From assembly GCA_016840465.1 (NCBI GenBank), contig JAEOSH010000012.1, positions 15,535-47,534 of the forward strand: DNA of 32,000 bases, in the 5' to 3' direction. This DNA comes from Candidatus Baldrarchaeum yapensis (lineage in GTDB: Archaea; Asgardarchaeota; Baldrarchaeia; Baldrarchaeales; Baldrarchaeaceae). Position numbers and translations under genes: made by a program. Below are positions 1 through 32,000 of the stretch, in pieces (within the stretch, counting starts at the first letter, position 1; every line of letters begins with the position of its first letter). Below the pieces are notes generated by a model. The model was not told the origin of the DNA. It did no database searches and saw only the letters and a list, made by a program, of their open reading frames with translations.

Positions 1-308
1 GCATATGCAACTAATATGACATTTCTCCCTCCCGCGATCACAATGTAACCATTCGTCCCCCTTATCGTTATTTCACGCAATTCTCCTCGCTTGAGTTTTT
101 CGGAGACGGTGGACGAGTGTTCATATATTTTGATTATGGCTTCAGCTGTGGGCTCATATGGGATCCTTTCGATCCCCTCCGCCGCTATCAATTCTCCAGT
201 ATTCGAAACAACAATCATTCCCTCAATTGCTGGAATGATCTTCATGATTTCCCTAAGAATTGCCAATATCTGCTCTCTGGCCGCCACACGGTCTTCCTCC
301 TTTGACAT
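1..308 (-). CDS. Roadblock/LC7 domain protein (3'-truncated by the window edge; absent from the ORF track)
   Basis: Manual translation from ATG at 308 is open to position 1: MSKEEDRVAAREQILAILREIMKIIPAIEGMIVVSNTGELIAAEGIERIPYEPTAEAIIKIYEHSSTVSEKLKRGELREITIRGTNGYIVIAGGRNVILVAY. Shows the Roadblock pattern (IEG-hhhh-xxxG-x-hh ... hxhxGxxGYhh). Divergent from the 411 gene. Confidence 0.85.
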   Translation of the reverse strand, partial: MSKEEDRVAAREQILAILREIMKIIPAIEGMIVVSNTGELIAAEGIERIPYEPTAEAIIKIYEHSSTVSEKLKRGELREITIRGTNGYIVIAGGRNVILVAY

Positions 309-410
309 CTATGATCTACATTCTCCTGCCAAGTTTTAATTGTAACGAACACCATAAATTAATTGAGTAACACAGTTAATATTTGATAACCCCAAGGAGC
401 GTTTTCCCCA

Positions 411-695
411 ATGCTATCCGAGGATGTCATTAAGAGCATTCTTGAGAACCTCGGGAAGATGGAAGGCGTTAAGGGGGTCGTTATCACAACGACGGAGGGA
501 ATTCCGGTACACTCAACATTCCCACCAGATGTAACCGAGAAAATATCCGCATTTGCCGCGTCTCTCTTAGGAAAAGCTAAAGAGATGATCAAGGAAGTGG
601 GTGGCGCAAAGGTTACCTTTATAACACTAGACACGTCGGAAGGCGAACTCTTAATATCAAGTGAACAGGAATATGTGATAGCGATCTTGCGGTAG
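411..695 (+). CDS. Roadblock/LC7 protein, short form resembling dynein light chain roadblock
   Basis: 94 aa; GVKGVVITTTEGIPVHST motif; ends at the last beta strand; AAGGAG upstream. Confidence 0.9.
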   Translation: MLSEDVIKSILENLGKMEGVKGVVITTTEGIPVHSTFPPDVTEKISAFAASLLGKAKEMIKEVGGAKVTFITLDTSEGELLISSEQEYVIAILR

Positions 696-750
696 GAATA
701 AATTTAATACCGGGTTTGCCGTGAAAAATAATGATGTGGACGGTGGTCGA

Positions 751-1218
751 ATGGAGCCTAATGTCTTTGAGAAAATACTAACAAGGCTAATAAAGAGCGA
801 AAGCGGAATAAGACGGGCGATCTTAGTCGATAGAACCGGTCTGACTATCGCCCATGCCTCGAAGTTCTCATCCTATTATCCGATAGACGTGGAGGGAATA
901 GGCGCTATTGCAAGCGCGATTTTCGTTGGCAGTGAGGAGCAGGGCAAGAACCTTGACATAGGAGACCTACAAATGGTGATATCAGAGTTCGAGAACGGAA
1001 AAATATTCGCAATCAGCTGCGGACAGGGGGTACTTTGCCTAATCACCGATCCGGATGTCAATATAGGAATGATAAGGTTGCTCATGAAACGAACTGCTGC
1101 AGAATTAGGGAAATTGCTGGATGAGTTCCTATCGGCCACCGTCTCGATTCCTGTAGAGGAGAAGAAGGAGGAAGAGGAAGAACTAAAGGCAGCCCTCGAT
1201 GCGCTGGAACAATTATAA
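751..1218 (+). CDS. mglB: MglB-like Roadblock protein with linker and acidic C-terminal helix
   Basis: AILVDRTGLTIA and GMIRLLMKRTAAEL match MglB (LVDKNGQLI, GLVRLRIKKASDEL as recalled); lies directly upstream of an MglA-like gene. ATG at 751 preferred over the track's GTG at 721. Confidence 0.85.
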   Translation: MEPNVFEKILTRLIKSESGIRRAILVDRTGLTIAHASKFSSYYPIDVEGIGAIASAIFVGSEEQGKNLDIGDLQMVISEFENGKIFAISCGQGVLCLITDPDVNIGMIRLLMKRTAAELGKLLDEFLSATVSIPVEEKKEEEEELKAALDALEQL

Positions 1219-1233
1219 TGGTGGCCATAAGAC

Positions 1234-1824
1234 ATGCCAAGAGTTGACCCCCAGGGAAGATTACACTTTAAAATAGTGTTCTGGGGTCCCTCTTTATCGG
1301 GAAAGACGACATCACTTAGGTGGATATACAATAACGTAGAGGGAATAACTAAGGGGAGATTTGTGTCGATAGAAGATCCGACAGGCAGAACGCTATACTT
1401 CGACTACACGCCTGTCTCCATATCGTCAAAAGTCGTGTTCGATCTCTATACAGTCGCGGGGCAAAGAAGGCACAAAATACAGAGAAGGAAGGTGCTGGAA
1501 GGAGTAGATGGAATACTATTCGTAGCAGATTCGGATCCAGCTCAGCTTCAGGAAAATGAAATTAGCATGACCGAATTAAGACAACTGCTAGGAGACAAGC
1601 TTGGAAGGGAAATACCACTTGTCGTGTTACTAAATAAGCGAGATCTTCCAAATGCCGTGAGTAAGGAAACCCTCCTCAATGCCCTTAAGATAGTCCCGGT
1701 AAATATTCGCGTTTATGAGGGAATCGCGATAAGAGGGATAGGAGTGAAACAGGCTTTCAAAGCGATAGTTCGTGAGGTGCTCTGGAACTATTACCAGCGG
1801 GCTAAGCAACAGAAGGCACAATGA
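1234..1824 (+). CDS. mglA: MglA-family small GTPase
   Basis: G1 GPSLSGKT; G2 TGRTLYFD with the intrinsic Arg-Thr; G3 TVAGQ (MglA-type, not DxxGQ); GVDGILFVADS; G4 NKRD. Confidence 0.93.
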   Translation: MPRVDPQGRLHFKIVFWGPSLSGKTTSLRWIYNNVEGITKGRFVSIEDPTGRTLYFDYTPVSISSKVVFDLYTVAGQRRHKIQRRKVLEGVDGILFVADSDPAQLQENEISMTELRQLLGDKLGREIPLVVLLNKRDLPNAVSKETLLNALKIVPVNIRVYEGIAIRGIGVKQAFKAIVREVLWNYYQRAKQQKAQ

Positions 1825-1851
1825 AAAAGTTTATCCAAAACAGGAGTTTTC

Positions 1852-2259
1852 ATGTTTATGAAGGTGATTGAAGTGAGTGAGGTTGTAGGGGTTGAGCCTC
1901 AAACACTATCCAAATTACTAAAGGAGTTTACAATGACAGTCCCAGAAATCGAGGGCGCGGCCCTTGTCACTGATGAGGGACTACCAATAGTGTCCGTTCT
2001 TCCAGAGGGTGTTGATGAAACAAAGATTGCCGCTATGACGGCAGCAATTCTATCTCTTGGAGAACAAACATCTAAAGAATTAGGGAAGGGGTCTCTAGAG
2101 CAGGTTTACATTAAAGGGAAGAACGGTTACATAATAGCGATGGATGCGGGATCGAATGCCGTGTTAGCCGTCATCGCAAGCAGTGAAGCAAAACTAGGGC
2201 TAGTTTTGTTTCGCATGGAGCAGCTTGCTGAGAAGATATCAAAGATAATATCTTTGTAA
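1852..2259 (+). CDS. Roadblock/LC7 domain protein
   Basis: PEIEGAALVTDEGLPIVS; AAMTAAILSLGE; LEQVYIKGKNGYII; KLGLV. Classical prokaryotic Roadblock pattern. Confidence 0.93.
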   Translation: MFMKVIEVSEVVGVEPQTLSKLLKEFTMTVPEIEGAALVTDEGLPIVSVLPEGVDETKIAAMTAAILSLGEQTSKELGKGSLEQVYIKGKNGYIIAMDAGSNAVLAVIASSEAKLGLVLFRMEQLAEKISKIISL

Positions 2260-2276
2260 AGCTTGGGTAGTCAAAA

Positions 2277-3041
2277 ATGAATATTTTAGGGCCAATTTAT
2301 CGGTTGTATGAATGGCTATTGTGGAGAAAGGTGAGTAAAGGGAAAATTCCACAACACGTTGGTGTAATACTGGATGGCAATAGAAGGTTTGCACGAGAGC
2401 ACGGCCTTGACATCGAAAGTGGTTACCGGAGGGGTGCTGAAAGAGTCAGGCACTTCCTCAAGTGGTGTTTAGACATAGGAATAAAGGTGATAACGCTCTA
2501 TGCCTTCAGTACTGAAAACTTTCAGCGCGATGAGCGGGAAGTTAGTATACTTATGAAATTATTAAAAGAGTACGCAGAAAAGGCGCTAAATGAACCTTAC
2601 ATTTACAAATACAAAGTCCGTATTCGCGTACTTGGAAGAAAATATTTGTTCCCAGAGGAATTAAAGGAACTAATAAATGAACTTGAAGAGAGGACAAAAA
2701 ACCATGACAAGTATTTTCTAAACATAGCCCTCGGCTATGGCGGACGAGCAGAAATTGTAGATGCGGTTAAGAAAATAGTAAGGGAAGCGATTAATGGGAA
2801 AATAGATCCCGAAGAAATAGATGAGGACATGATAAGAAGGTATCTTTATACCGATGGGCTCCCAGACCCGGATATTATCATCAGAACCTCCGGTGAGGAG
2901 AGACTGTCAGGTTTTCTCCTATGGCAGTCAGCATACTCCGAGTTGTATTTTTTAGATGTTTACTGGCCAGCAATAAGAAAAATAGACTTCCTTAGAGCTA
3001 TTAGAACATATCAGCAACGGGAACGCAGATTTGGAAGGTGA
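2277..3041 (+). CDS. uppS: cis-prenyltransferase (polyprenyl/undecaprenyl diphosphate synthase)
   Basis: HVGVILDGNRRFA, YAFSTENFQR, YGGRAEI, PDIIIRTSGEERLSGFLLWQ. Confidence 0.97.
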   Translation: MNILGPIYRLYEWLLWRKVSKGKIPQHVGVILDGNRRFAREHGLDIESGYRRGAERVRHFLKWCLDIGIKVITLYAFSTENFQRDEREVSILMKLLKEYAEKALNEPYIYKYKVRIRVLGRKYLFPEELKELINELEERTKNHDKYFLNIALGYGGRAEIVDAVKKIVREAINGKIDPEEIDEDMIRRYLYTDGLPDPDIIIRTSGEERLSGFLLWQSAYSELYFLDVYWPAIRKIDFLRAIRTYQQRERRFGR

Positions 3042-3045
3042 TTTC

Positions 3046-3552
3046 ATGAAAGAAAAAGAAAAATCGCTTCTTAAGAAACTTCTCTTCAAGAAGAGAAAAA
3101 AGAAGAAAATGGCAGTACTTATAGATTTAACCAATGTCGGAGAGGAGAATAGGATAACCCTTCTAAATGAAATAAAAGCTCTTCTACTTTCAATTCCGAA
3201 AATGAGAACGATAAGCATGATAAAAATATTTCTGGGGGATAGCGCACCCGAAGGGATAATAGAGATGTTCATGGAACTGGGGGTTCCTCCGGTTATAGTA
3301 CCAGAACATCCGGACATTTATCTCGCATACGAACTTGTAGATATATCCCACTCAGAGAAGTTCGATGGAGTGATTTTATACTCGTGTAACAAGAATATCC
3401 TCCCAGCACTCAGTAAGATAAAGGAGTCCGATAAAGAACTACTAGTGATCCTCTCAAAGCACGACGAAATTGCAGAAATTCTGAGATCAATTGCCGATCA
3501 AGTACTACAACCGGAACCTCCTCCAACGGAAGAGCAAAAAACAAGTAATTAA
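3046..3552 (+). CDS. NYN/PIN-like domain protein (TIGR00288-like), probably catalytically degenerate
   Basis: Basic N-terminus, then AVLIDLTN, APEGIIE, PALSKIKESDKE and ADQVL, resembling archaeal NYN proteins; the usual SGDGDF motif reads SCNKNI. GGTGA RBS overlaps the uppS stop. Confidence 0.7.
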   Translation: MKEKEKSLLKKLLFKKRKKKKMAVLIDLTNVGEENRITLLNEIKALLLSIPKMRTISMIKIFLGDSAPEGIIEMFMELGVPPVIVPEHPDIYLAYELVDISHSEKFDGVILYSCNKNILPALSKIKESDKELLVILSKHDEIAEILRSIADQVLQPEPPPTEEQKTSN

Positions 3553-3582
3553 TGGTAAGTAAGAATAATTCGAAAATAACTC

Positions 3583-3840
3583 TTAGGAATTGCTTCTTTT
3601 ACTATCATTGACATTCACGATAATTATATCTCCGCACCTCGTCCATTCGTAGGGAATGGTTATACGGTTCTGCTCCTTAGAATTCTCGTTTGCGCAATCT
3701 ACATCTATTTGTCGTTTTATACTCACAATGAGCTTGCTTATTCTTTTCCTGTTGAGATCTATTATGATGTCCTCAACAACGCCTACAAATACTCCTCCTG
3801 CCGTGTAAACCTTTTTTCCGACAAGTTTTGATGCATACAT
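3583..3840 (-). CDS. PRC-barrel domain protein (CdpB-like)
   Basis: SKLVGKKVYTAGGVFVGVVEDIIID and IPYEWTRCGDIIIV; single 85-aa domain. Confidence 0.88.
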   Translation of the reverse strand: MYASKLVGKKVYTAGGVFVGVVEDIIIDLNRKRISKLIVSIKRQIDVDCANENSKEQNRITIPYEWTRCGDIIIVNVNDSKRSNS

Positions 3841-3845
3841 TTACG

Positions 3846-4568
3846 TTATTCCTCCGGCTTTGAGAGTATTATGCGTGCATCGACGGTTTTTGCGCCCTTT
3901 GAATACGCAAAGATTGGATTGAGATCCAACTGATCGATCTCCTCTATTTCCATTACCAACTTCGAAACATTAAGTATGATATTTACCAGCGTATCAATAT
4001 CGGCGGGTGGCCTCCCTCGGATACCGGTAAGCACTGGATATCCCTTTATCTCCTGTATCATCTCCCTCGCATCGTATGCCGTCAGTGGCGCTATTCTGAA
4101 GCTAACATCCTTCAAAACCTCAACAAATATCCCACCAAGGCCAAACATTATCGCGGGTCCGAACTGTGGATCCTTTGTCATACCAACTATAACCTCGGCC
4201 ACAGGCTCAGGAGCCATTTCCTGTACGGTCACTCCTCTTATATCTGCGTCACTCTTGAACTTTCTCACGTTTTCAATAATTTCCTTGAACGCTTGGCGAA
4301 CTTCTTGATCATTCTTCAGATTAAGCTTGACACCGCCTACATCACTTTTATGGATAATGTCGGGGGACAGTATCTTCATGACAACTGGGTACCCTATCCT
4401 GTTTGCGGCCTCCACAGCCTCATCTTCGTTCGTTGCAATCTCGAATTTTGTTACCGGAATTCCGTAATCTGCAATTACCATCTTTGCCTCGGACTCGAGT
4501 AGGAAATTTCGTCCTTCAGATAGCACCTCTTCTATTATTTTTCGCGCCTTACTCATTGCTCTTAACAC
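3846..4568 (-). CDS. acdB: ADP-forming acyl/acetyl-CoA synthetase beta subunit (ATP-grasp)
   Basis: GYPVVMKILSPDIIHKSDVGGV, DPQFGPAIMFGLGGIFVE, LDLNP. Confidence 0.95.
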   Translation of the reverse strand: MLRAMSKARKIIEEVLSEGRNFLLESEAKMVIADYGIPVTKFEIATNEDEAVEAANRIGYPVVMKILSPDIIHKSDVGGVKLNLKNDQEVRQAFKEIIENVRKFKSDADIRGVTVQEMAPEPVAEVIVGMTKDPQFGPAIMFGLGGIFVEVLKDVSFRIAPLTAYDAREMIQEIKGYPVLTGIRGRPPADIDTLVNIILNVSKLVMEIEEIDQLDLNPIFAYSKGAKTVDARIILSKPEE

Positions 4569-5997
4569 CTCTCTTTTTTAAAGCATAACCGCTTTCTCCA
4601 AATAATATTTTTCTAATTTCCTCCCTCCTCCTATGATACTCATGCAACGCCCATAGGGCTTTAGCGGCTCTTTCGGGAGTAGGATAAGCGGGTATGTTAT
4701 TTTCCTCCAGCAACTCGGCTGCACGCATTGCGAACATTCCACCCATGACCACCGTCACGATGGGCTTACCCACAGAATCGGCAATATCGGCAATGTGGTC
4801 AACAACTGTCAGATCCAAAAGTGGGGCAGTAAATAACATTATCACCATCGCTGTATCGACATGTTCGGTTGGCAGAACATCTTCTAGGGCAATTCTGTAT
4901 CTAAGCGCATCTGTATCTCCGGTCACATCAACCGGGTTCTTCACAATGCAATGTGGCGGATACTTTGTGTAGAGTCTCCTCTGAATTTCAGGAGGCAACT
5001 CGGGAACGCAAAGTCCGAGTTCTTCGCATGCGTCTACTGCCATTACCCCGGCTCCACCACCGTTTGTGACTATAAGAACTCTTGGACCTCGTGCAACGGG
5101 TTGCATGAATAGCGCTTTTGCAAGATCAAACGCCTCCTCGAAGTTCTTAGCCCTGATGACCCCTGCTTGTTTAAATGCGGCGTCATAAACTTGATCAACT
5201 CCTGCAAGCGCGCCTGTATGCGATGATACGGCTCTTGCCCCTCCCCTCGACCTTCCTGATTTTATTGCAATTATTGGTTTCCTGAGAACGACCTTTCTCG
5301 CGGCATCTATGAACTTTCGTCCCTCGTTTTCCTTAAAACCTTCGATGTACAAAACTATGACCTTCGTATCTTCGTCCTCTGCAAGAAACTCGAGCAACTC
5401 CGCCTCATCCACATCACATTTATTTCCTAGGGAAATCATCTTACTAATGCCCAAGCGGACACTCGCGCACCAGTCCATCATTGCGGAGGCAAATGCTCCA
5501 CTCTGCGATATGAATGCTATTGGCCCAGCCTCGGGCCGATTGAGTTTATAACGGGGTAAAAACACGGTGTCAACGCCAGTCTTTGAGTCGAAAACTCCCA
5601 CGCAGTTTGGACCGATGATCCGAATGTTAGATTCTTTGGCGATCTTTACAACCTCCTCCTCTCTGCGCCTTCCTTCTTCTCCAATCTCGCTAAAACCGCC
5701 CGAAATTATCACTACACTTTTTACCTTCTTCTCAGCGCACTCCTTGAGCACTCGCGGAACTATATGCGCAGGTGTGGCGATCACCGCCATGTCGATTTCA
5801 TCGGGGATGTCGATTATACTTGGGTAACATTTTCGACCTAGAATCTCCCCGTAGTGGGGATTCACCGGGTAGACGCGTCCCTTGAACTTCTTGCTTAGGA
5901 AATTCCTCAATAAGACGTTTCCTACACTGCCATCTCTACCCGATGCTCCTATTATCGCAACACTATTGGGCTCGAAAAAGTACTTTAGGTTTGACAT
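4549..5997 (-). CDS. acdA: ADP-forming acyl/acetyl-CoA synthetase alpha subunit
   Basis: CoA-binding SVAIIGAS, RIIGPNCVG, ISQSGA, phospho-His motif SHTGALAG, TNGGGAGV, NPVDVTG. Confidence 0.95.
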   Translation of the reverse strand: MSNLKYFFEPNSVAIIGASGRDGSVGNVLLRNFLSKKFKGRVYPVNPHYGEILGRKCYPSIIDIPDEIDMAVIATPAHIVPRVLKECAEKKVKSVVIISGGFSEIGEEGRRREEEVVKIAKESNIRIIGPNCVGVFDSKTGVDTVFLPRYKLNRPEAGPIAFISQSGAFASAMMDWCASVRLGISKMISLGNKCDVDEAELLEFLAEDEDTKVIVLYIEGFKENEGRKFIDAARKVVLRKPIIAIKSGRSRGGARAVSSHTGALAGVDQVYDAAFKQAGVIRAKNFEEAFDLAKALFMQPVARGPRVLIVTNGGGAGVMAVDACEELGLCVPELPPEIQRRLYTKYPPHCIVKNPVDVTGDTDALRYRIALEDVLPTEHVDTAMVIMLFTAPLLDLTVVDHIADIADSVGKPIVTVVMGGMFAMRAAELLEENNIPAYPTPERAAKALWALHEYHRRREEIRKILFGESGYALKKRGVKSNE

Positions 5998-6080
5998 CTA
6001 ATGCCCTCTTTCATGCTTTTGCATCGTCTCTGACTTACTTCCTAAAGTTCTTTAAACCCTTATATGTTTGTCAATTCCAT

Positions 6081-6848
6081 TCACTCGTAAACGACGAAAT
6101 CCTCGCCGCCTGCACATATTCTCTGAAGTACGGCATAGAGGTCATCAAGCCCCTCCCACTTAACAGATGATGTGAGAATAAGCCCGGAGGGCAATCCCAT
6201 CTCGCTGAGAAGTTCACATATTCGGAGGCTCATTTCCCTCCGTAAGCCCCGCCCCTCCAGATCTATTGCATTCAGCAAACTCATATGATCCTCTGACCAC
6301 TCGAGAATCCTGTTAAGATCCTCCTCGGATAACATATCCTTTTTCGTCAGAACATAGATTTGAGGTTTATTGAACCTATATTGGACAGATAACCCCAAAA
6401 GGAATATGGACACGTAGCTTAGCGGATTGCTTGCCAAGACTCCATCCACAAGATACACGATTGCACATCGATCCCCACCGAGAACAGAGACAAGATATGG
6501 GCCCACACTTCTGTATGCAAACAACTCCATTTGTCCTGGCGTGTCGACTAGAACATAATCGGGCCTCAACTCCTCAATCTCATTTTTTAATCTGTCGATT
6601 TCTCCGATTAGCATGTCTATTGAAAGTATCAGCGCCCCGTTTGGTCCCAATTCGTAGTTCAACATGACATCTTCAACCCTCACGTAATCGCGAACGTCGA
6701 CATCCGGTGCGTATGGAAGCTTTCTCACGCCGGGATCGAGATTAACGGTAGCAACATTCACATCGTGCTGTTTTAACCACTCTGCAAATACTCCTGTCAG
6801 CGTGGATTTCCCGCTACCGGCTGTCCCGATAAAGAATACGAAGAACAT
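6081..6848 (-). CDS. GPN-loop GTPase
   Basis: GTAGSGKST, NLDP, LGPNGAL (GPN loop), DTPGQME, TKKD. Confidence 0.95.
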   Translation of the reverse strand: MFFVFFIGTAGSGKSTLTGVFAEWLKQHDVNVATVNLDPGVRKLPYAPDVDVRDYVRVEDVMLNYELGPNGALILSIDMLIGEIDRLKNEIEELRPDYVLVDTPGQMELFAYRSVGPYLVSVLGGDRCAIVYLVDGVLASNPLSYVSIFLLGLSVQYRFNKPQIYVLTKKDMLSEEDLNRILEWSEDHMSLLNAIDLEGRGLRREMSLRICELLSEMGLPSGLILTSSVKWEGLDDLYAVLQRICAGGEDFVVYE

Positions 6849-7010
6849 CTTATCACCGTTGGACGGAAGAACCCGTCAAGTGATGCACTTGCTCGCAATA
6901 ATATATCGCCGGGCATCAATTTTTAAAACTTTTATACAGGTAAATACCTTCGACAATTGCCGATATTTATTTCGATAAAATGCGAAACGCTTATTTTGTA
7001 AGATGACATA

Positions 7011-7772
7011 ATGGCACGTATGTCCTTCAGCGATGAATGGATCGAGAGAATAGCGCAGGAGATAGCAGGGGATATAATACTATCGGATGAGCCAGGGAAA
7101 GTGATGAGAAAGTGGAGAGAACGCTTTCAGGTATCGCAAAAGGACCTAGCCGAATACCTCGGAGTATCTCCATCGGTAATAAGCGATTATGAGAGCGGAC
7201 GCAGGACCTCCCCCAGAATCCGGACTATAAAGAGAATGGTGGAAGCCCTTATAATGATAGACCTCAATCGAGGAGGTAATTTCATCAATGCCCTTAGAAA
7301 ATTAATATCTCCGAATATACCTTCTGACATTCTACTAGACATCCGAGAGTTCCAATATCCGGTCCGTGCTGTGGACTTCTGCCGTCAACTCAACTGTGAA
7401 GTGATTGCAAATGAGGACATACTGAAAGAAACCATGATCTGCGGGTATACCGTCGTTGATAGTATAAAGGCGATTCTAAAGCTTACTCCCGAACAACTGC
7501 TGAGATTGTATGGTGTCTCCCCACAAAGAGCAGCTATCTTCACGAAAGTATCAACGGGTCGGTCTCCGATGGTAGCAATAAGGATAGTCCAAATAGGCGG
7601 CGGAAAGGCCTTAAAGCCGGCAGTTGTAATACTCCATGGTCCGAAAAAGGTGGACGAATTAGCGATCAAAATCGCAGAATTGGAAAAAATACCACTACTC
7701 GTGTCAAAGATCGAGACTATCGATGAACTCCTGCGGAGAATACGAAGCTTCACACCTTATATGCAAAGGTGA
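7011..7772 (+). CDS. XRE-type HTH transcriptional regulator with C-terminal alpha/beta domain (COG1709-like)
   Basis: HTH MRKWRERFQVSQKDLAEYLGVSPSVISDYESGRR; conserved archaeal C-terminal STGRSPMVAIR. Confidence 0.85.
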   Translation: MARMSFSDEWIERIAQEIAGDIILSDEPGKVMRKWRERFQVSQKDLAEYLGVSPSVISDYESGRRTSPRIRTIKRMVEALIMIDLNRGGNFINALRKLISPNIPSDILLDIREFQYPVRAVDFCRQLNCEVIANEDILKETMICGYTVVDSIKAILKLTPEQLLRLYGVSPQRAAIFTKVSTGRSPMVAIRIVQIGGGKALKPAVVILHGPKKVDELAIKIAELEKIPLLVSKIETIDELLRRIRSFTPYMQR

Positions 7773-7868
7773 TTTCTGAGGCGCACCAACCGCACAATCA
7801 AAAATTTAAGACAGAACGTGTGATCATGATAAAATTATGGAATGCTTTCACGGGAGTGTGACAAAGGA

Positions 7869-10646
7869 GTGACAATCGCCGAGAAATATAGATCCTTTTT
7901 TACTAAGGAAAAATATGAAGTCGAACTTTTCCGGGAGAAAGGATTTGTCAGAAAGAAATGTAAAGTTTGCGGGAACTATTTCTGGACACTGGACCCCGAT
8001 AGAGAAACTTGTGGAGACACGAACTGCGTAATGGGATATAAATTTGTAGGAAGGAGAGGACCTAACTGGGACTTTCATCAGACAATAGACAAATGGTGCG
8101 AATTTTTTGAAAAACACGGTCATACGAGGATAAAAGAGTACCCCGTGGTCGCACGTTGGCGAGATGACATAGCATTCACGATTGCTTCAATTGCAGACTT
8201 CCAGCCTTGGGTTGTTAGCGGCGTTGTCGACCCACCAGCGAATCCCCTTGTTGTGCCGCAACCTTGCTTACGGTTCGGGGGCAAAGGGTTTAATGACATA
8301 GATAATGTTGGAAAAACAGGAAGACATTTTTCTCTGTTCATAATGGGCGGGCAACATGCCTTCAATTCAAAAAAATGGAAGAGTTACTGGATGGACGAGT
8401 GCATAGATCTTAACTTTAAATTTCTGACGGAATACTTAAAGATTCCACCGGATGAGATAACCTATAGAGAAGATGTGTGGTCGGGAGGAGGAAATCTAGG
8501 TCCATGCCTCGAGGCATTTGCCTACGGACTTGAAATCGTTAATAATGTGTTCATGCAATATGAGGTGCTACCCGACGGGTCAATAAAAGAAATGGAAAAC
8601 AAAATCATAGATGTAGGATGGGGAATAGAGCGCATCTGCTGGTTTTCACAAGGTACTATAACGGCATATGACGCAGTATTCGGCCCGGTACTTGAGTGGT
8701 TGAAGAAGGAAACTGGAGTAAAAGAGGACCTGTCACTACTGAAAAGATATGTCGAAGCATCATGCCTACTAGATAGTTCTGAAATCTCGGTGGCGGATAG
8801 GGATAAGATAGTTGCCGAAAGAATAGGCGTGCCCTATGAAGAGTTACAGCAGTCGCTAGGGCCGATACATGCTCTCTATGCAATTGCCGACCACACAAGG
8901 GCCTTGCTCTTTGCAATCGCAGATGGCGCAATTCCATCAAATGTCGGTGGAGGATATAATCTGCGTGTGCTGTTAAGACGCTCCCTATCACTTAATGACC
9001 TCTACGGACTGGATATAGACTTCATAGAACTGTTCTATAGGCATATGGAATATCTGAAAAGATCATATCCACGAGTACTCGAAGCGGAGGGGATAATAGA
9101 GGACATATTCAAGGTGGAAAGACAAAGATATTATGAAACTCTATCTAAGGGCAGATCTTACGTCGAACGGTTGCTAAAGCGAAAGCGAGAATTGAAAAAG
9201 GAAGATCTCATAGAACTCTATGAATCACGTGGGATCCCACCCGAACTTGTGCAAAAGGTGGCAAGCGGGCTAGGAATAAAGGTAACCATCCCCAGCGACT
9301 TCTACGTGAGCCTTAGTGAGAAAGTATCTAAGCGCGAGGTAGGACAAAAAGAAGAGATTACTGAGGCACTCGCGAATAAGGTCAAAGACCTTCCTCCCAC
9401 AAGAGAACTCTTCTACGAAGATCCCTACCTAATTGAATTCCGAGCTAAGGTTTTGAGAATAATAAACAACAGGTATATTGTACTCGATAAGACATGCTTC
9501 TACCCGACAGGAGGCGGGCAACTTCATGACACGGGCTTTATAGGTAATACGAGAGTGATCAATGTCGAGAGAGTCGGAACCGTAATAGTTCATGAGGTAG
9601 AAGATACAACCACCCTGAACGAAGGTATGGAGGTCATCTGCAAGATAGATGCTGATCGCAGACGCTCCCTCATGAGGCATCATACCGCAACGCATATAAT
9701 AAACGAAGCCGCGCGCAGAGTTCTAGGAAAGCATGTGTGGCAAGCAGGAGCAGAAAAGCGTCCAGAAAAGGCGCGATTGGACATAACTCATTATAAACCG
9801 CTAACACCGGAGGAAGTGAGGGAAATAGAGTATCTAGCAAACAAAATAGTGATGGAAAACAGACCAGTTGAGATAGAATACCTCGAGCGAACGATTGCTG
9901 AACAAAAGTACGGTTTCAGGATCTACCAAGGTGGAGCAGCACCAGGAAGAGTGCTGAGAATAGTAAAAATACACGACTGGGACGTAGAAGCCTGTGGCGG
10001 AACACACTGTTCGACGACAGGTGAAGTGGGATTGATTAAAATTCTAAGGGTTGAGAGGATCCAGGATGGTGTTGTTAGAATAGAGTTCTGCGCGGGTGAA
10101 GAGGCCATCAAACAGATGCAGAATGAATTGTTGCTACTTGAAAAAGCTGCGCAGGTGTTGAGAGTACCAAAGGAGCAGCTGCCAGATGCGGTAAATAGGT
10201 TCTTTAACGAGTGGAAGGAAAGAGGCAAGACAATAGAGAAGCTTATGGAGGAACTGGCTGAAGTTCGTGCCGACGCTCTCATATCCTCTGGAGAAAAATT
10301 GAACAACGTGTTGCTTGTTGCTGGCGTGCTCGGAGTTGGAAGAGAGGAACTCGTAAAGATAACTGAGAAGATAATAAACAGGGAGCCGTCCTCAATAGTT
10401 GCCCTTGGCGGAGGGACAGAAAATGCAACAGTGGTTCTCGGTTTCGGTGAAAGGGTCTGTCAGTTATTTGATAACGCGAAAAAACTAACAAATGAGTTGT
10501 GCAAGAAGACGATTGGCGGTGGGGCCGGCGGAAAACCGCCGCTTATAGTTGGAGGAGGACCAAAGCGGGAATCCCTCGAAAGGTTGATAGAGGTCCTAAA
10601 AATAGAACTGAAAAGATTGTTGTCGGAACAAACCTTTCCGGAATAA
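7869..10646 (+). CDS. alaS: Alanyl-tRNA synthetase, archaeal type
   Basis: N-terminal CxxC...C cluster, TIASIADFQP, IIDVGWGIER, ADHTR, editing motifs HTATH and CGGTH, C-terminal GGGK. GTG at 7869 with AAGGAG immediately upstream; the track starts at 7842. Confidence 0.98.
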   Translation: MTIAEKYRSFFTKEKYEVELFREKGFVRKKCKVCGNYFWTLDPDRETCGDTNCVMGYKFVGRRGPNWDFHQTIDKWCEFFEKHGHTRIKEYPVVARWRDDIAFTIASIADFQPWVVSGVVDPPANPLVVPQPCLRFGGKGFNDIDNVGKTGRHFSLFIMGGQHAFNSKKWKSYWMDECIDLNFKFLTEYLKIPPDEITYREDVWSGGGNLGPCLEAFAYGLEIVNNVFMQYEVLPDGSIKEMENKIIDVGWGIERICWFSQGTITAYDAVFGPVLEWLKKETGVKEDLSLLKRYVEASCLLDSSEISVADRDKIVAERIGVPYEELQQSLGPIHALYAIADHTRALLFAIADGAIPSNVGGGYNLRVLLRRSLSLNDLYGLDIDFIELFYRHMEYLKRSYPRVLEAEGIIEDIFKVERQRYYETLSKGRSYVERLLKRKRELKKEDLIELYESRGIPPELVQKVASGLGIKVTIPSDFYVSLSEKVSKREVGQKEEITEALANKVKDLPPTRELFYEDPYLIEFRAKVLRIINNRYIVLDKTCFYPTGGGQLHDTGFIGNTRVINVERVGTVIVHEVEDTTTLNEGMEVICKIDADRRRSLMRHHTATHIINEAARRVLGKHVWQAGAEKRPEKARLDITHYKPLTPEEVREIEYLANKIVMENRPVEIEYLERTIAEQKYGFRIYQGGAAPGRVLRIVKIHDWDVEACGGTHCSTTGEVGLIKILRVERIQDGVVRIEFCAGEEAIKQMQNELLLLEKAAQVLRVPKEQLPDAVNRFFNEWKERGKTIEKLMEELAEVRADALISSGEKLNNVLLVAGVLGVGREELVKITEKIINREPSSIVALGGGTENATVVLGFGERVCQLFDNAKKLTNELCKKTIGGGAGGKPPLIVGGGPKRESLERLIEVLKIELKRLLSEQTFPE

Positions 10647-10772
10647 TGTATTATCGCAATATTACATTACAAATAGTTTCGCTTAACCCTCTCACTTCTT
10701 AGCAATGATCGCCTTAAGCCCACGTATTATTCTGAAAAGTTCTATAAACAGCCACTGTAAAGAGACTACACG

Positions 10773-10970
10773 GTGGTTGTCATGAAGAGGTTGCTGGCTC
10801 AAGCATATCTCCATAAACTCGTCGAGAAGATAGATGAGTTGCTGATGAAAGATGTAGAGGAGGAAACATTGAAACTCAAAATATTGAGTTTACTCACGCC
10901 TTCTGAGCTAATAGACATATTACTAATGTTGCGGCGAAGTGCAATTACTGCACCAGCAACAAACAATTAG
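10773..10970 (+). CDS. Small hypothetical helical protein (62-65 aa)
   Basis: Fills the alaS-purA gap; amphipathic Leu/Glu/Lys composition; TATA-like CTATAAA at ~10742-10748 and GGTGG before the ATG at 10782. No family recognised. Confidence 0.5.
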   Translation: MVVMKRLLAQAYLHKLVEKIDELLMKDVEEETLKLKILSLLTPSELIDILLMLRRSAITAPATNN

Positions 10971-10972
10971 CG

Positions 10973-11983
10973 TCACACTTCGAATCTCCTATCGATAATT
11001 TCTTTACAATCCGGGCCAGTCCCTATGAGCGTAACTGGGAGCTTAAGTTCGCTTTCTATCTTTTCTACAAATTCCTTTGCTTGAGTGGGAAGTTTTTCGT
11101 ACTCCTTTATCCCTCTTGCTTCCGGAAATAGGACATCAAGTTTTGTGAGCGCTATTTGGGTTGCACTATTAAGCATAATGGCTCGCTTTGCTAGTTTGAA
11201 GTTGAAAGGCGCAGCACGCCTCTCTCTGCCGGTAACCGTCGCCACCTCGTACCATCCCCTCCTCTTAGCCTCCTCTTTACTTATCTCACCCTCTAAGGGC
11301 CCGCCACCCACCCTCGTTACATAGGACTTAAAGACGATGATCACTTCATCGACCTTCTTCGGCCCTAGTCCAACATCAGCGCAGGCGGACGCTGCACATA
11401 CGTCTTTTGATGTCACGTAGGGATACGTTCCGTGATATAGTGATAGAAACGTGCCTTGCGTTCCCTCGACGATCACAACATCCCCTCGATCAACTGCCTC
11501 ATTAACCTCTAGTGGAACGTCGGTTATATACGGCCGAAGCTCCGGAATTTGTTCAGCAACTTTTACAACCCTCAGTGCCCGATCGGCATTTGCCGGACCG
11601 CACCCCGATCCGGTGGTCCCTATTTTCCCGGACAGATGCTTTTCCCTTCTATCCCGATCTATGTGCGACTGTTCTATTATCGCACAGTATTTATCTATTC
11701 CCACCCTGCCCTCCGCACCGGTCACTTCTACCTCCTTGAGAAAAACCTCGGGATTTACAAGCACTCCTGGTCCTATGAGTAGCCGTGCCTTTTCATAGAC
11801 AAATCCACTCGGTATCTGTCTGAGTTTATACGTTTTACCCCTGTAGTGAACAGTATGCCCGGCGTTCGGTCCGACCCCAGCTCTCACAACTATGGATGCC
11901 TTATCCTTCAACGCTAGGTAAGATACTATTTTTCCCTTCCCCTCATCTCCGAAAAATCCGCCGACCACGACCGTACACACCAT
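10973..11983 (-). CDS. purA: Adenylosuccinate synthetase (short archaeal form)
   Basis: GGFFGDEGKGK, GPNAGHT, IGTTGSG, EGTQG, HGTYPYVTS, TVTGRERR, LTKLD. Confidence 0.98.
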   Translation of the reverse strand: MVCTVVVGGFFGDEGKGKIVSYLALKDKASIVVRAGVGPNAGHTVHYRGKTYKLRQIPSGFVYEKARLLIGPGVLVNPEVFLKEVEVTGAEGRVGIDKYCAIIEQSHIDRDRREKHLSGKIGTTGSGCGPANADRALRVVKVAEQIPELRPYITDVPLEVNEAVDRGDVVIVEGTQGTFLSLYHGTYPYVTSKDVCAASACADVGLGPKKVDEVIIVFKSYVTRVGGGPLEGEISKEEAKRRGWYEVATVTGRERRAAPFNFKLAKRAIMLNSATQIALTKLDVLFPEARGIKEYEKLPTQAKEFVEKIESELKLPVTLIGTGPDCKEIIDRRFEV

Positions 11984-12137
11984 GGATATCCCTCTCGGTC
12001 TTAGTAGTTCTTCCTTTTAAACTTTCCGGCAGATAGAATAACTTCTCACAATAGTTTCTCAATTTCGGAATTTGCGAGCGGAATCTAAACACTCATGGCA
12101 GGAGCATATAGTTGAGTTACTACTTTAAGCGGAATTG

Positions 12138-12144
12138 TTTAAAG
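12138..12144 (+). promoter_or_regulatory. Putative TATA box for the C/D sRNA
   Basis: TTTAAAG about 25 nt upstream of the start of the 5' stem arm (12167), matching archaeal TATA-to-TSS spacing. Confidence 0.45.
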
Positions 12145-12166
12145 TTCAACGAATATAGAACTATAC

Positions 12167-12247
12167 TGATCCGGCAAAGGTAAGGATGAATACTTCCGGC
12201 GCCGATTTGGTGACGATAAGGCATTTATCTGAACCTTTGCCGGATCA
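12167..12247 (+). ncRNA. Box C/D 2'-O-methylation guide sRNA
   Basis: Perfect 15-bp inverted repeat (12167-12181 / 12233-12247) enclosing box C AGGATGA (12183-12189), 12-nt guide, D' CCGA (12202-12205), C' GTGACGA (12210-12216), 12-nt guide, and D CTGA (12229-12232). Canonical kink-turn geometry. Confidence 0.88.
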
Positions 12248-12350
12248 TCTCGGCGTAACGTAATTTGGGAGGTATTACTTTCATCCGAATCAATTTTATA
12301 ATGCAAAGCAAGGGATGTTTGAATAGTTTTGATCCAAGGTGCACGTTGAC

Positions 12351-14003
12351 ATGAGAACAAGATACATTTTCGTAACCGGAGGAGTGATGTCCGGTATAGG
12401 AAAAGGCGTCACTACCGCCTCCATCGGGAAACTTTTCCAGTTTCGCGATTACACCGTTGACGCCATTAAGATAGACCCTTATCTCAACGTGGACCCTGGA
12501 ACTCTCAATCCCATCGAGCATGGGGAGGTGTTCGTAACAGAAGAGGTTTGGGAATTCGAGCCAGTGAAAGGAATGAAATTCAGAATCTCCGAAATAGATC
12601 AGGACTTCGGAACCTATGAGAGATTTCTGGGAAAAAACATTCACCCTAGGAATAATATCACGAGTGGACAGGTATACCTATCGGTAATTCTCAAGGAGAG
12701 GGCGGGGGAATTTCTCGGAAAGACTGTGCAAATAATTCCGCATATAACGGACGAAATAAAAAGGAGAATACGGCAGGTCGCCGAAGAGGAACAACCCGAC
12801 ATACTCATGGTTGAGGTTGGTGGAACGGTCGGCGATATAGAAGCAATGCCATACCTAGAAGCAATTAGACAATTTAGACTTGAGGAGCCTAGATGGGCAA
12901 CCGCATTAGTCCACGTTACCGTCGTTCCTCGACTAAAAACCGTCGGTGAGCATAAGACGAAGCCGACCCAGCATAGCGTGAAACTATTACAAGGAATGGG
13001 TCTACAGCCCGATGTAATAGTTTGCAGAAGCGATACGTTTCTCTCTGATAATATTAAAAGGAAGATAAGCCTATTTTGTAATGTTCCCCCAGAAGCGGTT
13101 ATTTCAAACCCCGATCTTGAATGTGTCTATGAACTGCCACTAATATTCGAGAGGCAGGGACTTGGAGACTACCTCTGTAAGTTATTAAACCTAGAGCCTC
13201 GCAAACCTTACACCGAGAAATGGAAAAAAGTGGTATCTAGGTTTAAGAATGCGAGAAGAAAAGTACGTATAGCACTTCCCGGAAAATACACAGCAATCCA
13301 TGACAGTTATATATCGATAAACGAGGCATTATCGCACGCGGCGGCATATTTGGACGCAAAAGTAGAGATATCATGGCTTGATTCCGAAAAATTCGAAAAG
13401 GATAAGAAATCTATGGAAACATTGAGCGAATATGATGGAATTCTGCTAACGCCAGGATTTGGAAGTAGGGGAGTGGAGGGAATGATCCTTTCTGCGATTT
13501 ATGCGATGAAAAACGACGTGCCATTTTTAGGAATATGTTTTGGCGCTCAACTATTTTTCGTGGCATTCTGCAGGGAATATTTGGGACTGGAAGGAGCGAA
13601 CAGTACAGAAGTTGACCCGAATACAAAGTTCCCGGTCGTGGATTTACTTCCGGAACAGAAGCGCATAACTGCCAAGGGCGGAACCATGAGATTGGGAGGG
13701 CATGAGGTAATAATCGAGGAGGGTACAAGATTATACGACGCCTACAAGAGAAGAGTGGTGATCGAGAGATTCCGTCACCGTTACCACATAATAAGAGAGT
13801 TCGCAAAGAGGGGAGAGGAGTACGGCCTCGTGATATCCGCATACGACAAAACCGGTCGGATAATAAACGCAATAGAACTTGAAGATGCAAAGTGGATGGT
13901 TGGCGTTCAGTTCCACCCGGAGTTTAAGAGCCGACCGGATGCACCATCACCCATATATCTAGCATTTGTTAAAGAATGCTTAGAGTACAGAAGTAAGAGG
14001 TAA
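12351..14003 (+). CDS. pyrG: CTP synthase
   Basis: YIFVTGGVMSGIGKG, KIDPYLNVDPGT, GGTVGDIE, KTKPTQHSV, GICFG (catalytic Cys), ERFRHRY, QFHPEF. Has a short insertion (VWEFEPVKGMKFRISE) before DQDFGTYERF. Confidence 0.98.
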   Translation: MRTRYIFVTGGVMSGIGKGVTTASIGKLFQFRDYTVDAIKIDPYLNVDPGTLNPIEHGEVFVTEEVWEFEPVKGMKFRISEIDQDFGTYERFLGKNIHPRNNITSGQVYLSVILKERAGEFLGKTVQIIPHITDEIKRRIRQVAEEEQPDILMVEVGGTVGDIEAMPYLEAIRQFRLEEPRWATALVHVTVVPRLKTVGEHKTKPTQHSVKLLQGMGLQPDVIVCRSDTFLSDNIKRKISLFCNVPPEAVISNPDLECVYELPLIFERQGLGDYLCKLLNLEPRKPYTEKWKKVVSRFKNARRKVRIALPGKYTAIHDSYISINEALSHAAAYLDAKVEISWLDSEKFEKDKKSMETLSEYDGILLTPGFGSRGVEGMILSAIYAMKNDVPFLGICFGAQLFFVAFCREYLGLEGANSTEVDPNTKFPVVDLLPEQKRITAKGGTMRLGGHEVIIEEGTRLYDAYKRRVVIERFRHRYHIIREFAKRGEEYGLVISAYDKTGRIINAIELEDAKWMVGVQFHPEFKSRPDAPSPIYLAFVKECLEYRSKR

Positions 14004-14007
14004 GGAG

Positions 14008-15165
14008 ATGTCAAATGTTTCAAAAAGCATAGAGGGCCTGGTACGAAAAATAATAATGTTAGAGGAAGAGAAGGAGGTATTCGTAAACATACTAAGACGG
14101 GTAAAGTACAAAATCAGCACCGATATGCTCCCCAAGCCTTTAACATGGAACATACTGGAGAAACAGTTCGTATATGGCGTCATCCCTACATCTCTCAATG
14201 GCTTGCGAATAGCAGGTATCGATGGAGGTGTTGTCACTCGATATCTTCAGACATTTGACCTCGTCATTACCCGAGCAGTCGCTGCAATTTTTCATTTTTC
14301 CGGAGACAGTTTGAAGGTGGAGTACTTCCCAGAAAAATTCCCTTCGCCAGAAATACTTCTCGACATGGCGCCCTCGAGCATAGCCGACTCGGAGATAAAC
14401 GCATCACTTGAGAGAGTAAGAGCGGAGCTTGATGTTGCAATGAAACTGATAGATGAGTACAGCGTAGATGTCATACTAATGGACGGGTCTATAATTCCGC
14501 AAATGAGCGACAGGCCACCAGCCTACTCAACTGAGTTAAATGCAAAGTACAGGGAAATAGTCACCAAGTACCTAGAACTGTATGATAGGTGTTCAGAAAA
14601 CGATATTTTGCTTGCTGGGGTGATAAAGGACAGCAGAAGTTCCCGTTTTATGAGTATTCTCTCAAGGCTACTACCCCATATGATCCGTCAATATCCCGAA
14701 TTAAGGGATCTGTTGAGGATAGATTACCGCAGGATACTGCTAAATTTCAAGGATACCGATTTTCTCTTCCGATTTTTAAACGTGAAGGAGCGCACGACTG
14801 TTTTTAGATTCTCAGAGAAATGGTTTGAAAGCCTATCAGAAATGGGAATTGATGCCGAGAAAAAACTACGCGAGATGTTTTGCATCTTTTACATAAAACC
14901 GGCGGAGTTCGATGTCCCCCTAAGAATAGAATTTTTATCCGCAGGTAAGGACCCAGGTACTATCGCAGAAAGGCTATCCTCAATAATTTACCCATTATCC
15001 TCCCATCACCCAGAGTATGCGTTACCATCAGTTCTCATAGAAGCGGACGCGATGGCCAAGATTCTTGAGACTGATCTCGAGATAATATATGAGAGTTTGG
15101 TGAACAAGATAGGATTCTCACCATCTCTGCTGAGATTACGAAGAGAGCGAAGCCCATTCTTCTAG
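14008..15165 (+). CDS. nurA: NurA-family nuclease
   Basis: IAGIDGG, ILMDGSI, LAGVIKDS, PLRIE and C-terminal ALPSVLIEADAMAKI; adjacent to herA. Confidence 0.88.
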   Translation: MSNVSKSIEGLVRKIIMLEEEKEVFVNILRRVKYKISTDMLPKPLTWNILEKQFVYGVIPTSLNGLRIAGIDGGVVTRYLQTFDLVITRAVAAIFHFSGDSLKVEYFPEKFPSPEILLDMAPSSIADSEINASLERVRAELDVAMKLIDEYSVDVILMDGSIIPQMSDRPPAYSTELNAKYREIVTKYLELYDRCSENDILLAGVIKDSRSSRFMSILSRLLPHMIRQYPELRDLLRIDYRRILLNFKDTDFLFRFLNVKERTTVFRFSEKWFESLSEMGIDAEKKLREMFCIFYIKPAEFDVPLRIEFLSAGKDPGTIAERLSSIIYPLSSHHPEYALPSVLIEADAMAKILETDLEIIYESLVNKIGFSPSLLRLRRERSPFF

Positions 15166-15218
15166 ATCATTCCGTTAAAATTAAAAATTCGGAATACCAG
15201 AAGTTGATGGGGACATAA

Positions 15219-16766
15219 ATGAGAAAGGAGATAGGGACCATAATATGCACCGGTCGTTCACCCTGTGCATCCGAGTTTGATTTCGTAGTGACGGACAATT
15301 CATCCCCGATACCGGTGAGAAAGGGTCAATTTGTGGAGGTAAAGACCGAGGAAGGCATCATAATAGGTCAGGTTACCGAAGTCGTTAAAACGAATAGGTA
15401 CTTCATGCATGCAGACGCGGTGAGAGAGTTCGAAAGGAGCGGATACTTGGTATCATCGATATTCCCGGTCGACAGATGGGAATATATAATAGGTAAGGCA
15501 ATTGCACTCGCTGTCCTAACGAAAAACGGCATAGAGAGGGTGACATTCCCGCCCTCACCCGGAGATAGGGTGTTTTTGGCAGATGAAGAAGTACTTCCAA
15601 AGTTCTTAGGCTTTGATATGGCGAATGGGGTCGAAATAGGAACCCTAATGTACCATGATGTTCCCGTGAGGCTAGATCTAACAAGACTTCTCCAAAAGCA
15701 TGTGGCAATTCTCGCAATGTCGGGTGCTGGAAAGTCTTACCTTGCATCTATACTTATGGAGGAACTTCTGCTGAGAAGACCCGAACAGGGACGGATCGGT
15801 GTGATCGTGATAGACGTGCATGGCGAGTATGTTTCAATGGCCGAAAAATGCGAAGATAGCAATTTAATAGACTTCTCAGACAAGATTTCGGTTATAGATG
15901 CCTCCTATTTTCAAATATCTGTGCCCTTACTATCAGAGCGTGACCTCGCAGAGTACCAACCGCAGATGACACCTATCCAAATCAGAGAACTGGGGCGTAT
16001 AATAAGTGCTCGTAGGAGGAAAATGCTAGAAAAGGGGGAGCCTTATGACTTAAAGCAAATAATTCAGGACGTGGAACGAGATGAACGGATACAACCACGA
16101 ACAAAGGAGGCGCTTCTCGGATGGCTCTACGATCTCGAATCAACAGGACTATTTGGCCCTACAGAATCACCAATACTCGAAAACATAATAAAACCCGGAC
16201 ATGCAACGATAATAGACCTTAGCGGAATCGTTAGCCTCAGAAAAAAGCAGATAATTGTCGCCTATATGCTGAGAAGACTATTTGATCTGCGAAAGAGAAA
16301 TGTAATACCGCCGTTTCTGGCAATAATCGAGGAGGCGCATCAATTCTGCCCAGAAGCCAGAAGAGAACTTGCAATTTCAAAGAGCATAATAGAAACAATA
16401 GCGAGGGAGGGAAGGAAGTTCTTTGCATCATTGTGTTTAATAAGTCAGCGACCCGTCAGACTATCAACAACGGCTTTGTCCCAATGCAATACGCATATCA
16501 TACTGCGGATAACTAATCCCTATGACCTAAAGCACATAGGAGAGAGCTGTGAGGGAATTGACAAATCAACTTTAGACGCTGTGACAACACTAAACGTGGG
16601 AGAGGCGTTGATAGTGGGGGAGGCCACGAATTTCCCAGTTTTTGTAAAGATAAGGACTCGCAAGAGCAGGGAACTCAAATACTCGGTACGATTGGAGGAG
16701 GTTGCAAGGAGATTTGAAGAATTTTCGGATAGACAACTATCTGAGTTTTATGACAATTCTATCTAA
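15219..16766 (+). CDS. herA: HerA-family ATPase/DNA translocase
   Basis: N-terminal HAS-barrel-like region, HVAILAMSGAGKSY (Walker A), IDVHGEY, IIEEAHQF (Walker B), EGRKF, LISQRP, SQCNT. Confidence 0.92.
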   Translation: MRKEIGTIICTGRSPCASEFDFVVTDNSSPIPVRKGQFVEVKTEEGIIIGQVTEVVKTNRYFMHADAVREFERSGYLVSSIFPVDRWEYIIGKAIALAVLTKNGIERVTFPPSPGDRVFLADEEVLPKFLGFDMANGVEIGTLMYHDVPVRLDLTRLLQKHVAILAMSGAGKSYLASILMEELLLRRPEQGRIGVIVIDVHGEYVSMAEKCEDSNLIDFSDKISVIDASYFQISVPLLSERDLAEYQPQMTPIQIRELGRIISARRRKMLEKGEPYDLKQIIQDVERDERIQPRTKEALLGWLYDLESTGLFGPTESPILENIIKPGHATIIDLSGIVSLRKKQIIVAYMLRRLFDLRKRNVIPPFLAIIEEAHQFCPEARRELAISKSIIETIAREGRKFFASLCLISQRPVRLSTTALSQCNTHIILRITNPYDLKHIGESCEGIDKSTLDAVTTLNVGEALIVGEATNFPVFVKIRTRKSRELKYSVRLEEVARRFEEFSDRQLSEFYDNSI

Positions 16767-17015
16767 TTGGAGTTCGCATATTTTCCTAACACCATGCTCG
16801 CCAGGCTCGTAGTGGGTCTTTACGATTCCGGCCTTCTCTAAAATTTTTATTTGAGCGCTTATGTTAGCTTCGGTCTGCTTAAGCGCCTCTGCGATCCTAC
16901 TAATGTCCGTCTTCTTTTTATCCCTGAGAAGTGTTATTATCCGCCATCTGGTCTTCGAAGATAAGGCCTTGGCGATCTTTACAACCTCATCGCCTTCAAT
17001 AAGCAACTCCTGCAT
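16737..17015 (-). CDS. ArsR-family winged-HTH regulator
   Basis: AKALSSKTRWRIITLL, ISRIAEALKQTEANISAQIKILEKAGIV. Convergent 30-nt overlap with herA. Confidence 0.88.
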   Translation of the reverse strand: MQELLIEGDEVVKIAKALSSKTRWRIITLLRDKKKTDISRIAEALKQTEANISAQIKILEKAGIVKTHYEPGEHGVRKICELQLDRIVIKLR

Positions 17016-17238
17016 AGAATCGCCTCTTGACTATTCTATCAATTCTGCAGTTTAACGTTGTAATTCCGAATTCATAAGCTTACCTCTATGTTCACCTTCC
17101 ACATGAGTTTTATAACGCGTTCTACAGATTTAAGACAGACGAAAGAACCGGGCCACGAAATATTCTTCCTTAAAGGACATATGGGAAAAAGTCGCATTAT
17201 TAATATCACGCCTAACACGAGTACATGGTGACATTGCA

Positions 17239-18117
17239 GTGCTAAAGGCGCTAAAAGTATTCAAAGAGCTCAAGCAAGAAGACATCTCGGTACTAGGGGC
17301 AATAGAGAGATTGATGCGGAAATACGAATACGTACCAGTAGAAATGATTGCAAAGGAGGCAAAAATGGACATAAACGACGTCGAGTACTACCTCAGCCGC
17401 CTAAACAAATTTGAACTCGTAAGAAGGTGGATAGGCCCTTACATCGGATATGTGCTCAACATGCACGGATATGATTGCCTGGCACTACATGCGCTCGTGT
17501 GCAAGGATGTCATATCGGCTATCGGTAGAAAACTTGGTGTGGGTAAAGAAGCAGACGTTTATGACGCTCTCACGCCTGATGGAAGGCGAGTGGTGTTGAA
17601 ATTCCATAGGATCGGAAGAATAAGTTTTAGAAGTGTAAGAAGAGTGAGAGTTTACGTAGGAGATAGGAGACACACATCTTGGCTCTACATATCTCGATTA
17701 TCCGCAAAGCGGGAATTTGAAGCCCTTAAAATCCTGTACCCCCTTGGAGTGGCGGTTCCCGAGCCCATAGCTCACAATAGGCACGTGGTCGTGATAAGTT
17801 TCATCGATGGGATCGAACTTTCTGAGGTTAAAGAACTTTCTGACCCCCAAGGTTTCCTCGGAGAGATAATTGAAAATCTACGAATCGCATATGTAGACGG
17901 TGGAATCGTGCATGCAGATCTTAACGCCTACAATATTATAGTAACTGACGACGAGGAGATGCTAATAATCGATTGGCCACAATGGGTGTCCACAATACAT
18001 CCGAGTGCAGAAATGCTCCTGAGAAGGGACCTAAAGAACATATTTAAGTTCTTCAGAAAGAGATTTGGAATTGAGGCAGATGAAGAGGAAGCCCTCAAAT
18101 ATATAAAGGGTGAATAG
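17239..18117 (+). CDS. rio2: RIO2 serine/threonine kinase
   Basis: N-terminal winged helix, GVGKEADVY, LKFHRIG, SAKREFEAL, HADLNAYNI, IIDWPQ; GGTGA before the GTG start. Confidence 0.95.
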   Translation: MLKALKVFKELKQEDISVLGAIERLMRKYEYVPVEMIAKEAKMDINDVEYYLSRLNKFELVRRWIGPYIGYVLNMHGYDCLALHALVCKDVISAIGRKLGVGKEADVYDALTPDGRRVVLKFHRIGRISFRSVRRVRVYVGDRRHTSWLYISRLSAKREFEALKILYPLGVAVPEPIAHNRHVVVISFIDGIELSEVKELSDPQGFLGEIIENLRIAYVDGGIVHADLNAYNIIVTDDEEMLIIDWPQWVSTIHPSAEMLLRRDLKNIFKFFRKRFGIEADEEEALKYIKGE

Positions 18118-18120
18118 TTC

Positions 18121-20181
18121 GTGGAGAACAAAGGGGAAGAAAGAGGTCTAGTGTTTGGTGTGGATATACTTCCCATGCACTCCCCCCAATCGAAGAAAGA
18201 AGCAAAATACGCCCTCGTCGTCCTAAGCAACGATGGGAAAGTTCTAGAGAGAGTGCAGGGAATATCAAAAATGGAACTCTTTAAAAGAATTCAGGAATGT
18301 AGGCCAGACATCATTGCAACAGATAACGTATTCGAACTTGGAGCGAACGAAAAGGAACTAATAGACTTCATATCAAGCTTGCCTGCGAATACGAAGGTAA
18401 TTCAGGTAACCGGCTCCCCAAGGCACGGAATGGAACCGCTCTACAGAATCGCAAAGCGGCATGGAATTAGCATATCAAGTAAGAGTTCATCGCTTGAGGA
18501 GGCAGAAGCAGCGGCCCGCCTAGCATTAATGGGCATAGGTTATGAGGTGTCAGCGGTTGAAGGCGAAGTGAAAATCATAATTTCACGTGCTAGAACATTT
18601 GGACCCGGTGGATGGAGCCAGCCTAGATATAGGAGATACCTCTGCGCACTAGTGCAACAAGTGACGCAAGAAGTGGAGGAACTTCTCAAAAAGCACAATA
18701 TCGACTACGACTTTTATTGCAGGAAAACGAAATTTGGCTTCATAACGAGCAAATTCACGGCCTACACGACCCTTGATGTCATAAGGAAATTAATAAAGGA
18801 GCCAGTGAAGCAAGATGTGCAGATAAAGATAATACCTGTAAGGCGAAAGCATCTAGAATTCATTCCGCTGAACTCCCATGAGGAAGAGTCCGGAAGGACG
18901 AAATATCTCATAATAGGTGTAGATCCCGGTGTAACTACGGGCATCGCCATACTTGATATTCACGGAAACCTGTTAGAGATTTATAGTGCAAAGGAACTGT
19001 CAAGGGGTGATGTCATAAGGCTGATATCGAAATATGGCCGCCCACTAGTAATAGCAACTGATGTAAACCCCCCGCCCGAGTTTGTGGAAAAGTTGGCAAT
19101 AGTCTTCGATGCTGAAATATACACTCCACCCCGACCACTTACTGTTGCGGAAAAGAGAAATATAGCACAGGAGTATCTGGAAAAACATGTAAGAGAAAAA
19201 ATATCATTGAATTCTCACGAAAGAGATGCTCTCATAGCTGCAATAAAGGCATATATGTCGATAAAGAATAAACTGGAGAAAATAGAGGCGCATGTAAAGG
19301 AGTTAGGGGTTAAAGTGCCAATCGAAGAAGTTAAGCGCTTAGTACTACGTGGCATGTCTATAAAGAGAGCGATAGAAGAACTACTGAGCAAAATGGAGAA
19401 AAGAAATGAACAACAGGAAGAAGAAACGAGAGAAGAAGTGGATATAAATGAGTTAATTGCGAAAATTGAAGAACTAAGGGCAGAATTACGGAAAAAAGGG
19501 AAGGAACTGAGCAATCTGAAGGATCTTCTTAATTCCTATAAGGAAAGGGTCAAGCAACTAGAAAAGGAGAATGCGGCACTCAAAGAGAGCATTAAAAAAT
19601 TGCTGAGAGAAAGAATATTGGAGATGGAGAGAGATAAGGAAATACTAGTAAGAGATCAGATGATAGAGAGTTTAATAAATGAGAAGAAGAGGCTCGAGCA
19701 GCAAGTGAAAGAGTTAAACGAGAAGATATCGAAATTAATAGGATTAAAGACTCTGGAGACCCGAGGGGACGTCATACCACTTAAAATAATTGAAAGATTT
19801 ACTTATGACAGTATAAGGTCGGTAGAAAAAGAACTCGGCATAAAGAAGGGAGATGTCGTTCTTCTCCTCGACGCAAGCGGCGGAGGAGCCTCAACGGCAG
19901 AGTTGCTGATAAAGAAGGGAGTGAAAGCGGTGATTTATAAGACTAAAATGAGCCACACCGCGATGCAGAAGTTTCGAGAAAATAGAGTTCCGGTTATACC
20001 CGCCGATAAGGTCAAAATAGATGCTGTGGAGTCGTTTGCGGTGGTTAACAAGAAGAGTTTGGAGAGAGCGGTGAGGGAGTGGCATGAGAGTATAGAGGAG
20101 GAAGAATCCAGACTGACCCACGAGAAGTTAATTTCGATAATCGAGGAGTACAGGCGGGGAAGACAGAATTCTGGCGGATGA
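18121..20181 (+). CDS. DUF460-type protein: RNase H-fold domains plus long coiled coil
   Basis: VFGVDI, IIATDNVFEL, IIGVDPGVTTGIAILD, PLVIATDVNPPP, HERDALIAA, long E/K-rich coiled coil, DASGGGASTA. Confidence 0.88.
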   Translation: MENKGEERGLVFGVDILPMHSPQSKKEAKYALVVLSNDGKVLERVQGISKMELFKRIQECRPDIIATDNVFELGANEKELIDFISSLPANTKVIQVTGSPRHGMEPLYRIAKRHGISISSKSSSLEEAEAAARLALMGIGYEVSAVEGEVKIIISRARTFGPGGWSQPRYRRYLCALVQQVTQEVEELLKKHNIDYDFYCRKTKFGFITSKFTAYTTLDVIRKLIKEPVKQDVQIKIIPVRRKHLEFIPLNSHEEESGRTKYLIIGVDPGVTTGIAILDIHGNLLEIYSAKELSRGDVIRLISKYGRPLVIATDVNPPPEFVEKLAIVFDAEIYTPPRPLTVAEKRNIAQEYLEKHVREKISLNSHERDALIAAIKAYMSIKNKLEKIEAHVKELGVKVPIEEVKRLVLRGMSIKRAIEELLSKMEKRNEQQEEETREEVDINELIAKIEELRAELRKKGKELSNLKDLLNSYKERVKQLEKENAALKESIKKLLRERILEMERDKEILVRDQMIESLINEKKRLEQQVKELNEKISKLIGLKTLETRGDVIPLKIIERFTYDSIRSVEKELGIKKGDVVLLLDASGGGASTAELLIKKGVKAVIYKTKMSHTAMQKFRENRVPVIPADKVKIDAVESFAVVNKKSLERAVREWHESIEEEESRLTHEKLISIIEEYRRGRQNSGG

Positions 20182-20187
20182 GTATTG

Positions 20188-20448
20188 TTACTCCTCGTAC
20201 TCCTCGGCATCCTTGGTGGCGTCGGGCTTTATAAAGAGAATGTTATTTCCTCTAATGAATATCTCTCCGTAACATGCTTTTCTTTCCCCGTTTTCCAGTT
20301 CTATGGCATTAACAAGCCTTAGATTCATATAACTGTCCACTTGCGCTAGACGCCCTATGAATTCTGTTCCGTCCTTTAACTTCACAAGGACCTTATTATT
20401 AACAGATTTTTCGAGTAGTCGGAGCGGATTTCTTTCCATGTGCGCCAT
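20188..20448 (-). CDS. Sm-like (Lsm/SmAP) RNA-binding protein
   Basis: Sm1 VLVKLKDGTEFIGRLAQVDSYMNLRL; Sm2 GEIFIRGNNILFI; acidic tail. Confidence 0.95.
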   Translation of the reverse strand: MAHMERNPLRLLEKSVNNKVLVKLKDGTEFIGRLAQVDSYMNLRLVNAIELENGERKACYGEIFIRGNNILFIKPDATKDAEEYEE

Positions 20449-20532
20449 CCCCCAGTTTTACAAAAAAGATGTCCACACATCCCGTTAAAAATGTTATAGT
20501 TTCTTTGTTTATAAACCATACCGCATGACATA

Positions 20533-21108
20533 TTACTTATTGTCATATTTCTGTAATTGTCCAGCGAATATGATATCCTCGACGTGTGTGTCATCAATTA
20601 CACTTTCAATTTTAATATTTGCCTCTTCCAGCAATGATACCATAACATGTGCATCGGCTGTTTTTCGCAAAGTGCTAATAGCAATGTAGGAACGGTTCTT
20701 TCCGACTCTTACAATCTCCGAAAGCGCCATTTTAACGTTAGGAATATTCTGAATAACCGTTATGCAAAACACAACATCAAGCATCTCATCTCTGATAGGT
20801 AAATTTTCAACATCGGCACAAATGAGTTCAACATTACTGCTTCTAATCTTAAATTTCGCAATTTTCAGCATTTCCGCAGATATGTCCACTCCTACTACCC
20901 TAACGGCGCAATCTGAGAGTAATCTGCACAAATTCCCGGTTCCACAACCAAGATCGCTCACCAGAAGGGGCCCCTCTAACTGAGAACTTGTAATGGACAA
21001 AACTATCCTATATTTCATGTTCTGCAGATTTTCATAACGTGCATCGTAAAATGGTGCATGCGCATCATAATATTCCTTAACGCGTAACTTCTTGTTCACG
21101 GGCCCCAC
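20533..21108 (-). CDS. Class I SAM-dependent methyltransferase
   Basis: DLGCGTG, VVGVDISAEML, ICADVENLPI, DVVFCITVI. Confidence 0.92.
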   Translation of the reverse strand: MGPVNKKLRVKEYYDAHAPFYDARYENLQNMKYRIVLSITSSQLEGPLLVSDLGCGTGNLCRLLSDCAVRVVGVDISAEMLKIAKFKIRSSNVELICADVENLPIRDEMLDVVFCITVIQNIPNVKMALSEIVRVGKNRSYIAISTLRKTADAHVMVSLLEEANIKIESVIDDTHVEDIIFAGQLQKYDNK

Positions 21109-21168
21109 CGAGATTATTATTTGATGCTTCGCCTCCTAGATAAAAATGCGCACCGGAAGGGATGTCAC

Positions 21169-22425
21169 ATGAAAAAGTTGAAGGTCATACTAGTAATTGC
21201 AGACGGCATGGGAGATCGTCCTCTAAAGGAACTCGGACATAAAACCCCACTTGAGGCTGCTAATACCCCTGCTCTCGACCACATTGCATCAAGCGGCGTT
21301 TGTGGAATCATGGATCCAATAGCGCCGGGTGTAAGACCCGGAAGTGACACGTCGCACCTTGCAATCTTAGGATATGATCCCTACAAGTATTACAGTGGGC
21401 GTGGTCCCTTCGAGGCACTGGGGGCTGGAATGGAGTTAAAAGAGGGAGATATAGCGTTCAGGGCAAATTTTGCAACTGTGCAAGAGAAGGACAATAAGTT
21501 AATAGTTATAGACAGACGTGCAGGAAGAAAAATACCAGAAGGAGATGCGTTTACGAGCGAGCTTTCAAAGATGAAGTTAGAAAGCGCAAAAGATGTGGAA
21601 GTGATCGTTAAACATACAGTGGAGCATCGATGTGTTGTGGTGCTCCGGGGGAGAAATTTATCACACCACGTTAGTGATACCGACCCTCACGAGGAAATGG
21701 TACCGATAAAGGAGTGTAAGCCTCTTTCTCAAGACGATGCGGCACTGAGGACGGCGAAAATGGTGAATGAATTAACTTATAAGTCGTACCAAATACTAAA
21801 TTCGCATCCCCTTAATGTTGAACGTGAGAAGAGGGGTCTTCCAAAGGTAAATTGCATACTGCTCAGAGGTGCAGGAGTTTATAGAGAAATTCCATCATTG
21901 CAAAGGAGATTTGGAATAAAGGCAGCGTGCATTGCTGGTGCTGCACTTTATAAGGGAGTTGCAAGAGCTGTGGGAATGGAAATAATCAAAGTACCCGGCG
22001 CGACTGGAACCTACGAGACCGATGTGATAGCAAAGGCGCGGGCCGCCATAGATGCCTTGAGGAAATACGATTTCGTGTTCATACATTTTAAGGCAACTGA
22101 CAATGCATCTCACGACGGAAATATCGAGATGAAAATAAAAATGCTCGAAAAATTCGATGTACTCGTAAAGTACCTAATAGATAATGTAAACATGGACGAA
22201 ACAATAATAACTGTAACATCTGATCACACAACTCCTATAAGCATTCGAGATCATACAGGGGATCCGGTTCCCCTCGCTATTTGCGCCCCTGACGTGAGGA
22301 GGGATGATGTCGAGAAATTCGATGAAAGGTCCTGCGCACGTGGCCATCTTGGCAGAATACGAGGTACTGATCTCATGAACATATTAATGGACTTGGCAAA
22401 CAGATCTGAAAAATTCGGCGCATAA
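21169..22425 (+). CDS. apgM: 2,3-bisphosphoglycerate-independent phosphoglycerate mutase, archaeal
   Basis: IADGMGD, TPLEAANTP, PGSDTSHL, GRGPFEALG, DRRAGR, DNASHDG, TSDHTTP, HTGDPVP. ATG at 21169 preferred over 21121. Confidence 0.96.
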   Translation: MKKLKVILVIADGMGDRPLKELGHKTPLEAANTPALDHIASSGVCGIMDPIAPGVRPGSDTSHLAILGYDPYKYYSGRGPFEALGAGMELKEGDIAFRANFATVQEKDNKLIVIDRRAGRKIPEGDAFTSELSKMKLESAKDVEVIVKHTVEHRCVVVLRGRNLSHHVSDTDPHEEMVPIKECKPLSQDDAALRTAKMVNELTYKSYQILNSHPLNVEREKRGLPKVNCILLRGAGVYREIPSLQRRFGIKAACIAGAALYKGVARAVGMEIIKVPGATGTYETDVIAKARAAIDALRKYDFVFIHFKATDNASHDGNIEMKIKMLEKFDVLVKYLIDNVNMDETIITVTSDHTTPISIRDHTGDPVPLAICAPDVRRDDVEKFDERSCARGHLGRIRGTDLMNILMDLANRSEKFGA

Positions 22426-22426
22426 A

Positions 22427-23341
22427 TCACAGATCTACTTCTTGCACTTTATTTATTATCTGGGCAACTCTCTCCGATATCTTATCCCTGCCAGCAAACC
22501 CGGATGGTCCGTATTCTTCTACGGAAAATGAAGCAGCAGCCGAAGCATAAGCGGCAGCTTGGATCTCATCCCCCGTATTTAGATATTCTATCATGAAAGA
22601 TATTGTGAAAACATCACCGGCGCCTGTTGGATCGAGTGCCCTTGTTTTAAACGCCGGTACATGGAATATTCCCTTTTTCGAAGCAATAAGTGCTCCTTTC
22701 TCTCCCATCGTGACCAGTGAGACTCTCGCCCCCATCTTCAGTAGCGTTTTAGTAGCGTCCACAGCATTAGACATGCCCGTGGCAATGCAAGCCTCTTCGA
22801 GATTTGCATGCACAACATCAACAGGTTTTATGAAATCGGCGATGTCATCTCTAGGGACAAGCTTAACTCTTAAGTCTTCATCGACAGACCTTATAAGGCC
22901 TTGAATATCGATCGAAAGTAACGAAGATGGGTTCTTCAACTTGTTCACGATATCAGAACTTATCTCCCCCGCTACAGGCCCGAAGTGGATGATATCACTA
23001 TCCCTACACTTCTCAGGAATGTCGGAGTATAGTATGTCTTGACACTTTGAAATCAGGAACGATGTCCTCGTTCCTCCCTCATATATATGCCTGAACCTCG
23101 TAGTTGGTCGAGACGAAAGTGTGACGAAAGAAATATCAATACCATTCCTCGCCAAAGTTAAGAGAAAACTGTCAGGAAAGTCCTCTCCAACCTTTGAAAC
23201 TATTAAAACTGCAGCTTGTTGGCGTTTTGCCGCGAAACCGCTATACGTTGGGACACCGCCCATGGCTATCTTCTTAACACCTTTTTCAACGATTATTTCG
23301 TCTATTGTTAAATGTCCTATTATCGAAATTTGAACCGCCAT
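22427..23341 (-). CDS. PfkB/ribokinase-family carbohydrate or nucleoside kinase
   Basis: IGHLTID, GGVPTY, HANLEE, VTMGEKGA, DPTGAGDVF. Confidence 0.92.
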   Translation of the reverse strand: MAVQISIIGHLTIDEIIVEKGVKKIAMGGVPTYSGFAAKRQQAAVLIVSKVGEDFPDSFLLTLARNGIDISFVTLSSRPTTRFRHIYEGGTRTSFLISKCQDILYSDIPEKCRDSDIIHFGPVAGEISSDIVNKLKNPSSLLSIDIQGLIRSVDEDLRVKLVPRDDIADFIKPVDVVHANLEEACIATGMSNAVDATKTLLKMGARVSLVTMGEKGALIASKKGIFHVPAFKTRALDPTGAGDVFTISFMIEYLNTGDEIQAAAYASAAASFSVEEYGPSGFAGRDKISERVAQIINKVQEVDL

Positions 23342-23342
23342 T

Positions 23343-23639
23343 TTAATACACCATGAGCCCTCCGGCAACAGGCGGAAAGAATGTCACAACATCGTCATGC
23401 TTTAATCTTGTTTTAAGGCCATCCAAGAATTCAATATTTCTTCCATTAACTAATATCTTCACATACTTTTTAACGCGCCCCTTCTCATCAAGCACTTCAT
23501 CCCTGAACTTCTCATTCATGTTTTTCGAGATCCACTCTATCAGGTCGAAAACTGTGCTATCATCGTCCAATTCCACAGTAAATACGTCTGTTCCAAGCAG
23601 CTCTCTGAACATTGCAAACACTTTAACCCTTACTCTCAC
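23343..23639 (-). CDS. MoaD/ThiS/SAMP-like beta-grasp protein with GG followed by a 4-residue extension
   Basis: VKVFAMFRE, ILVNGRNI, DVVTFFPPVAGG-LMVY-stop (codons GGA GGG CTC ATG GTG TAT TAA). Confidence 0.92.
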   Translation of the reverse strand: MRVRVKVFAMFRELLGTDVFTVELDDDSTVFDLIEWISKNMNEKFRDEVLDEKGRVKKYVKILVNGRNIEFLDGLKTRLKHDDVVTFFPPVAGGLMVY

Positions 23640-24732
23640 TTCCTTTCCTCCTCGTCATCAGATAGATACTCACCGTGACTATGATAATCGAGGCAATAAA
23701 TATCCATAGGTATGGAGGCAATCCAATAGTCACTCCTTCACTTCTGATCTTTTCAAGTTCAGAGAGCGCGTTTAGAATTTCCAATATTTTAACGGCAGCA
23801 TACGTTGCCTCAAGTGATGATGGACATTTTTCACGGAGCGAAAAGCCCCCGTCGGAGCCCTGTAAGGACAGGACCCACCCGATGACATCTGACCTTATAC
23901 TATCGACGAAACCCTTATCATAGCGTATCAATATATCTAATGCCCAAAATGTTGATAGAAGATCGGGGCTTTTTACGTCATCTTTTAGCTTGAATCCTTT
24001 ACCTCTTTCGTATAAACTTCGTATATAGAAGGACAGATTTAGAGACTGGTACCATTGATCAGAAACATTCAGCGCACGAAGAGTCATAACACCAGCATAA
24101 ATAATGTCCATTTGTGGAGCCTCGATCGTTAATGTCGAGTTCATAAAGTTAATAACCCAATTTTTCACCTCGGTCTTGATGCTTTCATTTAATTCTCCTA
24201 GGAGATCGAGAGTCGAAACCGCGTAAAACGTTGCGATGATGCTACCGCTTTCATTCGGGCGATATGAAAAACACCCGCCATGGTAACAATCAAAGATCCA
24301 TTTGCAGACATTGTTTACATTTACTAATTCGTCATAAAGCCCCAAATCGATACACAACTTAACACCGTAATAGATGGTATAAATCGTAGGCTCAACCCCT
24401 TTACTATCAGCGAAGAGTCCGTAATTTGGGTCGTCAGTGTTAGTGATGAAGTATACATCTTTTAACCACCCCTTAAACTCATCCCGATAGGTGTCATTCC
24501 ATGCGTCTAGAGTTTTCAAAATCATGTAGGAATAGTAGGTTGATGTCAGATGGGCATTTTTCGCATTCGGACTATCAGCGTATCCATCACCTCTTTTTGA
24601 ATGCGCAAGAAATTCTAATATCATATTTTTACGCGTGGGTGGAGGCTTCAGAAAAACCACGGCTGCAACGCTGGCAACTATCACACTAATTATTATGAGT
24701 GCAATTATGATTCTGAGCCTACGGTCGCGCAT
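23623..24732 (-). CDS. Doubly membrane-anchored protein with prenyltransferase/squalene-oxidase (alpha/alpha barrel) repeats
   Basis: Basic N-terminus plus TM; repeats GYADSP..HLTSTYY, GLFA..TIYTIYY, GCFS..SIIATFYAV, KGF..DLLSTFWAL, DGGFS..SLEATYAAV; C-terminal TM followed by RRK. GGTGA before the ATG at 24732. Confidence 0.82.
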   Translation of the reverse strand: MRDRRLRIIIALIIISVIVASVAAVVFLKPPPTRKNMILEFLAHSKRGDGYADSPNAKNAHLTSTYYSYMILKTLDAWNDTYRDEFKGWLKDVYFITNTDDPNYGLFADSKGVEPTIYTIYYGVKLCIDLGLYDELVNVNNVCKWIFDCYHGGCFSYRPNESGSIIATFYAVSTLDLLGELNESIKTEVKNWVINFMNSTLTIEAPQMDIIYAGVMTLRALNVSDQWYQSLNLSFYIRSLYERGKGFKLKDDVKSPDLLSTFWALDILIRYDKGFVDSIRSDVIGWVLSLQGSDGGFSLREKCPSSLEATYAAVKILEILNALSELEKIRSEGVTIGLPPYLWIFIASIIIVTVSIYLMTRRKGSESKG

Positions 24733-24804
24733 ATTATCACCTTTACACAAGCACCATTACGTTTAGAGCATCACTATCGGAGATTTATGTTTTTTGTGAA
24801 ATGT

Positions 24805-25239
24805 TTATATGTAGAAATAGAACCTCTGCCCGCCTATTTCCTTTAATCCCCAAAATTTGCTCTTACGGATGACAGAAACAATGATCATGGGAGTTTCCGG
24901 GTACATGAGATTTAATCTCTCCAATTCCGCTATCCGGCACCACCTAGTGGGTAGATTGCCGCTATGTTCTCTAGTAATCAACTTACACGTGAAAACTGCT
25001 ATTATCATGGTTTTCTCGGAGTCAATCACCTGATAAAGCTTCTCGAGCCCGACAACATCAACAAGACATCCCGTCTCCTCAAGGATTTCACGTTTCAACG
25101 CCTGATCAAGTCTTTCCCCGGGATGCACCTTTCCCCCAGGTAATGCCCACCCTCCATCTCTTTCCTTGACCAGCAGAACTTTCCCTTCGGAATTGAATAC
25201 CACTCCAACAACAGTAACCGAGATGTCCATGCGCATCAC
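24805..25239 (-). CDS. Nudix hydrolase
   Basis: Nudix box [23 protein letters not shown]. Confidence 0.93.
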
Positions 25240-26766
25240 CTAAGGCAAACCAAACTTCTTAAATACAAATGGAATTTTTTCAATGACATCCTCTGGTGTT
25301 ATATGGTATCCTTTCTCCTCCACAGCCATGTCCCCAGCTACCCCGTTGACAAAGGCCGCCGTGGCAGCGGCATCAACCGCATCGTTTCCCCATGCCAAGA
25401 AGGTTGCAACTATTCCCGATAACACATCACCAGTTCCACCAACGGTCATACCGGGGTTTCCGGTAATATTAACATAGCAACGATCTCCGTCACTTATTAG
25501 ATCCTCCGGACCCTTAACTAAAAGTGTCACGTTGAACCTTTTGGCGTATGATCGGACAATATCTATTTTCTTTTCAAGAGAGAGGCTCTCATCTAGAGAA
25601 CTTCCCGTCAGGGTCAAAAATTCGCCCCTATGAGGGGTCAAAACTGCTCTTAGTCCTCTTAAAGCATGAACATTGTCACTAATGATCTTTAAGGCATCCG
25701 CATCTATAACAACGGGTTTTCCATACTCCCTTATTATGTCTAAAACTTTCAGGCAAGCAACTCGTGTTTTTTCATTCAATCCGAGACCTGGTCCTATTAC
25801 GATGGAATCAAATCTCTGAATAATGTTCTTGATGAGATCGACGCCCCTATCGTCGAACCACCCGCCTGGGTACTCATAAACGATGATGCTTGGAGAAAAG
25901 GATCGTATTATACCGGAAACCTTTTCTGGCGCAACAACCACTGCAATATCTGCTCCGCACCTCAATGCAGCGAGGGCAGCTAGGGCAGGTGCGCCACTAT
26001 ACTTCTCGCTTCCACCTATTATTAGTATTCTGCCAAAATCTCCCTTATGGGAGTCCCGTCTTCGCGCCTTTATGGACGCTCTCAAGTTGCCGGGTCCTAC
26101 ATATAACTCGGCCTCTTTAGGGATACCTATATTCACTACAAGAATTTCTCCGCATATTTCCCGCGCGATGATCAGTCCCCGTTTCATCGCATGAAAGGTA
26201 ACTGTAACATCGGATTTCACGGCAACTTTAAACTCGCCAGTATCCGGATCTAAGCCGGAGGGCACATCTACTGATACTTTGAGCCCCTTACTCTCATTTA
26301 TGATCGAAATTGCGGTCTTTACTGGCTCCCTAGGCTCTCCTTTTATTCCAGTACCCAATATTGCATCGACTATCACATCCGCGGAGACCACCTTCTCTCT
26401 CATCATTAATATTTCCTCGCGAGTCCTGATGATTTCTTTCTCGACAGATACCATTTTTTCCAGAATGTTCCAATTTCTTCTTGCCTCTTCCGTTCTTATT
26501 GAACTTGGCTCGCCTAGCAACATTACCGTAACCTTCGAACCTAAAGATGCAAGATGTCTCGCGGCCACGAAACCGTCTCCCCCATTATTTCCGAGTCCCG
26601 CAATCACAACAACCTTTTTCCGACGGAGGTCGCCAACTTTCTCCAATACTGTTCTTGCAATGGACGAGCCGGCATTCTCCATCAGTTGTAGGCGTGATAT
26701 CCCCAGCCATTCACAATTATCGTCGATCATTCTCATTTCTCTCGATGATAGGACGCGGGTGCTCAA
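25240..26766 (-). CDS. nnr: Bifunctional NAD(P)H-hydrate epimerase/dehydratase
   Basis: LMENAG, GLGNNGGDG, DAILGTG, VDVPSG, HKGDFG, GPGLG, VIDADAL, LTPHRGEF, LVKG, GGTGDVLSG. Confidence 0.97.
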   Translation of the reverse strand: MSTRVLSSREMRMIDDNCEWLGISRLQLMENAGSSIARTVLEKVGDLRRKKVVVIAGLGNNGGDGFVAARHLASLGSKVTVMLLGEPSSIRTEEARRNWNILEKMVSVEKEIIRTREEILMMREKVVSADVIVDAILGTGIKGEPREPVKTAISIINESKGLKVSVDVPSGLDPDTGEFKVAVKSDVTVTFHAMKRGLIIAREICGEILVVNIGIPKEAELYVGPGNLRASIKARRRDSHKGDFGRILIIGGSEKYSGAPALAALAALRCGADIAVVVAPEKVSGIIRSFSPSIIVYEYPGGWFDDRGVDLIKNIIQRFDSIVIGPGLGLNEKTRVACLKVLDIIREYGKPVVIDADALKIISDNVHALRGLRAVLTPHRGEFLTLTGSSLDESLSLEKKIDIVRSYAKRFNVTLLVKGPEDLISDGDRCYVNITGNPGMTVGGTGDVLSGIVATFLAWGNDAVDAAATAAFVNGVAGDMAVEEKGYHITPEDVIEKIPFVFKKFGLP

Positions 26767-26818
26767 GAGTGGTCACCCACGATCGCCTGAAGGGTTCATA
26801 ACTTGTCGAGGAGATAAA

Positions 26819-26844
26819 TATCGGATATTACTTAAAGTCCGATA
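26819..26844. promoter_or_regulatory. Inverted repeat TATCGGA-N12-TCCGATA in the nnr / phosphatidyltransferase divergent intergenic region
   Basis: Perfect 7-bp arms (26819-26825, 26838-26844) around an AT-rich spacer containing TTAAAG. Confidence 0.35.
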
Positions 26845-26906
26845 ATTAAATATCCCCTCATATCTTTTAACTCAAAATCGGCCATAACCCTACATAGGTA
26901 ATCGAA

Positions 26907-27482
26907 ATGTTGAGTAGGCTGAAAAACATCGCCGAAAAATTGTTAGCACCAATCGCTAGGGCGGTACTAAAAGCGGGTTTATCTCCGAATGTTTTAACAG
27001 TACTCGGTCTCGTTCTTGCCGCTCTTGCTGCCTTATTTTATTCCCTGAAGGGAATACTACTCGCACTTATATCACTATTCGTATCAGGACTTCTAGACGC
27101 TCTTGATGGAACGGTTGCAAGAATGTCTCAAAAATCATCGGCGGCTGGCGGCTTTCTGGACGCGGTTTCCGATAGGTACAGTGATGCTTTTCTCATACTG
27201 GGTATTGTCATTGGCGGATATTGTGATGTACTTATAGGGCTACTTGCGCTATCCGGTTGCATGCTTGTGAGTTATGCGAGGGCGAGAGCCGAAAGTTTAG
27301 GAGTGCGTGAGTTTGGCATTGGATTGGCGGAGAGGCCCGAACGCTTAATCATAATAATGGTGGGAACCGCCTTAGAGACGGTACACGCCGGAAGCTTATA
27401 CGTGAGTATGATAGTTCTCTCAATACTCGCGCATATAACCGCAATCCAAAGGACATTCTACGCGCTCAGGTGTCTGAAGTGA
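26907..27482 (+). CDS. CDP-alcohol phosphatidyltransferase (archaetidylinositol-phosphate synthase-like)
   Basis: SPNVLT, signature DALDGTVAR...GGFLDAVSDR, SYARARAE, ERPERL. Confidence 0.93.
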   Translation: MLSRLKNIAEKLLAPIARAVLKAGLSPNVLTVLGLVLAALAALFYSLKGILLALISLFVSGLLDALDGTVARMSQKSSAAGGFLDAVSDRYSDAFLILGIVIGGYCDVLIGLLALSGCMLVSYARARAESLGVREFGIGLAERPERLIIIMVGTALETVHAGSLYVSMIVLSILAHITAIQRTFYALRCLK

Positions 27483-27819
27483 GATCGAATACGAGGTCTA
27501 ACAGTTTCTTCAAAAAAATTTTTGCCTGTTTCATAGCGTTTTGCCCCTTTTCCGTGATCACATAGTACTTTCTTGCGACCTCCCCGGATCCCTTTATTTC
27601 CTGCACCTCAACTAACCCCTCTCTTCTGAGCGAATAAAGAACAGCATAACTTGTAACCTTGCCTGGCGTGAAATTAAACCGCTTCTTTATCTCCTCCCGC
27701 AACTCATAACCGTACTTGGGGCCCTCCTGCAGAAGTCTCAAAATGTAGATCCAAAGATTCTCCCTAGTTAGTTTAGAAATTAGACGGTCTAGCGCCTTGG
27801 TTCTCTCTTCTATTTTCAG
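27466..27819 (-). CDS. PadR-family transcriptional regulator (start uncertain, probably non-canonical)
   Basis: LRLLQEGPKYGYEL, YAVLYSLRREGLV, RKYYVITEKG. The frame stays open upstream of the track's TTG (27741) through LKIEERTKALDRLISKLTRENLWIYI, with no ATG/GTG/TTG. Confidence 0.88.
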   Translation of the reverse strand: MKIEERTKALDRLISKLTRENLWIYILRLLQEGPKYGYELREEIKKRFNFTPGKVTSYAVLYSLRREGLVEVQEIKGSGEVARKYYVITEKGQNAMKQAKIFLKKLLDLVFDLTSDT

Positions 27820-27835
27820 AACCCCCTTGAGGGTT

Positions 27836-28129
27836 CTATCTTCTTCCGAGCGGTACTCTCTTCTTTCTCTCCTCTTCAGGCCTTATCTTAGCGATCCCGT
27901 AGTAAACAGCACATCTTATACAGTAATAAACAGTATCGGTACGTGTGTATATGTATGCCCCCTGCTTCCGTAGCTCCTTCATGAGCGAAGGGTCAACTAG
28001 GCTTATCCTCCGTGTTATCTTTTTCGCCTTATCTCTCGGCACCCTTTGACCGCACTTGCAACATTGGACGTACTCGGTTCGCCCCTTACTACCCTTCGAT
28101 CTTCCACCACTTTTTCGTTTCTTTGGCAA
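27836..28129 (-). CDS. rps26e: Small ribosomal subunit protein eS26
   Basis: MPKKRKSGGRSKG, VQCCKCGQRVPRDKA, YYCIRCAV, KIR. Confidence 0.96.
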   Translation of the reverse strand: MPKKRKSGGRSKGSKGRTEYVQCCKCGQRVPRDKAKKITRRISLVDPSLMKELRKQGAYIYTRTDTVYYCIRCAVYYGIAKIRPEEERKKRVPLGRR

Positions 28130-28272
28130 GATTTTTCCTCCAGTTCCTCCTTCTACCTTAATTTGTGATAACTACATACCTTAAAAATGTTCTGTAAAAA
28201 CGAAATTCACGAAAAACAAATAAAGTGGAGGAACGCACAGCACCTAGCATCGCGTTACAGAGCAACGTATCG

Positions 28273-28908
28273 TCAGAATCTAGTGGATGCCACTATGAGT
28301 CCTGCCATCGTGATATGCAACGCAAAGTACTCGAGTAACATTTCAAAATTCAGCAATAAGTGATGTGAAAGTGCCCATACCACTAAGCATAACGTTAGCA
28401 GGGCTATGCGCGCACTTTTCAATTTTATTGCGGAGAGAATAAACACCGATACTATCAGCAAACCCCCGCTAATTGCATAAATTTTCATTATTGCTGAAAA
28501 CCACAAGGGGACCCCGGGCTCGTCAAATATCTCCGCCCTGACGACATGTATCCCGATGAACGGCAATGATAGTAATATGCACACCACGCTTACAATTATC
28601 AGAATTCTAATCGCCCGTCTCAATCCTCTATGGACAAAAATCTCCGAAAGTAACAGCCAGCCTATCGCCCCAGTCGGCATTCCTATGGTGAACCATATAA
28701 GTGCAAACATATCTCTCGAAAACAGGCCAACCGACCATATCAGTACATCTATCTGCCCAAGTATTCCAAGTACATAGTAAATGGCAAAAAACAACGTCCC
28801 CTTCTCCACCTTCTTATAAACAATTGCAGGCCTTAGCAATAAGTATGCTGCAACCACAGACGCCAAGATACTAGTCGTACCAACTACCTCGAGAACCATG
28901 AAAATCAC
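28273..28908 (-). CDS. Stand-alone predicted 7-TM membrane protein
   Basis: Seven ~20-aa hydrophobic segments by eye; basic loops after segments 1, 3 and 5. Start overlaps the GTPase stop (GTGA), or ATG at 28899 with a GGGTGA RBS. Confidence 0.8.
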   Translation of the reverse strand: MIFMVLEVVGTTSILASVVAAYLLLRPAIVYKKVEKGTLFFAIYYVLGILGQIDVLIWSVGLFSRDMFALIWFTIGMPTGAIGWLLLSEIFVHRGLRRAIRILIIVSVVCILLSLPFIGIHVVRAEIFDEPGVPLWFSAIMKIYAISGGLLIVSVFILSAIKLKSARIALLTLCLVVWALSHHLLLNFEMLLEYFALHITMAGLIVASTRF

Positions 28909-29468
28909 CCTATATTCTCCAATATTTTCAAGAGCAGAGTCTCAAACGCCTCCTTTACCCCCATACCGGTGATCGCCGAAGTTCGCATCACCTCAACCTC
29001 ATCTCCCAATCCAAGAGCGCTCTTTAACTCCTCTGGGGAAATTACGCCATTAAGGTCACATTTGTTTATGCAAAAGAGCAACGCCGTACTCCGCTTAATC
29101 ACGCGTTTCAGCTCCTCCCAGCATTTTTTATTGAGCTCTATGCAGGTGCGTTGCCCATCCGCTACGAAGATGACCCCATCGGTTCCCCTGAGTATCGTGT
29201 ACCTGGTTCCTGCGTAATAATCCTGTCCGGTAGCCGTCCATAGATTCACCTCCAACGTCCAGTCATCAAATTTCAGTTTGATTACCCCAAAGTCGAAAAA
29301 GAGAGTCCTTCCGGTAGTGGTCTCGACGGATCTAACATGGTCGTCGTATCCCAGTTCCTTCAATAGAGCCTTCAGTGAGGTGGTCTTTCCGCTCATCGCA
29401 GGTCCATAATACACGATCTTCAATTTTATCGTTTTATTAGCGCGATCTACAATCATGATCATCACCAC
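28905..29468 (-). CDS. MglA-like small GTPase (second paralog)
   Basis: KIVYYGPAMSGKT, TGRTLFFDF, TATGQ, GTDGVIFVAD, NKCD, TSAITG. ATG at 29462 overlaps the upstream stop (TGATG). Confidence 0.93.
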   Translation of the reverse strand: MVMIMIVDRANKTIKLKIVYYGPAMSGKTTSLKALLKELGYDDHVRSVETTTGRTLFFDFGVIKLKFDDWTLEVNLWTATGQDYYAGTRYTILRGTDGVIFVADGQRTCIELNKKCWEELKRVIKRSTALLFCINKCDLNGVISPEELKSALGLGDEVEVMRTSAITGMGVKEAFETLLLKILENIG

Positions 29469-30355
29469 AGACTATCGATCCAGTCGCTAATGCTGCGAAT
29501 CACGCTCTTAGAAATCAAATCTCCGAAATCCTCTCCCCACTCGGCCCTAATAAACTCAAGAAGGCCCGCAATGTCTATGTGCGGATAGAGTATTGTCTGT
29601 AGTAAAGTCCTATCGGAAATCCTATCCCTCATACCAACATTGTTAAGTATTCTGAGTTTGTAAAGAAGTATTAAGGCCCTCCTAGCCGCATGCACGAAGT
29701 TCAGAACCTCATTTCGTAGCAACTCCTCCTTGAGCATAGTCTCCTCGGTACTGAAATCTAAGAGTATATCCGAGAGATCGGTATCCAACCTCAGTCCGCG
29801 AATTCTCCTCCTGATGACTTTACGCATTCTGCTCAGAGCGGTATGAGTCCTCACAATAGCATTTTCAATTAACTGCCTTTCAAATCCATAAAGCCTTTCC
29901 TGATCTCCCAAGGACTCCATGCGCACTCCATCGCTCAAGTATAAGACCTCCACAGGTCCGGAATATCTGAAAACTCCCTCAACAATCTTATTAGTATCGT
30001 TATTTGGCTCTCGAAGAACCCCCAAAACCCAACCCTTGAAGTCAGAAAATTTCTCGAGCGCCATTTTCACATATCTGCATGGACACACAATTACAACTCG
30101 CTTTGCATGTAAATCCTGTCTCTCTCTCCTCAGGATTTCTTCGTACTCCCTTGTAGTTATGAAATCTATACCAAAGATGACTTTATCCCTATGAGGCGCA
30201 AATGAAGCTATATACTCAAGCATTAAATCCACGGATCCCCCATTTTCCCCAATAACGATAATGGGCCTCCTTAATAGCAGTGCGCTCAGCAACCTCGCCA
30301 ACTCGTCTACATTCAATGACGAAAATATCATTGAGGGCGAAAACGTGCCCTTCAT
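29462..30355 (-). CDS. Putative cDENN/dDENN-like protein lacking the uDENN (longin) module
   Basis: FSSLNVDELARLLSALLLRRPIIVIG...IASFAP, WVLGV and VEVLYL follow the recalled cDENN pattern (F..l.v..ll.l..alLleRRIv....L.P ... PyliGi ... vvmlnvD); helical C-terminal half. Alignment by eye only. Confidence 0.6.
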   Translation of the reverse strand: MKGTFSPSMIFSSLNVDELARLLSALLLRRPIIVIGENGGSVDLMLEYIASFAPHRDKVIFGIDFITTREYEEILRRERQDLHAKRVVIVCPCRYVKMALEKFSDFKGWVLGVLREPNNDTNKIVEGVFRYSGPVEVLYLSDGVRMESLGDQERLYGFERQLIENAIVRTHTALSRMRKVIRRRIRGLRLDTDLSDILLDFSTEETMLKEELLRNEVLNFVHAARRALILLYKLRILNNVGMRDRISDRTLLQTILYPHIDIAGLLEFIRAEWGEDFGDLISKSVIRSISDWIDSLW

Positions 30356-30357
30356 GT

Positions 30358-31302
30358 TTACCCCCTCCTAAATATCCTCATTATTTTGGATAATATTCCG
30401 GATAGGTAACCTCTATGTCTGTTTCTGGTGTTATCTATCAAATCCCTTAATTTTTTGACATACGAGGGAAGAAAGACCTTTATAAGACCAAGCCTTAACC
30501 CCTCTTTTGAATTCTTGAGTGCAAGAATGCCGACGCTTATGTCGTAAAGAATGTAGTTGGTCTCCTCAAAATCACAAATAAACTGAGTCACCTGACTTCT
30601 TTTAAGCGTCCATGCTAGCCTCTTCGAAACGTCCATCACTGAATAGAGAAAGGGAGCTAAGTACTCCAACTCGCTACCATTCTTGGAAACGGTAACAACA
30701 GGCGTTCCTCCATCAATTATAAATGCCGCGGACATAACTTGAGGTATTACTTTCATCAGGCCGTCAAGAAGCGATCTTATTGTACGAATTTCATCATCAC
30801 TGAACTCGAAAACCTCCCTCTCTACAGTGTCCACCTCTAGCGACCCCGGCCTCAAAGAGAACCTCTTAAGAGTCTCCAACATGGCATCATCAATACCCTT
30901 AGGAGGAACCCTAAGATCCCTCAACCGTAACAACTCGGGATACGCAATACTCACAAATTCGTTGATCTTCAAGAAAATCGCGCCCATATTTACCGATGCG
31001 TGGGTCAATACGGCAAGGCGCAATTCCTCAATTTGAGGGAGAGATGATATTATGAGTTTTGCCCTATCGCCTTCTATTACTACATAGTTCGGATTCTTGT
31101 TGTGTATTTGATGGACCGCCTTTATTATGGCCGCTACCGATGAGCACACTCCTAGTACCTCTTCCTGACTAAGCCACGCACCCGAAATTCCCAGCGGGTA
31201 TCCGTCCTGCTGAACCAGTACCACGACCTCAACTCCGGGTACTTGCCTAATCATCTTAAGGCGAGACGCTATGCTGCTTTCCATGGCTGCTCGCCCCTCC
31301 AC
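30358..31302 (-). CDS. Tandem (double) Roadblock/LC7 protein with C-terminal amphipathic helix
   Basis: Domain 1: VPGVEVVVLVQQDGYPL...VVIEGDRAKLII...VNMGAIFLKI. Domain 2: IPQVMSAAFIIDGGTPVV...LRLGLIKVFL. Tail GYLSGILSKIMRIFRRG. ATG at 31284, after a GGAGGGG RBS, is a likely start. Confidence 0.85.
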   Translation of the reverse strand: MEGRAAMESSIASRLKMIRQVPGVEVVVLVQQDGYPLGISGAWLSQEEVLGVCSSVAAIIKAVHQIHNKNPNYVVIEGDRAKLIISSLPQIEELRLAVLTHASVNMGAIFLKINEFVSIAYPELLRLRDLRVPPKGIDDAMLETLKRFSLRPGSLEVDTVEREVFEFSDDEIRTIRSLLDGLMKVIPQVMSAAFIIDGGTPVVTVSKNGSELEYLAPFLYSVMDVSKRLAWTLKRSQVTQFICDFEETNYILYDISVGILALKNSKEGLRLGLIKVFLPSYVKKLRDLIDNTRNRHRGYLSGILSKIMRIFRRG

Positions 31303-31379
31303 ATAAGTGTCTCTAAGAAATGTATAAAAACCCCGAAAGATCGCGTCTTATTCAGTCATGTAGAAAATTGGGGATAACA

Positions 31380-32000
31380 ATGAAGTTGGGTCTGGTCTAC
31401 GGGAAAGTATTCCTGCAACACTCCGTTTCCATACTAAGACCGTGGATGGAAGCTTTTGAAAGTCCGTTGAGATACGAATGTGTAATTAGGCATCTGAACA
31501 CAAAGGGCATACTAAGCAATAATAGAATAATACGCATACCTCCTGAAAGGGCAACCTTCGATAGTATTCGCAAAGTGCACTCGTCGTACCTCGTAGATAT
31601 CGTCAGAATTCTTTCGACGTTTGGAAAAGGGGTCGTGGGGCACTGCTCCCATGTTTCCGATCATTTATCAAATGTGACACTATACGCATGTGGAAGCGCA
31701 ATAAGAGCCGGCAACGCTGTCTTCCGAAAGGAAGTAGATATGGCATTCGCCCTCATTCGTCCTCCGGGCCATCATGCAAGCAGGTCACACGCTGAGGGAT
31801 TATGCTACTTTAATAACGTGGCGGTGTTAGCAAGCCATCTGAAGGAAGAACATGGCGTAGAAAGAATACTTATAGTCGATCACGACACGCACCCCGGCGA
31901 CGGAACCATGGAAATTTTTTATAGCGATAAAAATGTCTTTGTGTTCTCAATACACGAATATGACTTCGAGTACCCTGAGAGGGGATGGCTGGGGGAAAGG
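31380..32000 (+). CDS. Histone deacetylase / acetylpolyamine amidohydrolase family protein (3'-truncated; absent from the ORF track)
   Basis: Manual translation from ATG at 31380 is open to the window end: MKLGLVYG...ESPLRY...RKVHS...RPPGHHA...GLCYFNNVA...ILIVDHDTHPGDGT...FSIHE. Confidence 0.93.
   Translation, partial: MKLGLVYGKVFLQHSVSILRPWMEAFESPLRYECVIRHLNTKGILSNNRIIRIPPERATFDSIRKVHSSYLVDIVRILSTFGKGVVGHCSHVSDHLSNVTLYACGSAIRAGNAVFRKEVDMAFALIRPPGHHASRSHAEGLCYFNNVAVLASHLKEEHGVERILIVDHDTHPGDGTMEIFYSDKNVFVFSIHEYDFEYPERGWLGER

Follow-up and report, generated by a model that had tools for sequence, protein, structure and literature searches.

The window analysed here is a stretch of 32,000 nucleotides from Candidatus Baldrarchaeum yapensis (contig JAEOSH010000012.1), and unless stated otherwise the locus coordinates below are positions in it. 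Within this window, a gap of 355 nt separates purA, the adenylosuccinate synthetase gene (10973-11983, minus strand; Pfam PF00709, E 9.5e-84), from pyrG, the CTP synthase gene (12339-14003, plus strand; Pfam PF06418 and PF00117). The gap contains an element at 12167-12247 with the features of an archaeal box C/D sRNA; purA is its divergent upstream neighbour and pyrG lies downstream on the same strand as the element. A TTTAAAG sequence at 12138-12144 on the plus strand, about 26 nt 5' of the first base of the element, is a candidate archaeal TATA box, a role suggested by the usual archaeal distance from TATA box to start. Further sRNA genes in the genome likewise carry A/T-rich boxes 10-25 nt upstream. 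A second TATA-like box (TTTTATAA) was read between the element and pyrG.

The initial annotation had described a C-guide-D'-C'-guide-D layout with two 12-nt guides. When we read the sequence, the complete order stem-C-guide-D'-C'-guide-D-stem was found at 12167-12247 on the plus strand, with two spacers of exactly 12 nt. From 5' to 3', the plus strand carries the 5' strand of a terminal stem (UGAUCCGGCAAAGGU, 12167-12181), the 3-nt kink-turn bulge AAG (12182-12184), box C AGGAUGA (12183-12189), the 12-nt D' guide AUACUUCCGGCG (12190-12201), and box D' CCGA (12202-12205), which follows box C after exactly 12 nt. These are followed by the 4-nt D'-C' spacer UUUG (12206-12209), which is the loop of the k-loop, box C' GUGACGA (12210-12216), the 12-nt D guide UAAGGCAUUUAU (12217-12228), box D CUGA (12229-12232) and the 3' strand of the stem (ACCUUUGCCGGAUCA, 12233-12247), which pairs perfectly with 12167-12181. 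Boxes C, D' and C' are each one base off consensus; the sole difference of box C from RUGAUGA is at position 2, inside the bulge.

The kink-turn of boxes C and D is as previously described, with G12185.A12232, A12186.G12231, U12187.U12230 and G12188-C12229 next to the 3-nt bulge AAG. The corresponding pairs of boxes C' and D' are G.A, A.G, C12214.C12203 and G12215-C12202, so that this k-loop keeps its G-C pair as well as both tandem G.A pairs. The change from U.U to C.C in C'/D' had been regarded as a matched one, but it was not established as covariation, as C.U is found there in the orthologues of family f8.

The whole 2.27-Mb genome was searched with a strict pattern requiring four boxes and spacers of 11-13 nt. 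Four matches were obtained, compared with none in the reversed genome and none in the shuffled genome. The predicted fold of the element had a minimum free energy of -44.1 kcal/mol (z = -6.4), and none of 200 shuffled sequences folded equally well. No family reached its gathering score in an Rfam search over the element (best score, 19.4 bits vs 45), and the sub-threshold matches over it were all to C/D families and all on the plus strand.

For the target search, a complete 23S rRNA (G000:C59:1031-4195) and the 3' half of the 16S rRNA were available, so the scan for competing targets in 16S covered that half. The 16S on the 23S contig (G000:C59) is cut at the contig start. The 23S match (G000:C59:1031-4195) spans 3165 nt compared with the 2987 positions of the archaeal model, indicating approximately 180 nt of extra sequence. 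Alignment of the guides to the organism's own rRNA had been proposed in the initial annotation as a check, and the D-guide target that it named, AAAUGCCUUG, is present in the 23S at 2164-2173. Positions 3-12 of the D guide pair with this stretch through nine Watson-Crick pairs and one G.U pair, while positions 1-2, beside box D, are mismatched. Applied to the D guide, the +5 rule selects A2166. In an ungapped comparison with E. coli rrlH 1895-1965 (56 of 71 positions identical), which served to check the numbering, A2166 corresponds to E. coli A1938, in agreement with the earlier prediction. A1938 is the last A of AAA, beside U1939. We take this last A to be yeast A2281, on the basis of the yeast sequence and of the published placement of the snR13 sites. 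According to that placement (Gigova et al. 2014, PMC4174444), the snR13-guided Am2280/Am2281 lie just 3' of m5C2278 in the H70 stretch, which is the same stretch as that of the D site and agrees with the proposed equivalence to yeast Am2281.

The D' guide had been tentatively assigned to the adjacent helix 71. Its best match was found instead at 23S 2130-2140 (CGCCGGGAGUA), 30 nt upstream of the D target, where it pairs over 11 bp (10 Watson-Crick and one G.U). Position 5 of this guide faces G2134, equivalent to E. coli G1906, at the H68/H69 junction that forms the base of helix 69. Guide position 5 is Watson-Crick paired in both guides, and the two predicted methylation sites, A2166 and G2134, are 32 nt apart.

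Taken singly, the guide matches were weak compared with shuffled guides: the D' match was equalled in 340 of 5000 shuffles and the D match in 702 of 5000. When the two were considered jointly, only 2 of 5000 shuffled guide pairs placed both guides within 60 nt at these scores. The 9-bp duplex of the D guide is inside the efficient range of 8-10 bp reported by Yang et al. (2016), cited from PMC7089733. Targets other than 23S were also considered and rejected. Matches to tRNAs reached at most 9/12 and none was better than that to 23S, and matches of at least 11/12 in the whole genome occurred at chance numbers (24-28 per guide).

Conservation of the D guide was evaluated in 400 genomes of the phylum with a pattern that required its core AGGCAUUU to be preceded by a C-type box (GANGA) and followed by a NUGA box, with the register unchanged. 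The core was present in 25 of the 400 genomes, and the reversed-pattern control gave no match. The host's own family is represented in the genome collection by the host genome, a MAG, alone. Two-guide orthologues with a near-identical D' guide were found in all four genomes of the same order (Baldrarchaeota). Two-guide orthologues were also detected in Asgardarchaeum (abyssi), in one MAG labelled Desulfurococcales and in nine metagenome contigs, and the D' guide is conserved in Baldrarchaeota, Asgardarchaeum and MAG L053. The location in the purA/pyrG gap is kept in three families (f1, f2 and f8), namely in all four Baldrarchaeota and in four f8 genomes. The three longer Baldrarchaeota loci (L050, L052 and L054) additionally gave a match to alaS on the upstream side of purA. 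One relative, G001, has a 23S of its own with both target sequences, and its D guide pairs with that 23S at 12 of 12 positions. The D guides of relatives pair at 11-12 of 12 positions.

The orthologues also differ from the host sRNA in ways that keep the structure. The pair between G6 of box C and C1 of box D is G-C in the host and in L053, and it is changed to U-A in nine orthologues from Baldrarchaeota, Asgardarchaeum and f8 (AUGAUUR with AUGA). The terminal stems of the orthologues have wholly different sequences, with pairing in every copy. Over six aligned pairs, 75% of cells were paired, compared with 63 ± 3% in shuffles, none of 500 of which reached 75%, and in five of the six pairs both partners vary. 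The D' box of the orthologues is CUGA, whereas that of the host is CCGA. The f8 orthologues share the C' variant GUGACGA, and the D'-C' spacer measures 3-8 nt among the orthologues.

Comparison with the relatives brought out further differences in the rRNA and in pyrG. The 23S of a Baldrarchaeota genome (L060, G001:C116) has an insertion of about 580 nt between the equivalents of host 23S 2155 and 2156 (E. coli approximately 1927/1928). The insertion, probably an rRNA intron, is situated exactly between both sRNA target sites, and the host genome is without it. Every Baldrarchaeota copy of pyrG is split by an insertion of 34 nt that separates the codons for ...IDPY from those for LNVDPG (L052:5055-5088, JAEOSG010000004.1; the same split in L026-L029, L049, L050 and L054). 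This length is not divisible by 3. The insertion contains a hairpin of 9 bp with a short helix and a 3-nt bulge at its flanks, and it resembles a small intron, of the kind spliced by an endonuclease, within a protein-coding gene. The host pyrG is uninterrupted.

The terminal stem of the host sRNA, which the initial annotation had not mentioned, is a perfect helix of 15 bp, compared with 4-8 bp in the other sRNAs of the genome and 3-10 bp in the orthologues. Each of its arms is unique in the genome; an origin from a repeat or mobile element was rejected, as the arms were found nowhere else in it. No other perfect inverted repeat of 15 bp that encloses a loop of 40-60 nt occurs in the interior of a contig of the genome. 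The two further repeats of this type (G000:C38:10-98 and G000:C74:27-115) are both found no more than about 100 nt from a contig end and are probably assembly artefacts. A reading of the long stem as a BHB or circularisation signal was also considered and rejected: the perfect 15-bp helix has no bulges and is therefore not a BHB processing motif. A metagenome scan for variants of the host's own lineage (CCGA and GACGA boxes) found none, and a relaxed scan found nine orthologues, all with stems of 3-7 bp. Stem ends have been reported to stabilise di-sRNPs (PMC5062973), and the most economical reading of the 15-bp stem is that it acts as a stronger clamp for a k-turn with slightly off-consensus boxes.

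The 5' strand of the stem holds a 9-nt perfect complement (AUCCGGCAA, within 12169-12177) to helix 71 at 23S 2171-2179, a site that abuts the D-guide target. Such a match within 23S 2120-2190 was obtained in only 7 of 5000 shuffles, the observation being a post hoc one. The stem might open, so that this strand would provide an accessory antisense element beside the two guides, or a switch coupling stem melting to rRNA binding. It would then parallel, in archaea, the 'extra base-pairing' by which some eukaryotic snoRNAs are boosted. We regard such a role as very unlikely. The helix 71 complementarity is absent from the orthologues, and simultaneous pairing of stem and guide is disfavoured because the stem is at the box D end of the guide and the helix 71 site is 3' of the target. 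The same strand (AUCCGGCAAAGG, 12167-12181) is closely like the D' guide UUAUCCGGCAAGG of another sRNA of this genome (G000:C9:10793-10805), both being antisense to helix 71. Guide duplication and chance are both possible origins of this likeness.

Genes for the core proteins of box C/D RNPs, fibrillarin (G000:C64:1307-1987; PF01269, 349 bits), Nop5 (G000:C64:2098-2775; PF01798, 259 bits) and L7Ae (G000:C67:55831-56109; PF01248, 109 bits), are encoded in the genome, those for fibrillarin and Nop5 being adjacent on the same contig. With this machinery, its motif layout, its complementarity to the organism's own rRNA, and its conservation with synteny and covariation, the locus at 12167-12247 on the plus strand is very probably the gene for an archaeal dual-guide box C/D sRNA. 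It is a genuine and conserved but ordinary one, without novelty in its mechanism.

A looser scan identified at least 12 other well-formed dual-guide sRNAs in the genome, whose guide pairs match nearby 23S sites. Three of them (G000:C9:10787-10837, plus strand; G000:C30:2024-2071, plus strand; G000:C69:19037-19084, minus strand) target 23S 2120-2182, comprising H68, the H69 loop, H70 and H71. One D' guide among these three selects G2131, 3 nt from G2134. Judging from the guide sequences, the subunit interface at H68-H71 is the site of a dense cluster of predicted methylations in this genome, as in hyperthermophilic crenarchaea.

We infer transcription of the sRNA, assembly of the RNP and the methylation itself to proceed as follows. 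The transcript would measure about 81 nt with the full stem, or about 55 nt for the core. Boxes C and D would form a kink-turn closed by the terminal stem and boxes C' and D' a k-loop, L7Ae would bind both, and a Nop5 dimer with two fibrillarins would assemble on the two motifs. Each 12-nt spacer would then pair with nascent 23S rRNA, and 2'-O-methylation would be directed opposite the fifth guide nucleotide upstream of D or D', at A2166 in the H70 stretch and at G2134 at the base of H69. The short distance of 32 nt between the target sites makes it probable that the RNP also keeps the H68-H71 region of the subunit interface together during folding.

This last activity could be the principal one, with the C/D sRNP acting mainly as an rRNA folding chaperone that tethers the H68/H69 junction to H70, and with a degraded D guide no longer efficient at methylating A2166. 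The D guide has lost two pairs beside box D that are kept in relatives (12/12 in G001 vs nine Watson-Crick pairs and one G.U in the host). The two targets, 32 nt apart, belong to one folding domain, and the guides of several further sRNAs in the genome fall on this stretch of 60 nt. However, a duplex of 9 bp is still inside the 8-10 bp quoted as efficient, and the register kept across 25 genomes argues for selection on the methylated position. The same ...UUUAU-CUGA ending is found in the metagenome orthologues L065 and L066. Chaperoning and methylation are moreover compatible, and we consider it unlikely that the sRNP is mainly a chaperone.

Regulation of pyrG in cis is a far less probable function. 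The hairpin would then be a leader hairpin, or an L7Ae-binding k-turn controlling translation, and not a free-standing guide RNA. It does share its strand with pyrG and precedes that gene by approximately 105 nt, its linkage to pyrG is kept in three families, and L7Ae has been reported to bind k-turns in mRNA leaders (PMC5539422). The distance to pyrG, however, ranges from about 105 to 300 nt among the orthologues, and the second TATA-like box stands between the element and pyrG. Conservation falls on the two guides complementary to rRNA and not on the stem or flanking sequence, and the homologues in Sulfolobus and Ignicoccus were found as small RNAs. A chance occurrence of C/D-like motifs in an intergenic palindrome has a negligible probability: although the boxes are individually short and three of the four are non-consensus, it is effectively refuted by the pattern controls (no matches in the reversed and shuffled genomes), the guide shuffles (joint placement in 2 of 5000), the register search in the phylum, and the synteny of orthologues that covary.

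The dual-guide C/D sRNA at this locus shares its general design with archaeal dual-guide C/D sRNAs such as M. jannaschii sR8 and those of the Rfam families sR9, sR15, sR17 and snoPyro_CD, namely RUGAUGA/CUGA boxes, 12-nt guides, a k-turn together with a k-loop, and nearby rRNA targets. The 8-bp stem end of M. jannaschii sR8 aids di-sRNP assembly (PMC5062973), and the 15-bp stem of the host sRNA is about twice as long as the longest among the other sRNAs of its own genome. The Rfam archaeal C/D families scored 14-19 bits on the host element, compared with gathering scores of 36-45, and the low scores reflect that those families are defined by other guides. A literature search did not find a catalogue of Asgard C/D sRNAs, which is weak evidence as the slash in 'C/D' is unsearchable.

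Dennis et al. (2015; PMC4644070) single out helices 68-71 as a hot spot of methylation that is conserved in archaea. Two sRNAs listed in that study and detected by RNA-seq, Sac-sR125 of Sulfolobus acidocaldarius and IHOsR109 of Ignicoccus hospitalis (PMC4644070 Additional file 1), have 23S A2204 and G2172 as predicted targets in the alignment numbering of that study (PMC4644070). As A2178 is stated there to be A1912, these positions are E. coli A1938 and G1906. Sac-sR125 and IHOsR109 are thus like the host sRNA in their predicted target pair, A1938 and G1906, and they are also like it in box order and in the D-guide core AAGGCAUUU, whose register is unchanged. In both crenarchaeal sRNAs, as in the host, the H68/H69 junction is the region to which the D' guide is antisense (guide GUACUCCCGGAG in IHOsR109, AUACUUCCGGCG in the host), and the sequence of this guide tracks each organism's own H69 stem. 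They differ in the terminal stem, which is short or lacking in Sac-sR125 and IHOsR109 and 15 bp long in the host, and in box variants, Sac-sR125 having CAGA as its D box and the host CCGA as D' and GUGACGA as C'. We conclude that the host sRNA is a new Asgard member of the already described Sac-sR125/IHOsR109 family. An Asgard (Baldrarchaeia-order) genome thereby gains a guide RNA that had not been annotated, and both of its predicted targets are assigned. From Sulfolobales and Desulfurococcales to several Asgard families, a single dual-guide sRNA has been retained with an unchanged pair of targets, and within Asgard it stays at the purA/pyrG locus.

The initial annotation had suggested that a modification shared with eukaryotes is guided here by an Asgard sRNA. 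The Asgard sRNA and the site shared with yeast stand, but a special link between Asgard archaea and eukaryotes does not, as the same two-guide sRNA occurs in crenarchaea. Its presence in S. acidocaldarius and I. hospitalis indicates that the modification is common to archaea at large and not specific to Asgard archaea and eukaryotes. Yeast snR13 and human SNORD15 (Rfam RF00067, clan CL00045) guide 2'-O-methylation on the same H70 stretch CCAAAUGCC by the same RNP chemistry, whereas these eukaryotic RNAs are longer and without the guide for the base of H69. The SNORD15 model scored 11.1 bits on the host element, compared with a gathering score of 75, and matched the guide and box D only. This weak similarity is accounted for by the shared rRNA target and does not imply common descent. 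With its broad conservation, its constant locus within Asgard and a site that is methylated via snR13 in yeast, the sRNA offers a reasonable test case for the question whether single snoRNAs are descended from individual archaeal sRNAs.

Follow-up and report, generated by a model that had tools for sequence, protein, structure and literature searches.

The locus analysed here, four consecutive minus-strand genes at positions 28273–31302 of a 32,000-nucleotide stretch of the Candidatus Baldrarchaeum yapensis genome (hereafter the window), is the Baldrarchaeia copy of a three-gene Asgard operon that had already been predicted and published, to the end of which a gene for a seven-helix membrane protein is joined. 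The prediction, an operon of a LAMTOR1-like Roadblock protein, a Rab-like small GTPase along with a DENN-domain protein, is found in Fig. 5b of Liu, Makarova et al. (bioRxiv 2020, doi 10.1101/2020.10.19.343400), so that a published prediction exists for the core of a composition of which the initial annotation knew no characterised example. The window locus shares with that operon the three gene families, the phylum and the conserved colinearity; it differs in that its GTPase is MglA group-1-like and not Rab-like as labelled there, in that its Roadblock protein has two domains, and in its extra seven-helix (7-TM) gene. The text of Liu et al. does not mention the 7-TM protein, and the joining of its gene to the operon end in one archaeal order appears to be the sole part of the locus that is unreported.

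The four reading frames are real genes and not chance ORFs, since orthologues of the first three occur in hundreds of genomes and orthologues of the fourth in all genomes of the same order. Both the ORF list and direct reading of the sequence confirmed the tight packing first described in the initial annotation, including its junctions. The Roadblock gene and the gene for the 297-aa protein are separated by a 2-nt gap (TAA-AC-ATG, 30356–30357), while the latter overlaps the GTPase gene by 1 nt in the TGATG at 29460–29464, the A of which is thus common to its stop codon and to an in-frame ATG of the GTPase. The GTPase and 7-TM ORFs meet in the GTGA at 28905–28908.

For the Roadblock and 7-TM genes the longest ORF probably does not begin at the codon in use. 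Aligned orthologues point to ATG 31284 as the Roadblock start, preceded by a GGAGG 12–16 nt upstream, and to ATG 28899, 5 nt past the GTPase stop, as the 7-TM start; the database gene call for the 7-TM protein (P0069) is also of 208 aa. Because the alignments favour ATG 28899, the GTGA overlap is real in the sequence but probably not the start in use. With either start the genes remain closely spaced. Table 1 also lists an octamer that is a candidate TATA box for the operon and two oligo-T runs that form a candidate archaeal terminator ahead of the ribosomal S26e gene.

Table 1. Genes and candidate control elements of the locus, in window coordinates.
Feature	Position	Strand	Remarks
Tandem Roadblock/LC7 protein, single chain	30358..31302	-	314-aa ORF; probable start ATG 31284, giving 308 aa
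cDENN + dDENN fold protein (predicted) without longin/uDENN	29462..30355	-	297 aa
MglA group-1-like small GTPase	28905..29468	-	187-aa ORF; probable start ATG 29462 or 29456
Seven-helix membrane protein (predicted)	28273..28908	-	211-aa ORF; probable start ATG 28899, giving 208 aa
Candidate archaeal TATA box of the operon, TTTTTATA	31323..31330	-	About 40 nt upstream of ATG 31284; read from sequence
Two oligo-T runs, TTTGTTTTT and CGTTTTTA (putative terminator)	28195..28220	-	Downstream of the 7-TM stop; read from sequence

Conservation of the first three genes is broad. Of 400 Asgard genomes 237 carry the DENN-like family, as do 67 of the 90 high-quality ones. The order Roadblock–DENN–GTPase is colinear at 28/30, 19/20 and most of 80 loci in individual samples and at 97 of 120 loci overall, where the gaps have medians of 4 and 3 nt. 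Hosts of the triad by name include Baldr-, Odin-, Hermod-, Thor-, Hel- and Sigynarchaeota as well as Lokiarchaeum ossiferum. In Thor- and Hermodarchaeota the triad is followed by housekeeping genes, namely those for CTP synthase, NurA and fumarase. Loki-related genomes carry, at the position of the 7-TM gene, an unrelated protein of 92–124 aa with 2–3 TM helices.

Compared with solved structures, the GTPase finds the MglA proteins of M. xanthus and T. thermophilus at the top (E 3e-22 to 1e-20), and the next solved relative is a Thorarchaeota Rab (E 1.4e-9). In its alignment with MglA, GPAMSGKTT corresponds to GPGLCGKTT, TGRTLFFDF to TDRTLFFDF and TATGQ to TVPGQ. MglA group 1 is defined by an intrinsic arginine beside the conserved G2 threonine, together with a G3 motif in which threonine replaces the canonical aspartate (TVPGQ) and which holds the catalytic glutamine (Wuichet & Sogaard-Andersen 2014, PMC4316618). 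The GRT motif of the window GTPase, in which the intrinsic R54 adjoins the G2 threonine T55, is aligned with the DRT of MglA, and invariant among 32 orthologues are K28, R54, T55, T80, G81, Q82 and the Asn, Lys and Asp of NKxD. The first position of the G3 motif (TATGQ in the window) is T, S or C in the orthologues, and the Val-Pro pair of MglA is not conserved in the family. By these motifs and by its closest sequence relatives, the GTPase is classed as MglA group-1-like, in line with the earlier MglA-like call.

Pfam Robl_LC7 matches the window Roadblock protein weakly and in its N-terminal half (E 8e-4), and matches 29 of 30 orthologues with a best E of 3e-10. When the family profile was compared with solved structures, its region 174–295 matched 9jue_D (E 1.7e-8), CvnB5 (3leq, E 2.7e-4) and MglB (E 0.012), and its region 5–122 matched 7f8m_A (E 4.9e-5). 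With both halves matching solved Roadblock proteins, the 314-aa protein is read as two Roadblock domains in one chain, and the tandem call of the initial annotation is upheld. The C-terminus of the protein is a helix, LSGILSKIMRIFRR, both cationic and amphipathic, which only the Baldrarchaeum yapensis genome has. Its hydrophobic moment is 0.83, and the net charge of the last 30 residues is +6; in the 29 orthologues the moments range from 0.31 to 0.67 and the net charges from -5 to +4.

The 297-aa protein itself matches no Pfam or NCBIfam family, and its own family counts 68 representatives among 1.8 billion. Its AF2 model (pLDDT 93.3, pTM 0.88) comprises an alpha/beta domain (residues 1–150) and a helical domain (157–296). 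VIA-align places DENND10 (Z 12.7) and the C-terminal domain of folliculin (Z 12.4) at the top, with further DENN matches to SMCR8 (10.1), DENND1A (9.9) and C9orf72 (9.5), all of which span residues 3–285 of the model. Foldseek returned probabilities of 0.97–1.00 for FLCN, DENND1A, C9orf72/SMCR8, DENND11, Avl9 and DENND2B, the value of 1.00 being reached for DENND11, Avl9 and FLCN. In sequence searches, Pfam Folliculin_C matches 3 of 34 family members (best E 4.8e-4) and Pfam DENN 1 of 34 (E 0.093). The model aligns to FLCN 343–558, DENND10 157–357 and DENND1A 167–367, all past the longin domain, and the N-terminal longin (uDENN) is absent from the chain, which opens with two short helices before cDENN beta1 at residue 32. 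As judged from the predicted structure and these weak sequence signals, the protein is an alpha/beta cDENN followed by an all-helical dDENN, which agrees with the DENN fold suspected earlier.

It could be argued that the protein merely looks like DENN and is in fact an NTPase domain of P-loop/RecA-like type that has degenerated and bears a helical appendix; we consider this very improbable. Its N-terminal alpha/beta domain is matched by GspE, VirB11, FlaI and RuvB-like proteins at Z 8–9.7, P-loop ATPases obtain Foldseek E-values similar to the DENN ones, and a Pfam DENN match is missing for the window protein. However, most P-loop ATPases reach Z 9.7 or less over about residues 1–155 and a few (GspE 2oap, FlaI) extend to about 220, whereas DENN proteins alone cover both subdomains out to 275–285, fill at least five of the seven top VIA-align ranks, namely 1–5 and 7, at up to 3 Z units above the others, and hold the top TM-scores along with the high Foldseek probabilities. 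Further points against an NTPase are the three Folliculin_C matches within the family, the Walker A motif, which is not conserved there (the beta1–alpha1 loop reads GENGGS in the window protein and is variable in relatives), and the placement of the gene, which has a Roadblock gene on one side and a small-GTPase gene on the other.

The fourth protein has no Pfam or NCBIfam family, and among six members of its family compared with Pfam none reaches E 0.01, 7TMR-DISM_7TM appearing at E 6.1 in two of the six. Its AF2 model (pLDDT 86.4, pTM 0.80) has seven helices, as the initial annotation had supposed. Nearly all of the VIA top 50 are GPCR 7-TM bundles at Z 9–12, aligned over 190–204 of 208 residues; the best are ADGRL3 (Z 12.1) and GPR156 (11.4), although a Z of about 12 for a helical bundle may mean a common arrangement only. 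An Ost-alpha transporter (Z 10.1) likewise appears in the list of fold matches. Among AFDB clusters, a stand-alone 'histidine kinase N-terminal 7TM region' protein matches best (TM 0.69), and in the ESM Atlas the window protein has GOST, 7TM-GGDEF and 7TM-AraC proteins as neighbours. Clusters of K/R in loops 1, 3 and 5 predict an N-out/C-in topology by the positive-inside rule. On the predicted structure, the protein is a seven-helix bundle of GPCR-like or HisKA_7TM-like fold. Invariant within its family are Y28, E32, T35 and L36 of cytoplasmic loop 1, the AEI...P.WFS of the second outer loop and the intrahelical polar residues D51, E123, K139 and N184.

By profile search of 400 genomes, the 7-TM family was detected in 5 of 5 Baldrarchaeales genomes and in 0 of the 395 others. 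In all Baldrarchaeales contigs examined its gene adjoins the GTPase gene in the same direction, within a neighbourhood (S26e, PadR, CDP-alcohol phosphatidyltransferase, YjeF) that is syntenic within the order. The two genes lie 66 nt apart in the sister genus, where the spacer holds an oligo-T run and a conserved TTTTTATA, terminator-like and promoter-like elements that are kept in four or five contigs; the octamer that lies upstream of the operon in the window thus lies upstream of the 7-TM gene there. The fusion of the gene to the operon is confined to the Baldrarchaeum yapensis genome. In G001, the sole genome sampled from family f3, the triad lacks the 7-TM gene and S26e directly follows the GTPase gene. 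The neighbourhood survey proposed in the initial annotation therefore bears out the order of the first three genes across Asgard archaea but not the 7-TM gene, which is outside the conserved core and is a lineage-specific appendage. Given this limited spread, the full sensor–GEF–GAP–GTPase module formerly proposed could apply to the Baldrarchaeales lineage only.

From the folds, sequence families, catalytic motifs, gene order and spacing and phyletic distribution set out above, we infer binding events, GAP and GEF roles, membrane targeting and a 7-TM input, and combine them in a four-step account of the locus as a self-contained GTPase switch, which we regard as likely. The MglA group-1 GTPase would itself contribute both the arginine finger (R54) and the catalytic glutamine (Q82). 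The tandem Roadblock protein would form, within one chain, a pseudo-dimer that corresponds to the dimer of MglB, one platform per GTPase, and would speed hydrolysis via the positioning of R54 and Q82. The cDENN–dDENN protein may be the in-trans counterpart of the part that is fused to longin in folliculin, SMCR8, C9orf72 and DENND proteins, and may work on the same GTPase either as an exchange factor or as a co-scaffold of the platform. In the last step, the gene for the lineage-specific seven-helix protein, directly downstream in Baldrarchaeales, would, in the yapensis genome, have joined the transcription unit on loss of the spacer, while the Roadblock protein would there have gained its cationic amphipathic C-terminal helix. 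The spacer loss and the amphipathic tail, the latter found in one genome only, suggest that the switch acts at the membrane in the yapensis genome.

What the 7-TM gene contributes is the point at which readings diverge. There is roughly an even chance that it is an unrelated neighbour, e.g. a small transporter or other membrane protein, inserted between operon and S26e in the Baldrarchaeales ancestor, with the spacer merely lost in yapensis. The shared promoter- and terminator-like spacer elements of the sister genus, the gene order of G001, the housekeeping genes after the triad in Thor- and Hermodarchaeota and the Ost-alpha match are all consistent with such an origin, and the sister-genus oligo-T run and TTTTTATA upstream of the 7-TM gene imply that the gene may be independent. 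On the other hand, the spacer cut to 5 nt implies co-transcription in the yapensis genome, its loss goes together with the membrane-type amphipathic tail that the Roadblock protein has gained, and the 2–3-TM protein of Loki-related genomes at the same position hints at recurrent membrane partners.

The 7-TM protein might alternatively be a dedicated sensor that steers nucleotide exchange by binding the GTPase or the Roadblock/DENN regulators via its basic cytoplasmic loops, a kinase-free archaeal analogue of GPCR–G-protein signalling or of the conservon; we hold this to be unlikely. It would accord with the constant adjacency and direction of the gene, the 5-nt gap or GTGA overlap in the yapensis genome, the GPCR-like or HisKA_7TM-like fold and the invariant residues of loop 1, the second outer loop and the helices. 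Against it, the family is limited to one order, in all other lineages the triad does without it, and a TATA-like element and an oligo-T run precede the gene in the sister genus. Furthermore, the whole neighbourhood is syntenic within the order, so that the adjacency may be inherited synteny, the GPCR scores of about 12 can reflect a common arrangement of helices only, and the protein belongs by sequence to no 7-TM receptor family. It is likewise doubtful that an output-domain-free GPCR-like protein was recruited in Baldrarchaeales as membrane receptor or anchor of an MglA-type switch under Roadblock pseudo-dimer and DENN control. Because the family is order-limited, the sister genus has a spacer and the fusion is found in one genome only, we put receptor coupling forward as a hypothesis.

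The self-contained switch that we favour can be set beside several known systems. Eukaryotic longin–DENN complexes act on small GTPases: FLCN–FNIP on RagC/D, C9orf72–SMCR8 on Arf1 and DENND1 on Rab35. The window locus resembles them in its predicted cDENN and dDENN fold, which goes together with a small GTPase and a platform of the Roadblock/longin superfamily, but its longin-like part is a separate tandem-Roadblock polypeptide, the DENN protein having no N-terminal longin, and there is a single DENN protein instead of a DENN heterodimer. FLCN and SMCR8 supply an arginine finger in trans, which the window GTPase, with its putative intrinsic finger, would not require. With the bacterial MglA–MglB switch the locus has in common the R-T switch I motif, the TxxGQ G3, the group-1 MglA spacing and a Roadblock partner gene alongside; it differs in the fusion of the Roadblock domains in one chain, in the DENN-fold gene in between and in its archaeal host, and no RomR/RomX-type partners were seen.

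The actinobacterial conservon comprises CvnA, a sensor kinase-like membrane protein, the Roadblock protein CvnB, CvnC and the GTPase CvnD. Here too one operon combines a membrane protein with a Roadblock protein, an MglA-related GTPase and a further protein whose role is unclear, and the C-terminal half of the window Roadblock protein matches CvnB5. However, a CvnA-type histidine-kinase-like domain is absent, since the 7-TM protein has only 208 aa, consists entirely of its seven helices, lacks a soluble domain and matches no Pfam family; none of the four proteins has a Pfam match to CvnC (DUF742) up to E 1. The DENN-fold protein stands in the place of CvnC, and the membrane gene comes last and is conserved in one order only. 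HisKA_7TM, 7TMR-DISM and GPCR/GOST proteins share with the window 7-TM protein the predicted seven-helix bundle, its helix arrangement and the N-out/C-in topology expected from the positive-inside rule, but the window protein stands alone without an output domain and has no significant sequence match to them.

Overall, the three-gene core is among the few examples of an Asgard small GTPase that gene order ties to eukaryotic-type candidate regulators, and is therefore a good entry for asking whether GTPase regulation by DENN-fold and Roadblock/longin proteins predates eukaryotes, a point already present in the literature. The locus adds a sharper definition of the parts, which are read as an MglA group-1 GTPase that has its own arginine finger, a Roadblock pseudo-dimer in one chain and a longin-less DENN module, together with one lineage in which a seven-helix membrane protein is appended to the operon and, in the yapensis genome, a Roadblock protein with a membrane-type tail. 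Should the membrane link prove true, this compact set of four proteins from a 2.3-Mb genome would be tractable for the reconstitution of a membrane-coupled archaeal GTPase switch; if the 7-TM protein was in fact recruited as a receptor, it would be an archaeal receptor-coupled small-GTPase system.

With reference to the ORF listing and the strand reading, the four genes described in the initial annotation, encoding a Roadblock protein, a DENN-like protein, a GTPase and a seven-transmembrane (7-TM) protein, do lie consecutively on the minus strand, and their coupled junctions were read from the strand as described: a 2-nt gap at the first (TAA-AC-ATG), a TGATG overlap at 29460-29464 at the second and GTGA at 28905-28908 at the third. 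Orthologue alignments suggest that the Roadblock and 7-TM genes are slightly shorter than their longest ORFs, the former probably starting at ATG 31284 with GGAGG in front and the latter probably at ATG 28899, 5 nt past the GTPase stop; the genes are tightly packed whichever start codons hold. Flanking elements were read by eye only, a sigma-70 promoter/terminator scan being unsuited to an archaeon, and comprise a candidate archaeal TATA box, TTTTTATA, ~40 nt upstream of ATG 31284 and oligo-T runs downstream of the last gene, 7-TM. The source assembly (2,267,786 bases, 100 contigs, GC ~0.45; the window is from contig 64) can be set beside the published genome of Ca. Baldrarchaeum yapensis As_130 (2.27 Mbp, 100 contigs, GC 45.95%; Liu et al., 10.1101/2020.10.19.343400). 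The closest named relatives of the window genes are Candidatus Baldrarchaeota MAGs, and a sequencing-run search located the window DNA in hydrothermal-vent, sediment and seawater metagenomes, with no RNA data set among its matches.

Coordinates of the operon genes and of related features in the window and in fetched Loki-related loci (L-numbers)
Feature	Length	Position	Strand	Source
Roadblock ORF	314 aa	30358-31302	-	ORF listing
DENN-fold ORF	297 aa	29462-30355	-	ORF listing
GTPase ORF	187 aa	28905-29468	-	ORF listing
7-TM ORF	211 aa	28273-28908	-	ORF listing
Candidate TATA box		31323..31330	-	
Roadblock C-terminal helix		30358-30405		
S26e gene		27836-28129	-	
Second Roadblock/GTPase cluster		411-2259	+	
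Second cluster, further part		3-308	-	
Loki triad near 16S, L051		1925-3419		
Loki triad near 16S, L059		1858-3352		
Loki triad near 16S, L055		2167-3658		
Loki triad near 16S, L050		7562-9057		
Loki triad near 16S, L053		7273-8234		
Loki 2-3-TM gene, L059		6484-6855	GTPase strand	
Loki 2-3-TM gene, L050		4059-4415	GTPase strand	
Loki 2-3-TM gene, L014		543-914	GTPase strand	
Loki 2-3-TM gene, L051		6590-6865	GTPase strand	

The 297-aa protein matched nothing in Pfam or NCBIfam, and a word-indexed protein search returned only the protein itself; an exhaustive HMMER search gave 68 cluster representatives, 21 of them with E < 1e-30. In the family alignment R29, P31 and R56 are invariant, E78, R86, W109, E159, E204 and E272 nearly so, and no conserved Walker A motif is found. 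The AF2 model (pLDDT 93.3, pTM 0.88) is alpha/beta over residues 1-150 and helical over 157-296. Exhaustive comparison with 48,161 PDB chains placed DENN proteins at the top: DENND10 (Z 12.7, 186 residues aligned) and the folliculin C-terminal domain (Z 12.4), followed by SMCR8 (10.1), DENND1A (9.9) and C9orf72 (9.5), with matches that cover residues 3 to 275-285 and correspond to the region after the longin domain in the target. Foldseek likewise gave its top probabilities (0.97-1.00) and TM-scores to FLCN, DENND1A and C9orf72/SMCR8, in a group that also includes DENND11, Avl9, DENND2B and DENND6B. P-loop ATPases match the same model mostly at Z <= 9.7 over residues ~1-155, a few (GspE, FlaI) extending to ~220. 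Among family members searched against Pfam, Folliculin_C was detected in 3/34 (best E 4.8e-4) and DENN in 1/34 (E 0.093). The fold matches of the model argue that the 297-aa protein is a predicted cDENN-dDENN module without a longin domain, in agreement with the DENN-like call of the initial annotation.

Among solved structures the GTPase is closest to MglA from M. xanthus and from T. thermophilus (E 3e-22 to 1e-20); a Thorarchaeota Rab represents the next family (E 1.4e-9). Residue-level alignment to MglA identified the P-loop GPAMSGKTT, a switch I TGRTLFFDF (TDRTLFFDF in MglA) and a G3 motif TATGQ (TVPGQ in MglA), and R54, T55, T80, G81, Q82 and the Asn, Lys and Asp of NKxD are invariant in 32 orthologues. 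Group-1 MglA proteins are defined by an Arg beside the G2 Thr and a Thr-first G3 motif, and hydrolyze GTP with an arginine finger of their own, which MglB positions (PMC4316618). Given these MglA motifs, with the intrinsic Arg and Thr-first G3, and the invariant R54 and Q82, the earlier designation as MglA-like is therefore correct; motifs and best hits class the protein as MglA group 1-like, a more specific label, as judged from sequence, than the "Rab-like" of Liu et al. (10.1101/2020.10.19.343400). Asgard MglA1 and MglA2-5 groups are recognized in the literature.

Pfam Robl_LC7 matched the window Roadblock protein weakly and in its N-terminal half only (E 8e-4), and was matched by 29/30 orthologues. 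The family profile matched solved Roadblock proteins in both halves, 7f8m_A at positions 5-122 (E 4.9e-5) and 9jue_D (E 1.7e-8), CvnB5 (2.7e-4) and MglB (0.012) at positions 174-295, in line with the proposed tandem; the 314-aa ORF encodes a single-chain tandem Roadblock, a covalent counterpart of the MglB or LAMTOR2/3 dimer. Its C-terminus carries, in this genome's orthologue only, a cationic amphipathic helix, LSGILSKIMRIFRR, a candidate membrane-targeting sequence. No 14-mer in the protein has a higher hydrophobic moment than this helix (0.83), and the net charge over the last 30 residues is +6; in the 29 orthologues compared the moments range from 0.31 to 0.67 and the net charges from -5 to +4.

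The DENN-like family was detected in 237/400 sampled Asgard genomes and in 67/90 of the high-quality ones, being near-universal in some Asgard families (84/86, 101/135, 16/19) and absent from others (0/31, 0/12, 0/12). The Roadblock-DENN-GTPase order was found in 28/30, 19/20 and most of 80 fetched loci. After removal of recognized duplicates, the triad was colinear in 97/120 loci with median gaps of 4 and 3 nt, and several of the non-colinear cases are truncated contigs or over-extended ORFs. Conserved gene order was thus observed for the triad but, for the 7-TM gene, in one taxonomic order only. The triad itself was published by Liu et al., who likened it to folliculin/Ragulator and suggested a GEF role (10.1101/2020.10.19.343400), and the claim that the composition is novel is largely unsupported because this core was already known. 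Subsequent publications include DENN domains in their lists of Asgard trafficking homologues and consider Asgard longins of the FLCN/SMCR8 type; no experimental characterization of the operon was found in the literature.

Several arrangements of related genes were also observed. In Lokiarchaeia, with the complete Lokiarchaeum ossiferum genome among them, the triad operon and the 16S rRNA gene are divergently oriented ~300-800 nt apart, which explains the operon's position 1.5-2 kb from a contig end in dozens of Loki MAGs. A second Roadblock/GTPase cluster in the window, 26 kb from the operon, has Roadblock genes of 94, 165 and 135 aa around a 196-aa Arf/Gtr1/MglA-like GTPase (36% identity to the operon GTPase) and contains no DENN gene. 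Paralogous pairs of a tandem Roadblock and an MglA-like GTPase gene, likewise DENN-less, occur in Hermodarchaeota and related genomes (loci L066-L071, L074, L076, L078), followed by class-III aminotransferase and saccharopine dehydrogenase genes and often by more MglA-like GTPase genes. A hidden DENN domain in the 404-458-aa genes after these pairs was considered and rejected, as they gave no HMM signal and are the aminotransferase and saccharopine dehydrogenase genes. In genus g52 (genomes G166, G168; loci L018, L021, L057) the DENN-like gene stands alone, apart from the Roadblock and GTPase genes, beside genes for multi-TM proteins (5, 6, 6 and 8 predicted helices) and a 799-aa protein; related assemblies have Roadblock-GTPase pairs without DENN (L089, L126). 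Two loci carry the Asgard operon under the labels "uncultured Planctomycetia bacterium" (L062) and "Patescibacteria group bacterium" (L135), probably binning or labelling errors in public records.

The 7-TM family was found, by single-sequence and profile searches of 400 Asgard genomes in which other matches were marginal or contained stop codons, only in the window genome and all four sister-family genomes of the same order. The gene comes next after the GTPase gene, on the same strand, in all Baldrarchaeales contigs examined. In G001, a genome of another order (family f3), the S26e gene directly follows the GTPase gene, implying gain or loss of the 7-TM gene at this junction. A 66-nt spacer separates the GTPase and 7-TM genes in the sister genus; read by eye, it holds an oligo-T run, a conserved (A/G)GTTTTTATAG and a Shine-Dalgarno-like GGAGG/GAGGG, a layout as would be expected for an archaeal terminator plus promoter; in the window genome only, it has collapsed to 5 nt. 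Elsewhere the triad is followed by housekeeping genes in Thor- and Hermodarchaeota (CTP synthase, NurA, fumarase) and, in Loki-related genomes, by a same-strand gene, ~10 nt from the GTPase gene in L059 and L050 and ~115 nt in L051, whose 92-124-aa product has 2-3 predicted TM helices and matches no Pfam family. Kinship of this protein with the Baldrarchaeal 7-TM protein was rejected (hhalign probability 0.6%, E 0.096). With the 7-TM gene restricted to one order and other genes after the triad elsewhere, the gene neighbourhoods argue that the triad is the conserved unit and the 7-TM gene an order-specific neighbour that has probably joined the transcription unit in the window genome. A functional link is possible, as the tight fusion and the Roadblock tail both occur in this genome. 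A four-chain complex prediction (Roadblock, DENN 7-297, GTPase 5-187, and 7-TM as the set partner), run without controls, scored 0.02 against a mark of 0.32, an outcome that counts neither for nor against binding. As a side observation, the S26e gene lies on the operon strand here and on the other one in both the sister genus (L040, L009) and G001 (L042), a single-gene inversion within an otherwise syntenic block of 7-TM, S26e, PadR, CDP-alcohol phosphatidyltransferase and YjeF.

Hydropathy of the 7-TM protein gives about seven segments, and the AF2 model built with six orthologues (pLDDT 86.4, pTM 0.80) has the seven helices initially proposed. GPCR bundles make up nearly all of the 50 best PDB matches (ADGRL3, Z 12.1; GPR156, 11.4; GABA-B, CD97, GIPR and CaSR, 10.6-11.3), each aligned over 190-204 of 208 residues at 3.9-4.5 A, helical-bundle Z values below ~13 being such as a common arrangement alone may produce. 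Designed "GPCR-like fold" proteins and Ost-alpha also match. A stand-alone protein labelled "histidine kinase N-terminal 7TM region" heads the AFDB cluster matches (TM 0.69), ahead of a sigma-54 activator that carries a 7-TM module at its N-terminus (0.62), and ESM Atlas neighbours belong to GOST, 7TM-GGDEF and 7TM-AraC clusters; no sequence family was matched in Pfam or NCBIfam. K/R clusters in loops 1, 3 and 5 (KKVEK, HRGLRRAIR, KLKSAR) predict an N-out/C-in topology. Family invariants comprise Y28, E32 and T35 of loop 1, an outer-loop AEI...P.WFS motif and the intramembrane residues D51, E123, K139 and N184, which suggest a functional core rather than a passive anchor.

Overall, the operon is most likely an MglA-type switch, with all activities inferred. 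The Roadblock pseudo-dimer would stimulate GTPase hydrolysis by positioning R54 and Q82, the same mode as in MglA-MglB, and the DENN-fold protein would supply exchange or scaffolding. Together these two proteins could represent the eukaryotic longin-DENN module in split form, its parts being divided between the Roadblock and DENN-fold polypeptides. The 7-TM gene adds a new variant confined to one lineage, with uncertain functional meaning, and in Baldrarchaeales the switch may act at the membrane.
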